A DNA stretch of 64,000 bases from a virus. Its lineage: Duplodnaviria; Caudoviricetes. The DNA lies in IMG/VR virus record IMGVR_UViG_3300037067_017823, positions 25,145 through 89,144 of that record. One strand, written 5' to 3'. A program made the translations under genes and the position numbers. A model generated the notes under the pieces. That model was not told where the DNA came from. It did not search any database and saw only the letters and a list, made by a program, of their open reading frames with translations. This document shows, in pieces, positions 1 through 64,000 of the stretch. Every line of letters starts with the position of its first letter. The first letter of the stretch is position 1.

Positions 1-293
1 TCTCTTCGTGCTTCATTGAGGCCTTCTTCATCGAGATCCTCACATTTTTCTCCACAAGCATTATATTTTTCCATGCAACTGTCTTCGCACGAAGTGTCAC
101 CTTCACAAGAAGCATCGCATTTCTCATAAGAGTCATCGCAAGCTTTTTGACATTTATCGAAAGCATCGTCTGACTCTTCTGTTGAATCGCCATCAAGCAG
201 AAGTTCGAGATCATCATCAACTTTATTCTTATTCTTGTCTTCTTCTGACGAATCTTCGAACAGCTTTATGATTTGTTTTTTAAGTGTCGACAT
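1..293 (-). CDS. Acidic Cys-rich hypothetical protein (runs off window edge)
   Basis: Manual translation from ATG at 293: MSTLKKQIIKLFEDSSEED...CQKACDDSYEKCDASCEGDTSCEDSCMEKYNACGEKCED...; open to position 1; absent from the ORF track. Confidence 0.8.
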   Translation of the reverse strand, partial: MSTLKKQIIKLFEDSSEEDKNKNKVDDDLELLLDGDSTEESDDAFDKCQKACDDSYEKCDASCEGDTSCEDSCMEKYNACGEKCEDLDEEGLNEARR

Positions 294-297
294 ATTT

Positions 298-552
298 TTA
301 ATCCTTTTCAACTATTTCATTTAGTTCGATTGACATGAGCTTCATTTTTCCAAGAAAACGCTCAACAACTTTCCAATCAGCATCTGGATCGAACGTTGAA
401 TCTTTTCCAATGTTATAAGGAAGAAGACCGACGAAGCGATCGAGATTCGCCTTTATCATATCGACTCGATCTTTAAAATCAATCCAAACTCTTGTGGGTT
501 TCGTTTCTTCTCTAATCATTCTCTTGAGTTCACTCAACTTTATTTTTTTCAT
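298..552 (-). CDS. Small hypothetical protein with ..MIREE leader
   Basis: ORF track; GAGG SD upstream; tightly packed operon. Confidence 0.75.
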   Translation of the reverse strand: MKKIKLSELKRMIREETKPTRVWIDFKDRVDMIKANLDRFVGLLPYNIGKDSTFDPDADWKVVERFLGKMKLMSIELNEIVEKD

Positions 553-566
553 GTTTAACTCCTCAT

Positions 567-842
567 TTATTGAGCTTTATACAATTCGTCTCTTAAATTC
601 TTGATAGCATAGTAAATATCTTCAAGTTTAACAAGAGCCTCAACAGAATAATAAGTACACTCTGTTCCATAATTTTTATCTGTTAGAACAAAATATGAAT
701 GCATTCTCTTTATTTTTTTACTTACATTGTCAAAAAAAACATTAGTAATATTTCTAATTTCGTCTATTTCTTCAGTTGCATCTATAGAGTCCATTTCAAC
801 TTGCTCTCGAATTGTCTCTTTTATTTCTTTTCTGAGATTCAT
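567..842 (-). CDS. Small acidic hypothetical protein with MNLRKEIKETIREQ leader
   Basis: ORF track; GGGAG SD; N-terminus resembles those of 9242-9526 and 9523-9846. Confidence 0.8.
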   Translation of the reverse strand: MNLRKEIKETIREQVEMDSIDATEEIDEIRNITNVFFDNVSKKIKRMHSYFVLTDKNYGTECTYYSVEALVKLEDIYYAIKNLRDELYKAQ

Positions 843-860
843 TTTCTGTTTCTCCCTCTC

Positions 861-1127
861 TTATAGCTCACCAAGAGCAAGCAGTGATTCTTTTTGTTTA
901 AAGACAAACTTTGTGTTGATATTAAGACCGATAGCTGTGTATTTCAGTGTTCCTGTAACAATATCTTTCACTGAATCGATCTTTTCTACTTTTATGCTAT
1001 TCGATTCGAGATCAAATTGAGCGAACGTTGCTTTGAAGGATTCTTCAATTTTTCCTTCAATGATTCCTTTTTCTTCTTGTTCACTGAAGAGCTCTCTCAC
1101 TTGTTCAATGAGTTTTATATTGTTCAT
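861..1127 (-). CDS. Small hypothetical protein
   Basis: ORF track; ATGA overlap with upstream gene. Confidence 0.75.
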   Translation of the reverse strand: MNNIKLIEQVRELFSEQEEKGIIEGKIEESFKATFAQFDLESNSIKVEKIDSVKDIVTGTLKYTAIGLNINTKFVFKQKESLLALGEL

Positions 1128-1936
1128 TTATTTCCTCTTATTTCATCAAAGAGCTCTACATATTCGAGAGCAATTCTCAATTTTTGATCTTCTTCGAGAT
1201 GATCATCAGATAGACAATTCTCAAATTTTTTCTTTGCAACAATTAGTTTCTTTGAGATCTCTTCATTAAGTGTCTTGAAACCAAAGTTGTTCTTATTTTC
1301 ATTGAGAATGTCTCCGAAGAACTTCTTTGTACTAGATGTCGATATTGAGTCGAGATAACGAAGCATTAGAGACTTCTGCGACTCGTTAAGTGACTTCATT
1401 GATTCTGTGATATTATCAATTGCTGATATGAATAAGAAGTTATCGACTTTCGTCTTTGAGCACTTTTTATCTTCTTTGAGGTTTTCTGCTAGGATCTTTA
1501 TTACTTCGTTTTCAAAGTTCACATTGTCAATTGATTCTTTCAAAGTTCCCTTTTGTGCGGAATTGATAAACATTTGAATGGAAGCATATAACCTATAATT
1601 GTCTATTTTGTAATCAAAAACTTTATCTGACAACTTTTCTTTTATTTCTTTTATGAGATCTGTCTTTAATTTTAGAGATCTGTCCCTATTTATTTTTTGA
1701 GCGAACTTTGCTATTTCCTTTAAAGACTTCTTGACAACAACTTCTTCTTTTCCCTTCAGTGACGAAATTGCTTTGAATATCTCGAGCTCTTCTTTTAAAA
1801 CGCTATTCTTAAAATATTTTTCAATAACATCAAAAACAGATTTAGTTTCTTTGTTTTTCAACATTCTCGAAGCGACTTCATGAGACAAAAACTCATAAAT
1901 AAGACCAATGTTTGTTTTTTTATTGTGGTGATTCAT
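1124..1936 (-). CDS. Conserved hypothetical head-module protein downstream of portal
   Basis: 270 aa ORF, GGGAG SD; N-terminal HNKKTNIGLIYEFL resembles proteins I recall following the portal in large T4-like phages. Confidence 0.7.
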   Translation of the reverse strand: MNHHNKKTNIGLIYEFLSHEVASRMLKNKETKSVFDVIEKYFKNSVLKEELEIFKAISSLKGKEEVVVKKSLKEIAKFAQKINRDRSLKLKTDLIKEIKEKLSDKVFDYKIDNYRLYASIQMFINSAQKGTLKESIDNVNFENEVIKILAENLKEDKKCSKTKVDNFLFISAIDNITESMKSLNESQKSLMLRYLDSISTSSTKKFFGDILNENKNNFGFKTLNEEISKKLIVAKKKFENCLSDDHLEEDQKLRIALEYVELFDEIRGNK

Positions 1937-1975
1937 TGAATCTCCCTAAAAAGATAGTTTTCTACTATTTAATTA

Positions 1976-3958
1976 TTATTCTGAAGTGATTTTATCGTCA
2001 TTTTCAATAGAAACATCGAGCTCTTCTTTGTCTTCAAATTTCACTTTATTTATTCCACTAGTGATGATTTCTGTTAGAAGTCTATTTTTCCCACCGAGAT
2101 TTAGTGAAACCATTTCAGATTCGATGCCGTGAGCAAGGCGAGAAAATGTCTTTTTTCCATATGGATCATGCATTGTATCATCGTCATCATGTGTAACATC
2201 ATTGCTTAAATCAACAAGACCACTTTGATTTCTGTTCTTCGACTGCCTTCTTTTTCTTTCATAATCTGTTTCTTTTTTCTTTGCCCTTGCTTTATCAAAT
2301 GCATCATTTGCAGCAGTCACGAGTTCACCTTCACCGCCACCAACTTCAGCTTCTGCTCCACCTTCTTCAGCACCACCAAGCTCTGCTTCTTCTCCACCGA
2401 GTTCCTCACCACCGAGTTCTTCTCCTTCAACAGGAGGTTCAGCACCTCCACCACCCATCATTCCTCCACCACCGCCTCCACCCATCATCTCACCCCCACC
2501 TTCAGCAGAACCTTGTTCACCAGCCTTTTGTTCAACGAATGCAATTTGCCCATCAACATAAGCATCTTTCATTCTTCCAATATTTATTTGCTTAATGTCA
2601 TCATCTTTGAGATTGAAGAAGCGTTTTAGAACATAGGAACGATCGAATAACTTTTCATTATTGAGACCAGAGACAACCTGAACTCTTCTTTCGAGAAGGT
2701 CAAGTTTCTGCATTGAAGCGAGGTTCGATGGATTCGTTAGCTTCAAATCGAAACCAAGAAGATCTTTTCCTGAATATCCTTGAGAAATCAAGTGGACCAT
2801 AGCAATCTTTGTGAGTTCAGAAACTATAGCTCTCTGTATTCTTTCTATTGTTCTTGAAAAACGAATATCGAGAGATGCGAGAGTTGATTTATTTGCAAGA
2901 TCTTCTTCATACGTCAAATATGCTCTCGGTATTCCAAGAGCAGCAATCAGTTTCTTGAGAAGATATTCTACGTCTTCAATATCATTGACATGTTGACCAC
3001 CTGGAAGTGATTCAATTCTATTTGTTTTGTCACCTCTTTGAGGAATAAAGTAGTCTTCAGAAACATCGAGTGGGTCGAATCTTTGATCAACTTTACCATA
3101 AAGCTTGTTCACAACGTTTGCATTTCTAAGTTTCGCCTTAATTTTTTGCATGAACTCTTCAACGTTTTGTGGTTGAACACCTGAAACGTCGATATAAAAA
3201 ACTCTTCTTTCTGGAGCTCGAAGAACACGATAAACAAGCATTGCGTCTTCCATGAGAACGAGTTTCCGCCAGAAAGATCGAGCTCCCTCAATGAACGATG
3301 TTCCATATGGAAGAAATTTATCTTGACCGAGAAGACGGAAGTGAGCAACCTGCCAGTTTTCTAGTAAGCGGTTTGTTGTTAACCACTTGAATCTTATTTC
3401 TTGAGGATCTTCCTTTGAACCTTCGAGTCGTTCAAAGTCATTAACTGGAATTGTTATGAGACGTTCAATGCCATTTTTTGGATGAACGTCGATATACTGA
3501 GTGAAGTCGCCATATTTACAGAGTGTTCTCGCCCACCCCCAAATATAAAAATCAATGTCAAGAATATCGAAGAATAACGATTCAAGAATTTGCTTTATTG
3601 ACTCATTCTCAGATTCTACGAATAAAACTTTTCCATCTTCAGAACGCGAAGTAGCTTCATCAGCTACGAGGTTAAGAGCGCTGGCTATTTCTGGTACGGA
3701 CTCCATAAGGCAAAACTCAGTGTACCTTGCAAGCCTATTCGTATCATAGTTTGCATTTGACCCATCACCAAACCATTGTGACGCTCCAAGATTGCTTCTT
3801 TGAAGTCCAAAATCTCGCATGAAAGAAGTGACTTCTTCTTTCGTATCGAGAGACGGCTTTATTCTTGACGAAACGAGCGAACCGCGCTTCATCAAACGCC
3901 AAAGATTACGAAACGTACTTACGTTTCCGAACTTCGGTCCATCGTTTTTATTATCCAT
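1976..3958 (-). CDS. gp20: Portal (head vertex) protein, T4 gp20-like
   Basis: Diagnostic LMEDAMLVYRVLRAPERRVFYIDV motif, EDYFIPQRG, ALGIPRAYL; Gly/Glu-rich C-terminal tail. Confidence 0.95.
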   Translation of the reverse strand: MDNKNDGPKFGNVSTFRNLWRLMKRGSLVSSRIKPSLDTKEEVTSFMRDFGLQRSNLGASQWFGDGSNANYDTNRLARYTEFCLMESVPEIASALNLVADEATSRSEDGKVLFVESENESIKQILESLFFDILDIDFYIWGWARTLCKYGDFTQYIDVHPKNGIERLITIPVNDFERLEGSKEDPQEIRFKWLTTNRLLENWQVAHFRLLGQDKFLPYGTSFIEGARSFWRKLVLMEDAMLVYRVLRAPERRVFYIDVSGVQPQNVEEFMQKIKAKLRNANVVNKLYGKVDQRFDPLDVSEDYFIPQRGDKTNRIESLPGGQHVNDIEDVEYLLKKLIAALGIPRAYLTYEEDLANKSTLASLDIRFSRTIERIQRAIVSELTKIAMVHLISQGYSGKDLLGFDLKLTNPSNLASMQKLDLLERRVQVVSGLNNEKLFDRSYVLKRFFNLKDDDIKQINIGRMKDAYVDGQIAFVEQKAGEQGSAEGGGEMMGGGGGGGMMGGGGAEPPVEGEELGGEELGGEEAELGGAEEGGAEAEVGGGEGELVTAANDAFDKARAKKKETDYERKRRQSKNRNQSGLVDLSNDVTHDDDDTMHDPYGKKTFSRLAHGIESEMVSLNLGGKNRLLTEIITSGINKVKFEDKEELDVSIENDDKITSE

Positions 3959-5126
3959 TTTCTTGTTTCCTTAATTTGCTGAAAAATAAATCAAGTTGCG
4001 AACTGTTACCACAAACAAAATACGGCTCTTCGTCATAATCACTATATCGAATAAAGTTTATGTTATTGTCCTGAAAATATTTATTCACTTCTACATCTTT
4101 AAAATGCGTTTCATATATTTTGTGATCTCTTTTGTTCTTTGATTCTTTTAACTCTTCTACAGTCTTGTTTAGACCGTGCCAATAAGAAGAGTCTTGCATT
4201 ATAAAAAATCTTTGTTCATTTACAGAAACAACAAAATCAATTATTGAAAGTCTTTTTTTGTTGTTTGAATCAATAAATTCAACGTTATGTTGTCTTTCGA
4301 CGTCGTTAAAAAAACAACACAGTGATTTGTATTTTTCTTCTTCTGGTTTCGATTTTCCATACGAACAATTCAATTTCATAGTATTACTTGCTTTTTTAGC
4401 ATTCTCTACGAAAAAACTTGGATTTTCTTTCTTTAGTCTGTCGATAACTTGTTTATGAGTCGTATCGTTATTTATTCTTGATAGTCTCACTTTTTCTTTT
4501 GACTTTGCTGTTATTACTCCAGCGCTATTTCCATTAGCTTTCATTGTGGCTTGAGTTTTAGCTGCATTTTTGTGATAAAAATCTGGATCTTTTTTTCTTA
4601 TTCTTTCGACTACCTCATTATATGTAGTATGATTCTCTTTTCTCGTTTCTTTAGCTTTTATCTGACCAGTCGAAAAAGAATTTTCTTTTCTTCTTGTTTC
4701 AACCATTTTTTTAATTGTTTGATCAAATTTTCCAGACTCTTTTAATTTTCTTACTCTTTCTCTTTGGCTCTGTTTTAGTTTTTCACTATTTGTTAGGCTC
4801 ATTTTAAGTTTATTTATCATTTGCTCATAAGAACCATCACTCTTCATTCTTGCTATTCTTTTATCACTATATTCTTTTGCTTTTCCGCTGATGCCGTTTT
4901 CTATGTTTCGGCAACTCGTTGCGCAACCTTTACAGCAAAAATTTCGTTCTTTTTGTGCACAAAATCGTTTATAGAAATATTTTTTACAATTATGACATTC
5001 TATCCATTCATCTGTTAGAAAGCGCTCTGAATAGTTTTTGATTGTTATTTTATGAGAAGAAAAAATGTGCTGTTTTAGTCTTTTTCTATTTTCGCATTTC
5101 TTATTACATATTTTACAGAAAAACAT
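3951..5126 (-). CDS. Free-standing homing endonuclease 1, Vsr/DUF559 (EDxHD)-like with N-terminal C2H2 zinc finger
   Basis: CKIC..HIFSSH finger; C-terminal SKPEE..DF..DSSYWHG..KD..IRYSD motif; stop overlaps portal ATG. Confidence 0.8.
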   Translation of the reverse strand: MFFCKICNKKCENRKRLKQHIFSSHKITIKNYSERFLTDEWIECHNCKKYFYKRFCAQKERNFCCKGCATSCRNIENGISGKAKEYSDKRIARMKSDGSYEQMINKLKMSLTNSEKLKQSQRERVRKLKESGKFDQTIKKMVETRRKENSFSTGQIKAKETRKENHTTYNEVVERIRKKDPDFYHKNAAKTQATMKANGNSAGVITAKSKEKVRLSRINNDTTHKQVIDRLKKENPSFFVENAKKASNTMKLNCSYGKSKPEEEKYKSLCCFFNDVERQHNVEFIDSNNKKRLSIIDFVVSVNEQRFFIMQDSSYWHGLNKTVEELKESKNKRDHKIYETHFKDVEVNKYFQDNNINFIRYSDYDEEPYFVCGNSSQLDLFFSKLRKQENG

Positions 5127-5133
5127 TTTTCAA

Positions 5134-5148
5134 TCCTATTTTATCACA
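5134..5148 (-). promoter_or_regulatory. Extended -10 promoter-like TGTGATAAAAT plus AGGA SD upstream of endonuclease 1
   Basis: Minus strand reads TGTGATAAAATAGGATTGAAAAATG; 15/15 match to 39635-39649. Confidence 0.5.
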
Positions 5149-5151
5149 AAA

Positions 5152-8088
5152 CTAAATCTTTGCTATCAATAGTGCAAGGTGTTCAGCTTCATTATTGTTA
5201 TTAGGTTTTTTTCCTATATCAAATGCTTCTCTCGATGAAATGAAGCCTGAAACAAGAGTATCTATTTTTTGTATCGTTTTTTCAATTTCTTTGAAGTGTC
5301 TATCTTTTATAACTGCACAAATTGCGAGAGACATTATAATATCGTCAGTACTCCCTCTTGTTGCTTCTGGTCTCTGTCCCTTCCAAATGAATGTTGTAAA
5401 TTCATCATAACATCTCTTTGAGCGAATAGTAATAGCTCCAAGTCGAAGGAGCTCCTCAAGTTTCTGAAGCATACTTGGTCTTGATGTAGACGTTGTATGA
5501 AGACCAGCTTTCGCTGATTTGTTTCCAGTTGATTCCCAACAAGTGAGAACACCAAATGGCATTCCACCAAGCGACCTCGTAGAAAAATAAAGATCTTCAT
5601 ATTCGAGTTCAAGAATTTTTTGAATTACAGCATCACCATAAGAGTTCGATTCTGGAATTATTAATGCATTATTATATTCTCGTCCAATGTTCACAAGAAA
5701 CTCTGAAAAATCATTTGTTTTGATCTTACCTCTATATTCAGCAACAACTTCTCCTGTAGCAACATTCATGACACAAAACGCAGAAAAATCACCACCATCT
5801 CCTCTTGCGACATCAGCTCCAATCAAGTATCTTTGATCAAATTCAGAACTCTTCCAAATCCAAAGATCTCCTCTTTTTTGAATTGGTTCGCAAATTGTTT
5901 CATTGATTTTTTCAAAGATATTAGTGTCAAGAAATGTATTACCAGATTCGAGGAACTTACATTCATATTCTTGCGCAATTTCTCTTGTTGTTTTTCCTAT
6001 TCTCTCTTTTTCAAACCATTCCCTCGAGAATCTTCTGCTCCATGGATATTCTTTTACTTTAAATTCGTTTTCTCCGTTTTGAGCACCAGTAACTATTTCC
6101 CAAAACTTGTTTCCAACACCTCTCGGCGTGGAAGCCATGACGCATCTTCCGCCTGTATTACTACCTATTATTCCGTTCTGTAGGAATGAATGTGTCTTTG
6201 GTACTGTAAAGTCATAAGTGATATTCTCAGAATCTTTTATATCAACGATCTCGTCCCAAAAACATCTATGTTCAATCAGATCGTTAAATAGTCTATCTTG
6301 ACTTTCAGTTATTTTTATATTTTGCTCTCTTATTATATTTACAAACTTACAGATCCAATTGAAAGTTATTTTCTTATACTTATCAACATATAAAAGATCT
6401 GTTCTAACTTTATTTCTTCTAAAGAAACTTTTGGACTTACCTGAATTCTTGATTATGTCTTTGAACTGTTCAACGACAACATGTTTTGGAATTGTTTCGC
6501 GTTTCCAAATCTGAATTCGTTCTTTTGATTGTTTTCTAAGTCTGTCGTTTTTACGTTTTATTCTGAATCCAATATTTTGTTTAAAGACAGTTAAATAGCT
6601 TCTTGAAATAGATAGCTTCCAACAATTATGTGCACTCTTTGGTAACTTACCTCTAGGTAATACGCATCCCTTATCTAAAAGTTTTTGTAAGTCATCATCA
6701 TGCATCAATCGTATATAAGAAACGATTCCAAAATTTAACAATAATAACTGAGTTTGTATTAATAACTTGTGACTCGAACTTACTAAAACAATGTCTCCTT
6801 TTTCTCCTATACAACCATCACCATCGAACAGCCCTGACAAAAAAGAACCAATGATTTCTTTTGAGCATTCAAATATTTTTTCTGGAATGTGTTTTGTATG
6901 ACTTTTATTAACCCTGTTTATGCCAATAGCTTTAAAAAGTCTAACCATCTCTTTCGAACAGCAAATAAGTTTTCCTTTACTTCCTTCGTAGTCTGGCTTT
7001 TGACTATGAAACTCTTTTATAACTTTATTTTTTAAGAACACTTTTCTAAATTCATCGTCTTCGTTACTAATTAAAACTCCATTTCCTATATCGTTAATAT
7101 CTTTAGAACCAGTTATCCAACCTTCAGCAACATATCCACCTAAAATATATGCGAAATTTTTTGTGAGATATTTGAGCTGTTTATGACCAACGAAGTTATT
7201 ATTTCCCCATACATTCATATCAACATCAACGCGGAGACAGTCTCCAATCTTGAGATTTTCCATTGCAGTCATTTCAGATCCGTTTTCAGTGAGCTTCAAT
7301 AATGGATGTATAAGAGTTGTTTCAAGTTGGAGACCATGTCTAGTTGTTATTATCTTCGTCTTACTTTTTGGAGAAACATATGCATGAGAAACTTCTTCGA
7401 TACCTTTTCTTCCATATATTTTTAAACCATTGACTTTATTACTATATTCTCCTTCATTAATGTCTTTACAGATGTCATCAATTCTTTTGAAACCACTCTC
7501 TGTGAGTATCATTGTGTTGCCAGTTACACAAGAAATAGTCGGGAAGAGCCCTACCCAATGTTCTCTCAGTTTCTCAATAAGAGCAGCTTCGTCAATAAAG
7601 AACAGAGATGCTGCTTCACCAACACCGGCGTCCATAGAAGTAGCTTGACTCTTTACCCATGATCCATTTGATAACTCAAAGCGCATCGAATTGTTCTTAA
7701 CAACAGAATATAATCTAAGCCATTGTGGACATTCAGTAACAAAGGTTTTTACCATCTCAAAAGAGATTCCAGCTTTTTCTCTCTTTGTTGCCATAATGAA
7801 AACGTGACGAGCTTTTCGAAAGAGAATATACCAAGCAATGAAGCCAGCAATTATCGTTGAAACACCGAGCTGTCTTGATTTTAGAACTGCGAGGTAGCGA
7901 TTTTCTTGAAGTTCTTGTAATATTTCTCTTTGGTAGTCAAAGAGCTCAAATCTTTTTATGCCAAATTCTTCTGTTCTTATATAGCCATATTGATCGAGGA
8001 AGTACTCTACACTATCAGCACATTTCAAAAATTCAGACTTTATAAACTCTTTTGTGAGACCAGACGAATCGTGTTTTGGATCAGCCAT
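5152..8088 (-). CDS. terL: Terminase large subunit (T4 gp17-like) containing an intein; about 520 aa after splicing
   Basis: LKSRQLG Walker A region, FFIDEAA Walker B, ASTPRG motif III, nuclease IGADVARGDGGDFS and DDIIMS; adjacent to portal. Confidence 0.95.
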   Translation of the reverse strand: MADPKHDSSGLTKEFIKSEFLKCADSVEYFLDQYGYIRTEEFGIKRFELFDYQREILQELQENRYLAVLKSRQLGVSTIIAGFIAWYILFRKARHVFIMATKREKAGISFEMVKTFVTECPQWLRLYSVVKNNSMRFELSNGSWVKSQATSMDAGVGEAASLFFIDEAALIEKLREHWVGLFPTISCVTGNTMILTESGFKRIDDICKDINEGEYSNKVNGLKIYGRKGIEEVSHAYVSPKSKTKIITTRHGLQLETTLIHPLLKLTENGSEMTAMENLKIGDCLRVDVDMNVWGNNNFVGHKQLKYLTKNFAYILGGYVAEGWITGSKDINDIGNGVLISNEDDEFRKVFLKNKVIKEFHSQKPDYEGSKGKLICCSKEMVRLFKAIGINRVNKSHTKHIPEKIFECSKEIIGSFLSGLFDGDGCIGEKGDIVLVSSSHKLLIQTQLLLLNFGIVSYIRLMHDDDLQKLLDKGCVLPRGKLPKSAHNCWKLSISRSYLTVFKQNIGFRIKRKNDRLRKQSKERIQIWKRETIPKHVVVEQFKDIIKNSGKSKSFFRRNKVRTDLLYVDKYKKITFNWICKFVNIIREQNIKITESQDRLFNDLIEHRCFWDEIVDIKDSENITYDFTVPKTHSFLQNGIIGSNTGGRCVMASTPRGVGNKFWEIVTGAQNGENEFKVKEYPWSRRFSREWFEKERIGKTTREIAQEYECKFLESGNTFLDTNIFEKINETICEPIQKRGDLWIWKSSEFDQRYLIGADVARGDGGDFSAFCVMNVATGEVVAEYRGKIKTNDFSEFLVNIGREYNNALIIPESNSYGDAVIQKILELEYEDLYFSTRSLGGMPFGVLTCWESTGNKSAKAGLHTTSTSRPSMLQKLEELLRLGAITIRSKRCYDEFTTFIWKGQRPEATRGSTDDIIMSLAICAVIKDRHFKEIEKTIQKIDTLVSGFISSREAFDIGKKPNNNNEAEHLALLIAKI
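6157..7530 (-). mobile_element. Intein (458 aa) with LAGLIDADG homing endonuclease in TerL
   Basis: FPTIS|CVTGNT N-junction, TT..HP block B, LGGYVAEG and FLSGLFDGDG motifs, YDFTV and HSFLQNGIIGSN|T C-junction. Confidence 0.95.
8041..8088 (-). repeat. Copy 2 of 48 nt direct repeat (terL codons 1-16)
   Basis: ATGGCTGATCCAAAACACGATTCGTCTGGTCTCACAAAAGAGTTTATA; 44/48 identical to 9158-9205. Confidence 0.95.
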
Positions 8089-9205
8089 AAAACTTTCTCC
8101 AAAATGAATCTAATTGATTTGATTCGCCATTACAATAATATGGTAACATTTTCTCAGTTTTGTTTTTAAGAAAATTAGTAATAGAAACATCAGAAAATTT
8201 TACTACGTTTATACACATATTCTTGCTAGAAATATAGTCTTCAAGATATCTATCTCTATAATATGTTTCAAATATCGTTTTGTCTGTCTTTGTTCTTAAA
8301 TTTGCTATTTCAACTATTGGTCTATCAAGACCGTGATAATAGATACCATCAATACATATAAAAATAATTCGACCATCTTCTACAACAGCAAAATCAAAAG
8401 TGAAAGATTTTTTGTAATCTTCTAGTCTTAAGCCAAACAGTTTTATAAATTCATTTGAGTTTATACTTATTTGATTATGAACGCAATTAAATTTTGAACT
8501 CAAAAATGACCCAAACTTGCTTTCTGGATTTGATTTGTTATACGTCCCATTTTTCTTTCTTGTTTCAGAAATTTTCAAAGAAACAAGTCTATTAAAAATA
8601 GCTCCTTTTGATTTTCTTGTATTTACTCCCTTAATAGCTGACTCACTTCTTTTAACGAGAAATTTTTCAGTGTAATAACCGTTTTGTCTCTTTTTTAAAA
8701 GAGTTTTTTTACCTATAACAGATAAAAGACCTTTTTTTCTTAAATTCTCTGCTCTCTTCAAAGCGCAAATATGATAAATGTTTTTACTTTTTAACGTCTT
8801 TTTTGAATTTTCAATAACTTTTTTTTGTATATGAGGAGTCACAAAAGAATTTTTAAATCCATATTTTTTTAAAAAACTTTTTTCAATAGACATTTTTCTA
8901 AATTGATTCATGCATTTTTTGTTATTACAAGTATTTTTAAGACGTAACCTAATGTAACCATAACTTCTAAAATAATTTTTGTTACAGACAGCGCAATTAC
9001 ATATTTCATCAGTATGATGCTTCCAAGCGTATTCAATTCTAGAGATATTATGTTGAGCTAATAGATGACCAGAAAAACCTTGTGAACCTATATATGTATT
9101 ACAACATCTACATAAAATACTAAACTTGCTGTCTAATATTTTGATATCTTTACAGTCAATAAACTCTTTTGTGAGACCAGAAGAGTCATGTTTTGGATCA
9201 GCCAT
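8081..9205 (-). CDS. Free-standing homing endonuclease 2 (EDxHD-like) whose first 16 aa equal the TerL N-terminus
   Basis: MADPKHDSSGLTKEFI, then CRCC..H..H finger; SNPE..FDF..DGIYYHG..RD nuclease motif; stop overlaps terL ATG. Confidence 0.85.
   Translation of the reverse strand: MADPKHDSSGLTKEFIDCKDIKILDSKFSILCRCCNTYIGSQGFSGHLLAQHNISRIEYAWKHHTDEICNCAVCNKNYFRSYGYIRLRLKNTCNNKKCMNQFRKMSIEKSFLKKYGFKNSFVTPHIQKKVIENSKKTLKSKNIYHICALKRAENLRKKGLLSVIGKKTLLKKRQNGYYTEKFLVKRSESAIKGVNTRKSKGAIFNRLVSLKISETRKKNGTYNKSNPESKFGSFLSSKFNCVHNQISINSNEFIKLFGLRLEDYKKSFTFDFAVVEDGRIIFICIDGIYYHGLDRPIVEIANLRTKTDKTIFETYYRDRYLEDYISSKNMCINVVKFSDVSITNFLKNKTEKMLPYYCNGESNQLDSFWRKFYG
9158..9205 (-). repeat. Copy 1 of 48 nt direct repeat (terL codons 1-16, fused to endonuclease 2)
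   Basis: ATGGCTGATCCAAAACATGACTCTTCTGGTCTCACAAAAGAGTTTATT; all four differences from copy 2 are synonymous third positions. Confidence 0.95.
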
Positions 9206-9208
9206 ACA

Positions 9209-9216
9209 TTAATTAT
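9209..9216 (-). promoter_or_regulatory. Putative late promoter ATAATTAA
   Basis: 3 nt upstream of ATG 9205; same motif upstream of starts at 1936, 23206, 28501, 39564, 41179 (ATAATTAG) and 42812. Confidence 0.55.
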
Positions 9217-9241
9217 GATTTTGTGGAACTTTTAGTAGGTC

Positions 9242-9526
9242 TTAATATATTTTTAGTCTTGGACTAGTAGCTTTATCTTCAGACGGAATCGATATTTTTA
9301 CATTTAGTTTTATTTCTATTTTCTTAAGTTGTTCAAGAAATTTTTTCTTATCACTGGGACTGTCGAGAGCATCGAGTTCAGCCTGAATGGCTAGAGGAAG
9401 ATCATGTTCTAAGATTGTGTTTATTTTTTGAAATTTATTGGAACGAAGTCTTTCAAGCTCAGTCTTCTCACTATCGCTATCTCTCTATTCTCTAATAACC
9501 TTTCTTATTTCTTTTCTTAGGTTCAT
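9242..9526 (-). pseudogene. 94-codon ORF interrupted by one in-frame TAG at codon 14 (9485-9487)
   Basis: MNLRKEIRKVIRE*RDSDSEKTELERLRSNKFQKINTILEHDLPLAIQAELDALDSPSDKKKFLEQLKKIEIKLNVKISIPSEDKATSPRLKIY; ATGA overlap with upstream gene; fills an otherwise empty 300 nt gap. Confidence 0.7.
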
Positions 9527-9846
9527 CTTCTCTCGTATCCTTTAATTCCGAGTTCTTCTCCTATATCGCCTTCTGTTTCATTTGTTATACTATTAAGATT
9601 CATAAATGCTTCTTCAAAATTATCCCAAGCGTCTTTTACATTTCTAGGAAGTTTATTGTACGAAGAATTTGAAAATTTTATAGAAGCCCAAAGGCCACTG
9701 CCACTGCCCCCAGGACTGCGCCGACCTATTGTTTTTTCTAGTTCACGTAGTGCTTCAAATTGTTCTTCTTTAGAATAATCTTTTCCAAATCCAGGAATCT
9801 CTTCGTCTTTTGACATAACTTCTCTGATCGTCTTTCTTAAGTTCAT
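9523..9846 (-). CDS. Small hypothetical protein with MNLRKTIRE leader (start revised to 9846)
   Basis: ATG 9846 has GGAAGG SD and avoids overlap with 9848-10243. Confidence 0.75.
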   Translation of the reverse strand: MNLRKTIREVMSKDEEIPGFGKDYSKEEQFEALRELEKTIGRRSPGGSGSGLWASIKFSNSSYNKLPRNVKDAWDNFEEAFMNLNSITNETEGDIGEELGIKGYERR

Positions 9847-9847
9847 G

Positions 9848-10243
9848 TTATTCCTTCCCTTCTTTCTGATCCATTTCATAGAGCTTTTTAAATGTGAGCT
9901 TAAAGCGTCCATTGAGTGATATACATTCAACGTCTGAACTCTCAGCAACAATTTTTGCCTTGAGTGTCTCATCAAAGTCTTTCTTCAGATTTTCCTTCAG
10001 TTTCTTGAGAAGACCATCAACATTCGCCGATGCTTCTTTGAGAGCATTGTTTTTTCTATCTGGATCTTGAAGATGATTTTCATATGACGAACAATAGATA
10101 CAAAATTGTTTATCTTCATTAAACTTTATTCCGAAACCGATAGATGGAGAAGTCTTTTCTATACTGTTGAAAGATCGAGAGATTTTGTCCCATATATTTA
10201 GAACGTTTTCGAGATGATTTGATTCTTCTTTTTTTTCTGACAT
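9848..10243 (-). CDS. Hypothetical protein (head/packaging region)
   Basis: 131 aa ORF, GGGA SD. Confidence 0.7.
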   Translation of the reverse strand: MSEKKEESNHLENVLNIWDKISRSFNSIEKTSPSIGFGIKFNEDKQFCIYCSSYENHLQDPDRKNNALKEASANVDGLLKKLKENLKKDFDETLKAKIVAESSDVECISLNGRFKLTFKKLYEMDQKEGKE

Positions 10244-10273
10244 TATTGTTATTCCCTTATAATAAATATATCA

Positions 10274-10528
10274 TCACTTATAGATTTGAAAGCCTTTTCC
10301 TTCATTTTCTTTACGAATCTCTTCGAATGCACAAAGAACCTTCTTTTTATATTCTTCACTGAGTTCTGGAGCTCCAGATGCAACTATATGAGTTTCGAGA
10401 TCAGAAGCACAATCGAGGCATATACCAAGACGTTCCCACATGAATACATCAAATGGACGGAGAATCTTTCCACATTTCTCACCATTTTTAAGATTTGGAC
10501 AGAAATACGGTACTTTATCGAGGGCCAT
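10274..10528 (-). CDS. Small zinc-binding protein (CPN..CG / CLDC)
   Basis: Two Cys pairs; GGAAGG SD. Confidence 0.7.
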   Translation of the reverse strand: MALDKVPYFCPNLKNGEKCGKILRPFDVFMWERLGICLDCASDLETHIVASGAPELSEEYKKKVLCAFEEIRKENEGKGFQIYK

Positions 10529-10544
10529 TATTTTTCCTTCCTTC

Positions 10545-11513
10545 TTACAAATTGCCGATTAGCGTTAAGCCATAATAGGCGTGGTCATTATAGTTTTCAA
10601 TTGTTCCGTCGAATGCCATATCATAATAGAAAGCACCAAGTAAATTTAAGTGGTCTGTGATTTTGTAACCGAGCATTCCGCTTGCTAACATTCCGCCTCC
10701 ACCAGCAGCAATGCCGCCACCAAGTTGGAGCTTCTGCCACCATTTTTGTTCAAATGGCTCAATTGTGATTTCTGATCTTATTCTTGAAATATCAATATTT
10801 GGTGAGTTAGAATCTATCAGCGTTGTCCAAGTACCAGATTCGTCTTGCGCAAGAACGATACTTAAAAGGATGTCTTGAAGCCATTTTAATTCTAAATGAT
10901 ACGTTCCCAATTCGTTTACACTAATACCACTCTCAGTAAATCCGGTTATTGTCAACAAAGGATCGCTATGATCTTCGAATGGTACCCGAACAATATTTGT
11001 TGCAAGACATTCATTACAAACATTTATATTTTCGGTCGAAGGTTGATCGTTGCTATGAACAGAGCAATTGTCACCACTAGCGTTATTGTTGACACTACCA
11101 TTATTTCCTGTCTCCCTTACTATTATTGTCGTCGTAGACGGTTGAGTCGTTGTTGCTGGCCTTGGAATTATTGCTGTTGCTCCAGACTGACCTTCGAGAA
11201 TCTTTTTTATTGATGCCTGAATTTGAATTTGAGCACCATAAACTTGAGAAAGATCATATTTGTCAAGAATCTCTTTCAGTTTCTTTGTGAGAAGATCTTC
11301 AGACAACTGACTATTTTGTATAGTCTTGATTCCATAAATTGTATCATCGAGTTTTTTTGTTTGATAGTTACTATCTTCGAGTAATTGACTAAGAAGTTGA
11401 TTATTGTTTTCTCGCAAAGAGTCTATAGAGCATTTATGCCATATTGATCCTGCAGCTATAACGAGAATTAAAAGTGCTATGATATAGAACCAACCAGATT
11501 TCCAAAATTGCAT
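10545..11513 (-). CDS. Membrane-anchored protein, possible unimolecular spanin-like lysis protein
   Basis: N-terminal TM helix, helical segment, Thr/Pro linker, C-terminal Gly/aromatic beta-strands; GGAG SD. Function is inference. Confidence 0.45.
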   Translation of the reverse strand: MQFWKSGWFYIIALLILVIAAGSIWHKCSIDSLRENNNQLLSQLLEDSNYQTKKLDDTIYGIKTIQNSQLSEDLLTKKLKEILDKYDLSQVYGAQIQIQASIKKILEGQSGATAIIPRPATTTQPSTTTIIVRETGNNGSVNNNASGDNCSVHSNDQPSTENINVCNECLATNIVRVPFEDHSDPLLTITGFTESGISVNELGTYHLELKWLQDILLSIVLAQDESGTWTTLIDSNSPNIDISRIRSEITIEPFEQKWWQKLQLGGGIAAGGGGMLASGMLGYKITDHLNLLGAFYYDMAFDGTIENYNDHAYYGLTLIGNL

Positions 11514-11540
11514 TTTACATCTCCATCAATAATTATTGAT

Positions 11541-14500
11541 TCACACAAATATTTTTGACTCTTTATCTGTGCGCTGTATTTCTATTCTTGAATCAACGAT
11601 GTCCTTAATTGCTGAAATATGTGTTATTACTATTACGTTTTTGAAGTATTTTCTTATATAGTCGAAAATTGATGTGAACTTTGGAAGAAGTTTTGAGTCA
11701 AAAGCACCAAAAGCTTCATCAATAATGAAACCACTCATCTTTGGAAGCGTACAAATGTTTATGAGAGCGAGTCTTATTGCCATAGATGAAATAGCTTCTT
11801 CAGCACCAGATTCTAGTTCTAAGTGTACTTTCTGATCACCATCTTTTATAAAAAGTTCAATACCAGACTTTTCTTCATTTTCTTCTAAGAGAACATCAAA
11901 CGAAAAACCATTTTCAACTAGGACGTTATGAATCTCTGTGTTTATTATTTCTAGGTTTTCAACTATAGCTTCAAGTTGAATTCCAGTTCTCGATGTTAGT
12001 TCAAGATATTTTTCATATGCATCATATTTCTTCTTCGTTTCAAAGAACTTGAATTTGCTGTCAGTTGACTGTTGCAGCTTCGCTTTGGCAGCTCCTATTG
12101 ATTGTACAATAAGATTGTGTTTTTTCTCTACTTGCACCACACTGTTTTCAATTTCTTTTTGTTCACTTGTTATAGTGCTGATTTCTGTGTTTATTCTATT
12201 ATTTTGTTCTATCAGCTCTTTATTTTTATTTACTTTGTCTATTTTTTCTTGTATTGTCTTCAGTGTGTTTAAGATATTATTTAGTTGTTGTTGAACTGAA
12301 TTTATGTTTGAGTTGCTCTTATTTACTTTACTATTTAATGACGATATTTCTTTCTGAATACTTTCTTTTTTAGCTTTATTTATTTTGTATTTATTGTATT
12401 CGTTTTCTATCTCTATTTTTCTTTCACTTGAACTTTTCAGTTCATTTGTTAGGTTCTCAATTTCATTATCGACTTTTAATAATTCGGTTTTCTTTTCTAT
12501 TGCATCCTTTATAAAAATACAATCGGCTCTATCACAATTTACCTTATCAAGAATCGATGTAGCTTTTACTATATTCTCTTTTTGTTTGCTTACTATAATA
12601 AGTGCGTTTTCTATTTTATCGATTATCTTTTGATTGAGAGAATAGCTCTGTTCAATAGAAGAATCAACATTTATTTGTGAACAAGCTTCAGATAAGAAAA
12701 ATATTTTTCCGAGATATTCTCCTACATTTTTGTTTTCTTCATCGAGAGAAATATTACAGTTGTTTACTTTAACATCGAGTTCGTTTTTCTTTTCGGTTAG
12801 CAAATCTATAGATTCTTTAACATCTATTCCATTATTCAATGAGCTTTTTAGTTCAAATATTTTAGAAACAACATTACTAAGTTTCTCTTTTTTATTTTCA
12901 AGCTCTCTACTAATAACGTCATATTGTGTTTCTTGAATCGCAACTTCACTTGTTGCTTCAAAAATTTGCTTATCGAAATCAACGTCTTTATATGCTTTTA
13001 TTGCCGATTTTAAGTCGTCAGATTCTTCTTTTGCAATCTTGTATTTTGCTTTGTATACATCAAGACCAAGGAACGTTGAAAGAACATTAAGTCGTTCAGA
13101 TTCAATATTTTTCACAAAGTTGTTCATCATTCCAGACGGAGCAAGAGATGTCATAATAAAAGAATCAAAAGTACCAAATATCTGTCTTATGTTTCTATCA
13201 GTTTCGTTTCTATCTATTCCATTAAGAGATATTTCAATTCCGCCTGATATTTTTTTGAAATCTACAGATGTTGATGCACTATCTTTTTTTCTTGTTATTT
13301 TTCTCTCAATAACATACTCATCTCCTGTATTCGTAGAGATAAGCATTTTGCTGATAGCATCTTTTTTTCCATGGTGAATTATCCAACTTGATTTCTTACT
13401 CTTTTTAGAGGTCTCATTAAATAGTGTCCAAAGAATGATATCAATGAGAGACGATTTTCCCATTCTGTTTTCAGCAATAACACCAGTAACTCCATTTAGT
13501 TTTGTGAAATCGATTTTATTATCTTCACCATAAGCTAGAATATTAGACCAAGAAAGTTCTTTGATTTCCCAAATAAGACCTCTATTTGCAAATAAACCAA
13601 CATCTATTTTTGTTTCTATGTCTCTATCAAGTGCAACAATCTGTTCTTTTAGATCTATGTTTTTGTTTTCAAGATATTTCTCAAGAGAAAAAGATATTTT
13701 GCTGTTTTGTTTTTGAGAATTTATACTGATGTTATTGTTCTTTATTGGAGTAACTTCATTCGCATCATACTTCGTATATAGAGAGCTTACAAATTCATGG
13801 AGTTTCTTTTTGTCAATCGACGCTGGATAATATACTTTTATATTGCTATTATTGAGCAGTTTCGTTGATTCAGTGATGTTGAAGTTCTCATCAATAGTCA
13901 GAGAGCAATATAGACCTTTCGGATAAATAAATTCTTTCTTTACACTAAACTTATTCTTGTCCTCGATATCCCAAACCAAAAAGCCTTTATCGAGAGACTC
14001 GCCAGCGTTTTGCTGAATGAATGAACCAGCATAACGAAAGCGCCCTTCTTTGTCAAGAGACTGTCCTTTATGTATATCACCGAACATCCCAATATCACAT
14101 CCATCGAAGTAATCAAGTTTATAGTTTGATGATAAAGAAAAATCAAGATCAGTAATAGCAGAATCAACTATATCATGAAACAGAGCAATCGTAACTTTGT
14201 CTGAATTGTCGACAACTGGTTTTTCGTCATCAAGAATTGAATAAACAACATAGCGAAACTTATCATTTATATCATAAATTCCAGATTTTTTAAATAGAGT
14301 TAGGTTTTCTATGTTTGTCCTTTTTATAAGGGACACAATTGGTGAAATAGCATTTTGCCGATTACGATTTTTAAGGTTACAGTCGTGGTTTCCTACAACT
14401 AGATCAAGACGTTTTGTGAGACGAGAAACATTAATTAAAAATTCAGAACATAAGTCTACGAATTCTGGAGAAAGCTCTGTCTTATTATGTGCTAGATCCC

Positions 14501-14627
14501 CAACAATAACAACTGCATCTGGTTTAATAACTTCGAGTCTTTTGTAAAACTCAGAAAAAACTTCTCTATATTGTTCGTGACGAATTGCATTGTGAATATG
14601 CACATCAGCAAGGTGTACTATAATCAT
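11541..14627 (-). CDS. Fused Mre11/SbcD-Rad50/SbcC (T4 gp47-gp46-like) recombination nuclease-ATPase
   Basis: HLADVH, GDL, GNHD, GDIH phosphoesterase motifs; GKSS Walker A, long coiled coil, ESGAE signature, IIDEAFG Walker B, ITH switch. Confidence 0.93.
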   Translation of the reverse strand: MIIVHLADVHIHNAIRHEQYREVFSEFYKRLEVIKPDAVVIVGDLAHNKTELSPEFVDLCSEFLINVSRLTKRLDLVVGNHDCNLKNRNRQNAISPIVSLIKRTNIENLTLFKKSGIYDINDKFRYVVYSILDDEKPVVDNSDKVTIALFHDIVDSAITDLDFSLSSNYKLDYFDGCDIGMFGDIHKGQSLDKEGRFRYAGSFIQQNAGESLDKGFLVWDIEDKNKFSVKKEFIYPKGLYCSLTIDENFNITESTKLLNNSNIKVYYPASIDKKKLHEFVSSLYTKYDANEVTPIKNNNISINSQKQNSKISFSLEKYLENKNIDLKEQIVALDRDIETKIDVGLFANRGLIWEIKELSWSNILAYGEDNKIDFTKLNGVTGVIAENRMGKSSLIDIILWTLFNETSKKSKKSSWIIHHGKKDAISKMLISTNTGDEYVIERKITRKKDSASTSVDFKKISGGIEISLNGIDRNETDRNIRQIFGTFDSFIMTSLAPSGMMNNFVKNIESERLNVLSTFLGLDVYKAKYKIAKEESDDLKSAIKAYKDVDFDKQIFEATSEVAIQETQYDVISRELENKKEKLSNVVSKIFELKSSLNNGIDVKESIDLLTEKKNELDVKVNNCNISLDEENKNVGEYLGKIFFLSEACSQINVDSSIEQSYSLNQKIIDKIENALIIVSKQKENIVKATSILDKVNCDRADCIFIKDAIEKKTELLKVDNEIENLTNELKSSSERKIEIENEYNKYKINKAKKESIQKEISSLNSKVNKSNSNINSVQQQLNNILNTLKTIQEKIDKVNKNKELIEQNNRINTEISTITSEQKEIENSVVQVEKKHNLIVQSIGAAKAKLQQSTDSKFKFFETKKKYDAYEKYLELTSRTGIQLEAIVENLEIINTEIHNVLVENGFSFDVLLEENEEKSGIELFIKDGDQKVHLELESGAEEAISSMAIRLALINICTLPKMSGFIIDEAFGAFDSKLLPKFTSIFDYIRKYFKNVIVITHISAIKDIVDSRIEIQRTDKESKIFV

Positions 14628-15555
14628 TCATCTCTCCCATTTTTATATTGAATAAGAACCGATCATCAACAGTCATTGCACTACTTCTTCTTGAAATAAA
14701 TTCGTCTTTCGACATTTCTCCAACATCTTTATATGGTCTTACATCTATGAACTTAACTGTAAGATCATATTGTAATAGCTTCTTACAAATTCTAACTAGT
14801 TTCGAATTGTTATCTTCAAATTTGTATGTATCAGGATCGAGAACAAGAAATATTTCTGGACATTTTTGTTTCACGCACTTTTCTATTAAGTTTTCATATA
14901 CAGAAGATCCAAGAAGAGGAATAGAGTTTCTTCCACAAACAAACGAATCAAAGATTCCTTCACAAATTGTAATCGGCTTCGAGAAATCTATATTTTGTTC
15001 ATTAAAGATTATGTTCTGTCTTTCAGCTGTAGGGTTTTTATGTTTTTGTCGGCTTTCTGAACTCAAGAATAATCGTGTTACAAAGTAGTTTAGTTTCCCA
15101 TTAGAATCGAATGATGGAAATATTATTCTGCCCCTATATTCGCCAGATTCACAATAACCGATTTTGTTTCTTAGAATCTGTAAGTCTTCTACGTTTCTAC
15201 TCCTAAGATATGCTAGAGCTTGATTGTAAAAAATTGATTTTTGTTTGTAACAAAGCGGAAGAAATTCGTCTGGAAGTTTTACGATCTGAGCTTGTTGTTT
15301 GTTTTCCTCGAAGATTTCCTCGACATGATAATGAGTGTTTTTTAGAAGCGACGTATCGAACTTAAGTTTTTTGAAAAGAGAGTGAATAGAACGCGCAGAT
15401 AGATCACAAATCCAACAGTGACACTTTTGCGTGATTAAGTTGATACAGAGCTTTCTTTTATGATGGTCATGCTTAGGACAGAAAAACGCAATTTCATCAC
15501 CCTTAATGTAACCTTCTTCGTTGAACGCTCTTCTTAAAATATCTACGAGATCCAC
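14605..15555 (-). CDS. DNA primase (T4 gp61/DnaG-like)
   Basis: CPKHDH..CHCWIC zinc finger, YRGRIIFP, CEGIFD and LDPD TOPRIM motifs, KDVGE. Confidence 0.92.
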   Translation of the reverse strand: MDLVDILRRAFNEEGYIKGDEIAFFCPKHDHHKRKLCINLITQKCHCWICDLSARSIHSLFKKLKFDTSLLKNTHYHVEEIFEENKQQAQIVKLPDEFLPLCYKQKSIFYNQALAYLRSRNVEDLQILRNKIGYCESGEYRGRIIFPSFDSNGKLNYFVTRLFLSSESRQKHKNPTAERQNIIFNEQNIDFSKPITICEGIFDSFVCGRNSIPLLGSSVYENLIEKCVKQKCPEIFLVLDPDTYKFEDNNSKLVRICKKLLQYDLTVKFIDVRPYKDVGEMSKDEFISRRSSAMTVDDRFLFNIKMGEMNDYSTPC

Positions 15556-15569
15556 AGGGTTATTATATG

Positions 15570-16091
15570 TTATGAGGTTTGTTTTGTTTTTTTAACAATA
15601 GCGAGATTAATAGCTATCGCATCTGAAACGTCCCAATTTCTTTTATCGATGTTATCGTTTCTATTGAGAAGAACAAATAGATTATTACTTTTGTCAATAA
15701 AATCAAATATTTGCTGCTTTTTATCAACACTAGAATTTTTATCAATTTTTATTCCGATTATTTTTCTAACAGATGAAGCGTTTATATATTCTGGATATAG
15801 TTTATACTTCTCAAATAGAAAGAACGAAAATGAAGCATTCATCTTTGCTAAAGTTATTATTGTATTAATAGAAGATAAACCATAAGAGAAACTTTTGAGA
15901 CTTTCTTCTATTACAACTTTATCTACATTTTGCGGGAATTCAAAAATATCTTTGAATGCAACAATCTTATTTAGTAAAAACTCTGAATCTATTTTTGATA
16001 TATCGACGAATCCATATCGAGTAATGTTTCCATTATCAGTTAGACAATAACCTATACAAGAACTGCTAACGTCGAATGTTAGGATAATCAC
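15570..16091 (-). CDS. RuvC-like Holliday junction resolvase
   Basis: ILTFDVSSSCIGY, VVIEE, DVSDAIAI catalytic motifs. Confidence 0.85.
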   Translation of the reverse strand: MIILTFDVSSSCIGYCLTDNGNITRYGFVDISKIDSEFLLNKIVAFKDIFEFPQNVDKVVIEESLKSFSYGLSSINTIITLAKMNASFSFFLFEKYKLYPEYINASSVRKIIGIKIDKNSSVDKKQQIFDFIDKSNNLFVLLNRNDNIDKRNWDVSDAIAINLAIVKKTKQTS

Positions 16092-17761
16092 AGATCTATT
16101 CTCAATTTAAAGAGCAGTTTGTCGTTTGGAAGCTTTCTAATTGGAGAAGCAAATTTTGTAGCACCAACAAGTTTATATTCTTTGTCATATAAACCAATAC
16201 CAGTTATCCATGTCTTATCTTCAGAACCTGTATATATTTTTATCTTCTCATTATTTTCTGCAAGAGTATAAGCCGACTCATTATTTGAAAAATTAGCTTC
16301 ATGATCTTTGATGTGACAAAAAACGTTTTGAACGTATATGTTGTTTGATCCCGTAAATGAAATTTCATATGTTATATCAGAAGATGTTATTGGCCACGAT
16401 CCAGTAAATAGTGAATTTGTTAAAAATGCAATACCTTCAGAATAGAAAATATTTCCTATTTTCGAATCACAGTTTGCAGTTAGACAGTTATGCAAGCATG
16501 TTGGTGGTGGATAACCTATTACAGAAGACGTAGTAGCTCCAATCACAGTATCATATGTTGAACCTATTTCTTCATGAACGGTTGGTCCTGCAAAAATTTC
16601 ATCAAGCCACCAATGTTTAACAAGCGACTCTGTGCTTACAATTGTTCCACTGTAATCATCAGTGATTTCACCTGCAGTCCAAGAACGAGAATAAATTCTC
16701 ATATCATATAGACAACCAGGAAATGGATGTAAAATTGATGGTGTGTCGTTGTAAACACCTATAAACATGTTTCCAGCATCGATTGACATAGAACCAACTG
16801 TTCTCGTTCCGTGATTTGCACCGTCTACGTAATATGTAACTTCGTTCGATGAAGAATTATAAATCATTACAGTTCGATACCATGTTCCTATCGAAACTTC
16901 TTTTGTTGATAATGGAGTTACAGTTGAGTTGCCACCACCAAAATACAAGATTGGTTCAACCATTTCTGGCGGTTCAGTAAACCATTGTGGTCCCCAACCT
17001 TTTTCCCAAGTTGGCCAATATGGCGACATATATATTTGAGAAGGCCAGTCAGGAACCCATTGTTCTTCGTGTGGCGGCCAACCGAGAACGTCTGCATTTC
17101 CAAAAGAACCGCTTTCGGCAAAAACACCAAAAACAACAGTATCAAACCCAGTATTATACCCGCCACCAGCAAGAGCAATATGAGAATATCCTATTCCATT
17201 TATTCCAGTTAGTTTCAACCAACAAGCAATTGTAAATGAACTTGTTACAACCGGAGCTGTTGAGACTACTCTATCATCGATGCCATCAAAACAGGTAACG
17301 TTTAAGCTACTAGAATTAAAATAACAATTTGAATAAAGAGAACCATAGCCATCGTCCCATACATATCTTTTTTGTCCAGAACTAGAAATTTCTGTTACTC
17401 GAAACTTGCTTCTTACGATTTCTTTTCCGAAGAATGCTTTTGGAATATCAGCAACGCTCATACTTCCAGTATATTGAGCCAGAGATTCATAATCTGCCCA
17501 ATAACCTCCGAAATAATTTTGTAACTGATTTACTGTCCGACCTCTACTCGAAGCTATATCTACGTCATTATAAATATTTAGAGAAGATGTTGTTCTTCTT
17601 AAAGGTTCATCAGTTGTTATGTAGTAATATGAATGACTATCGTTGTAATAGTCTCTAAATGATAGATATTGAGAACTTGTATTTGTTATTCTGTATTCTG
17701 GAAATGCCTCAATTTGAGTTACAAAGGTGTCTCTATTCTTATTGAGGCGATAGTATGTCAT
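16088..17761 (-). CDS. Putative baseplate/tail structural protein with LamG (concanavalin-like) domain
   Basis: FTIACWLK..WYRTVM..YYVDG..YDMRIYSR LamG pattern; C-terminal TGIGLYD..GATKFASPIRK..KLRIDL shared with 19455-20462. Confidence 0.7.
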   Translation of the reverse strand: MTYYRLNKNRDTFVTQIEAFPEYRITNTSSQYLSFRDYYNDSHSYYYITTDEPLRRTTSSLNIYNDVDIASSRGRTVNQLQNYFGGYWADYESLAQYTGSMSVADIPKAFFGKEIVRSKFRVTEISSSGQKRYVWDDGYGSLYSNCYFNSSSLNVTCFDGIDDRVVSTAPVVTSSFTIACWLKLTGINGIGYSHIALAGGGYNTGFDTVVFGVFAESGSFGNADVLGWPPHEEQWVPDWPSQIYMSPYWPTWEKGWGPQWFTEPPEMVEPILYFGGGNSTVTPLSTKEVSIGTWYRTVMIYNSSSNEVTYYVDGANHGTRTVGSMSIDAGNMFIGVYNDTPSILHPFPGCLYDMRIYSRSWTAGEITDDYSGTIVSTESLVKHWWLDEIFAGPTVHEEIGSTYDTVIGATTSSVIGYPPPTCLHNCLTANCDSKIGNIFYSEGIAFLTNSLFTGSWPITSSDITYEISFTGSNNIYVQNVFCHIKDHEANFSNNESAYTLAENNEKIKIYTGSEDKTWITGIGLYDKEYKLVGATKFASPIRKLPNDKLLFKLRIDL

Positions 17762-17779
17762 TTCTCAACATCGAACTTC

Positions 17780-17959
17780 TTATTCAAAGAGTTTTTCTAT
17801 TGTCTTTATTAATTCTTTTTTGTCACCTATTATTTTGATCGCCCCACCGAAATCGTCTTTAATCTCTAACCACAAAGACTCTTCATCTCTGAACAAAGAA
17901 AAAATAGGACAGCAAGAACCCGGTCGGCAATAGCTCAGTTCTTTTATTTTCTCTTTCAT
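17780..17959 (-). CDS. 59 aa hypothetical protein with CRPGSCCP motif (below ORF-track cutoff)
   Basis: MKEKIKELSYCRPGSCCPIFSLFRDEESLWLEIKDDFGGAIKIIGDKKELIKTIEKLFE; AGGA SD; fills gap. Confidence 0.75.
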   Translation of the reverse strand: MKEKIKELSYCRPGSCCPIFSLFRDEESLWLEIKDDFGGAIKIIGDKKELIKTIEKLFE

Positions 17960-17974
17960 ATATTTATTCCTTTC

Positions 17975-19435
17975 TTAAAATAAGTCATAATCAATATTGT
18001 TTAGCTTATTAATTATTTCTGAGTTCAATTTATCGTCACAGCAACTAAAGAAACTGTTGAGGAGTTGTTTATTTTTAGTGCAACATTTAATGTCTATGTC
18101 ACTGAATCTAAGCACATGTTGGCCATTGTTTAAAACCCATTCGTTAAACGATCTATCTTTTAGTAACGTCTTATAAATAGTTCTATCTCTCGGTGTCTTA
18201 AATTGTTTAATTTCTTCTTCATCTCTACCAAGACCATGCCAGTATGAATCAACGAGAATGATTACTTCTTCATTTTTGTCAGTCTTCACAAGAAAATCAA
18301 CACAGAGATTTTGATCCTCTCCAAACGGTACATTTTGTTGACGAAGAATAGTCCAGTCAAGAGGAAACTTTCTACACATAAGTTGATAGAGAAAATCTTC
18401 AGAAGCACTCTTTCCATATGTTCCATTTCGTTTCATTGTCTGATGTCTTATAATTGCCGCTTTTTTATAAGAACCTCTTTCTAACATATGCAATTTTCTT
18501 TTTGCTTGAGCTTCAGGAGAGTTGCATTTATCTCGAACTTTTTCAGTCTTTAATATATTATCAACACCATAGTTTTTAATAAACGTTTCTTTTATTTTTT
18601 CTTTTACATCTTCTCTTTGACCATGACATTCAACACCATATTCTAATAAACAATCTTGTTGTATCTGTTTTTTAACTTCAGGATTTTGCATCGCATTCTT
18701 ATAACCAGTTTTTTCAAAATAAGTATCTTCCATTTTCTTTACAACATCTTCTGAACAAGCTGGAGCATTTCCACCATATCTATCATTATTTGTTTCTATA
18801 CGCTGTGGCATTCCTTTTGCAATTCGTTCCTTCGCTCTATCTGAATCATAAAATCCGTTTTCCCACTTTTTTTCTTCTGCTTTTCTTATCGCTTCGTCTC
18901 TTTTTTGTGATGGCGTTTTTCTAAACAAAACACCAGCATCGCTCCAAGTTTTTACAATATTTTTAAATTGCTCTGACTCAAAATATCCATTGTCTTTTTT
19001 TGTTTCTATCGATTTTTTAGCTCTCTCTTTTGATTTGACGCTGTCGTAAAAACCATCTTGTCTCTTTTTTTCAGCAATTTCAAAACGAACACTGGGATTG
19101 TCTTCGTGCCACTTTTTAGTTCCTTCTGAAATGCTCTTCGCAAAATCTTTATTTCCTTTTAATCGATTATAATGACCATTTTCTCTATTTGTTTTTCCAA
19201 TTTTCTTTCCGCGATCTTGAAACGATTTTTTAACACATTCTTTGTTATAACAAATTTTCCTAGTTTTTCGTGATGATAATTTACGATAAAATTCTTTATT
19301 ACAATATTTACAAACAACTATTTCGTCTGTATGAAACATGAAAGCATACTGTTCTCTTGTTAATTTGTGCTCTTTTTCTAAATGAGCATTAAAATGAGCA
19401 ACTTCTTTATTGCAAATCTGACAGATTGTTTTCAT
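17975..19435 (-). CDS. Free-standing homing endonuclease 3 (EDxHD-like)
   Basis: CQIC..H..H finger, xYGV-type basic repeats, GKSASE..VDF..DSYWHG..KD..LRFSD. Confidence 0.8.
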   Translation of the reverse strand: MKTICQICNKEVAHFNAHLEKEHKLTREQYAFMFHTDEIVVCKYCNKEFYRKLSSRKTRKICYNKECVKKSFQDRGKKIGKTNRENGHYNRLKGNKDFAKSISEGTKKWHEDNPSVRFEIAEKKRQDGFYDSVKSKERAKKSIETKKDNGYFESEQFKNIVKTWSDAGVLFRKTPSQKRDEAIRKAEEKKWENGFYDSDRAKERIAKGMPQRIETNNDRYGGNAPACSEDVVKKMEDTYFEKTGYKNAMQNPEVKKQIQQDCLLEYGVECHGQREDVKEKIKETFIKNYGVDNILKTEKVRDKCNSPEAQAKRKLHMLERGSYKKAAIIRHQTMKRNGTYGKSASEDFLYQLMCRKFPLDWTILRQQNVPFGEDQNLCVDFLVKTDKNEEVIILVDSYWHGLGRDEEEIKQFKTPRDRTIYKTLLKDRSFNEWVLNNGQHVLRFSDIDIKCCTKNKQLLNSFFSCCDDKLNSEIINKLNNIDYDLF

Positions 19436-19454
19436 CTGATTGTTTTAAAAATGA

Positions 19455-20462
19455 TTAAAAATCGATTCGAACCGTAAAAATCAAACTCACTTCTGGAGTT
19501 TTAAGTATGGGAATCGATGTTTTTGCAACTGCAAGAAGATTCGATAAGTCGTCGAATAAGCCTATCGTAGTTAAGTATGTCCTACTCTGAACATTTGTGA
19601 GAGCAAGAGAACCACTCATTACTCGAATTAGTCCATTATTATCTGTAAATGTTGGGTTGCTCGAATAGTTGAAATCTTTATCTAGTAATATACATTTATA
19701 AGCAGTCGAATGAATTCTTGTTGCTGGATGAATATTCATAAGCTGAACGTGATTCTTTGCTCCATCTGTAACATGATCTATCGTGCTTCCTGTAAGTAGA
19801 TCATTCATATGCCACGAACCAGAGAAATATGGTCCATACATCGAGGCAGTAGTAAGAGCTATAACACCAGCATTATAAAACGCAAGACCTACAACAGCAC
19901 CATTTGAGCACGAGTAAATTGGTCCATAATTTCCAGCATATTCTTCTGCAATTGTTGTTCCACATGTATCAGAGGCGGTTAATGTTGAAACTGGTCCTTC
20001 TGTTGAAGCGGATATCCACATTGTTACATATCTGTCGCGAATATAATCTTTAAAGACGTTTCTCTTGAGAGTGATAAAGAATAAATCAGTATATGTAGTT
20101 CCTGCCCATGAAAACTGTTTTGTTGTTGAACCGAGCAGAGTTGAAGCCATAATCTTATAGATATTTGCTTTTTCATCTCTTTGAACAACTGTTGACGCAT
20201 ACCAAGTTGATCCGGTTGACATTCCGTAAGTGATGTCACAAAGAGCATTTGTTGAAGCAAGAGTTATCGGAGTTTGGTCGTATATGGTTTGAAAATAACC
20301 GAGATACCCAGTTAGTGAATTTGACAAATGATAATATGAACTGTTGTTGTATTTTCTGCAGTAGTTATCATCAGTGAACGAATTTGAATAAATGTAAACA
20401 TTTTCAAAGAGCGTGTTTTCTCTTTGCCCAATATCATTTTTAAGATCGAAAGATTTAAACAT
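19455..20462 (-). CDS. Putative baseplate/tail structural protein, paralog of 16088-17761
   Basis: C-terminal TTIGLFDD..LLAVAKTSIPILK..FTVRIDF domain. Confidence 0.65.
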   Translation of the reverse strand: MFKSFDLKNDIGQRENTLFENVYIYSNSFTDDNYCRKYNNSSYYHLSNSLTGYLGYFQTIYDQTPITLASTNALCDITYGMSTGSTWYASTVVQRDEKANIYKIMASTLLGSTTKQFSWAGTTYTDLFFITLKRNVFKDYIRDRYVTMWISASTEGPVSTLTASDTCGTTIAEEYAGNYGPIYSCSNGAVVGLAFYNAGVIALTTASMYGPYFSGSWHMNDLLTGSTIDHVTDGAKNHVQLMNIHPATRIHSTAYKCILLDKDFNYSSNPTFTDNNGLIRVMSGSLALTNVQSRTYLTTIGLFDDLSNLLAVAKTSIPILKTPEVSLIFTVRIDF

Positions 20463-21512
20463 CTAAAATGCTCCTATTTTTCTTAGATTATGACTTTTGA
20501 AATAAGTATTCAGTTTATCAAAAAGAAAGTCTATGTCATCACTTTTTCCACAAACAAAATGCGGAATTAAATTTTCTTTACCATTTATAAAAGACTCAAA
20601 ATTAATATCATTAAAACGGATTAAGTTTATATTATTTTTCATACAGTGTTTTTCAAATAAAATATCGCGCTCGATAGTTTTTATTATAGTTTTCTTTTGT
20701 GGAGTATTGTTGATATCTTTAAGATTTTTTTTCAAGCCATGATAATATAAACCATCGAACGGGACAATGTAAATTTTATTTTCGAGTTTTAATATTATGT
20801 CGCTTGTAAATGAACTGTCTAATTTTTCGTTTAAGAAAACTTTTCCTTCTTCAGAATTCATCTTTACTTGTTGAAATATATTTTTGTCACTAAAAATTAA
20901 ATGAGCAAGCCAAGAAAAAGCAAGTTCAGCATTTGAAACACATCGATATGTCCCATTTCTTTTTCTAGTATCATGAACTTTTTGAACCCAAGAGTTAACA
21001 TTTTCTTTAGATCTGTTTTTCCACATCTTTTTATTTTTTCTTGAAAAGAAACCGGGATCGCGCTCTTTTCTATTTTCAGTCCACTTTTTAGCAGCACCAA
21101 AATACTTCTCTGGATTTTTTGCGTGATCGATTCTGATTTTTTCAGCAAATATGATATCAGAACCATTCTTCAACATTGTATTTCTTCGTTTTTTCGATCT
21201 CTCTTCTATAGTTCCGTTTTTTCTCATAGTACTGAACTGTTTTTGTCTAGCTTTATCATATGAGCCATCTAAATTCATTTGTTTAACTTTATATTCATGT
21301 CGACACTTCTTACAAGCTTTATATTTTAGATTTTTCCACCACTTTTTCGCTATAAAAAACCCATCACCACAAACAGGACAAATAAACCATTCTTCAGTTT
21401 TATAGGTTTCAGCATATTTCTCTTTTGTTAGCTTATGCGTCCATCTAATGTGACTAGCAAGAGACCATACAGAGTCACATTCTTTTCCACAAGCTTGACA
21501 AAAGAAATTCAT
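20463..21512 (-). CDS. Free-standing homing endonuclease 4 (EDxHD-like)
   Basis: CQAC..H..H finger; SNAE..SD..DGLYYHG..RD..IRFND. Confidence 0.8.
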   Translation of the reverse strand: MNFFCQACGKECDSVWSLASHIRWTHKLTKEKYAETYKTEEWFICPVCGDGFFIAKKWWKNLKYKACKKCRHEYKVKQMNLDGSYDKARQKQFSTMRKNGTIEERSKKRRNTMLKNGSDIIFAEKIRIDHAKNPEKYFGAAKKWTENRKERDPGFFSRKNKKMWKNRSKENVNSWVQKVHDTRKRNGTYRCVSNAELAFSWLAHLIFSDKNIFQQVKMNSEEGKVFLNEKLDSSFTSDIILKLENKIYIVPFDGLYYHGLKKNLKDINNTPQKKTIIKTIERDILFEKHCMKNNINLIRFNDINFESFINGKENLIPHFVCGKSDDIDFLFDKLNTYFKSHNLRKIGAF

Positions 21513-21516
21513 ATTT

Positions 21517-22233
21517 TTAAGAACTGCTTTCAGTTAGTGTTATAGCAATAGTTGTGTGAAGACCACTTGTTGTTCCTGTAAATTTAGCAAGAGTTGTAAT
21601 TTGTCTATTAGGAGCAACCGTTCCAGAATTTGCATATGATGACCACTGTTCTGATGTTACTTCTCTGCTTCTAAAATAAACATTGCAGCTATTTACGTTT
21701 GTAATCTGTGTTGAATTTGTTGGTGCAATATAACTACCGATGTTATATGCGGAAATATTAACGAGATCAACTTTATCACAGATAAGTAAATCGTCATCAA
21801 CTTGAACGATGAATGACGGATCCCATATTTGAGACGGAATTGACGCGACATCATTTGTAATCATTTTTTGTGAAACAGTAACAACGAATGAGTTTTTTAT
21901 TGCATCTCTATAATACTTTGTTACAGTTGTAGGTTCTGTAACTATTTTGGGAAGATATTTAAGATTTGGAATATCGCAAGACATAGCAGGATATTTTAAT
22001 GCAAACGATTCGTTAATGAAACCCTCAAAAACAGGAGAGACGAGAATAGCCGCATCTTCAGCTCCTGGGTTTGCTGGATTCCAAAGGTTGTAATCAATCT
22101 CATCATCTGAAGCAGTCCAACGTGTAATTGCAAACGAGCCATCACCTCTCGAAATAAATTGACGGCCCAGGTCAGTAAGAACGGCATCAATTATTACAGT
22201 CGATGTCGGAAAATCACTGTTAAGAAAGCCCAT
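21517..22233 (-). CDS. Conserved virion structural protein (MGFL..DAVLTDLGRQ family)
   Basis: N-terminal motif shared with 30303-30917; located in tail/baseplate operon. Confidence 0.6.
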   Translation of the reverse strand: MGFLNSDFPTSTVIIDAVLTDLGRQFISRGDGSFAITRWTASDDEIDYNLWNPANPGAEDAAILVSPVFEGFINESFALKYPAMSCDIPNLKYLPKIVTEPTTVTKYYRDAIKNSFVVTVSQKMITNDVASIPSQIWDPSFIVQVDDDLLICDKVDLVNISAYNIGSYIAPTNSTQITNVNSCNVYFRSREVTSEQWSSYANSGTVAPNRQITTLAKFTGTTSGLHTTIAITLTESSS

Positions 22234-23206
22234 AGTTCTTCTCCTTTAGCGAATTTAAAAATCTATCTATATCATTGCTTTTTCCGCAGACATAGTACGG
22301 AATCAGTTTTTCTTTTTTTGATAAAAACATTTTAAAGTTGATATCATTGAATCTTAATAAGTTGATATCATTTTTTTGACAAAAGTCTTCCAAATTTCTG
22401 TCTCTATAATAAGTATCAAATATAGTTTTGTCTGTGAGTGTTCTACATTTTGCTATTTCAGTAATCGGCCGATCAAGACCATGATAATAAATTCCATCAA
22501 AACATACGAAATACATATCGTCTACAACAAAGTCAAAATTGTGATAACCTTTCATGAACTTAAATAAGCCTTCTTTTTTCTCATTCAGTGTTGAAACTTG
22601 TCTATTCACTTTAGTAAATTTGTCTTTCAATAAATTATAGAAAAAGTCTTCAGCCTTGCTTTTACCGTATGATTTATTGTTTTTTAAAGTCTGGTGTCTT
22701 TTTAAAATCATTCGATCATAGGTGCCATCACTTCTACATCTATCGTAGACACCCTTATTAACTCTTGTTAGGTGGGCTTTAACGCCAGATTTTTTAAAAG
22801 AATCAATGTCATTTTTCTTTCTTGTCATAGCAGTTTTGAGAGCCGAGTTTATACCTCTTGCTTTTCTAGTTTTAGCAGACTTTGTAGCTATTTCATTTCT
22901 AATCTTTAATTCGTCGAGCCGCTTATTTAATAAAGCGCCCGATCTTAAAAATGAACCATTTTCTATCATTTTTTTTACTGAATTCTTTTTGGAACACTCT
23001 CTGCACATCTGCTGTTTTCTTTTTCGCTGTTGAGCCATTGACCTATAAAAAGCTTTCCCACAGCTACACTCAATTAATTCTTCGGTTTTATATTTTTCAG
23101 CGTATGTTTTTTTATCAATGTCTTTATGTTTCTGCCCTATGTGAGTATTCAAAGAAACAATATTTTTGAAGCTTTTGTTACAAATTTTACAATCACAAAT
23201 CATCAT
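22220..23206 (-). CDS. Free-standing homing endonuclease 5 (EDxHD-like), closest to endonuclease 2
   Basis: CKIC..H..H finger; GKSKAE..FDF..DGIYYHGLDRPITEIA..TDKTIFDTYYRDR nearly matches endonuclease 2. Confidence 0.82.
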   Translation of the reverse strand: MMICDCKICNKSFKNIVSLNTHIGQKHKDIDKKTYAEKYKTEELIECSCGKAFYRSMAQQRKRKQQMCRECSKKNSVKKMIENGSFLRSGALLNKRLDELKIRNEIATKSAKTRKARGINSALKTAMTRKKNDIDSFKKSGVKAHLTRVNKGVYDRCRSDGTYDRMILKRHQTLKNNKSYGKSKAEDFFYNLLKDKFTKVNRQVSTLNEKKEGLFKFMKGYHNFDFVVDDMYFVCFDGIYYHGLDRPITEIAKCRTLTDKTIFDTYYRDRNLEDFCQKNDINLLRFNDINFKMFLSKKEKLIPYYVCGKSNDIDRFLNSLKEKNYGLS

Positions 23207-23241
23207 GGTTAATTATAAACACAATATATTTTTTTGATACG

Positions 23242-24732
23242 TTAAAATCTACCTGTCCCACGTCTTATTGAAGACAAAATATCTGATGTCTTATTTGCAA
23301 CTCCATAAACAACATCATGAACAGTTAGTTTATTGTGTTGTATTGTTAAGTTGATTGTAAATATTTTTCCAGTATTCAAATCTTTTATTGTCAAAAGTAA
23401 CGTGTTGTCTCTATTCTTAAATGGTTCCTTTATTCCTATATGAGTTCCAACAAATAGATTGATTTGATCTTTGTTAAGTATTATTTTATTGTTAAGTGAG
23501 TATTTTTTATTTAATTGATTTCCACATTCACCTGAAATGAAAACTGGATCTATTTCTCTTTCTTTACAACCATAATTTTTATTTAGTTTCACCAATATTG
23601 TTTTTGATGTTTTTGAAACGAGATCATGAAAATCAACAGCTCGAACGGCAAATGCTAAACCTTCATCTTTTGATTCTTGTAGTAAATCATCAGTAACATA
23701 AAAATTATATTTCGGAATTCTAGTTTTTGTAATAAGAGAAAACTCTCCATCTTTGAATCTAAAAAATTCAAACTCTTTAACATCGTTTTGAATTGAACCA
23801 TCTGAGCTATATGTAGATGGCCAATACCATGTGAAGAACATCGTTCTATTTAAAGTGTTTACTATACACGATAGATTTGTTGGACAACCTGGAGCAACAA
23901 CATCCATGATCGGCATTGCTTCAACAAATTCAGTAAATTCACTATGAAATAACTCTTCGAAGTTTCCACCAAAAATTGCAGGAGCAGCTTCTGATTCAAA
24001 TGATGGAACACTTTCGAGAGTGCGTCTTGGTCTGTCAGCTAATGATACGCCACCACTACTTATTATTACTGGTGCCGGTGGAGGAGTTGGTACTGGAACA
24101 CCTATGAGCCACTCATCAATAAATTGTACTTCTAATCCTGCTGGTCTTGGAAGCGAAAAACTTAATGACTGATCGTGCGCAACAGCTCCAGCAGCAAATG
24201 TTGGAAGCGCACCATAAAGAGTACCATTAATTGTTACTGATACTAAACCAGAAGTAGAATCATACTCCATCAGAATATCAAGTGTCGTTCCAGGTACTGG
24301 TGTTAAGTCGACACCAGTTGCAATGTCGCCAAGCCCAAAAATATCTAGCTCTCTTTGAATATTCCATAAACTAAATCCACGATCCCAATATAAAGCAAGA
24401 GCATTTCCAAGGCCAGAATCAGGAGACCCACCATTGAAAGTAAAAATACGATTAGATGCAACAGAAACGTCTGGGACAAATTTTATTTGCGTTTTCCAAC
24501 TACCTGTTCCAATACTACCAGCAGTTATGACAGGATATATTTGAGTAAACGCTACGCCATCGTGAATTTCTATTCGTTTGTTTGTAACATCTCGTAGATA
24601 ATTTACACCCCACGCACCTACTGGGAATGCACTCCAATCAACTCCTTCTGTAGCAGCATCAAACCATCCAGATATATCGAGACCTTCTGTGAAAGCTAAA
24701 ATTGACCACAGTGGTGAAGTCGGAATTGCCAT
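23242..24732 (-). CDS. Putative virion protein: beta-sandwich domain, Pro linker, FN3-like domain
   Basis: PVPTPPPAP linker; APGCPTNL..FTW..FAVRAVD FN3-like pattern. Confidence 0.55.
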   Translation of the reverse strand: MAIPTSPLWSILAFTEGLDISGWFDAATEGVDWSAFPVGAWGVNYLRDVTNKRIEIHDGVAFTQIYPVITAGSIGTGSWKTQIKFVPDVSVASNRIFTFNGGSPDSGLGNALALYWDRGFSLWNIQRELDIFGLGDIATGVDLTPVPGTTLDILMEYDSTSGLVSVTINGTLYGALPTFAAGAVAHDQSLSFSLPRPAGLEVQFIDEWLIGVPVPTPPPAPVIISSGGVSLADRPRRTLESVPSFESEAAPAIFGGNFEELFHSEFTEFVEAMPIMDVVAPGCPTNLSCIVNTLNRTMFFTWYWPSTYSSDGSIQNDVKEFEFFRFKDGEFSLITKTRIPKYNFYVTDDLLQESKDEGLAFAVRAVDFHDLVSKTSKTILVKLNKNYGCKEREIDPVFISGECGNQLNKKYSLNNKIILNKDQINLFVGTHIGIKEPFKNRDNTLLLTIKDLNTGKIFTINLTIQHNKLTVHDVVYGVANKTSDILSSIRRGTGRF

Positions 24733-26667
24733 TTATAACCTTCTTCTCCTCAATGAAGCGGGCGTACTTAGAGTATCAATTATTCTTCTTGAAACTATTT
24801 CAGTTGTTGATTCTAGTGTGTCTATACTTTCAGTTCTTGTTGCTTCATCTTCTCTTGCAGCTTCACCACTTAGAATGTCTATGCGTGACTGAAAAGCTGT
24901 AGCAGAACCCATAACTTTGAGACCAGTTTCTCTAACAGTTGAAGTATATATTGGTTCACTTGTTACACTGCCCATTATAGCAGGATCAATTGTTTGAATC
25001 TCTTCTTCTGATAAATCAGTTGATAATATTGTTGATTCCGAACTTACTTCTGGCATAAATGTATCAGAATATGTCGCCGAACTATAAAATGATTCAACTT
25101 CAATAAGTGACGTACTGTATATCCACTTTATTAGAGATGACATTTTGTATCGATATCGTCTATTATACAAAATATTAAAATCATAGTAGCAAGAAGTGTG
25201 ACAATCGTCAAGCATTACAACTTCTTTTAGTTTCCACTTGTTTTCGTACCATTCGTATTTGTGAATTAGATAACCAACATATTGTAATCTTGGTGGTGCA
25301 TCGCTACGTTTTCTAAGTAGATTATGATCTGTAATGAATATCATATTATCAACAATGTCTTTTGTTTCTCTATTGTTAAATTCATGCACGATTTTGTTCC
25401 AAAAAGAAGAGTTTGCAAATTTGTTGATTGAAGAACTACAAATTGTTATATAGGTATCCCTCGGCATCGCTGTGAACGTTGAGGGTGTCATTGAACTAGG
25501 AGTAGTTGATATACTAGTCATCAATGTTCCACCAGATGAAGCAAAAGACGGAGATGATGTAGATGTTGAAAATGTTCCGGGAGAAGAAACAAAAGTTGGC
25601 ATTGATGATACGCTTGGAGATACTGATGAAATGACGTTTGAATCTTTTCTAAACACTTGAGAAAAATAATATTCATTAAGAACTTGTATTTCTGAAACGT
25701 TTGATATGTTGCCACTAATTGGCACGATTACAGTATCTATACCAGAACCACCCTGAATTGGATTCCAAGTTAATTTTATATATCGTGGCATACATTTAAA
25801 TGCTGCAGCCGCATCATAATAGTTTGAAGAATTTACAGCCGCATCACCCTCACCACGAGTTGATTCATCTGAAGTGTAAAAATTATAAAAGGACGTTGTT
25901 CTCAAATTTGTAACTTTCTTAAGACCGTTTAGAACTCCATATGAAGATAAGTTTTTTGTTGTAAACTGAAAGTCATCTATAATTTCTTCCGCTTTAAATA
26001 CGAGTTCTTCATCATCACTATTGAATGGATCTGACCCTAGTGAAAGAGCATAAATATAGTTGAGAGAATTTACATCGCTGTTCTTGCTTGAAAGAAATAA
26101 ATATATATCGTCAACTTCGTCGAAGGTGTCATATGTTGTCAGCAATGTACATATTCGTTCATAATGATTGTTTATTAATTGATCAAGTTGATCAGCATAT
26201 AACATTCTTTGCGTTGTGTATGAACCAAACCACGCTGTAGAATAATTGAGATACTCCATCGATGATATAAAAACATAAAAATCATTGAAGTCTGCAATCA
26301 GATCAATTTTTGTGTAAGTCCCTCTCTTTTTTAAGAAACAATGTTTTGCGATTATGAATAATATTTGTGAATCAATGTATGCTTGAGTGTTGCCACCAGC
26401 CACTAAATCAAGAAGGTTCATCTCAATATCGATGTTAAAATAAGATGGACGGCCAGATGTTCCAATAGCTATATACAAATCATTAACAAGTAGATTATAC
26501 ATTCGATCTGATAATACTCCACGTAATCCTTCATTTGTATAATTGCTAGGAATTTGAGGTTCTTTCTTCCACAAGTCAACGTGCAAAGAAACAATTTTTT
26601 CAGCAAACGGAGCAGAAATAAATTCTGGAATTGTAGAAATTACTGAATCTGGCATTATTGTTGGCAT
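24733..26667 (-). CDS. Putative virion protein with Ser/Thr-rich segments
   Basis: 644 aa ORF in structural operon; SPGTFSTSTSSPSFASSGG tract. Confidence 0.6.
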   Translation of the reverse strand: MPTIMPDSVISTIPEFISAPFAEKIVSLHVDLWKKEPQIPSNYTNEGLRGVLSDRMYNLLVNDLYIAIGTSGRPSYFNIDIEMNLLDLVAGGNTQAYIDSQILFIIAKHCFLKKRGTYTKIDLIADFNDFYVFISSMEYLNYSTAWFGSYTTQRMLYADQLDQLINNHYERICTLLTTYDTFDEVDDIYLFLSSKNSDVNSLNYIYALSLGSDPFNSDDEELVFKAEEIIDDFQFTTKNLSSYGVLNGLKKVTNLRTTSFYNFYTSDESTRGEGDAAVNSSNYYDAAAAFKCMPRYIKLTWNPIQGGSGIDTVIVPISGNISNVSEIQVLNEYYFSQVFRKDSNVISSVSPSVSSMPTFVSSPGTFSTSTSSPSFASSGGTLMTSISTTPSSMTPSTFTAMPRDTYITICSSSINKFANSSFWNKIVHEFNNRETKDIVDNMIFITDHNLLRKRSDAPPRLQYVGYLIHKYEWYENKWKLKEVVMLDDCHTSCYYDFNILYNRRYRYKMSSLIKWIYSTSLIEVESFYSSATYSDTFMPEVSSESTILSTDLSEEEIQTIDPAIMGSVTSEPIYTSTVRETGLKVMGSATAFQSRIDILSGEAAREDEATRTESIDTLESTTEIVSRRIIDTLSTPASLRRRRL

Positions 26668-26668
26668 A

Positions 26669-28501
26669 TCATGTTCCTACAGGAGAAAATCTCGTTCCAG
26701 AACTTGTTGATGTTGTTAAAGTACCGCCAGAAGACACTCTAGCCCCAATTCCAGAAGCTCCACTTGATGTCGATATGGGACCGGTTGATGTTGTTGGGAC
26801 AGAACCAATCGAAGTCGTAATTGTCGCACCAGATGAAGTACTGCTTGCAGCAACGGTAGATGAAGACGTAGAAATAGGTCCTGTTGCTGACACCATATCA
26901 GATCCATATATTTTATGAACGAATATCGTATCATCTTGAATATTTGGATTATAGTTATAATCGAATGCACCAATTTCAAGAAGTTTTTTAGCTTTTATGC
27001 AATCTTCATCTGTACCAAATATTGAATAGTTCAAATCTACGTTTATACCGTATTTTTTAATAGTATCTTTGTTTCTTGTAACAGCTTCTTTAGCTTGATT
27101 TCTTGTAAAAGACAATATATCGTTTGGTGATTCAGTTCTCGGCATAGAACTAACAAAATCTGAAACTAAGAAAGTATTTGCTGTTTCTATTGTTGAGTAT
27201 CCATTATAGAAAACTTTACGATCATAAAATGTATCGAATATTTTAATGAGAAAGTTATTAAAATCAGATAGACGAAAAACTATTATTACTTTTCCTCTTT
27301 CATCTTTAATCATAGCAATTATTTCACATTCTGGAAACGTAGAACCAAGCTGATCAAAAGAGCTTAATAGCTCTTGTGAGTAACTTCTTAAGTCTTTATT
27401 TGGTGTATCAAGATTATATGAATCAGAACCTATAGCAAACGAACCAGAGAATAATACCGGATCAGAAAAAGACGAAACAACTTCTTTTTCTTCTGAACGG
27501 ATATCTGTTTTTGTTTCTCGATCTAAAAGTGTAGATGTTACAGTTTTAGTTTGCGTCTTCGCTGTTTCATCTTTTTTAATAACAGAATCTATTACTGGAG
27601 TTGGACGAGCGACTGGTGTGAAGTCCTTGTTTTGTACTCTTGTTCGAATGACTAAGTTGTCAGTTTGTTTAAAATTTGTTTTTGCTGCAACTCTTTCTCT
27701 GATGCTTTTTAACTCTTTGTCACCAATGCCTTTACTAGAAGATGGTAATAAACCTAGAGTTTTATTTGTTGTTGATAGAGCATCTTTTAGATCGTTATTA
27801 ACAGTTTTTTTATCTGTATCTCTTGTAGCTAACGTTGATTTTGAATCAGAAGTTTCAACATCAATGACTCGAAATGTTAAATCAATAGATTTGGAATGTA
27901 AATCATCAGAATCAGAAGAACCAACTGGTCGAGTCATTGATGTGCTTTTACTGCTTGTTCCAACAACATCTGTCGCTCTATCTCTTGATGTAAGCGAAAA
28001 ACCATCTGAGCTACTACCGTCACTTGTTCCAAATACGTCTGTTGATTTGTCTCTTGAGGTAATAGAGAATTTTCCGTCTTCTGTTCCACCACTTGGCACA
28101 GTTGGCACAGAAATGGTTATTCCTCCCCCACCAGAACTTTGTGTAGCAATTGATGCTTGTGTCTTCGATGCGACTGCAACTGTTGCAACAGTAATATCTT
28201 TCAGTATCTTATTTGCTTCAGCTGAAGACTGCAAATCAGCCGATTTTGAACTAGAAACAGAAACGGTTGTTGTGGTAGAACTTCTTGCTCTTGCCGTGGT
28301 GGCGACAGAACTAATAACTTGCGTAGTAGTTAAACTTGATGTCACTCTTGTTTGATCATCTCTTGCCGAACTTGCTTGTATCTGTTGAGCTGAAGTTTGT
28401 GTTGCTCTTTCAACTGCAGAAAGAGCCGCCGATGTGTTTATTGTTGCAGTACCAGACCGAAGAACTGTTGATGAAAGCTGACTTGTTCTTAATGTTGCCA
28501 T
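26669..28501 (-). CDS. Ser/Thr-rich low-complexity (mucin-like) putative virion protein
   Basis: N- and C-terminal S/T tracts; internal duplicated DGxFSxTSRDxxTDVxGTS motif. Confidence 0.65.
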   Translation of the reverse strand: MATLRTSQLSSTVLRSGTATINTSAALSAVERATQTSAQQIQASSARDDQTRVTSSLTTTQVISSVATTARARSSTTTTVSVSSSKSADLQSSAEANKILKDITVATVAVASKTQASIATQSSGGGGITISVPTVPSGGTEDGKFSITSRDKSTDVFGTSDGSSSDGFSLTSRDRATDVVGTSSKSTSMTRPVGSSDSDDLHSKSIDLTFRVIDVETSDSKSTLATRDTDKKTVNNDLKDALSTTNKTLGLLPSSSKGIGDKELKSIRERVAAKTNFKQTDNLVIRTRVQNKDFTPVARPTPVIDSVIKKDETAKTQTKTVTSTLLDRETKTDIRSEEKEVVSSFSDPVLFSGSFAIGSDSYNLDTPNKDLRSYSQELLSSFDQLGSTFPECEIIAMIKDERGKVIIVFRLSDFNNFLIKIFDTFYDRKVFYNGYSTIETANTFLVSDFVSSMPRTESPNDILSFTRNQAKEAVTRNKDTIKKYGINVDLNYSIFGTDEDCIKAKKLLEIGAFDYNYNPNIQDDTIFVHKIYGSDMVSATGPISTSSSTVAASSTSSGATITTSIGSVPTTSTGPISTSSGASGIGARVSSGGTLTTSTSSGTRFSPVGT

Positions 28502-28539
28502 TTCTACTTCTTAATTATATTTTTGCTCAATTTATGTTT

Positions 28540-28606
28540 AACAAAAGAAACAATCTAAAAATAAATATGATAAAATGAGCTGTCCGTCAGGACAAATATA
28601 TATAGC
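28540..28606 (+). repeat. Intergenic element A (extended -10 plus TGTCC-N4-GGACA inverted repeat)
   Basis: First 37 nt are 34/37 identical to 39609-39645; inverted repeat at 28581-28594. Confidence 0.8.
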
Positions 28607-28620
28607 TATAGTAGTACTTA

Positions 28621-30306
28621 TCAAGTGCAGACAGCTATGAACGAATATTTACCAGTGTTTCCATTAAAGTCAGCTGCTTGTATACGATAAATATATTTGT
28701 TGTTTCTTTGTATGGTTGTGTCTATAAATTGTGTATTAAAGTAGCTTTTACCTACTCTAGTCCAAATTTTATTTTCATCTATTCTATCTATTATGAACGT
28801 ATCAAGCGTTTTTTCGTTTTCATCTATTTTCCAAGTTATCACACACTTCATCGGTTCAAATACATCATTGAAGTATGCCTCGACGTCAGTCACTGGATTC
28901 GGTGGAACTGTAAGATCTATAAGCAATTCTGCGCTTTTATTTGATATCTGATTTGTCTCAGCATCATATGTTGATACATAGTAATAATATTTTGTATCTC
29001 TCATTGGCGGTGTTGGTTGATAATATGGATATTCTGAATCGAGAACAACACCGTCGTTGCTGCACATATCTATGAAAAAGCTTTCTGATTGTTCTGGAAA
29101 TGATTGATAATTTAATTCATCATACTTTCTTCTGAAAACTTTGAAATAATACAGATTGCTTTTCGGAAACAGCTCGCTTGATCCACTTACAACATCACTT
29201 AGCTTTTGATTTAAGTTATCGTCGCTCCAAACAATTTTTACGCCTGTTGGATATTCATTTAAGATTTCACCGTCAATATTAATAGGTGTTGCAGGCATTT
29301 CGCTCGATAACAAACCACAATAAACAATATTTGACTGTCGTTCATCAGTTCTGTTTGAGAATTTATCTATTCCATATACAGAATATTGATAAAACATATC
29401 GTCTCTAACAATAGGATCGAGAAACTCAATTTCTTGCTTACCATTATTTTTTATTAATGAACCAGATTGCCATTGTTCAACTTCTTCAAACTTTGTTCTT
29501 TTTTCTGAAATATCTTTTCTCTCTATTCTATACCATAAACAGCGTGGATCAATGTTTGATATTTTTAGTTTAGTATATTTTTCTCTAGAAGATTCTTTCG
29601 CAAACTGTGCAAATGGTATTGGATCAAACAATGTGTTTGTTTTCGACTTAGCATAGTTTTTATTCCATACAAAAACGTCAATCTTGATAATGTTCTGAGA
29701 AAAATGCCCGAACAAATCGTATGAAATAAACCTGTATTCATAAAAATGACCGAGAGATATGTTTTTGTCTACATACAACTGATCTCCATATTTCAGAACT
29801 GCTATTCTTTCAAAAACGTCGTCATCAAAGTGTTTTTTGAATACAAAGATGTTTGTCGTAAACTTGCTTTTATTACAACTAATGTCAAAATAAATAGCTC
29901 CATTCCTCATTGAAAATGTTATCTGTTTTGGTGGTTCTATTTCATAAATTTCTCTCGGATCAAATTTTTCAATTTCAGATGCTTTAGATGATACATCTGT
30001 ATATGCAATAATTTGATATGAATACGTTTTGAAATAATTTACATTCGAAACAATTTCCAAATTTTTATGAACATAAGAAAATACGCTTGGGCTAAACTCA
30101 ATTGTTTTCTTAATTTTACCATCTTGAGAACTAGTATCATTTTCGAATAACACGAGATCAAACGATATTATTTTTTCACTTGATGGATTCTTTGTTACTT
30201 CCCACTCTATTTTATTCTGCATTTTTTGAGAATCAAACTTTATTCTCGTAATAGAGACTTCAATATCGGTTTTGATTATCTTTCGAGCGCTCTTTATTAA
30301 TGTCAT
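28621..30306 (-). CDS. Multi-FN3/Ig-like domain virion protein
   Basis: Repeated Y.Y.(I/V)..(D/Y)..G and P..P motifs typical of FN3 repeats. Confidence 0.65.
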   Translation of the reverse strand: MTLIKSARKIIKTDIEVSITRIKFDSQKMQNKIEWEVTKNPSSEKIISFDLVLFENDTSSQDGKIKKTIEFSPSVFSYVHKNLEIVSNVNYFKTYSYQIIAYTDVSSKASEIEKFDPREIYEIEPPKQITFSMRNGAIYFDISCNKSKFTTNIFVFKKHFDDDVFERIAVLKYGDQLYVDKNISLGHFYEYRFISYDLFGHFSQNIIKIDVFVWNKNYAKSKTNTLFDPIPFAQFAKESSREKYTKLKISNIDPRCLWYRIERKDISEKRTKFEEVEQWQSGSLIKNNGKQEIEFLDPIVRDDMFYQYSVYGIDKFSNRTDERQSNIVYCGLLSSEMPATPINIDGEILNEYPTGVKIVWSDDNLNQKLSDVVSGSSELFPKSNLYYFKVFRRKYDELNYQSFPEQSESFFIDMCSNDGVVLDSEYPYYQPTPPMRDTKYYYYVSTYDAETNQISNKSAELLIDLTVPPNPVTDVEAYFNDVFEPMKCVITWKIDENEKTLDTFIIDRIDENKIWTRVGKSYFNTQFIDTTIQRNNKYIYRIQAADFNGNTGKYSFIAVCT

Positions 30307-30917
30307 AGTATTTTCACTATTTCATATAATGTGTTAGCTTCATTTATCTCACTTGATTGACTCATAAGACTATTATTATCTTCAGAAAGATAAAATGAAG
30401 AACCAGAACTGAATAACTTAGTTTTCTGATCAGACGATGATATTTCTAATTGAATTAAATACAACGGATCTTTATTTGTCCAACTTCTATTAAATGATAT
30501 ACTCGAAGAAAAATCTACTACTGCTCTTCTATTCTTTAGTGATTCTATTCTTGAAACTGTACTTTCTAGATTGTCACTTCCAATTGCAAGCGAAAGAATT
30601 GAATCTGTATCAAATGTATCATCAGTAGATCTCTTTATAGAACATGAAGATATATTATTTACTATTGAAACATTAGCATAATTCGAGATAAAAATTTCAC
30701 CATCAAATATTTGATTTTCATAAACGTCAGCATCAGATATTGCTTCTAAGACTGGTAAAGACTCAATGCTGAAGTCATTTGAAGACGATAAATATAAAGA
30801 ATCGTTGTCTATTAGTTTAAAATAATCAAACGAAATGATACCTTTAGACAACAGTTCTCTTCCATAACTTGTTAGAGCCAAATCAATTATATTCTGTTTT
30901 TTGTTTATAAAACCCAT
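30303..30917 (-). CDS. Conserved virion structural protein, paralog of 21517-22233
   Basis: MGFINKK..IIDLALTSYGRELLSKG. Confidence 0.6.
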   Translation of the reverse strand: MGFINKKQNIIDLALTSYGRELLSKGIISFDYFKLIDNDSLYLSSSNDFSIESLPVLEAISDADVYENQIFDGEIFISNYANVSIVNNISSCSIKRSTDDTFDTDSILSLAIGSDNLESTVSRIESLKNRRAVVDFSSSISFNRSWTNKDPLYLIQLEISSSDQKTKLFSSGSSFYLSEDNNSLMSQSSEINEANTLYEIVKIL

Positions 30918-30929
30918 AAATTCACCATT

Positions 30930-32987
30930 TTATGGAACAAAATAAGGAAATAGTTCTGATTGAAAAAACCAGATCTTGTTGAGATTATTTTCAATCATTC
31001 GTGAACATTTTTCAACGTTGTATAAAGTTGGTCTTTCGAATAAATTCGACATTGCATAATCACTTCCACTTAATATTGAAATAGCATCCTTTTGTGCAGT
31101 GCCACTTATTTTCTTTCTTAGTTGACCATTATAGAAGTTACATTTTAAATTTCTATTTACTACTTTTGAAGCATAATAACTTATACTGCGCGACTCGTCA
31201 GAAATATCTATTGAAACAGCATTATTAATAAATTTGTTACAAAATCTTGCATCTCGTATCATATATACTTCGTGTTCTTCATATTCGTCACAATAAATGT
31301 TTGCAAAAAATAGTTGACTAAGACTGATAACAGCAAAATATTGTCTTATATTTTGTATAACAACTTGTGGCGATATTGTTGCAAAGAAAACATAATAATA
31401 TTTAATCAAGTAGTAATATTCAAAAGCAATAAGTGCTTCATTTATATCGAAGTAACCAATAAACTTATCATTTATCATTACCTCAATACTGAATTTTCGA
31501 TTATTTTTTTCATCGAGAGTGTTCAGAAATAACGAAACTTTATATAACTCATTATTTTCCCATCTAGCACCAGTGTTTTTGAAATAAGGTTTGAGATATT
31601 GATCGCTCGTTATTATTTTTACATTACCATCGGGAGAAAAATTAATTATTGGAAACATAAAGTTGTAATTTACGTTGAAACTAGGATCACCTTCTTCCCA
31701 CGATTTTCCCTGTTCCCATTCACTAATTGCAGCATTAACACCAAATGTGAGACCTTGCACTTTTTGAATATCCTTATCTAACACAAGAGTCTCATCGATA
31801 ATAGGATAAATCGTTGAAAAAATAAATTCAAAAAATGCTACTTGACTACTCGCAGATCCAAAACTTTCCATTGAGTTAAAAATCATACTGCTCGTGAGTT
31901 CAAAACACGATGTATTAGCTGGTTCTCTCCAAATTGGGAAGTTCGATGCTGTAACATATGTACCGCTACTCATTCCAGTATATGATCCTGTTGAATAATA
32001 TGATTTTAGTATCGCTATATTTGGAATAACACTTTCACCATATACTGATAGGTTATTTTGAACGAGAGTTAATGTACCAGACACACCACCAACCCACCAT
32101 AACTCTCTATTCTTATAATATTCATCTCCAAGTAGTGTTCCAGAACATGGATGTTTAATTGATTCTCCAACACCATATTCGATAAAATCTGGCCATACAA
32201 CTCCAAATGTTGGTTTTCCGAAATATCCCCAACAACCAGATGGAATTGACCAGTTTTCATTGAACATTAAGTTTCTATTAGCATCTTTTCCAGTAAATGG
32301 ATAGTCACTTATTAATGAATCATAAGCGTCGCCATATAAAGCATTATGTGAAATTGTTGTAGATGTACCACTTAAGATTGATCTTTTTGCACTTAAGTAA
32401 TAATCTGACGTAAACGCTGTTAATGGATTCGATGCTGATACTGTTCCTGAACAATAATTGTAGAAAGCGTTTTGATATTCACCAATGTTTTCTGAAAAGA
32501 ATCTATTTGATTTATGCTCTCTGTTTGTTTGATAACGTTCACTTCCAGAATATCCGTACCTTGATGTGTAGTAAGTTGAATCTTTGTGTTGTTGTATTGA
32601 TGCAGAAGCCCAATTGTCATCAGAATAATCTTGCGGCGAATTCCTATATACTCTCGAATACCCTCTTTGATTTTTTTGCTCATATCGAAAAGCTAGATTT
32701 CCTCTTGGTGAATATTTATAAAGCTTATCACATCCATCAACAAATGGAGTTTCCCTTGAAGATGTTGTATATTGAGACCATGGAATCTCATTATAATGAT
32801 AGTGTGCATCTTTTGTTGCATCTTCACCAATAATCGCATTGATGTCAGTTGGTGTGAGTGACGCTAAGTTATCATCAACTTTGTGACATAATATCGAAAA
32901 CAATCCATTGCCATATTTTGTTACACGTGCGTTTTTTCTTGCATCCCAAGATGTTTCAAAAGAAGAACTGTTTGTTGCTAAAGTCAC
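30930..32987 (-). CDS. Hypothetical virion/baseplate protein
   Basis: 685 aa ORF within baseplate operon; no recognised motif. Confidence 0.55.
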   Translation of the reverse strand: MTLATNSSSFETSWDARKNARVTKYGNGLFSILCHKVDDNLASLTPTDINAIIGEDATKDAHYHYNEIPWSQYTTSSRETPFVDGCDKLYKYSPRGNLAFRYEQKNQRGYSRVYRNSPQDYSDDNWASASIQQHKDSTYYTSRYGYSGSERYQTNREHKSNRFFSENIGEYQNAFYNYCSGTVSASNPLTAFTSDYYLSAKRSILSGTSTTISHNALYGDAYDSLISDYPFTGKDANRNLMFNENWSIPSGCWGYFGKPTFGVVWPDFIEYGVGESIKHPCSGTLLGDEYYKNRELWWVGGVSGTLTLVQNNLSVYGESVIPNIAILKSYYSTGSYTGMSSGTYVTASNFPIWREPANTSCFELTSSMIFNSMESFGSASSQVAFFEFIFSTIYPIIDETLVLDKDIQKVQGLTFGVNAAISEWEQGKSWEEGDPSFNVNYNFMFPIINFSPDGNVKIITSDQYLKPYFKNTGARWENNELYKVSLFLNTLDEKNNRKFSIEVMINDKFIGYFDINEALIAFEYYYLIKYYYVFFATISPQVVIQNIRQYFAVISLSQLFFANIYCDEYEEHEVYMIRDARFCNKFINNAVSIDISDESRSISYYASKVVNRNLKCNFYNGQLRKKISGTAQKDAISILSGSDYAMSNLFERPTLYNVEKCSRMIENNLNKIWFFQSELFPYFVP

Positions 32988-32989
32988 TA

Positions 32990-35983
32990 CTATGTTCTCC
33001 CAATTCCAGAACTTAGACCAGTAAAGCAGGTTGTTTCCTTTGCGATTTGTCCAAGCACTTTTGATCTTTCAAGTAGATGCGACTCAATAACTTTTTCTTC
33101 ACCAATGAAGTAAAGTCTTGCTGGAATAAGTTTTTCAATTATGTTAAAGTAAAACTTGTCTATCCACGACAAATTTTTAAAATAATTTAGGAACGATATG
33201 CTCTTACTAAGTCTTGTTGCATACAATTCTTTCATATATCTTTCGAGATCATACGAACTTTTATTTTTCATTATAGGAATACCAATTAAGTTACTAAACT
33301 TATTCATATCAGAAAACATTTTAATAATATCTTCGTTTAGAGAGTCGACAGCATTAAATTCGACACTAAAAATACTGATTCTGTCTTTGTCTATGTAATC
33401 TTGTGGAGCTGAAATATATTGTACTTTATTCGTGTTCCATTTTAAAGAAATATCTGGGCATAAATAGTTGTATGGTAACAGCTCATATGCAAAGTTTGAT
33501 TCACTTGATGTCAAAAATAAAGATCCCGTAGCATCAAGTTGTTCTTTATAGTAAGAGTAATTTGTGACGGGTAAAATTGTACCAGCTGTATCGCTGACAA
33601 TACCGTCATCGAAAATCCAGTGGCCAACGAGTTTTACATATCTGCTTTCTGGATCAGCTATACCAATAGAAGAAAAATTCATACAATGTTCGTTTAATTC
33701 AGATGAAGATATAAATGTGTTCCATAACCTCGTTTCAGTTTGTCTTGTTTCTGTGTCTACATTCTGATATATATGATTTCCAGTGAATGCTCCAAATATT
33801 AGTTTTTGTCCTAGAGCATTTGATTCTGTGATAAATGAACAGTATCCTGAATATATATTTTCTATGTAATCACTTTCTAGCTTCTTTATATCGAGATAGT
33901 GAGACGTTGACATTATTGAAGTTGGACCAACAATAATTGGAACACCATCAGTGTCTCGTCGATATGAAATGTTATAATAGTTTCCATCAAATATTGGAAC
34001 GTTAACTGCACTTAATCTCGTTGTTACTTCTTCATAGTTTCCACTCGTAATCAAATAGACATTACCATAAGAAGATGTTGCTTCTCTAGTATAAAAGAGA
34101 CCAATTTCTCCAGATCCAGTGATTGGATCGTTACTATGATTTATTCCCCAAATAGAACCCGTCGTCACATAAGGTTGACTTGTTACTATGGTTTCATAAA
34201 ATGTGCCTGATTCATAAGAAGTATATGGTTTGAAACTACAAAGAGTTTCTATAGTTATCGAGCCGGTTAAAGAATAAGGGAGTTGCGAGGAAGATACGAG
34301 CACATAAGATCCAGTGTTTGTTTGTGACATAAAATCAAGAACTTTTTGGTACTTATACTTGTTAACATACGACTGAGAAATCGGATAAGAATACTGTGAA
34401 CTATAATCTTTAATTGAGATTACGTTTTCATCAATTCCAAGACAGTGGAAGAAACTCTTTATTGATTCTTTAGTCCCTTTTGTTTTGTATATGTAAATGA
34501 TGTTTGCTAATAGGTTTCTCCAAAATAATTCATTAACTTCTTTTATCGCTAAAATGTTTGTTTCGTTTATGTTATAGTTTTTTGAAAACGAATCGATAGT
34601 TGCTAATGGGAAACTGTCAAAACTTGAAAAACCGAATAGCTCAATTGCTTCTTTTAACAAGTTATATGGAATAACGTTATAATCATCATAGCTTCTTTTC
34701 CAGAAACTCTTTAGTCCATTAATATGTATTTTCATCTCATCAAGCTGACGAGCAAATACATAAAGCATATTTATTAAATTGTATGTCCCGTTTATCGTTT
34801 CTTCTTCTATGTAACTATAGGGAACGAGATCTGTTATTATGTTCCGATTGCTTTTATCATATTCAGATGCTGTATTCCAAATAGTCTGAATAAAGTATGT
34901 AACATCACTGTGATCTTCAAAAATCATCGGATCGTAATAGTCGTCAGTTATGATGTTTGAACCTGTTGAATCTAAGAGAACCCCTGGTTGTTTACTTGAC
35001 GAAAAATAATTTATTATCTGACAATCTATAGGTCTCTTAGAATAATCGAGCACTTTATCATAAAAAGCTCCATTACTCATTGTGTAGTGAGGTTCATTAA
35101 ATTTCAAATAGAATATAAGCTCAGGTTCAGAACGTAAGTGCCTATCATAATATTCGTATATCTGTTCAGAATTTCTATAAGAGTTCCAAACTCTTAATTC
35201 GTCAACAGATCCAGTCAAATAATAATTTTTAGGTGGACCCGGTGGTGGTTGACTAGATGAACAACCTATATACACAGAGCCAGTTTCAAGAACTAGTGAG
35301 TCGAACGATAAAGCGCTTTGTGAATTAACAAAAACTCCATCTAAGTAAATGTCAGTTTGAGCACTTGACGAAGACCAACAGAAGGCGAAGTGATGACCAG
35401 CTCCACAATAAGAATTTGAAAACTCACACGAAGCAGAAAATATAGTAGCGCCTGACTGAACTCTAAAAACCATTTCGTTAGATGATGAAAGAAAAACTTC
35501 ATAGTATTTATCAGCTTCTCCTCTTTGTATTATGTATTGATTTGCGTTAGAACCGGTGTTCGCTGAAGCTGAAAGTGAGCAACAAAACTCAATTGACAAA
35601 GCTCTATCTGACGATGTGAGAGACATTTTGTTTTCATAATCTTTTCCTTCTATATAAGTGTTTGCATCACTACCAGTGTTCTGAAAGTATCCTCTATAAG
35701 AAGGAAATTGTTGTAAACAATATTTCTCATATGGAGACAGATCGTCATACCATTCGTGATATTTTTCCCAAGAAAATGTTCTATCATAAAAGTTGTATAA
35801 CTTATACAAAAAGATAGAGTATTTATTATATGCAGAATTGAAAAAGACGTGATTAGAAAAGTCAGAATAATCTATTTTCTCACCTGGATCAGAATCTCTT
35901 AGATAACTACTAACAATTGCTGAAGCTTCATATGAAGATGAAAGATCAGAAAGAGTCTTTGGAAACTGAAATGATCTTGCCAT
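32990..35983 (-). CDS. Baseplate wedge protein (gp7-like) with LamG domains
   Basis: LamG pattern HHFAF..YLDG..DELRVW; FARQLDE and NIIYIYKTKGTKESI baseplate motif. Confidence 0.7.
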   Translation of the reverse strand: MARSFQFPKTLSDLSSSYEASAIVSSYLRDSDPGEKIDYSDFSNHVFFNSAYNKYSIFLYKLYNFYDRTFSWEKYHEWYDDLSPYEKYCLQQFPSYRGYFQNTGSDANTYIEGKDYENKMSLTSSDRALSIEFCCSLSASANTGSNANQYIIQRGEADKYYEVFLSSSNEMVFRVQSGATIFSASCEFSNSYCGAGHHFAFCWSSSSAQTDIYLDGVFVNSQSALSFDSLVLETGSVYIGCSSSQPPPGPPKNYYLTGSVDELRVWNSYRNSEQIYEYYDRHLRSEPELIFYLKFNEPHYTMSNGAFYDKVLDYSKRPIDCQIINYFSSSKQPGVLLDSTGSNIITDDYYDPMIFEDHSDVTYFIQTIWNTASEYDKSNRNIITDLVPYSYIEEETINGTYNLINMLYVFARQLDEMKIHINGLKSFWKRSYDDYNVIPYNLLKEAIELFGFSSFDSFPLATIDSFSKNYNINETNILAIKEVNELFWRNLLANIIYIYKTKGTKESIKSFFHCLGIDENVISIKDYSSQYSYPISQSYVNKYKYQKVLDFMSQTNTGSYVLVSSSQLPYSLTGSITIETLCSFKPYTSYESGTFYETIVTSQPYVTTGSIWGINHSNDPITGSGEIGLFYTREATSSYGNVYLITSGNYEEVTTRLSAVNVPIFDGNYYNISYRRDTDGVPIIVGPTSIMSTSHYLDIKKLESDYIENIYSGYCSFITESNALGQKLIFGAFTGNHIYQNVDTETRQTETRLWNTFISSSELNEHCMNFSSIGIADPESRYVKLVGHWIFDDGIVSDTAGTILPVTNYSYYKEQLDATGSLFLTSSESNFAYELLPYNYLCPDISLKWNTNKVQYISAPQDYIDKDRISIFSVEFNAVDSLNEDIIKMFSDMNKFSNLIGIPIMKNKSSYDLERYMKELYATRLSKSISFLNYFKNLSWIDKFYFNIIEKLIPARLYFIGEEKVIESHLLERSKVLGQIAKETTCFTGLSSGIGRT

Positions 35984-35986
35984 TTT

Positions 35987-37342
35987 TTATTGTATAACCT
36001 TGAACTTCCAAGAATCTCTTAATGTTTCATATGTGTTGTTTCTTCTAACCTTCAAAGTTATTTCATAAAAACAATCTTCGACAAAGTTACTAAACGGTAT
36101 ATTAAAATACATTCCTTCATTATCATAACTGCACTTTGTATATTCTGATGCTGTAATATGTGTATATTGGTTTACATAATCTACAATTTCATAGCGCACA
36201 TCATCATATATTAAAGTTGGTAAATTTGTAACATTATTGTAGTATTGATTTAAGTTCCATCTTTTATTTCTTATGAAGAAGTTTAAGCGAGCATTATCAC
36301 TTCTCTTATATTGCTCTTCTAAGTTTTCAAAATATGCAAAAATTTGTGGAGCTTTAAAGTTTTGAGCAGGAATAGAACTTGTAACGTTTATTGTTCCAGT
36401 CATAAATTGATCAGAACCAGAACTCCAAACATCGTATAAGACAGAACCTGTATATGATGTTGGAATATAAATATCTGTCACATATATACCAGTAGAAACA
36501 TATGAGGATGTAAATGATGAAGAAAACGACATAGAACTAGACACAACCGAGTTATACACATCAACATTAATTGAAGACGAACCAGCTGTTAAGTCTTCAA
36601 ACTGACCATCTACTATATTATACAAATAAATAGAACTAGAATGTCCAAGAACAACAGAACCTCTTTTGTCTCTTGTGAAATCGTTTACTTTTATTTCAAT
36701 AAACGGCAAATATACTTTTTCATCAGTGTGTCTTGAATAAAACAACTTATTGTAATAATCTGTATCGTTTGTTTCTTCAGTATCAGATAGTTTTAAGAGA
36801 ACACCAAAGTTTCCGCTAGCTAACCAGTAGTTGAACGTATCTGTAATATCAACATCTATATTTTCAGTTCCACGATCGAAGTGAACAGAAGAATATATCG
36901 AATTAATATAATCAGAGCCTGTTGATGACCAAGAATTTACTGATGTTGCACTAAGCCAAGAACAAAACCCCGCGTCTTTGAAATAATCAGAATCTATTCC
37001 GGTACCTTCATCCCAACTTTTAGAAACTGGATAAATATATATGTCAAATGAAGTTGGAACGGTTTCTTGATGAGGACAATTAAACATTTTAAGTGAACAA
37101 TTAATTGACGACGATGCAAGATTATAGTAGTTCATCGTCTCATGATATTGACTGAGATCGAAATATAGTAATGATCTTCCGAAACTATCACTTAATAACG
37201 AAGCACTTGTATGGTCTTTTCTAGCATAAACTTGAAGATATGGTGATGCTCCTAGGTTTGCATCTTCTGAGCGAGATCTGAAATTGTTTGCATAATCGCT
37301 TACGATTGTAGAATCTTTACTTGGATATGTTTTGATTATCAT
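35987..37342 (-). CDS. Conserved virion protein (DNRLRE/CBM96-like N-terminus)
   Basis: KDSTI..NLG..RSLLYFDL..YPVSKSWDEGTG pattern. Confidence 0.55.
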   Translation of the reverse strand: MIIKTYPSKDSTIVSDYANNFRSRSEDANLGASPYLQVYARKDHTSASLLSDSFGRSLLYFDLSQYHETMNYYNLASSSINCSLKMFNCPHQETVPTSFDIYIYPVSKSWDEGTGIDSDYFKDAGFCSWLSATSVNSWSSTGSDYINSIYSSVHFDRGTENIDVDITDTFNYWLASGNFGVLLKLSDTEETNDTDYYNKLFYSRHTDEKVYLPFIEIKVNDFTRDKRGSVVLGHSSSIYLYNIVDGQFEDLTAGSSSINVDVYNSVVSSSMSFSSSFTSSYVSTGIYVTDIYIPTSYTGSVLYDVWSSGSDQFMTGTINVTSSIPAQNFKAPQIFAYFENLEEQYKRSDNARLNFFIRNKRWNLNQYYNNVTNLPTLIYDDVRYEIVDYVNQYTHITASEYTKCSYDNEGMYFNIPFSNFVEDCFYEITLKVRRNNTYETLRDSWKFKVIQ

Positions 37343-39105
37343 ATAACCATACCTTTGACGTCAGTTGCAAAGTTGTCAACCTCGAAAATAGAATCGTCAT
37401 TTGGTACATAAAAAATTCCATTTTGCTCACTTATTGAAGAGTTCGTAAATGAAAAATTCAAAGAAGAAACTGAGTAAACACCATTTATATTTTGCAGAAC
37501 TCTAATGACGTCAGACTTAATTATTGGCTGATTTATTGACATCTTGTCTTTATTAAAGTATGCTATCAGAGCATTTGTGCACAAAGCAAGAACAGTGTTT
37601 CTGTTTGCATTCTCATTGCATATAATAACATATTCTATTGTAAAATTAACAACATTTGCTGGTCTTATAAAAATATTATCGGTTAGTAGCGCATATTTTT
37701 GTAGATATGTTTTGGCGTTTTTTATTAGAGTGTCTGTTGGATCGCAATAATTTCCATTTTCATCATAGCACAAAACAACAACTTCGATCGTATTTGAAGC
37801 CAAGCAGTCTTTTTTAACATTCACTTTACAGAATGAACCGAAAATGGTTGGCATACTAAGAAGTCGAATTTGATAATCCTCTCTCGTAACACATCTTGAT
37901 TGAGAAGCAAAAAATGCTTTTACTCTCTGTTTTGTTTCAAATGTTGTTTCTTCATCTCTACCACCAACAGAAGGCTGTAAGTTAGTTGTAGCTAGAGAGT
38001 TTATAACTTGATTTTGTATTGCAGAAGATAATCCTGTATGTTTCCATTCATATAAAGCTTTATCTATCTTCGAAATATCTCCCGATTTAACAACAGAGTT
38101 TGATCCACCGCCAGCTCTATAATAAACATCGAGAACAACTCCATAAGGAGATAAACCAAGCGTTTTGGTGTTCAAGAAATTTTGTGGATCAATTGAAAAA
38201 TCTGAAAAATATTCTTTACCATATAGAGGAATAGAAACTTCAGAGATATTTGGTATTAAAACATTATCATCAGTATCTTCTCTTCCAGAACCAAAAACCA
38301 TATTGATATAGTTTGTATTATAATCGAATTCAGTGATAAATCTTCTTGGAACTTTCTTTAGCTTCATTACATATGGAACGAGAGTGTTGTCGTAGTTTGT
38401 ATTCACAGAAGATTCGAAAACAGTATCTTGTGTTAAGTAGTCAACTTCATACCAACGATTTCCGTTGTTGTCTATAACATCAAATATATCAACTGATTCA
38501 GTATCATCTATAACAAGTTTTCTATAGCGCACAAAGTCAGTTAAAGAAAATGATTTCAGCTTTGTTTGAGCAGACATTGCAAGAGAAGTTCCTTTTAGAG
38601 AAAACCATTCAACTCGTGATGTAGAACTGTTTATTTGAGATGGAGCATACATATCTGAACCAGTAGAATGTGAAAAATCTATATTATAAAGCGACTCATA
38701 AAATACTCCGTTTTGAGCTAAGAAACTTGATCCTCTTTTGAAAATAAAAGCATAACGATAATCAGGAAGAGCAATACCAGTATCATATGTTGCTGGAACT
38801 TGTACGTAAACAGACTGCTCAACAAGAGAACAAGCTCTCTTCTTCGGTTTATAGCCAAGAGCTTTAGCGATAGCATAGATCGATTCTTTTTGAACTGCAT
38901 TATCAAGCAGTAGTTCATTTACTGAACGGTCGAGGTAAAAATTTAGAACATCAGATGAATATGCGAGAAGTTCTATAAGTGCAGTTCCAGTACTTGCATC
39001 ACTAAAATCTCGCCATTGATTTGGAAAGTATGCTTTCAAATAGTTTTTAAAACTATTACTAAAACTATCAAAGTCAGCAGCAAAATATTTAATTTCTTTA
39101 CTCAT
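37339..39105 (-). CDS. gp6: Baseplate wedge subunit, T4 gp6-like
   Basis: DFSDAS.GTALIELLAY..LNFY, ALGYKPK, FGSG, SVGGRDEE, RCVTREDY motifs; follows gp25. Confidence 0.88.
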   Translation of the reverse strand: MSKEIKYFAADFDSFSNSFKNYLKAYFPNQWRDFSDASTGTALIELLAYSSDVLNFYLDRSVNELLLDNAVQKESIYAIAKALGYKPKKRACSLVEQSVYVQVPATYDTGIALPDYRYAFIFKRGSSFLAQNGVFYESLYNIDFSHSTGSDMYAPSQINSSTSRVEWFSLKGTSLAMSAQTKLKSFSLTDFVRYRKLVIDDTESVDIFDVIDNNGNRWYEVDYLTQDTVFESSVNTNYDNTLVPYVMKLKKVPRRFITEFDYNTNYINMVFGSGREDTDDNVLIPNISEVSIPLYGKEYFSDFSIDPQNFLNTKTLGLSPYGVVLDVYYRAGGGSNSVVKSGDISKIDKALYEWKHTGLSSAIQNQVINSLATTNLQPSVGGRDEETTFETKQRVKAFFASQSRCVTREDYQIRLLSMPTIFGSFCKVNVKKDCLASNTIEVVVLCYDENGNYCDPTDTLIKNAKTYLQKYALLTDNIFIRPANVVNFTIEYVIICNENANRNTVLALCTNALIAYFNKDKMSINQPIIKSDVIRVLQNINGVYSVSSLNFSFTNSSISEQNGIFYVPNDDSIFEVDNFATDVKGMVI

Positions 39106-39129
39106 TTAAGCACCAAAGTTCTTTATTTT

Positions 39130-39564
39130 TCATTGATCATCCTCTATTTCGACAGAAAGATCGAGAATGTCCTTTATTGTTTTAGAAGAAGTATTGAAAG
39201 AATATTCTATCATAATTTTACACTCATTGTCTTTAAGATCGTTCATATATCTAAACTTGTCTGGAACAGACTCGCCAGAGAAAATAACTGTTATTGAACT
39301 TATACTTATAAAGCTCATCCACAAAGACGTACACTTTATTATTTCTTCAGCAATTGATATTTTTAATTGTTCTGTTTTTTGTTCGAATAAGAGCCTATGA
39401 ATGTCATTACCAAAAGATCTTTTATGTACCCTTTCACCTTTTCTTGTTAGAAGTAGATTCTTTAAGTTCTGCCTAATAACGCCAGAAATGTCTGAGTCAG
39501 AATCAAACGCTCCATAGTCTCCTATTGTTAGTGGACGAGATATATTAAGCGATATTGTTGACAT
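39130..39564 (-). CDS. gp25: Baseplate wedge subunit, gp25-like
   Basis: IRQNLKNLLLTRKGERV..FG..LLFE motif. Confidence 0.92.
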   Translation of the reverse strand: MSTISLNISRPLTIGDYGAFDSDSDISGVIRQNLKNLLLTRKGERVHKRSFGNDIHRLLFEQKTEQLKISIAEEIIKCTSLWMSFISISSITVIFSGESVPDKFRYMNDLKDNECKIMIEYSFNTSSKTIKDILDLSVEIEDDQ

Positions 39565-39608
39565 TTCTACTTAATTATCGAAAATCTAATATTTTTTATT
39601 GCGCAAAA

Positions 39609-39679
39609 AACAAAAGAAACAATTGAAAAATAAATGTGATAAAATAGGACACTGTCCGGTAGGATATATTATATATAGC
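39609..39679 (+). repeat. Intergenic element B (second copy of element A)
   Basis: AACAAAAGAAACAATTGAAAAATAAATGTGATAAAAT..TGTCCggtaGGATA..ATATATAGC. Confidence 0.8.
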
Positions 39680-39726
39680 TTCATCAAGCTGTATCAGAGT
39701 TCGCCGCTTCTGAATTAATAAACAAC

Positions 39727-40875
39727 CTAAACCGCATTAGATTTAGTTGCAACTTGTATTGCCGCCGCAACTTCATGTAATTTAGCACTTGCATTTGACA
39801 ACGCCGCTTTTGAGACAGGAGGTGCTCCAGAAGGAGCGAAATCAGCAAACGTAACGGCATCTAGAAATATTGCAACTTGTTCCAAAAGAGAAGGAATATC
39901 CGGCCCCATTGTTGTAAGAATTTTATTGGTTCCCGAAGCTCCCCCAATAACTGTAGTTCCATCAACAACAACATTATTAGCATGAATTGTTACTTTTTGA
40001 TTACCCTCAATATCTATTGAACCATTTCTATTAAATTTTATCTTAGTTTCACCATCTTTTGACTGAATCAATATGTCTTTTCTAGCAATGATCGCATTGT
40101 TGTCACTTATTTCATACCAAAGAGCTTCATCTTCTTGATTACCGAGATCCTCTATTATATTATCACTCTTAGAGGAAATATATGATCGACTCTTATCGTT
40201 GATGAAGTCTGGGTCTCCATTTTCTTTCTGAACACCAACAACAATATCTATGGCTTCACTTTCATCAGCTCCTGAATCTTTCGAATCAACTCGATCACTT
40301 CCTAAGACAATTCTCGCTGTATTCTTTGAAGCGACAATGGTATCTTGAAACCTTTTATCAAACTTAAATTGTTTTTTGAACTTACTATACTTCGTTACTT
40401 CTTGTTGTAAGTTTCCCCGAGATCTTGTAAGATCATCTATAGTTAAGTCTTGTTCTTGTGTCGGCACTCCAAAAGCAGCTGTAGTAGAACTATTCTGCGG
40501 AGCTGTATCTACAGAAGATGTTGCTGTGAGATAAGATTTATCTATATTTGGAAATCGATTAATCCAATATCCGAAATCAAGAGTACTTGTTTCAAATATA
40601 CATAAAACTTGTTCTGTTGGGAAAATTGGATTAACTATATAATCATTCAGTGGCCACAAAACTGTTTCTGAATAATCTGAAGTATCTACGCTTGGTTTTA
40701 TTATCTTTGCTTTTATTGAATTCTGTGGAGACTTTCCATCATTAAACTTCCCACCCACAGTATCAACATCAAGAACAATTGCTCGACAAACTATATATTG
40801 AAGATCAGTATTTTCAGACTGCTTAATTGAATTTGTTAATATTCTATTTGGAAATCTTGCAGATACAGTTGGCAC
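39727..40875 (-). CDS. Putative baseplate hub/central spike (gp5-like)
   Basis: N-terminal OB-fold-like segment, beta-rich middle, position just upstream of gp25. Confidence 0.55.
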   Translation of the reverse strand: MPTVSARFPNRILTNSIKQSENTDLQYIVCRAIVLDVDTVGGKFNDGKSPQNSIKAKIIKPSVDTSDYSETVLWPLNDYIVNPIFPTEQVLCIFETSTLDFGYWINRFPNIDKSYLTATSSVDTAPQNSSTTAAFGVPTQEQDLTIDDLTRSRGNLQQEVTKYSKFKKQFKFDKRFQDTIVASKNTARIVLGSDRVDSKDSGADESEAIDIVVGVQKENGDPDFINDKSRSYISSKSDNIIEDLGNQEDEALWYEISDNNAIIARKDILIQSKDGETKIKFNRNGSIDIEGNQKVTIHANNVVVDGTTVIGGASGTNKILTTMGPDIPSLLEQVAIFLDAVTFADFAPSGAPPVSKAALSNASAKLHEVAAAIQVATKSNAV

Positions 40876-40876
40876 A

Positions 40877-41179
40877 TCAGTTTACTTTCATTGCAGTTCC
40901 AATGAGAGATTCTTCTTCAAGTTCTTTTTTTATACATTCAGAAGAGCTTTGTTTTACTACATTTTCTTTATCAGCTTTGATTCTAAGTTTTTCAACTTCT
41001 ATCAATTGATCGTTTATTTTTACTAAAACATCAAGATAGCGTGCAAGAACCTGCCCACCGAGAGCATGTTCGCTTAAATCTTTTATTTTTGATTTTAGAT
41101 CTCTTGCAGCGTCTTCGAGGATTTTTCTATCATTTTCTATGTTTTCATAAAGAGTGTCGAGTTTTTCTTTCTTGTCCAT
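40877..41179 (-). CDS. Helical hypothetical protein, candidate terminase small subunit
   Basis: QVLARYLDVLVKINDQLIEVEKL recalls the gp16-family helix; weak resemblance only. Confidence 0.35.
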   Translation of the reverse strand: MDKKEKLDTLYENIENDRKILEDAARDLKSKIKDLSEHALGGQVLARYLDVLVKINDQLIEVEKLRIKADKENVVKQSSSECIKKELEEESLIGTAMKVN

Positions 41180-41182
41180 GAA

Positions 41183-41920
41183 CTAATTATTCTTTTCGTT
41201 ATTTTTTATCCATATCCTCTTTAGCTCATAATACTCTGACTTAAGCTTACTAATAGATAAAGCCACTTGTTTTGCATTAAAACCAGTCATGTTCCTTATA
41301 TAGATGAAAATTGCTTTTTTGTTGTAGATATCTATTGAATCTGGATTTTTTAGAAGCAAGAGAATTGCATCTAAAACAACTTGTTCTCGTTCTTTGAATA
41401 ATAGTTTTATGTCTGATAAGTTTTCTACGATATAATCTATAAAGTCTTTTTCGAAGAAAGATAACTGTTCACTGTCATAATCTTCTTTTGATTTATAAAC
41501 AAGTGAATTTGTAACTTGAAGATCACTTATATCTAAGAATTTTTTCTCATCTTTTTTATTCGTATTAAATCTTTGAAACAACCAATTTCTAGCAACAACA
41601 TTGAAGTATGAAAAAGCTTTTGATGCTCTTTCGCTATCATATGTGTCTATTTTTGTATAGAGAAATCTAACGCAATCATCTCGTAAAGATGAAACAGAAT
41701 CTAGATCAGAAGCTTTATATACGAAGATTAAGTTGTTTACAAGCGCAGTGAATGCTTTTTTAATTTGTGTTTCAAAAATTTCATTTCTCTTTGAAGTACT
41801 TTTTGTTTTTATAAATTTTAAAATATGTTCGTCAATTTCTCTAGTAAAATAATCTTGTTTGATGTTATGCTTTCTCGCTTGTTTCTTCCTCTTTATCAGA
41901 GCTAGCGAACTTAGAGCCAT
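41183..41920 (-). CDS. Phage sigma factor for late transcription (T4 gp55-like)
   Basis: YFTREID..RNEIF and SKAFSYFNVVARNWL resemble sigma region 2 (gp55 NPFAYFTQI). Confidence 0.65.
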   Translation of the reverse strand: MALSSLALIKRKKQARKHNIKQDYFTREIDEHILKFIKTKSTSKRNEIFETQIKKAFTALVNNLIFVYKASDLDSVSSLRDDCVRFLYTKIDTYDSERASKAFSYFNVVARNWLFQRFNTNKKDEKKFLDISDLQVTNSLVYKSKEDYDSEQLSFFEKDFIDYIVENLSDIKLLFKEREQVVLDAILLLLKNPDSIDIYNKKAIFIYIRNMTGFNAKQVALSISKLKSEYYELKRIWIKNNEKNN

Positions 41921-42194
41921 TGTTTTTCCTTATTGTTTCTAAATAGCTTTCAAATTGAAGTCTTGTGTTCTTCAATCTATCTATCAGATCAACAACATAT
42001 GGATCGTTCATTAGTAAATTTGTTTTGCACATTTTATCAAAAAACATATAGTTATCATGCACTTCTTCTTCCATCTTTGCAAAAAAATCAGTCAGCAAAC
42101 TATATTCTTTAATAAGTCTAATGTTGATTAATACACTAATACTCAAAAGCGGTATTAGTAAGCAGATAGCAATTATTGTTACTACTACTAGCAT
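41865..42194 (-). CDS. Hypothetical membrane-anchored protein
   Basis: N-terminal hydrophobic helix. Confidence 0.65.
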   Translation of the reverse strand: MLVVVTIIAICLLIPLLSISVLINIRLIKEYSLLTDFFAKMEEEVHDNYMFFDKMCKTNLLMNDPYVVDLIDRLKNTRLQFESYLETIRKNNGSKFASSDKEEETSEKA

Positions 42195-42209
42195 ATCGCT
42201 TATTGTATA

Positions 42210-42812
42210 TTATTTGTCTGGAAATGAAACGAAATTCTTTATGTGAGTTTCTACTTTTGTTACATCTTCGAATAAATCTATTACATCATTCCAACTATGA
42301 ACTCTGATACACTTATTTTCAATGTTCTTGTTTATCTTTTTGTTCTGAAGAGTAGAGAAGATTATGACTTTCTTATTTGCATTAACTATGTTTGTTATTT
42401 GTTTTGGATCATCATCTATGTGTATGTCGAAGTCAACCAAGTGTTTATCATGCGTATTATATATTTTGCTAAACTTTACTTTGAACTTCTTTAACCAGTC
42501 TATTGTTGGACCTATAGTTTCTTCTTTTTGAGAAGTTGTAATGATTATCTTGAAACCCATACTCCTAAGATAGTTTATACCTTTATAAGAATCTTTAATT
42601 GCTGGTGCGTTATCAAGAAATATCTCTTTAGCATTAGAACGAAAGAAATCATATATTTTCTCTTTTATTGGAAAGAAGTTCTCAAGTGAAAAACTCGTTA
42701 CTGGTTCTATAACTTTATGATCTGGATAGTGTTTTTTATATGTGAATATTAAACTATAGACGAAATCCCGTAAGACTCCATCAACATCAATTGATACTGT
42801 TTTTATTTTCAC
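42210..42812 (-). CDS. 5'(3')-deoxyribonucleotidase, HAD superfamily
   Basis: SIDVDGVLRDF motif I, IIITTS motif II, KH..IHIDDDP motifs III/IV. Confidence 0.88.
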   Translation of the reverse strand: MKIKTVSIDVDGVLRDFVYSLIFTYKKHYPDHKVIEPVTSFSLENFFPIKEKIYDFFRSNAKEIFLDNAPAIKDSYKGINYLRSMGFKIIITTSQKEETIGPTIDWLKKFKVKFSKIYNTHDKHLVDFDIHIDDDPKQITNIVNANKKVIIFSTLQNKKINKNIENKCIRVHSWNDVIDLFEDVTKVETHIKNFVSFPDK

Positions 42813-42882
42813 ATATTAATTATAACACTTCAGATTTCTTTGAAAAATCATTTATAGTGATAGGTGATAGAATATTAAACAA

Positions 42883-43731
42883 ATGCAGTCAATTCTTCAT
42901 AAAACCAACTTTTTATCAGAAAATAAACTTACAGATATAGCAAAAAGACGATCAATTTCACCGTCTGAAATAATAACTTTCGAAGAATGTCCTCATAAAT
43001 GGAAACTAATTTATGTTGATAGGCTCTCTAAATTCGAAACAAATATCGATTTTCTCTTTGGTAAAGCTGCTCACGAAGCAATTCAAAATGCATTTATAGA
43101 CAAAAACATAGAAAGAGTACAAGAGTTCTATAAACTATTTTCAGATTATATAGAAAAAGAAAAAGATAATCTTAAAAAGAAAGACTTTGATAAAATAGAT
43201 GAGCTTGTTCTCGATGCTCATTCGATCTTTGATAACTTTGATATTTCTGAACTCGTTGATTTAAAAGAAGTTGAAGATGTTGCAGTTGAAGAAAAACTTG
43301 TTGAAACAATAAACCCAAGATGGGTTTTTTCTGGTAGACTTGACTTGATATTCAGAGTTGAAAACAAAATAAAAATTTGGGACATAAAAACTGCTAAAAG
43401 TGCTTGGAAAATAGATAAAAAGGGTAACATCGCAATATTATCTCAACCTATTCTATATAAAGTTTTCTGGACAAAAAAGTACAACTTCGAAAAAATAAGA
43501 GATGTATCAACGGCATTTCTGATATTGAAGAAAAAAGCAAGAGAAAACGAACACATAGAGTTGTTTCCTGTTTCTTCAGGACCAATAGCTATACAGAGAT
43601 GTGTCAACAACATGAACTATTCAATCAATTGCATAGAGAAGCAAAAATTCTTGAAGTCTTTCAATAAATATGTTTGTAAGTGGTGTGAGTTTAACAACAC
43701 AGATCATTGTGTTGGAGAGAAATCTTTTTAG
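42883..43731 (+). CDS. Cas4-like/RecB-family PD-(D/E)XK exonuclease with 4-Cys cluster
   Basis: SPSE..ECP..W, GKAAH, GRLDL, WDIKT, C-terminal CKWCEF..HC. Confidence 0.85.
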   Translation: MQSILHKTNFLSENKLTDIAKRRSISPSEIITFEECPHKWKLIYVDRLSKFETNIDFLFGKAAHEAIQNAFIDKNIERVQEFYKLFSDYIEKEKDNLKKKDFDKIDELVLDAHSIFDNFDISELVDLKEVEDVAVEEKLVETINPRWVFSGRLDLIFRVENKIKIWDIKTAKSAWKIDKKGNIAILSQPILYKVFWTKKYNFEKIRDVSTAFLILKKKARENEHIELFPVSSGPIAIQRCVNNMNYSINCIEKQKFLKSFNKYVCKWCEFNNTDHCVGEKSF

Positions 43732-43777
43732 CTTTTTGTTGTTTCTTTCTTGAAAAAATAGTTTATAGTAATCAAAG

Positions 43778-44656
43778 ATGAATATTGAATCATTAATGAT
43801 AAATGGTGTTTATTTATGTGAAGAGTGCAAAAAAACAAGCATAGTCAAAAGTTTTAATACATATGCTGGTTTAGCAAATCATCTAGGAAAAATTCATAAA
43901 ATAAAAACAAAAGACTATATAACTGAATACGTTTTTAATAAAACTGTTCCAAAATGTAAATGCGGTTGTGGACAAGATGTATTGTGGGATAATACTAAAC
44001 ACAAATATAGAGATTATAGAACTGGTCATAATGGTCGAGGAAAAACAAAAGAAAGTGATGAAACTGTTAACAGAAGAGGAAGAAATATAAGCAGAGCTTT
44101 AAAAGGAAGACCAGGAAGAAAACAAACAGAAGAAACAAAGACTAAAATAGGTAAGAAAGTATCTTATAACTGGAAGAGAGGACTTTACGACAATAAAATA
44201 TTCTTAACACACGGGTACAAAAATGGTTGGTATACTTCTAAAAAATCTGGTACTAAATATCATTATCAGTCGTCTTGGGAAAAAGAAGTATTTTTATTAT
44301 TAGATCAAACAGACAACTTAAAGTGGTCAAGATATCAAGGGTCTATAAAATATTCTAATAATAAAAAATATTATCCCGACATATTATTTGAAATAAACGA
44401 TCAGCCATTCATAGTTGAAATAAAAGGACGAATTGATGATGAAAACAGTAAAGAAATTATAGAAAAAGAAAAAGCTGTAAAAGAACAAAATAGTAATGCA
44501 ACATATTTATTTATTACAAAGTTTGAAAATAGTTTTGTAATAATAGATGATATTCCTCTTTTCGCAAGTCTAAGTTATCAAAACAGAAAGAAGTATTTAG
44601 AGAAATGTATTCTCTTAAAAAACTTGTTAAGGAGTAATAATGAGCAAAAAGTTTAA
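43778..44656 (+). CDS. Free-standing TnsA-like endonuclease 6 (zinc finger, CKCGCG, NUMOD3-like)
   Basis: CEEC..H..H, CKCGCG, RKQTEETKTKI, YQSSWE..YYPDIL..VEIKG. Confidence 0.78.
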   Translation: MNIESLMINGVYLCEECKKTSIVKSFNTYAGLANHLGKIHKIKTKDYITEYVFNKTVPKCKCGCGQDVLWDNTKHKYRDYRTGHNGRGKTKESDETVNRRGRNISRALKGRPGRKQTEETKTKIGKKVSYNWKRGLYDNKIFLTHGYKNGWYTSKKSGTKYHYQSSWEKEVFLLLDQTDNLKWSRYQGSIKYSNNKKYYPDILFEINDQPFIVEIKGRIDDENSKEIIEKEKAVKEQNSNATYLFITKFENSFVIIDDIPLFASLSYQNRKKYLEKCILLKNLLRSNNEQKV

Positions 44657-45896
44657 GATCGTAAAAATACACGATATAAGTCTGGTACCGAGTGGTGTCG
44701 GTACACAGGCTAAAATTCTCACTGAAGGACTTCTCAAAACAGGAAAATATACATTTCGAGAAATTGGTGGAGCAATTAAGCACCCAAGTTATAATCCGAT
44801 AAAAGTTGAACCATATGGTGACGATTTCATAATTTTTCCCAAGGACGGTTTTGGCGATAAGATGTTTCTTCGTTCAATTCTCGATACTGAAAAACCAGAT
44901 GCAGTAATGTTGTTCACTGATCCAAGGTTCTTCGTTTGGGTCTGGGAAATGGCTGACGAGATTCTTCCTAGATGTCCAATCTTATATTGGCACGTATGGG
45001 ATAATCTTCCAGTTCCAAGATTCAATGATAACTTTTATAGAAGTACAACTTATACTTGTTGTATTTCAAAACTAACTCATCACATAATGAAATCTCTTAA
45101 TCATGAGAAGTGTTCGAGTTATGTTCCGCACGCTATTGATCACAATATTTTCAAACAACTTGACAAAGAAGAGTGCGAAAAACAAAGAGAGCAAATTCTA
45201 AAAGACAAGAAAGATAAATTCGTAATATTCTGGAACAATAGAAATGCAAGACGCAAAAATCCTTCAGATGTAATTTTCGCTGTTTCTGAACTAAACAAGA
45301 GAATAAATAATGATGCTGTCTTGCTCATGCACACAAACCCATTTGATCAAGAAGGACCAAACCTCATTGATAACATTGAAATGATGAACGCTAAAGATTT
45401 TGTTAGTTTCTCATCTGAAAGAGTTCCACCCGATAGAATGAATGTGCTTTATAATATTTCAGATGTCACACTAAATATAGCATATGCAGAAGGTTTTGGG
45501 CTTTCAAATCTCGAGTCGATGACTGCAGGAACTTGTGTTATTGCGAATAAAACTGGGGGACTGCAAGATCAAATAGATGAAACGGTTGAAGAAAAAGACA
45601 AATGGGGTTGGTTAATCGGACCAGATAATACAACTCTAGTTGGTTCACAGCAAATTGCATATATTAAAGAAGAGAGAGTAAATATTGAAACAATAGTAGA
45701 CACTCTTGAGCATCTTTATCGAACAACAAATAGAGAAGAGAGAAAGAGAAGAGGCCTCCTCGCAAGAGAGCATTCGATGAAAAACTTTGGTGTAGAAAAT
45801 ATGATTAAGACATGGGATGAAACGTTTACAGACGTAATAACGAACTATAAAGAAAAATATCATCATTTTGAAAACTGGAGAGTTCATGTTCTATAA
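44640..45896 (+). CDS. Glycosyltransferase, GT-B/GT4 family
   Basis: SGVGTQ, VPHAID, RNARRKN, AEGFGLSNLESMTAG. Confidence 0.92.
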   Translation: MSKKFKIVKIHDISLVPSGVGTQAKILTEGLLKTGKYTFREIGGAIKHPSYNPIKVEPYGDDFIIFPKDGFGDKMFLRSILDTEKPDAVMLFTDPRFFVWVWEMADEILPRCPILYWHVWDNLPVPRFNDNFYRSTTYTCCISKLTHHIMKSLNHEKCSSYVPHAIDHNIFKQLDKEECEKQREQILKDKKDKFVIFWNNRNARRKNPSDVIFAVSELNKRINNDAVLLMHTNPFDQEGPNLIDNIEMMNAKDFVSFSSERVPPDRMNVLYNISDVTLNIAYAEGFGLSNLESMTAGTCVIANKTGGLQDQIDETVEEKDKWGWLIGPDNTTLVGSQQIAYIKEERVNIETIVDTLEHLYRTTNREERKRRGLLAREHSMKNFGVENMIKTWDETFTDVITNYKEKYHHFENWRVHVL

Positions 45897-45910
45897 CTAA
45901 AGACGAAGAT

Positions 45911-46777
45911 ATGATTATTATTTGTAAAGAATGTGGAAAAAAATGCTCTAGCTATGTAAGTCTTGGTCACCATTTACGGCGTTCTGACAATCATATTTAC
46001 AACTCTTTAGAAAAATATATATTACACTATTTCTATGACGACAAGCGACCAAAATGTAAATGTGGTTGTGGTAAAGAAACAAATTTTCATAATCATGATT
46101 TTTTATCTTTCGCAAGAGGCTGCTCACCAAAAGTTGTAAATAGAACTAAAGAATTTAGAGAAAAAGAATCGAAAAGTCACCTAGGAATAAACAAAGGAAA
46201 TAAAGCTTGTTCTTGGTCAAACCACCCCGAACTTGATCGTGAAAGTATAAAAACAAAAACATCCAAAACTTTAAAAGATGGCTACAAAACTGGAAAATAT
46301 ACACATTGGTCTAAAAAGAATGAGAGTGAAGTAAAAGAGATAAAAAAGAGAATATGTGAACATTCTCAAGAAAATTCTTTCATAAGCTGTAAAAAAGGAT
46401 ATTATTACTCTCATAAAAATGAAAAAAAAATATATTATCAATCAAGTTGGGAGTTAGAAAAATTTATAGAACTTGATAATGATCAATTAGTAAAAAGCTG
46501 GTTAAAAAACGAAGTTATAATAAAGTATTTTAATTCACAAAAGAACAAAAACTGTCATTTTATAGTTGATTTCTTAGTAGAAAAAACTAATGGAGAAAAA
46601 TGTCTTTTAGAGATAAAAGGAATAATAGACAAAAATGCACTTGATAAAGCTGAATCTCTTTTTGAATATGCTAGAAAAAATAATTTGACTCCGTCATTTC
46701 AAACTAAAAAAGAACGAAATGGCTCGTTTGTTGATTTAACAGTAAAAGACATCAAAGAAAGATTAAAGGAGAAATAA
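45911..46777 (+). CDS. Free-standing TnsA-like endonuclease 7
   Basis: CKEC..H..H, CKCGCG, YQSSWE..FIVDFLV..LEIKG. Confidence 0.78.
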   Translation: MIIICKECGKKCSSYVSLGHHLRRSDNHIYNSLEKYILHYFYDDKRPKCKCGCGKETNFHNHDFLSFARGCSPKVVNRTKEFREKESKSHLGINKGNKACSWSNHPELDRESIKTKTSKTLKDGYKTGKYTHWSKKNESEVKEIKKRICEHSQENSFISCKKGYYYSHKNEKKIYYQSSWELEKFIELDNDQLVKSWLKNEVIIKYFNSQKNKNCHFIVDFLVEKTNGEKCLLEIKGIIDKNALDKAESLFEYARKNNLTPSFQTKKERNGSFVDLTVKDIKERLKEK

Positions 46778-46778
46778 C

Positions 46779-48041
46779 ATGAAACGGTGCCTGTTAAGTG
46801 CAGAAGTCCTTGCTCAATGTGGTTACGGAGTTCATTCGCGGCAAATTTTATATGCTCTATCTCAAAAGTTTGATACAGCGTCTCAAGCTTTAAGGTGGGG
46901 TGAGAACTCATTTATTATTGACGATACACCAGAGAAACAATTTATTATTGAATCAATTCGAAAACTATATATTTGGCAACAGTCAAAGATAAATCCTGAT
47001 TTTTCTGTTCAAGTGACAGTTCCTAATGAATGGAAAGCTATGGTTCCAGTTAATATTGGAATAACAGCTGGTATTGAAGTCGACAGAGTAAAACCTGAAT
47101 GGTTAATAAAATGTAATGAGATGAACCTAGTAATAGTTCCATCTGAATTTGCTAAACAGGGTTTTGAGAGAACTATGTATCAGACACCAGAAGGTTCAAT
47201 GTTGAGGCTAAATACTCCAATAGAAGTTGTTCCAGAATCTGTTGACACTTCTATTTTTAACGAGAAAGAAACAGAAGATCTTGACATTCCACAAATCACA
47301 ACAAAATTCAACTTCTTAACGGTAGGTCAATGGGGAATCGGTGACATTGATAGAAAAAACATTGCTCTCTTGATAAAGACTTTTAAGGAAGCTTTTAGTG
47401 ATCACAAAGACAAAGAAAACATTGGTTTGATCTTAAGAATAAACTCAATTACAGGTTCGCTCATTGATGAAGACTATACACTTAAGAAGATCAAGTCCAT
47501 CATAAAAGATTTTCCAGAATTTCCGAGAGTTTATCTCATTCATGGATTTTTATCTGAACAAGAACTCGCTCGTCTATATAAAGATTCAAGAGTTAAGTGT
47601 TTCGTATCTCTAACTAAGGGTGAAGGGTACGGACTTCCACTTCTCGAAGCTGCAGCATGCAATCTACCGATCATGGCTACAAATTGGAGCGGTCATCTTG
47701 ATTTTCTCAATCTCGGTCGCTGGATAAAACTACCTTATGAACTCAAAGAGATAACTTTCCAAAATGATCTTTTCCAACCAGGTTCTCGTTGGGCAAACGT
47801 CGATCTAAGCGAAACAAAAAGACATATGCTAAAAATTTATGATAACTGGTCGATTCCAAAAGGATGGGCCGAAGATCTCGGAATTAAGGTCCGTGAAGAA
47901 CTTAATATAAAGTCAGTTGAAAATAAATACTTTGACGTTTTTAATAAATACAACTTTATGTCTGATGTCGATATAGAAAAGAAAAATGAAATTGTTGATT
48001 CAATCTTTGGAGAAACAAATCTTGAAGAAGTTGTGAAATGA
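46779..48041 (+). CDS. Glycosyltransferase, GT-B/GT4 family
   Basis: CGYG, IVPS, DRKN, GEGYGLPLLEAAAC. Confidence 0.92.
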   Translation: MKRCLLSAEVLAQCGYGVHSRQILYALSQKFDTASQALRWGENSFIIDDTPEKQFIIESIRKLYIWQQSKINPDFSVQVTVPNEWKAMVPVNIGITAGIEVDRVKPEWLIKCNEMNLVIVPSEFAKQGFERTMYQTPEGSMLRLNTPIEVVPESVDTSIFNEKETEDLDIPQITTKFNFLTVGQWGIGDIDRKNIALLIKTFKEAFSDHKDKENIGLILRINSITGSLIDEDYTLKKIKSIIKDFPEFPRVYLIHGFLSEQELARLYKDSRVKCFVSLTKGEGYGLPLLEAAACNLPIMATNWSGHLDFLNLGRWIKLPYELKEITFQNDLFQPGSRWANVDLSETKRHMLKIYDNWSIPKGWAEDLGIKVREELNIKSVENKYFDVFNKYNFMSDVDIEKKNEIVDSIFGETNLEEVVK

Positions 48042-48050
48042 TCACGGCTT

Positions 48051-49598
48051 ATGAAGAAACTAATCTATGTTTCTGACTTCTTTGCTGACGAAATACCGAC
48101 GGGCGGCGCTGAGCTTTGTGATAAAGCTATAATTGAGTTTCTCTCTTCTCAATTCGACGTTCAAAAAATCAAGTGTATAAACGCAAAAACTCCTAATAAA
48201 GATCACACTTATATCATATCGAACTTCACTCAATTATCTCCAACATTCATAGACTCACTCATCGAAAATCAAATAGAGTATTTCTTGATGGAACATGATC
48301 ACAAGTATTGTGTTTATAGAAATCCGTTTCGTCATAACAAGCAACTAGTTTGTAACTGCTTCGATTACAACTCAAAAGTTCATATGCTTTATACTTTTGC
48401 GAAAGCTGTATTTTGTCAAACAGAGTTCCATAAGAATATCATTGATCAAAATGTATATTGTAATACTATCAATGTTGGTTCAAATTTATGGTGTGAAGAA
48501 GAAATAAATTGGCTGAAACAATGTAAGAAAAATAAATCAAGCGGTTCATTTATAATCTTCTCATCTCCATATCCTCATAAAAATACTCAGGGAGCGATCG
48601 ATTATGCCGAGAAAAACAACTTAAAATATATTTTGATTTCAGGTCTAAAGTGGAAAGATTATATTGAAACACTTAGCAATAGTGAGGGAATAATATTTTT
48701 CCCAATTCTTGCAGAATCAGCTTCTCGACTTGCTTTTGAAGCTAAAGTTCTTGGAAAAAGAGTCATAACGAATAAACTAGTTGGTTACACGTGGGAAAAA
48801 TGGTGGAATGATAAAGAAGTAGACATAGACACAATAATAAGTTGTGCTAAGAACAATATTTTAAGTGAACTCAATAAACAAAAGAAAGATGTCTCAGTTT
48901 TTTGTACTACTTTCAATTCAGAGAAATACATAAAAGGATATCTCGAAAATGTTTCTTCATTCAAAGATGTAAGTTATGAAGTTGTTATTTATGATGGTGG
49001 ATCAACTGATGGAACTGTAAATGAAATAAAAAACTTTATTGATTCAAATAAAAAACAGGATGTAATAAGATTATTCGAATCGAAGTCGAAAATAGGAATT
49101 TACAAAGGTTGGAACAGAGCGTTATCAAAGTGTAGTGCGAACTTAGTTGTTAATATGAATGCAGACGATCGCTTCTCTGAAACTGCTATTTATGAACTGA
49201 AAGAGTTTCTTGAAAAAGAAAATGTTGATCTTGTTTATTCAGATTCGTTTGTGACTGAAATTGAGAATGAAACTTTTGATAAACACACAAAGACTGGTGA
49301 GCTCGTTTGGCCTCAATATGACAAAGAACTTCTAAAAAAGATGTGCTTCTGTGGTCATTATCCTATGTTCAAGAAGAGCATTTTATTCAAAACAGGCTTA
49401 TTTAATGAGCAATTTAAAAGTGCAGCAGATTGGGATATGTGGATTCGAATGACATTAGTTGGAGCGAATCTAAAGAAGCTTAACAAAAAATTGGGTCTCT
49501 ATCTCTTTAACAAGAGTGGAACGTCTACTACAGAAAGTGGCGCTAGTCAAGTCAACATAATAGAGAGCAACTTTATAAGACAGAAGTATTCAAAATGA
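48051..49598 (+). CDS. Bifunctional glycosyltransferase: GT-B-like N-terminus fused to GT2 C-terminus
   Basis: GGAE..ESASRLAFEA; then TFNSEKYI, DGGSTDGT, MNADD. Confidence 0.85.
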   Translation: MKKLIYVSDFFADEIPTGGAELCDKAIIEFLSSQFDVQKIKCINAKTPNKDHTYIISNFTQLSPTFIDSLIENQIEYFLMEHDHKYCVYRNPFRHNKQLVCNCFDYNSKVHMLYTFAKAVFCQTEFHKNIIDQNVYCNTINVGSNLWCEEEINWLKQCKKNKSSGSFIIFSSPYPHKNTQGAIDYAEKNNLKYILISGLKWKDYIETLSNSEGIIFFPILAESASRLAFEAKVLGKRVITNKLVGYTWEKWWNDKEVDIDTIISCAKNNILSELNKQKKDVSVFCTTFNSEKYIKGYLENVSSFKDVSYEVVIYDGGSTDGTVNEIKNFIDSNKKQDVIRLFESKSKIGIYKGWNRALSKCSANLVVNMNADDRFSETAIYELKEFLEKENVDLVYSDSFVTEIENETFDKHTKTGELVWPQYDKELLKKMCFCGHYPMFKKSILFKTGLFNEQFKSAADWDMWIRMTLVGANLKKLNKKLGLYLFNKSGTSTTESGASQVNIIESNFIRQKYSK

Positions 49599-50602
49599 AA
49601 GAAAAAGTAGCGATATATACTGAAGCTCTTGGTCCAATTCAGAGTGGCGGAATACGATGCATAATTTATTTCCTAAACCTCCTTAAAGAACGCGGATATG
49701 ATGTTTGCGCTTTTGTCGACTATCCACCATTTGATTCAACATGGTTAAAGTCTGATTTTTCTGTTTATCCATCTTCTGAAGTAGAAAAGTATGATGGAAT
49801 ATTAATCAGTCCATATTCTCCTACAGCTAAGAGAGTTTCTCAGTGTATGAAGGCAAAACATAGAATACACTGGGTTCATACATTTGAGGGTGGATTTGAA
49901 CATAATGGAACAGCTTGGTTAAAACAAGCAATTGAATCATATAAACTGAGTAACATTAACTTTATTGCAACAAGTCATTATGTAAAGATTTTTCTTGAAC
50001 TCATATTCAAACAAAAAGTATTGCCAAAACTAGTTAGAGGCGGCGTCGATCTCAAAATATTTAAAGTCGATCCAGATATATACAGAGAAAAAATAAAAAG
50101 CGACAAAGTACGTTTTTGTATGCTTAACAGACCAGAACCATTAAGAGGAGTAAAAATAGGAGTCGAAGCCTTTGAGAGACTAAAGAAGGATTTTGGAGAC
50201 AAAGTTGAACTTTCTATGTTTTCAAATATTCCACAAGAAGAAATGCATAAAGCTTATGGAAGAGCTCATTTCTTTGTAGACCCATCGCTTCTTGCAGGTC
50301 TTCCTCTTCCCCCTCTCGAAGCTATGGCTTGCGAAACAGTTCCTCTTGTAACACACTTTGGAACAAACGATTACATAATAGATGGAAGTAATGGTTTTTT
50401 CATAAACCCAAATGACATCGAAAACACATACAGAGTTATGAAGTATGTAACCACTAAATATCTTGAAAGTAAAACAGAAACAGATAACATGTGGTATGAA
50501 TGTCGTGCTGTTCCTGGAAGAATAGCTGTAATGGAAGATTTTTCATGGAACAAAATGATTGACAACTTCGAAGAAAACTTATCTTATTTGGAGCTTAAAT
50601 GA
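49595..50602 (+). CDS. Glycosyltransferase, GT4 family
   Basis: SGGIR, GGVD, GLPLPPLEAMAC. Confidence 0.9.
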   Translation: MKEKVAIYTEALGPIQSGGIRCIIYFLNLLKERGYDVCAFVDYPPFDSTWLKSDFSVYPSSEVEKYDGILISPYSPTAKRVSQCMKAKHRIHWVHTFEGGFEHNGTAWLKQAIESYKLSNINFIATSHYVKIFLELIFKQKVLPKLVRGGVDLKIFKVDPDIYREKIKSDKVRFCMLNRPEPLRGVKIGVEAFERLKKDFGDKVELSMFSNIPQEEMHKAYGRAHFFVDPSLLAGLPLPPLEAMACETVPLVTHFGTNDYIIDGSNGFFINPNDIENTYRVMKYVTTKYLESKTETDNMWYECRAVPGRIAVMEDFSWNKMIDNFEENLSYLELK

Positions 50603-51036
50603 TACGTTCATGTGGAGCTGTCATCTTTAGAAAAAGTGGTAAAGATATAGAATATTTACTACTCAAAGCTTATGCAAATTGGGATTTTCCAAAGGGTGTT
50701 GTTGACTTCAATGATAAAAATTTTGTTGAAACAGCAAAGAGAGAAATAGAAGAAGAGACATCTTTAAAACATATTGCGTTCGTTATAAAGAATGGAAATA
50801 AACTTTTTACTGAAACAGAACCATATGGCAAACAAAAGAAAATAGCAAGATACTATTTGTGTTATGTTTCATATGAAGACTCGCTTGATGTAGAATTAAA
50901 AATAAATCCAGAACTTGGAAAGCCAGAACATGATAGATTCGCATGGCTATCGTATGAGAACGCTTATAAGTTATTTAATGAACGTCTAAGAAAAGTTATT
51001 AATTGGGCAGACAAAACGGTTATGGAGGCATTTTAA
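50599..51036 (+). CDS. Nudix hydrolase (Ap4A hydrolase-like)
   Basis: SCGAV, WDFPKG..ETAKREIEEET Nudix box, EHD..AW. Confidence 0.92.
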   Translation: MIRSCGAVIFRKSGKDIEYLLLKAYANWDFPKGVVDFNDKNFVETAKREIEEETSLKHIAFVIKNGNKLFTETEPYGKQKKIARYYLCYVSYEDSLDVELKINPELGKPEHDRFAWLSYENAYKLFNERLRKVINWADKTVMEAF

Positions 51037-51037
51037 A

Positions 51038-51145
51038 ATGTTCACCGCTTCGTTTCTAATTGGTCTAAGTGTTGGTCTCGCTCTTGGTTGGGCAATAAAA
51101 GGCGAAGATATTATTAGAAAAAATGAAAAGAGCAAAGCAAAATGA
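51038..51145 (+). CDS. 35 aa single-TM protein (not in ORF track)
   Basis: MFTASFLIGLSVGLALGWAIKGEDIIRKNEKSKAK; GGAGG SD; ATGA overlap with next gene. Confidence 0.7.
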   Translation: MFTASFLIGLSVGLALGWAIKGEDIIRKNEKSKAK

Positions 51146-51888
51146 ACGATAAAAACGAATGGGATGATTCAAAGTATATAGAAAACGGACAGATAACTTA
51201 TGTTGACCATAAACGATGGATTGAAGCACAGGAATTTGAAGAAAAGTGTTGGCAAGACGCATGGACTCTACAAGACGACTGGAACAATTGGTGGAAAAAT
51301 CAATTTGATGGTTATGAGATACTCGAAGAAAATTTGCCAGATGATATAAGAGCAATAGAAGTTGGTTGTGGTCCTTTCACAAATATGCGCCTTATTGAGT
51401 CAGTTCTTCAATATAAGAATGAACTTCGTCTCTATCTTTCAGACCCTCTTATTCTATCATATCTGAAACTTCCAACTTGTTGGGTAAAAGAGAATAGTTA
51501 TGCTTATTCTAAAAATCATTCTGAGAATAGAATCATTACTCTTGACGATAGTCGGCTAGAAAAACTAAAATTTGACAACGATGCATTCGATCTTCTTGTT
51601 TGCATTAATGTTCTAGATCACGTTGAGAATGTTGACAAATGCTTCAAAGAAATTTATAGAGTTCTAAAAAGCGGTGGATTATTTATTCTCGGTCAAGATC
51701 TCACAGACTGGGAAAAAAGAAAAGATCCAAGTCCAAAAGAAGATCAAGATCAGGGACACCCAATAAGAATTAATGAAGAATATTGCAATGAACAACTTCA
51801 GTCGTATGAACCATTGTTAAGTAAAATTGTTGAATCAAGAGCGCCACAAGCTCATTATGGATGTTTGTGTTTCATTGGAAAAAAATAA
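51142..51888 (+). CDS. Class I SAM-dependent methyltransferase
   Basis: IEVGCGP, FDLLVCINVLDHV, LKSGG. Confidence 0.9.
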   Translation: MNDKNEWDDSKYIENGQITYVDHKRWIEAQEFEEKCWQDAWTLQDDWNNWWKNQFDGYEILEENLPDDIRAIEVGCGPFTNMRLIESVLQYKNELRLYLSDPLILSYLKLPTCWVKENSYAYSKNHSENRIITLDDSRLEKLKFDNDAFDLLVCINVLDHVENVDKCFKEIYRVLKSGGLFILGQDLTDWEKRKDPSPKEDQDQGHPIRINEEYCNEQLQSYEPLLSKIVESRAPQAHYGCLCFIGKK

Positions 51889-51889
51889 A

Positions 51890-52144
51890 ATGTTGTTCTT
51901 GTGGCTGAAACAAAGAAAAAGTGAATTTACAATTGGATTATTAGAAGCTGAAAATGAACAACATGCAAAAGAAATTGTAGCTACAAGCGAAATTAATTGT
52001 CCAAGAGAGATATTCGAAAAACAGAATATGCTCGATCGATATTTAGGGTTATTACTCAATTATTGTAATAGAGTTCAAGTTTGTGCCGTAAATGATCTTA
52101 ACGGAATAACCATAGAAAAGTGCGAAGAAGATGAAGACTACTAA
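51890..52144 (+). CDS. Hypothetical protein (start revised to 51890)
   Basis: ATG immediately after the methyltransferase stop. Confidence 0.6.
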   Translation: MLFLWLKQRKSEFTIGLLEAENEQHAKEIVATSEINCPREIFEKQNMLDRYLGLLLNYCNRVQVCAVNDLNGITIEKCEEDEDY

Positions 52145-52583
52145 CAAAAATAAAAAGCAAAAAATCGATCCAGAAGAACTGTTCTGCCATAAGAATATTT
52201 GCTTCACTCTTATGGACATTGTTGATAAGCGAAGTATTCGACAAGACACTAAACTAAAAAAGAGATCTGAAGAATTTAAAAAACAGAGAATAACACGCGG
52301 CTTCGATGATTCAGAAACTTGGTGGCTTGATCAAGTGATCGTATCATTTGTTCTTCCAAGACTCAAGAGATTCAAAGAAATTAGTTGCGCAATTCCATGT
52401 AATGTTGCACATAGCGTAGAGTCAATGACAGAAGAATTGTGGAACAAGATTCTTGATCAAATAATTGAAGCTTTTGAATTAATTAAGAAAGATGAATGGA
52501 GTGGAGAAATTGAAGAAAAATTCAATAAAATTGATAGAGGGCTTCATTTGTTCGCTGATTATTTTATGCAACTAAATTGGTAA
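52131..52583 (+). CDS. Conserved phage hypothetical protein
   Basis: GFDDSETWWLD..LPRLKRFK..GLHLFADYF..LNW pattern familiar from myoviruses. Confidence 0.7.
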   Translation: MKTTNKNKKQKIDPEELFCHKNICFTLMDIVDKRSIRQDTKLKKRSEEFKKQRITRGFDDSETWWLDQVIVSFVLPRLKRFKEISCAIPCNVAHSVESMTEELWNKILDQIIEAFELIKKDEWSGEIEEKFNKIDRGLHLFADYFMQLNW

Positions 52584-52601
52584 AAGGGGAGGGAGAAATA
52601 A

Positions 52602-53060
52602 ATGGACGGACAACTTTTAACAAAAGAACAGATAAATGAATTTTTGACTCTATTAATTAATGCAACAAACGAGGATAGAGTTGAATGGATTGAAACAAAT
52701 AGAGGATATGAGTGTATTATTGGAGAGCATTTTCAGTTAATAGAAATAAGTAAAACTATACAAATTCAAGAGAGTTTCTTTTCATATAAAGAAGCTTCAA
52801 CAACAATAGCTCTAACAACAAAAAATATTGAATTAAAAGTTGTTGAATACAATAAATCGAAAAAAAATAAGCAGCAAAAAGTAAATAACAAGATTATTGA
52901 AAATGCATTCGATGCTCAATTGCTCATAAGTCTTCTTAATATCATTAATGAAAAACACAAAATCAAAGTTGTAGATAGTTTTGAAAAAATGTGCTCATCA
53001 CTTAAAGGTAACAATCTTAAAACAGTTGCCCAACCAATTAATCACAATGGTGATTTGTGA
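52602..53060 (+). CDS. Hypothetical protein
   Basis: 152 aa ORF with GGGAGGGAG SD. Confidence 0.7.
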   Translation: MDGQLLTKEQINEFLTLLINATNEDRVEWIETNRGYECIIGEHFQLIEISKTIQIQESFFSYKEASTTIALTTKNIELKVVEYNKSKKNKQQKVNNKIIENAFDAQLLISLLNIINEKHKIKVVDSFEKMCSSLKGNNLKTVAQPINHNGDL

Positions 53061-53082
53061 ATCATAGATAGGACGGTGTATT

Positions 53083-53925
53083 ATCAAGATATTAGTTGTC
53101 GATAGAAAACTTCAACACAAAGGTTGGCAAGAAAAAGAGGGAGAACAGCTTTATCAAGCATTCAAAACTCTTGGTCATGACGTTATTATTGCTGGTAAGG
53201 GTTATGAAAATGACGAAACAAAAATTTTTGATTTATCGAAGGATCGAGACTTTTGTATAATAACTGAAAATTATTGGAGCGATTGGTCTTGGTGGAATTG
53301 GAACTCAATTGATATTCCGAAATATATTTGGGCGATTGATTATCACACACACTTATTCGGTCACCATGTTGTAAACTTCGTTCAAAATACTGATATTGCT
53401 GGTGTGTTTGTTATCGACTCTGAACTCGTAGAATACATGGAATATACTACTGGAAAAAAGCATCACTATTTACCATATGCAGCATCACCAATCAATAAAG
53501 AAATTGAATGCGAAAAAGATATCGGCGTTTCGTTTATTGGAAGTAAGTATAAAGAAAGAGAAGAACTATTTCCGAAGCAGACTCAGTGGATAAGTGATGT
53601 GTTCGGTGATGATTATTACAAGATGATTTCAAGGAGTAAGATAAATCTCAATTGGTCACTCACTAATGGAATAAATGGAAAAGTATTCGAAATTATAGGG
53701 TGCAAAGGTTTTCTTCTCACGAATAGAACAAAAGATACAACAGATCTTCTCAATAATCATGTCGTTACATACAGCTCTAAGGATGATCTCGAAAATAAAG
53801 TTAAGTTCTATCTTTCAAATGAAACAGAAAGAAATAGACAACGAATCGCCTTATGGTCTTATGTGAAAGCAAATCATATGTATGTCAATAGAGCAGAAGA
53901 AATAATAAAGGTGGTAACAACGTGA
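53083..53925 (+). CDS. CgeB-like glycosyltransferase (Glyco_trans_1_2 type), probable non-ATG start
   Basis: Frame open from 53068; ATC AAG ATA TTA GTT GTC GAT gives (M)KILVVD; C-terminal SKINLN..KVFEI.GC.GFLLT..Y..DDL; ORF track start 53404 drops about 107 codons. Confidence 0.75.
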   Translation: MKILVVDRKLQHKGWQEKEGEQLYQAFKTLGHDVIIAGKGYENDETKIFDLSKDRDFCIITENYWSDWSWWNWNSIDIPKYIWAIDYHTHLFGHHVVNFVQNTDIAGVFVIDSELVEYMEYTTGKKHHYLPYAASPINKEIECEKDIGVSFIGSKYKEREELFPKQTQWISDVFGDDYYKMISRSKINLNWSLTNGINGKVFEIIGCKGFLLTNRTKDTTDLLNNHVVTYSSKDDLENKVKFYLSNETERNRQRIALWSYVKANHMYVNRAEEIIKVVTT

Positions 53926-54311
53926 TAAAAAACATTGATGATGAACTTTTACTTATTGAACAAGAAATCAAGAGGCTAAAAGTTAATAATATTGATATAG
54001 ATGAACGTATATTTGTCGAATGTGTGTTATCAAACGTTTTCTTTAAGTCTCTACAAGAGTCATATGATAGAATTCTACAAGAAATTACAGATCTTCAACA
54101 AAGAAACAGTGAGTCATCGACACCAGAATATCAATTAGTATCACATAGATGCATTATATTGTTAACAAAGTTAATGGGTGCTTTTGAAGAACTTCAATTG
54201 GGAATAAAAATAGATTTGAAAAACAAAATTGAACCAAAACCATGGAATAGCGAAGAAAAAATATTAAGAACCGTAGAACTAGCAGAAGAGTTCGAAAAGA
54301 CAATGTTTTAG
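53922..54311 (+). CDS. Hypothetical helical protein
   Basis: ORF track; GTGA overlap. Confidence 0.65.
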   Translation: MIKNIDDELLLIEQEIKRLKVNNIDIDERIFVECVLSNVFFKSLQESYDRILQEITDLQQRNSESSTPEYQLVSHRCIILLTKLMGAFEELQLGIKIDLKNKIEPKPWNSEEKILRTVELAEEFEKTMF

Positions 54312-54326
54312 TGGGTCAAAAATGAA

Positions 54327-54548
54327 ATGACTAATAAAAGACCTAAGAAATATAAGCTGCCAAGACCAATGACATTTGTTAAACCTCTTGAAGGAAATGA
54401 GTATTGGGGTCTCGATAAACCATTTCAAATTCTCTATATTGGAGAAATCAAAAATATGCCCGGCCATGGGCTGTTTTTAGTTGATAAGCAGTTTGAAATT
54501 GGTCTTCATATCGATTCATTCGTTGAGCTAACAGAAGATGAAACATAA
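54327..54548 (+). CDS. Small hypothetical protein
   Basis: ORF track; ILYIGEIKNMPGHG motif. Confidence 0.65.
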   Translation: MTNKRPKKYKLPRPMTFVKPLEGNEYWGLDKPFQILYIGEIKNMPGHGLFLVDKQFEIGLHIDSFVELTEDET

Positions 54549-55167
54549 ATATTTTGATTGTGAATGTCATGCAATTGAGCATGTAATGTCCTTTGGTACA
54601 TTCGATGACGAGTCTGTAATATATTGTGACTTGATACTTTCGGACCGGAGATTTAGTGGAAGACTCGGTAGGTTCTTTAAGTTCTTACTGAAGAAACCAA
54701 GCAAGTATGATTTTCATAGCGGAATATCTTTTTTCACACAAATTGGTGAATATAATCACCAAAAAGAACTGATTGATGAACTAAATAAAATAATTGAGTC
54801 GAAGTTCAAAACACCAGATTGGTGTGAATGTGAAATATCAAAGAGCGAAGGAATAGATTTCATAACTGTTATTCAGTATCAAAAAGAACGAAAAGAAGAA
54901 CAAGAATACAAGTCAATTTCTATAAATTATCCTGGTGACTTGCTAACTCTTACATTTGAGGTAGATTTACCTAAAGGAAAACAATACTGGCCAATTGAAA
55001 CGACAACTTATGTGACTCTCAATAGAAATGTTTCATTTTTCAAAAGATTATTGAGAGGCATAAGATACTTATTCACAACACACTATGGAATATCACATGA
55101 GTTTATTATTCCAAAAGAAGCCGCAAAAGAAATAAAAGAAACAATTGAGATTAAGGAAGATGATTAA
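54538..55167 (+). CDS. Hypothetical protein with two internally similar halves
   Basis: F..RLGRFFKFL and FFKRLLRGIRYLF segments. Confidence 0.65.
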   Translation: MKHKYFDCECHAIEHVMSFGTFDDESVIYCDLILSDRRFSGRLGRFFKFLLKKPSKYDFHSGISFFTQIGEYNHQKELIDELNKIIESKFKTPDWCECEISKSEGIDFITVIQYQKERKEEQEYKSISINYPGDLLTLTFEVDLPKGKQYWPIETTTYVTLNRNVSFFKRLLRGIRYLFTTHYGISHEFIIPKEAAKEIKETIEIKEDD

Positions 55168-55435
55168 GACAAAAACAATAAAAGCTGAAGAAGAACATGA
55201 AGAACTCGTAGATGTCATTTGCAACATGTGTGGACATAGTTGCGTAACATGGAAAGATGATGATAAAATTCTCGGCATCGATGGTCTCATTAAAGGGTAT
55301 GTTGAAGGTGGTTTCGGCTCTAAAGTAATAGGAGATACTGTTTCTTATTCATTTGATCTTTGTGAGATGTGCACAATGGAACTTATTAATAAATTCAAAA
55401 TTCCAGCGAAGAGGAATGAAGGATTGACAGAGTGA
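55160..55435 (+). CDS. Zinc-ribbon hypothetical protein
   Basis: CNMCG..C and FDLCEMC; AAGGAAG SD before ATG 55160. Confidence 0.7.
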   Translation: MIKTKTIKAEEEHEELVDVICNMCGHSCVTWKDDDKILGIDGLIKGYVEGGFGSKVIGDTVSYSFDLCEMCTMELINKFKIPAKRNEGLTE

Positions 55436-55602
55436 TAAGTCCGAAAGAGAAAGATAAAAGTCTTATTCCTCATGGGCCATATTGCTACGAATGGATAAAT
55501 GGAAAGCAAGTTGCCTGTCCATTTTGGAGCCGTAATAACGAAAAAGATTATCAAGAAAGTGGATATTGTCATTTTAAAGAAAATAATATCGACTATAAAT
55601 AA
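55432..55602 (+). CDS. 56 aa Cys-containing hypothetical protein (not in ORF track)
   Basis: MISPKEKDKSLIPHGPYCYEWINGKQVACPFWSRNNEKDYQESGYCHFKENNIDYK; GTGA overlap. Confidence 0.65.
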   Translation: MISPKEKDKSLIPHGPYCYEWINGKQVACPFWSRNNEKDYQESGYCHFKENNIDYK

Positions 55603-55624
55603 GTTTTGAGTGTGAGGTAACAAC

Positions 55625-56248
55625 ATGAAAAAAGCAATAACACCAAAAGATGCAATCAAAGAGAGTAATAAAGATAAGAAGTGGCTGAAAACAATTAAAG
55701 TTAAAAAAGTCTCAAAAAAGAAAGCATCAAAAAAACCAAACAAGTGGTTTGCAAAAAAATCAACATGGACCCAGTTTTGGGACATGCATTCTGGTGGACC
55801 TCTTAAAGAAAAATGGCACTTTATTTATATTGAAGCACCAATAGAAGAAGCGAAAATTATCTTTTATAACCGCTTTGGTCATAACCCAGATAGAGTAACT
55901 TGTACTTGCTGTGGTGAGGATTATTCAATTAGTGAATCAAAATGGTTCACTCAAATAAGTGGTTTTCATAGAGGTTGTAAAAATATTCAAACACCAAGAG
56001 ATGAAAAAGGTTTATATGTGAAAGTCGATAACGATGAGTTCAATAAGCATTATTATCTTGAAGAAGGAGAAGGCCCACCAAAAGGTTATGAAATTGAAAA
56101 AAATTCTTATGGTTCGACTTTAAAAAAATATATTACTTGTGATGATTATATTAAACAAGAAGATGTTTTAGTGATATTTAAAAAAGACATCAAAGATTCT
56201 GATCGTTTAGGTTCTGTTCCAGAACAGGGATACGTGTGGGTAGACTAA
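55625..56248 (+). CDS. Conserved phage hypothetical protein with CTCC zinc motif
   Basis: FWDMHSGG..IYIEAP..RFGHNP..TCTCCGEDY; GAGG SD. Confidence 0.75.
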   Translation: MKKAITPKDAIKESNKDKKWLKTIKVKKVSKKKASKKPNKWFAKKSTWTQFWDMHSGGPLKEKWHFIYIEAPIEEAKIIFYNRFGHNPDRVTCTCCGEDYSISESKWFTQISGFHRGCKNIQTPRDEKGLYVKVDNDEFNKHYYLEEGEGPPKGYEIEKNSYGSTLKKYITCDDYIKQEDVLVIFKKDIKDSDRLGSVPEQGYVWVD

Positions 56249-56249
56249 T

Positions 56250-56798
56250 ATGTTCATCAAAGAAGAAATTGAAAGAATCATTGAATCAGTTGAATTCCCA
56301 TCCACCCGTTCCCGAGATGTTGCTGACGATTTAAAAAAACTTATTGAACAACTTGAAGAAGAATCATCATTCATTGCTGTATATAAAGAGAAAGATGATT
56401 TTGGTGTCTATAAAACAGAAACTGATTGGGCTTGGAGTCCTGGAAATAATGACGATGTTATGTCATTTAGTGCAGTTTTAGAAACAGCAAGAAATAAACT
56501 TGTTAATGATTACATATCAGAAGTAAGATATCAAGAACATATAAAAAATTGTAAAAATTTGCACCACGACGAACGAGAACAACAAGTTTGCGACGTGAAG
56601 TTGTTCGTTGCCTATCAACCTGTAATTGTTGATGATAAAATAAAAGAAGAAGCGAAACGACTCTATGAAATCTCGATTGATGAAAAGAAGAGGAAAGAGC
56701 TCGAAGAACGTGAGCAACAAGAGGCACAGAAAAAGCATTGGATTAATAAACTTCGAACAGAAGGATATACTATCACGCCACCAGTTGTCCAAAAATGA
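56250..56798 (+). CDS. Hypothetical protein
   Basis: ORF track; tight packing. Confidence 0.65.
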   Translation: MFIKEEIERIIESVEFPSTRSRDVADDLKKLIEQLEEESSFIAVYKEKDDFGVYKTETDWAWSPGNNDDVMSFSAVLETARNKLVNDYISEVRYQEHIKNCKNLHHDEREQQVCDVKLFVAYQPVIVDDKIKEEAKRLYEISIDEKKRKELEEREQQEAQKKHWINKLRTEGYTITPPVVQK

Positions 56799-57226
56799 AG
56801 TATAAGATTTTAACAGAGCGCGATAAAGAGATTAGAGAGATTTTTAAGAAGCTAGTGCACCTCGCATATAAAAAATCAAAAAAGTTTTCATTAGCAGAAT
56901 CTTGCATAAGAGATAGAAGATATAAACCAGACACAAGTGGAATTCCTGGCGAACTACTCAAAGAACTTACAGATGAAGAAAGAGAACTTCTAAAGACATT
57001 CACTGTAGAAGACATTCCTGAAGATATTGTGACGTCAGAATATTATGTGAAAGGTTGGTATGATTCCAAAGAAGAAGAACTAAAGTGGGAACGCGATAAC
57101 AAAATCTGCCAAACATGTCATAAAGAACAAGGCATTGAAAGAACTAATAATGGACTAAAATTGGGAATTCATTGTGAAAAATGTTGGATGGATCTTATAA
57201 TTGACGCAAGAAAAAGGAGCTGGTAG
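56795..57226 (+). CDS. Hypothetical protein with C-terminal CxxC..HCxxC
   Basis: ORF track; ATGA overlap. Confidence 0.65.
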   Translation: MKYKILTERDKEIREIFKKLVHLAYKKSKKFSLAESCIRDRRYKPDTSGIPGELLKELTDEERELLKTFTVEDIPEDIVTSEYYVKGWYDSKEEELKWERDNKICQTCHKEQGIERTNNGLKLGIHCEKCWMDLIIDARKRSW

Positions 57227-57227
57227 C

Positions 57228-57497
57228 ATGTCAATACAAAGATTAATCGTTCTAGTCTTGTTGTTTCTTGGTATGGCTTGTACACAACAAATGTGTGCTT
57301 TTAGTTGTGGAGGTGACGCTACCATTGGCGACTTCCCGTGTGGCAAAAAGATCGTCAATGTGACGTGGAAGAAAGACAATTTGTGGATTCTAACCAGACC
57401 GCTTCGAGCGGATGATATACTAGAAACATATACTTTTTCTGAATCTAGCTCATGGGATGTAATGGAAGGGACAGTCACGATCAAAGAATGTAGATAG
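57228..57497 (+). CDS. Small secreted/lipoprotein-like phage protein (start revised to 57228)
   Basis: AGGAG SD; hydrophobic leader ending GMAC; KIVNVTWK.DNLWILTRP. Confidence 0.65.
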   Translation: MSIQRLIVLVLLFLGMACTQQMCAFSCGGDATIGDFPCGKKIVNVTWKKDNLWILTRPLRADDILETYTFSESSSWDVMEGTVTIKECR

Positions 57498-57509
57498 TGG
57501 AGATATTAT

Positions 57510-58367
57510 ATGACAGAACCAACCTTAGACTTCATAACGATCGTTCTCAACGGAGAACCCTTCATTTCACATTGTATCTCTCAGTATTACAAATATGCTC
57601 ATAAAATTTTCCTCATAGAAGGTGCCGACAATAGAACTCGCGATCATGTTTCGAAAGAGTTTTTCACTGAAGACGGTCATTCTACTGACAACACAAGAGA
57701 GATCATTCATTCGTTTCCAGATCCGGATAAGAAAATCACGATAATTGAGAAAGATGGATTCTGGGCTGGCGGCAAAGACGAGATGTTCTCAAAAACGAAT
57801 GATCTCATTTCTTCTCCCTGGGTATTTGAAGTAGATTGTGACGAGTTCTATAAAGATGAAGATATGGTGAAGATCTTTGATATCATAAATGAATATCCCC
57901 AAATAACAGGTTTTTGTTTTCCATGGCGAAACTTCTGGCACAATCTTCACACGATTTACGGATGGGAGAATAAAGGAACATTCAAATGTGATTGGGGAGA
58001 AGCAGGTTGGCGATTGTTGAAATGGGAACTCGGAGTATCGAAGTGGACAACTCATCGCCCGCCAACTGTTTCTCTCTCAAATGGAAATTCACAAACACTC
58101 GCCTGGGGACCAGCCCATCTTCTTCCGAGAGACATTTTTACTTATCATTACAGTGATCTCCTCCCAAAACAAAACCTTATAAAGAGTCAATACTATGAAA
58201 TTCCTCAATGGTATGAGAATATTTTCATGAAATGGCTAACACACAAAGAAGAAGTTGAGGCTTATGGAATATATCCTCTCGGTGGCTCTGGAAGAACTAT
58301 GGAATATCGTGGAACACACCCGTCAGAAATTTATTCTCTTGCGAAAAAATTAGGAATGGAAATTTGA
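57510..58367 (+). CDS. Glycosyltransferase, GT-A/GT2-like
   Basis: TIVLNGE, STDNT, WVFEVDCDEFY (DxD). Confidence 0.85.
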   Translation: MTEPTLDFITIVLNGEPFISHCISQYYKYAHKIFLIEGADNRTRDHVSKEFFTEDGHSTDNTREIIHSFPDPDKKITIIEKDGFWAGGKDEMFSKTNDLISSPWVFEVDCDEFYKDEDMVKIFDIINEYPQITGFCFPWRNFWHNLHTIYGWENKGTFKCDWGEAGWRLLKWELGVSKWTTHRPPTVSLSNGNSQTLAWGPAHLLPRDIFTYHYSDLLPKQNLIKSQYYEIPQWYENIFMKWLTHKEEVEAYGIYPLGGSGRTMEYRGTHPSEIYSLAKKLGMEI

Positions 58368-58396
58368 ATATTCTCTATTATTGAAAAGAAAGAAAA

Positions 58397-58594
58397 ATGG
58401 CTCAAACTTTTGATATTGAAAATCATATAGTTCGTTATATTGGTGAAGGGTACCCGGGGTACCCGACTTCGAAGCGAACATTTAGATGTATTCGTTGTCA
58501 CTTAGAATTTAAAGTTGAAATTAATTTTTTGAAACCAGATTATAAAGAACTAGTTGACTTTTTCAAAAAGAATATATGTGTTGAAGGAGTCTAA
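58397..58594 (+). CDS. Small hypothetical protein
   Basis: ORF track; CIRC motif. Confidence 0.55.
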   Translation: MAQTFDIENHIVRYIGEGYPGYPTSKRTFRCIRCHLEFKVEINFLKPDYKELVDFFKKNICVEGV

Positions 58595-58596
58595 AA

Positions 58597-59475
58597 GTGG
58601 GCTATCAACACATTGAGAATGTTTACAAAAATCAAACGATATTTCTCTTTAAAGAATGCTATGCCTTAGAAAAGATTCATGGAACATCTGCGCATATAAA
58701 ATGGTCACAAAAAGATCAAAAACTCATTTTCTTTTCTGGTGGTGAAGATTACTATAAGTTCATCTCACTTTTCAATCAAAAAGAACTAGAAGAGAAGTTC
58801 ATTAAGAGAGCTGAAGAACGTAATAGTCAAAACAGCATAACAGTATTTGGAGAAGCATATGGTGGAAGACAACAGGGAATGTCGCATACATATGGACCAA
58901 ATACGAAATTCATTGGTTTCGATGTGAAGATTGGCAATATCTGGCTTGATGTTCCAAGAGCTGAAAAGTTTTGTAATGCTTTTGGTATCGAGTTTGTCCA
59001 TTACGTTCGAATTCCGGCAACTGTCGAGGAAATTGATAAACAGCGAGACGCATTTTCTGTTCAAGCAGTTCGAAATGGAATGGGTGACGGTCACTTAAGA
59101 GAGGGAGTTGTTTTGAGGCCAATCGTTGAATTTGTTCATCAGGGAGAAAATGGTGGACGAATAATTGCGAAACATAAGAGTGATAAATTCAAAGAAACAA
59201 CGACAACAAGAAAAATTGTTGATCCAGAACAATGGAAGATACTTGAAAAAGCAAATGAAATCGCTGATGAATGGTGTACACATAATCGACTAACTCACGT
59301 TCTAGATAAGATTCAAGAGCACTCAATGGAGAAAATGAGAATAATAATTGACGCAATGATCGAAGATATTATGAGAGAAGCGAGTGGAGAAATCGTTGTT
59401 GGTAGTAAAGATGTATTTAAAGCAATCGCAAAAAAGACGGTTTCGCTTTATAAGGAGTTTCTAAAAAATGCGTAA
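58597..59475 (+). CDS. RNA ligase, Rnl2 family
   Basis: EKIHG motif I, GEAYG, FDV, EGVVLRP motif IV, AKHK motif V. Confidence 0.88.
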   Translation: MGYQHIENVYKNQTIFLFKECYALEKIHGTSAHIKWSQKDQKLIFFSGGEDYYKFISLFNQKELEEKFIKRAEERNSQNSITVFGEAYGGRQQGMSHTYGPNTKFIGFDVKIGNIWLDVPRAEKFCNAFGIEFVHYVRIPATVEEIDKQRDAFSVQAVRNGMGDGHLREGVVLRPIVEFVHQGENGGRIIAKHKSDKFKETTTTRKIVDPEQWKILEKANEIADEWCTHNRLTHVLDKIQEHSMEKMRIIIDAMIEDIMREASGEIVVGSKDVFKAIAKKTVSLYKEFLKNA

Positions 59476-60196
59476 AGAACTAGATGAGCTTCTTTGTAAG
59501 AGATACCCGAAAATCTTTCAAGATCGAAATGCTCCAATAAATACTACATGCATGTGTTGGGGTTTTTCCATTGGCGACGGTTGGTATTGGCTAATCGACA
59601 ATCTTTGTTTTAGTATTCAAAATCACATTGATAACCACAACGATGACTGTATGCAATATAAGGGCAAATATGAACAGTATAAAGATTATGAGATAATCCC
59701 TCAAGTTGTGGCTGTTCAGGTGAAAGAGAAATTCGGTGGACTCCGTTTCTATTATAATGGTGGAGATGATCACATAAGGTCACTCGTTGATTTCGCTGAA
59801 TCTTTATCTAATGAAATTTGTGAAGATTGCGGAACTACAAAGAATGTTGGACACACAACAAGCGGCTGGATTAAAACGCTTTGCGAAGATTGTTACAAAA
59901 AACAGCGCGAAGAGAACATTAAAAAACTTGGTTTTACATGCGAAGAATATGAAAAAACTTATAACTTCAAATTGAATGAAAATGTATATGATAGATATGC
60001 AGAAATAGAGAAGCTTAAGAGCGGAGATGCTTGTTGGTATTGTTGGTATCGTAATGAAAAAGCGACGTTCATTGAACACATTGATGAATATAATAAAAAA
60101 TTGATGGTTGGCGACAAAGAAATAAAATGTCATAAGAGAAATATTTGGATGACTAAAGAAGATAATACAGTAATAAAGAGCATGGTAGAATTATAG
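59468..60196 (+). CDS. Conserved phage hypothetical protein (QVKEKFGGLRFY family)
   Basis: GDGW, QVKEKFGGLRFY, CEDCG..WIKTLCEDC. Confidence 0.75.
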   Translation: MRKELDELLCKRYPKIFQDRNAPINTTCMCWGFSIGDGWYWLIDNLCFSIQNHIDNHNDDCMQYKGKYEQYKDYEIIPQVVAVQVKEKFGGLRFYYNGGDDHIRSLVDFAESLSNEICEDCGTTKNVGHTTSGWIKTLCEDCYKKQREENIKKLGFTCEEYEKTYNFKLNENVYDRYAEIEKLKSGDACWYCWYRNEKATFIEHIDEYNKKLMVGDKEIKCHKRNIWMTKEDNTVIKSMVEL

Positions 60197-60556
60197 ATGT
60201 TGAAAAAAGTATATAAAGTTTTTGAGTTAAAAAACAGTCAACCATACTTCATGTTTTATGGAATAAATGGTTCTCGCACTGTTGAATTGAATACTAACTT
60301 AATTGCTGAAAGAAAACTTGTCCGAGACGGTTCTGGAAAAAGATGGTATAAATCTGGTTTTCATGTTTATTGTTCACTCGATGTTCTTAAAAAATTCATT
60401 AAGACACTTAAAATAAATAGAGACACAAGGTTTATTGTTGAAGTGCTCGCAAAAGATCCGAAGAGGAAGCACGAAAGAAGTAAAGCATATCTTTCGAGAG
60501 AAATAGTTGTAACAAAGAAAGCATGGAATGATAGAATACCAATAAAGGATTTTTAA
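60197..60556 (+). CDS. Hypothetical basic protein
   Basis: ORF track; abuts previous stop. Confidence 0.65.
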   Translation: MLKKVYKVFELKNSQPYFMFYGINGSRTVELNTNLIAERKLVRDGSGKRWYKSGFHVYCSLDVLKKFIKTLKINRDTRFIVEVLAKDPKRKHERSKAYLSREIVVTKKAWNDRIPIKDF

Positions 60557-61305
60557 TGACGTCATATACATATATCGATCAGTCTCTCGAAGAAATAATT
60601 AAAGATCTCTCTGAATATACAAAAATTCCAACTGATGTAGTTAGAAACCTTGTTATGAATAGACAACCATATTGTTATAAGAGAGAATTTGTTGAGAAAA
60701 AGCTTCCTTATAATGACTTCTATAATCTCGCTTCTTCATATTTTATATTCGGAAATGCGAAACACGGAACATATATTGATGATATTACAAAACTAGTTGA
60801 TTATGTATGTCAAGACGAAATATCATTCTTTGAATTTGGTGGAGGTTGCGGCTCTCTATCAATTGCTGCGAAAGATAAGTTTCGAAGCAAAATGAATGTT
60901 TCTTATAATGAACTTTCAGTAATACAAAAAGATTTCTTTAACTTTAGATGCTATAAAAAGAATCTATCAATTCGAACAGTTGGAGATTGGCTATTCAATG
61001 AACCTGATGATGAATTTATACGTCTACTTGGTCTTTTTGATATCGTTGTCGCTCTCGATGTACTTGAGCACATAGAAGATTATCCAAAATATCTCAACAA
61101 GATTTGTAAGTCAATAAGAATAAATGGGTATTTATGGGAAGGTAGTTATTTTCTAGAAAACCAAGCAAGTGACCCATGTCATAACGTTGAAGACAAATGG
61201 GACTACAAAAAAATAATTAAGAGTCATGGTTTTGAATTGCAGTCAGAACCAAAAATGAGTGAAGGAAATCTTTGGAGGAAAAATGGTACAACTAGTTCCA
61301 GTTAA
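60556..61305 (+). CDS. Class I SAM-dependent methyltransferase
   Basis: FEFGGGCG, FDIVVALDVLEHI. Confidence 0.88.
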   Translation: MTSYTYIDQSLEEIIKDLSEYTKIPTDVVRNLVMNRQPYCYKREFVEKKLPYNDFYNLASSYFIFGNAKHGTYIDDITKLVDYVCQDEISFFEFGGGCGSLSIAAKDKFRSKMNVSYNELSVIQKDFFNFRCYKKNLSIRTVGDWLFNEPDDEFIRLLGLFDIVVALDVLEHIEDYPKYLNKICKSIRINGYLWEGSYFLENQASDPCHNVEDKWDYKKIIKSHGFELQSEPKMSEGNLWRKNGTTSSS

Positions 61306-62125
61306 AACAAATGTTTTTAATTCTCTGATATTCTCAAGAGTTAAACCAAAACATAAGTTTTTTATCGACGTAGGTTGTAGTGACGGTATAAGTTTCGATC
61401 CAACTTTTGGAATAAATAATGATATGAAGTTTAGTGGAATATTTTTTGAAGCAGATAAGAATAAATACAACAAGTTATGCAATAATTTTCCAAGAAATGA
61501 CTTAATCAAAGTTAATGATCTTGTTACACCAAATAACATAATAAATCATCTCGAAAAAAATAATGTACCAAAAGACATAGATGCTGTTTCTATTGACATC
61601 GATGGTTATGATTATTTTATCATCAAAACTCTTCTTGAAAATGGTTATCTCGCTCAAAGTTTTTGTGTAGAGTGTAACACAATATTTCCTCCAGGTATTA
61701 ATTGGACTTTATTATACAAAGAAGGATATTTTTGGTCAGGAAATACTCATTTTCTTGGCTGTTCTCTATCACTATATGATAAACTCATGAAAAAATTTGG
61801 TTATGAAATAATCCATTACGATTGGGAAAATGCATATTATGTAAAAAGAGAGCTATATACACAGTTCTTCAACTTTAAAGAAAACTCTTTACAGACAGCT
61901 TGGGAAAAAGGATATTGGAAGAGACCAGATCGTGGTTTGCCAGGTGGCTTTGAATGGAACGATGATTTCGTAATTGCAAATCTAGATCCACGTCTTCAGT
62001 TACACTTTGTTAGAAATCATTCTCATATTAGAACACATAAAGAAAACGAAGAGTTCTATTTGTTCCATGATAATGAGTTTGACTCACTCGACGAAAACAA
62101 AAAGAAAGTATTAGGACTACTATAA
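61286..62125 (+). CDS. FkbM-like methyltransferase (start revised to 61286)
   Basis: FIDVGCSDG, SIDIDGYDY, VECN; GGAGG SD before ATG 61286. Confidence 0.82.
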   Translation, partial: VQLVPVKTNVFNSLIFSRVKPKHKFFIDVGCSDGISFDPTFGINNDMKFSGIFFEADKNKYNKLCNNFPRNDLIKVNDLVTPNNIINHLEKNNVPKDIDAVSIDIDGYDYFIIKTLLENGYLAQSFCVECNTIFPPGINWTLLYKEGYFWSGNTHFLGCSLSLYDKLMKKFGYEIIHYDWENAYYVKRELYTQFFNFKENSLQTAWEKGYWKRPDRGLPGGFEWNDDFVIANLDPRLQLHFVRNHSHIRTHKENEEFYLFHDNEFDSLDENKKKVLGLL

Positions 62126-62805
62126 TGACAATAGAAAAACCATGGGCAACAAAAGAAGTTGCCATTGCTCACAAATATGATATTGTTGAAGAAACAACTC
62201 ATCTAAATAAATTCGTTACTTATTGTAATAATTTGCCACCATCAATTTGGTCTGATTTTCCAGGTATAAAGATTCTTGATCTAGGGTGTGGTAATGGAAG
62301 AGTGGCTATTTCGTTAAATAAGTATTTCGATTACAGCAGAAGGTATTTTTATCTTGGAACTGATATTAATGAAGAAGCGCTAATAGCTGGTAGAGAGAAA
62401 TTGACACCAAATGATGGTTCTTACATAAAACTTATAAACTTTGATGTTGACAAAACGCCATGGGATGCAAATATAATACTTGATAGGAGAAATGATTCTT
62501 CTTCAATGAATCTATTAAAATATGACGTTTGCCTTATTGATAGTACACTCCACATGTTCTATAAACCTCTTGACGTTCTTAATGAAGTAGAGAAATATTG
62601 TGATAGAATCTACATTACAAGAAATAAACTTGAGTTACCAAGCGGAATTCAAATGGCGCTATTTAAATGGGGCGGCATGACAACAGACAGTCCGTATTGG
62701 AAATTTAGTAAAGAACTATTTGACAATTGGGCATCTATTAGAAGCAAAAAAATTACATATGAATCTGGCCCAACTCCTGAAACTTATAATATCATAATAG
62801 AGTGA
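62125..62805 (+). CDS. Class I SAM-dependent methyltransferase
   Basis: ILDLGCGNG, YLGTDIN. Confidence 0.85.
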   Translation: MTIEKPWATKEVAIAHKYDIVEETTHLNKFVTYCNNLPPSIWSDFPGIKILDLGCGNGRVAISLNKYFDYSRRYFYLGTDINEEALIAGREKLTPNDGSYIKLINFDVDKTPWDANIILDRRNDSSSMNLLKYDVCLIDSTLHMFYKPLDVLNEVEKYCDRIYITRNKLELPSGIQMALFKWGGMTTDSPYWKFSKELFDNWASIRSKKITYESGPTPETYNIIIE

Positions 62806-62811
62806 ACAAAA

Positions 62812-63381
62812 ATGTCAATATACTTTCCTAGACCGCCAGATCACACTCCAGATAAATTTGGTGGTCCAACAGAACCTTGGATAACAAGAGAAGCAATTTA
62901 CTTTCTTGAAAAATATCTCACAAAAGAGATGACTATTGCTGAATTCGGAAGTGGCTCTTCTACAAAATGGTTTTCTGATAGGGTGAAGAAGGCGATTTCA
63001 ATAGAGAATGAAAAAGAGTGGTATCTAAAGGTACTCGAAGAAGTGAAAGAGAGCAATGTAGATTATCGACTTGTTGAATATGATGAGAAAGATGAACAGT
63101 CAAAAGTAAAATATGCAAACACATTATCTGAATTTGAAGATGAATATTTTGATTTCATCTTAATCGATGGAAGACTCAGAAATCGCTCTCTTATTGCTTC
63201 TTATAAAAAAGTCAAGAAAAATGGTATTATTATGCTTGATAATGCTGAAAGATACCTTAATGCTCAAGGAATTCCGTGGTATAAACAAGGTATTGACTTT
63301 ATGGATGGTTTATATGATTGGCAAAAAACAGAAACAAATAACGGCATCATAAAAACAATATGGTGGAAGCGAGATGAATGA
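62812..63381 (+). CDS. Class I SAM-dependent methyltransferase (O-methyltransferase-like)
   Basis: AEFGSGSST, FDFILIDGR.R, IIMLDN. Confidence 0.85.
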   Translation: MSIYFPRPPDHTPDKFGGPTEPWITREAIYFLEKYLTKEMTIAEFGSGSSTKWFSDRVKKAISIENEKEWYLKVLEEVKESNVDYRLVEYDEKDEQSKVKYANTLSEFEDEYFDFILIDGRLRNRSLIASYKKVKKNGIIMLDNAERYLNAQGIPWYKQGIDFMDGLYDWQKTETNNGIIKTIWWKRDE

Positions 63382-64000
63382 AAAGATATTAAAAGAACTA
63401 TTTGAATATTTAAGTATCCCATCTATCAGCAAGCTACAAAGTAAAGGTTCTTGTTCTATAGAATTTGAGAATGGAGTTTGCAGATTTCTCAAGAATAAAC
63501 TAGATAGTATTGGTTTTTCAACAAGAATCATAGCTGAAAAATACTTTGATCCAATCATTTACTCTCAATATAAAAGAGATAAGAATAAGTTCAATCTACT
63601 CGTATACTGCCACACAGACGTGCAACCAGTAGAACCAATATCAGAATGGAAAACAGACCCTTTTTCTCCAAAAATAAAGAATGGAAAAATTTATGCGAGA
63701 GGTGTTTCTGATAGTAAGGGACAGCTATTTTCTTTCATATCTGCTGTAGAACAAGTCATACAAGAACAAAAAGAGCTTCCAATAAACATTACGTTTGTAA
63801 TCGACTGTGATGAAGAAGCTGAACAGCGTTCACTACCACACTTAATAAAAAATAAACCTGAGTTATTTAAGTGCGATGCAATTCTTATTAGTGCTGGCTC
63901 TATGGTGAAAAATAATACTCCATCTATATGTTGTGGTTATAGAGGAATAGTTTCAGCTGAAATTGAACTTACGACTTTCAAGCAAAATCTTCATTCAGGA
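63374..64000 (+). CDS. M20/DapE-ArgE family metallopeptidase (runs off window end)
   Basis: Manual translation from ATG 63374: LSIPSIS, HTDVQP, W.TDPF, IYARGVSDSKG, DEE, GYRG, NLHSG. Confidence 0.9.
   Translation, partial: MNEKILKELFEYLSIPSISKLQSKGSCSIEFENGVCRFLKNKLDSIGFSTRIIAEKYFDPIIYSQYKRDKNKFNLLVYCHTDVQPVEPISEWKTDPFSPKIKNGKIYARGVSDSKGQLFSFISAVEQVIQEQKELPINITFVIDCDEEAEQRSLPHLIKNKPELFKCDAILISAGSMVKNNTPSICCGYRGIVSAEIELTTFKQNLHSG

Follow-up and report, generated by a model that had tools for sequence, protein, structure and literature searches.

A homing-endonuclease-type gene at the duplicated 5′ end of a phage terminase gene

The window analysed here is a stretch of 64,000 nt from the Caudoviricetes record IMGVR_UViG_3300037067_017823 (positions 25,145–89,144), an 89-kb phage contig. 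All genes of the locus under study lie on the minus strand. The first of these features, terL (5152–8088), is complete at 978 aa and carries the Terminase_6N, Intein_splicing and LAGLIDADG_3 domains (Pfam) as well as matches to terminase families (PHROG). Its intein-free orthologues measure 518–519 aa, and the protein in the window is colinear with them from Met1 except for the intein, a LAGLIDADG element that is unrelated to the endonuclease described below. The second, HE1 (8081–9205), encodes a protein of 374 aa, in which 16 aa borrowed from terL are followed by C2H2-like zinc fingers, a helical linker and a Vsr-like nuclease domain.

The N termini of HE1 and terL are identical over these 16 residues, MADPKHDSSGLTKEFI, and the two underlying 48-nt copies (9158–9205 for HE1 and 8041–8088 for terL) differ at four positions, ORF nucleotides 18, 21, 24 and 48. 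The codons concerned read CAC/CAT, GAT/GAC, TCG/TCT and ATA/ATT (terL copy/HE1 copy), so that all four differences occupy third positions and all four are silent, an outcome with a probability of around 0.002 under random placement, or around 0.01 if only transitions are allowed. The upstream copy of terL nucleotides 1–47 (9159–9205) corresponds to HE1 codons 1–16 and holds the sole usable HE1 start codon, there being no other ATG, GTG or TTG ahead of residue 99 (M99). It is preceded by the native terL leader (9206–9235), which aligns at 87–92% with the sequence upstream of terL in relatives and contains ATAATTAA (9209–9216), 3 nt before the HE1 ATG. At the other end of HE1, a GGAG that is the putative Shine–Dalgarno (SD) sequence of terL (8097–8100) sits within the codons W-R-K, 8 nt before the terL ATG, and an 8-nt overlap, ATGGCTGA (8081–8088), comprises this ATG and the HE1 stop codon TGA (8081–8083). 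The downstream copy of nucleotides 1–47 (8042–8088) would be the working start of terL. An earlier note on this DNA had pointed to the shared 16 residues, the four silent differences, the GGAG, the stop/ATG overlap and the position of ATAATTAA ahead of the upstream copy, all of which are seen in the sequence.

The motif ATAATTAA is conserved ahead of terL in relatives and lies at most 32 nt upstream of the start in five ORFs, three of which have GTAGAA after it. Across the whole window it is not over-represented (11 occurrences observed, 11.7 expected), and the idea of a general promoter motif was rejected for this lack of enrichment; we retain it for its conservation in the terL leader only, and to call it a promoter would be a guess.

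The HE1 protein and its family

The AlphaFold2 (AF2) model of HE1 has a pLDDT of 84.6, with residues 1–15 disordered. The zinc-finger region (aa 30–100; 8906–9118) gives weak C2H2 and Ros-type matches, with conserved cysteines C71, C74 and C98 and a pLDDT of at least 90 for most of its length. The Vsr-like nuclease domain (aa 224–371; 8093–8536), assigned from conservation and fold matches, is modelled at a pLDDT of 94–97 over most of its extent. Across 95 family sequences, D271, H291, G292 and D318 never vary and E228 and D286 hardly do. D271, H291, D318, E228 and D286 were considered with a view to the composite E-D-x-H-D catalytic motif (Mg-binding Asp, general-base His and neighbouring Asp), and the local sequence (F/I)DGxY(Y/W)HG is similar to the active-site strand of Vsr. 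In VIA-align, residues 224–371 match Vsr (1cw0) with Z 7.7 over 112 aligned residues (rmsd 3.8) and the catalytic domain of I-Bth0305I (3r3p) with Z 6.6 over 93 of 98 residues, values that, being below 8, are middling by the scale of the tool. Foldseek returned weak matches, likewise to PD-(D/E)XK nucleases. Pfam, PHROGs and PDB-sequence profile searches placed the nuclease domain in no family and gave no sequence-level match to Vsr or EDxHD proteins, the sole hit for this domain being DUF7487, in one distant family member; the family may be too remote for EDxHD members to be detected at this level. The Vsr/I-Bth0305I-like fold of the model, taken with the sporadic, multi-copy distribution of the family, supports the assignment of HE1 as a homing-endonuclease-type gene.

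At least six paralogues occur in the 89-kb contig (eight matches in the genome), where they adjoin structural genes. The family as a whole comprises 1482 cluster representatives, and its members in other phage contigs stand in unrelated gene contexts. The junction with the downstream gene is a recurrent feature: the 3′ ends of HE2 and HE5 overlap the ATG of the next gene and have an SD within their last codons, and HE3 has an SD within its 3′ end and a stop codon that abuts the next ATG. The N-terminal extensions of other members were considered as further borrowed host-gene ends and rejected, as they are extra zinc-finger modules.

An orthologue from a different metagenome (P0002; 69% identity to HE1, encoded on a 1860-nt JGI contig) is, like HE1, extended by about 28 aa at the N terminus relative to the paralogues. 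It starts MPDPKHDSS and ends FWRKFYA (...TTTTATGCCTGA), and thus matches HE1 in its borrowed N terminus and in the character of its C-terminal end. Residues 1–9 (MxDPKHDSS) are kept, and past residue 9 the terL-like sequence is lost, including by a 1-residue deletion. The two protein termini suggest that the genome of origin is likewise duplicated at the terL start. Neither the region nor HE1 had a match in phage GenBank records, whether as DNA or as protein; HE1 relatives were found neither in the IMG/VR or GTDB genome scans nor among the matches listed in a JGI metagenome scan with short patterns.

Empty sites in related phages

Close relatives of terL were taken from the protein database; a metagenome scan with the terL N-extein returned relatives of 34–38% identity only. 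Five related phage contigs (L009, L028, L029, L030 and L031), whose terL N-exteins are 73–90% identical to that of the window, lack the HE1 ORF at the site and have terL as the next ORF after the small upstream gene. The earlier note had predicted that relatives without the ORF would have terL directly after the leader, and this is the arrangement in L028, L029 and L031: terL follows a leader of about 30 nt (cataattaatgt-ATG), the same that precedes HE1 here, with 87–92% identity over the roughly 15–30 nt upstream of terL. The site is therefore polymorphic among close relatives, with the gene present there in the window and the P0002 genome and absent from these five.

The boundaries of the insertion are defined by blastn and by a junction alignment of seven sequences. 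The leader and nucleotides 1–47 of terL from L028 and L031 align to 9235–9159 (87–88%), and their terL from nucleotide −1 onwards aligns to 8089–7513; homology to the empty sites thus breaks past terL nucleotide 47 and restarts 1 nt ahead of the second ATG. These blocks imply an insertion of 1069 nt (8090–9158), which lies between them and carries the body of HE1 with the terL SD at its 3′ end, accompanied by a duplication of 48 nt (nucleotides 1–47 and the base that precedes the ATG). As empty-site homology stops at nucleotide 47 (9159), the difference at nucleotide 48 marks the insertion junction and falls outside the repeat proper.

We propose, with a probability of about 0.8, that HE1 is a free-standing endonuclease gene placed in the 5′ coding region of terL after nucleotide 47, in frame and using the terL start, with the 48-nt duplication restoring terL. 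At the level of sequence, the upstream copy is joined to the native leader and gives HE1 its only usable start, and the downstream copy restores full-length terL. HE1 would be transcribed and translated from the late expression signals of terL itself, and synthesis of TerL would begin at the duplicated ATG through re-initiation or translational coupling, a restart that may be aided by the GGAG in the last codons of HE1 and by the stop/start overlap. The essential terL would never be split, and neither intron nor intein would be needed. Two claims of the earlier note hold up here: that the element sits about 47 nt into terL, with HE1 placed to use the native leader and start (leader and upstream copy adjoin exactly as they do in the empty sites), and that terL escapes disruption without splicing (its ORF is complete from the duplicated start). 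An intron was rejected because no Rfam intron was found in 7800–9900 at E ≤ 1, and HE1 lacks intein motifs (Pfam) and has its own stop codon. The direct repeats would, in addition, permit scar-free loss of the element by recombination.

Silent differences between the two copies

With the five relatives as outgroup, the three differences internal to the repeat (8071, 8068 and 8065) all represent derived states of the terL copy, the HE1 copy having kept the ancestral CAT GAC TCT. L031, endonuclease-free at the site, likewise combines CAC with GAT, and TCG is found in none of the five. Both copies share GCT (Ala) at codon 2, again absent from all five relatives, which have Ser or Pro, and the copies match each other at 44/48 nt (44/47 repeat positions) compared with at most 43/47 for either copy against any relative. 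That the differences are exclusively silent is best explained by this polarity: they are silent because in the terL copy only silent changes can survive. A short tract of gene conversion from an allele like that of L031 may have brought the changes in. The changes in the terL copy weaken a 6-bp inverted repeat at terL nucleotides 20–43 (ACTCTT...AAGAGT), for which L031 seems to compensate; having no covariation support and unremarkable folding z-scores, the repeat was dropped as evidence.

The earlier note suggested that the silent changes may destroy the element's own cut site, a functional reading that we regard as possible but tentative. The recognition site of HE1 would then lie in the first ~50 nt of terL and span the insertion point; the downstream copy, which keeps this whole context, would have been recoded (CAC GAT TCG) to escape cutting, and the upstream copy would be protected by the loss of half of its site to the insert. 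The confinement of all three derived changes to the terL copy would fit such self-protection, as would their position in three consecutive codons (p ~0.03 for three random third positions of 15) and the absence of TCG from every relative. A long, split site is plausible given that I-Bth0305I, the closest characterized homing-type fold, protects about 60 bp (PMC3239194). However, the occurrence of CAC with GAT in the endonuclease-free L031 means that one conversion patch and one mutation explain the cluster equally well, and the sample amounts to three substitutions. A still more speculative extension would make the element a self-contained mobile cassette that has no expression signals of its own, hijacks the leader and start of an essential late gene, supplies an SD and 16 fresh codons, and protects itself through the three silent substitutions.

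The earlier note also held that the element brought a replacement 5′ end with it, which would make the differences between the copies donor-versus-recipient polymorphisms, the mobile unit having carried the terL 5′ end of a diverged donor. Homing, as in T4, normally co-converts flanking markers, differences among terL alleles are mostly silent, and CAC GAT is a natural allele in L031, all of which such an import would accommodate. This part of the note fared less well, and we consider it unlikely: the shared Ala2 codon and the closer resemblance of the copies to each other than to any relative fit local duplication or homogenization better than an imported end. In the P0002 genome, too, both copies would appear to share one allele, as the start MP and the end Y-A-stop together imply ATG-CCT-GA. 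When the terL N-extein was compared with the relatives in sliding windows, no clear change of closest relative emerged near the insertion.

Selection on the peptide itself could also yield silent-only differences, if the terL residues tied HE1 to the packaging machinery or controlled its stability, and the four of four silent differences and the retention of residues 1–9 in P0002 are consistent with this. We consider it very improbable, given that the HE1 copy has no change on which selection could be tested, that P0002 has lost the terL-like sequence past residue 9, that residues 1–15 are predicted to be disordered and that the paralogues work without such an extension; the borrowed peptide is probably a passenger. 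Least credible of all is a repeat arising from mis-joined strain variants: although the contig is a metagenome assembly, the copies differ at four positions between unique flanks, the HE1 ORF is intact and in frame, and the 69%-identical orthologue from a separate data set has the same N- and C-terminal features.

Comparison with known systems

To our knowledge, homing endonuclease genes can persist in a compact phage genome only where they leave the essential genes that they target undamaged. They are known to achieve this by residing in introns or inteins, by lying between genes or by splitting a gene into two working halves. The arrangement at terL, backed by the empty-site relatives, points to a further solution, in which the translation start is captured in frame and a short duplication rebuilds the gene. 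It is a variant among known non-disruptive homing-endonuclease insertions; the mobile cassette considered above would, if real, be of a kind not known to have been described for phages. The locus offers a clean natural system for the late expression of such elements and for re-initiation of a downstream essential gene, and bears on whether silent recoding gives carrier genomes immunity. The arrangement also matters for annotation, in which a truncated or duplicated start of terL can wrongly be read into such ORFs.

Among the nearest parallels are the Vsr-like/EDxHD 'fractured gene' endonucleases, with which HE1 shares its phage or metagenomic setting, its two-part architecture with a C-terminal Vsr-like nuclease domain and its free-standing position within or beside an essential gene. 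In the phage-metagenome endonucleases of this free-standing, Vsr-like type described by Dassa et al. 2009 (PMC2677866), the 3′ end overlaps the downstream ORF and supplies its start, an arrangement that the 8-nt overlap of HE1 with the terL start and the GGAG inside HE1 closely resemble. I-Bth0305I (Taylor et al. 2011) acts as a dimer and cuts beside its own insertion site. Unlike fractured genes, terL is not broken into two required parts and there is no split intein; only 47 nt lie upstream of the HE1 insert, and these are duplicated. HE1 also differs from the fractured-gene endonucleases in having no leader or start of its own, being fused in frame to the terL start, and from characterized Vsr-like/EDxHD members in the predicted zinc-finger type of its N-terminal DNA-binding part.

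The T4-type free-standing endonucleases (Seg and Mob), known for intronless homing, likewise occur sporadically beside essential phage genes with their expression tied to that of their neighbours, and the immunity of carrier genomes is expected from target polymorphisms. In contrast to HE1, they lie between genes or split a gene, as does mobE, cited in PMC2677866 as splitting nrdA in phage Aeh1. Our literature search found no report of a T4-type endonuclease that captured the start codon of its host gene with a compensating 5′ duplication.

Duplicated gene termini have a precedent in fungal mitochondria, the classic case of a homing endonuclease gene with such a terminus being Allomyces atp6. 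C-terminal duplications of atp6 and cob are flanked there by GIY-YIG or LAGLIDADG ORFs (PMC6279837). As with HE1, insertion in the coding region is tolerated since a duplicate of the displaced terminus keeps the gene full length, and the endonuclease can share the reading frame of the host gene. The fungal elements are organellar and belong to other nuclease families, and in them the 3′ end is duplicated and the endonuclease reads on from the host ORF, whereas here, in a phage, it is the 5′ end together with the translation start that is duplicated.

Occupied and empty sites at the terL start

The source contig, an AT-rich 89-kb IMG/VR viral sequence of ~44% estimated completeness, encodes a T4-type portal and an Mre11/Rad50-like fusion protein, and a search of deposited phage genomes found no near relative of it. 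All genes in the part of the window discussed here lie on the minus strand. The large terminase gene terL (5152..8088 (-)) encodes a 978-aa protein with a Terminase_6N match and a LAGLIDADG intein spanning about aa 186-645; immediately upstream is HE1 (8081..9205 (-)), an endonuclease-type ORF of 374 aa. Both proteins start with MADPKHDSSGLTKEFI; the underlying 48-nt copies, at 8041-8088 and at 9158-9205, are not identical at ORF nt 18, 21, 24 and 48, each of them a third codon position where the change is synonymous. The two genes overlap at the HE1 stop and the terL ATG (ATGGCTGA), a GGAG (8097-8100 (-)) lies within HE1 codons 8 nt ahead of the terL ATG, and ATAATTAA (9209-9216 (-)) stands 3 nt ahead of the HE1 ATG. 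An earlier note had described the locus in these terms, and every element was found again.

A search with the terL N-extein identified close relatives on six contigs. In the five examined (protein identity of the N-extein to the window's 86-90% for L028, L029, L030 and L031, and 73% for L009), gene order is kept (320-aa, 85-aa and 130-aa proteins, a variable number of small genes, terL, portal gene), and in none of the five does an ORF intervene between the final small gene and terL. The ~30 nt ahead of the terL ATG in L028, L029 and L031 (ctaaaa..acaaatcataattaatgt) closely match those ahead of the window's HE1 ATG, bearing out the note's prediction that relatives free of HE1 would carry the same leader directly before terL. 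By blastn, the L028 and L031 leader together with terL nt 1-47 aligns to window 9235..9159 at 87-88% identity, and their terL from nt -1 onward aligns to 8089..7513. This two-block homology to empty-site relatives gives good support to an insertion of 1069 nt (8090-9158) that follows terL nt 47 and has the 48-nt duplication on its flanks; the fourth mismatch (nt 48, ATT versus ATA) falls at the insertion junction. In L028, the last small gene is separated from terL by a 260-nt stretch (L028:3484-3742) without a called gene and with stops in all three frames.

A 1860-nt JGI contig encodes P0002, a 372-aa ortholog 69% identical to HE1. It opens with MPDPKHDSS; beyond this the sequence (-VCKKIS) is no longer that of terL and is one residue shorter, the borrowed peptide being conserved only to residue 9 between the two proteins. 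Its C terminus is FWRKFYA; if the overlap is the same, Tyr-Ala-stop would read TAT GCC TGA and contain a terL start ATG CCT GA (Met-Pro-Asp), in agreement with P0002's own N terminus and with Pro2 as a natural terL allele (L028). That P0002 has the same features at its termini argues against an assembly artefact.

The HE1 family and its surroundings

At least five further HE1 paralogs occur in the contig: HE2 (22220-23206), HE3 (20463-21512), HE4 (within 17975-19435), HE5 (3951-5126 (-), between terL and the portal gene) and a sixth family copy upstream of the window. A family profile matched 1482 cluster representatives in a metagenomic protein library. An alignment of 95 members shows no variation at D271, H291, G292 and D318 and very little at E228 and D286, and gives the core motif (F/I)DGxY(Y/W)HGLDRP. 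Pfam, PHROGs and PDB sequence searches gave no match for the nuclease domain, to EDxHD-family proteins or any others, and weak C2H2 or Ros-type zinc-finger matches at the N terminus. With an AlphaFold model built from the 95-sequence alignment (mean pLDDT 84.6), exhaustive structural comparison put Vsr of E. coli at the top (Z 7.7, 112 residues) and the I-Bth0305I catalytic domain third (Z 6.6, 93/98 residues), both matching aa 224-371; Foldseek matches were weak and all PD-(D/E)XK nucleases. The presence/absence polymorphism of the site, the multiple copies beside structural genes and the unrelated contexts of family members in other phage contigs support HE1 as a Vsr-like homing-endonuclease-type gene with putative cleavage activity. 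The similarity of P0003 (L020:6001-7035) to HE1, at 68% identity, is confined to the C-terminal third, and its N-terminal half resembles P0004, a mosaic suggesting that DNA-binding and nuclease modules are shuffled within the family. The long N termini of other members proved to be extra zinc fingers, not pieces of host genes.

Three kinds of selfish element have struck terL: HE1 at its 5' end, an intein within the coding region and HE5 on the 3' side. Among the relatives, the L028 protein (P0008) has an intein at the same point and the 922-aa L031 protein (P0011) at a different one; those of L029, L030 and L009 have none. The terL-portal spacer, occupied by HE5 in the window, is a second hot spot: it holds same-family ORFs starting MVYFCKICN in L029 (L029:1888-2475) and L028 (after 6670, seemingly truncated) and a 302-aa ORF in L031 (L031:8804-9712), and is only ~50 nt long in L030 and L009.

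The small gene just upstream of HE1 (9247-9526 (-)) starts with a shared leader, MNLRKEIRKVIRE, followed by an in-frame TAG and ~80 more open codons. At the TAG position relatives encode Q, H or L (IKEQ, IREH), and one L028 ORF terminates with the leader; possible explanations are a pseudogene, a scar left by recombination between leader cassettes, and a lone stop codon that is read through or recoded. The near-identical N-terminal leader, MNLRKEI(K/R)xxI(K/R)E (DNA repeat family D2), is common to several unrelated small proteins (567-842, 9523-9846, 9247-9526 (-); L031:5289-5955; L028:3229-3483), of which relatives have 0 to 2 between the 130-aa gene and terL.

Divergence and origin of the two copies

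Polarised against the five relatives, nt 18, 21 and 24 are in the common state in the HE1 copy (CAT GAC TCT) and in the derived state in the terL copy (CAC GAT TCG), the changes lying in consecutive codons. Since changes in an essential gene persist only if silent, the all-synonymous pattern can be understood without selection on the HE1 peptide. One mutation together with a short gene-conversion tract would explain the clustering as well as recoding does, CAC GAT being an allele also present in L031. Self-immunity, in which the recognition site is silently changed in the copy that keeps the full native context, would fit the clustering and the behaviour of the structurally similar I-Bth0305I, which is dimeric, has a footprint of 60 bp and cleaves adjacent to the point of its insertion (PMC3239194); with CAC GAT in L031, which has no endonuclease at the site, we consider it rather unlikely.

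GCT (Ala2) is common to both window copies and found in none of the relatives, and the copies match each other at 44/48 nt, compared with at most 43/47 for either copy against any relative. In the P0002 genome, Pro2 likewise appears common to both copies. Together these points favour a local origin of the duplicate, or homogenisation of the two copies by gene conversion. The shared Ala2 and closer mutual match argue against import from a diverged donor, and with it the note's proposal that the element brought a replacement 5' end.

Start capture and its precedents

The paralogs begin straight at the first zinc finger (M-x-F-F-C-x-x-C), and only HE1 and P0002 have ~28 extra N-terminal residues, comprising 16 from terL (1-15 predicted disordered in HE1) and a 12-13-residue segment modelled by AlphaFold as beta strands. 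After codon 1, HE1 contains no ATG, GTG or TTG until M99, which leaves the terL-derived ATG as its only plausible start and would make HE1 dependent on the native terL leader and start codon for its expression. terL now lacks that leader and is preceded instead by an SD sequence that the native leader (cataattaatgtATG) does not contain. The 3' ends of HE2 (AAGGAGaagaacTATGG..) and HE5 (AAGGAAacaagaaAATGG..) have the same design as HE1, their frames continuing, in register, for a few codons beyond the ATG of the next gene; HE3 ends with GGAG, then TAG and ATG abutting. In 'fractured' phage genes, endonucleases of the Vsr-like and GIY-YIG types overlap the next start likewise, and a start site at the endonuclease 3' end has been argued to aid invasion (Dassa et al. 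2009, PMC2677866).

No intron is present at the locus, folding gave no significant RNA structure there and a short inverted repeat at terL nt 20-43 has no covariation support. ATAATTAA is not enriched overall. It is followed within 0-3 nt by GTAGAA ahead of three long ORFs (610, 144 and 270 aa; 28511-28518, 39571-39578, 1969-1976 (-)), two copies being very close to the ATG; the pair may serve this phage as a promoter or leader element of its own.

HE1 insertion with start capture is well supported by these comparisons, its cleavage target and immunity mechanism being putative. Close precedents are the Vsr-like free-standing endonucleases of fractured genes (PMC2677866), T4-type intronless homing genes and fungal mitochondrial endonuclease ORFs, which fuse to the host gene and carry a duplicated C terminus (PMC6279837). 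A literature search found no description of such start capture with 5' duplication. Endonuclease mobility near essential genes is already known; in contrast to all three precedents, HE1 takes the 5' end and start codon of a phage terL while a 48-nt duplication keeps terL whole, and this 5' start capture with compensating duplication appears to be what is new.
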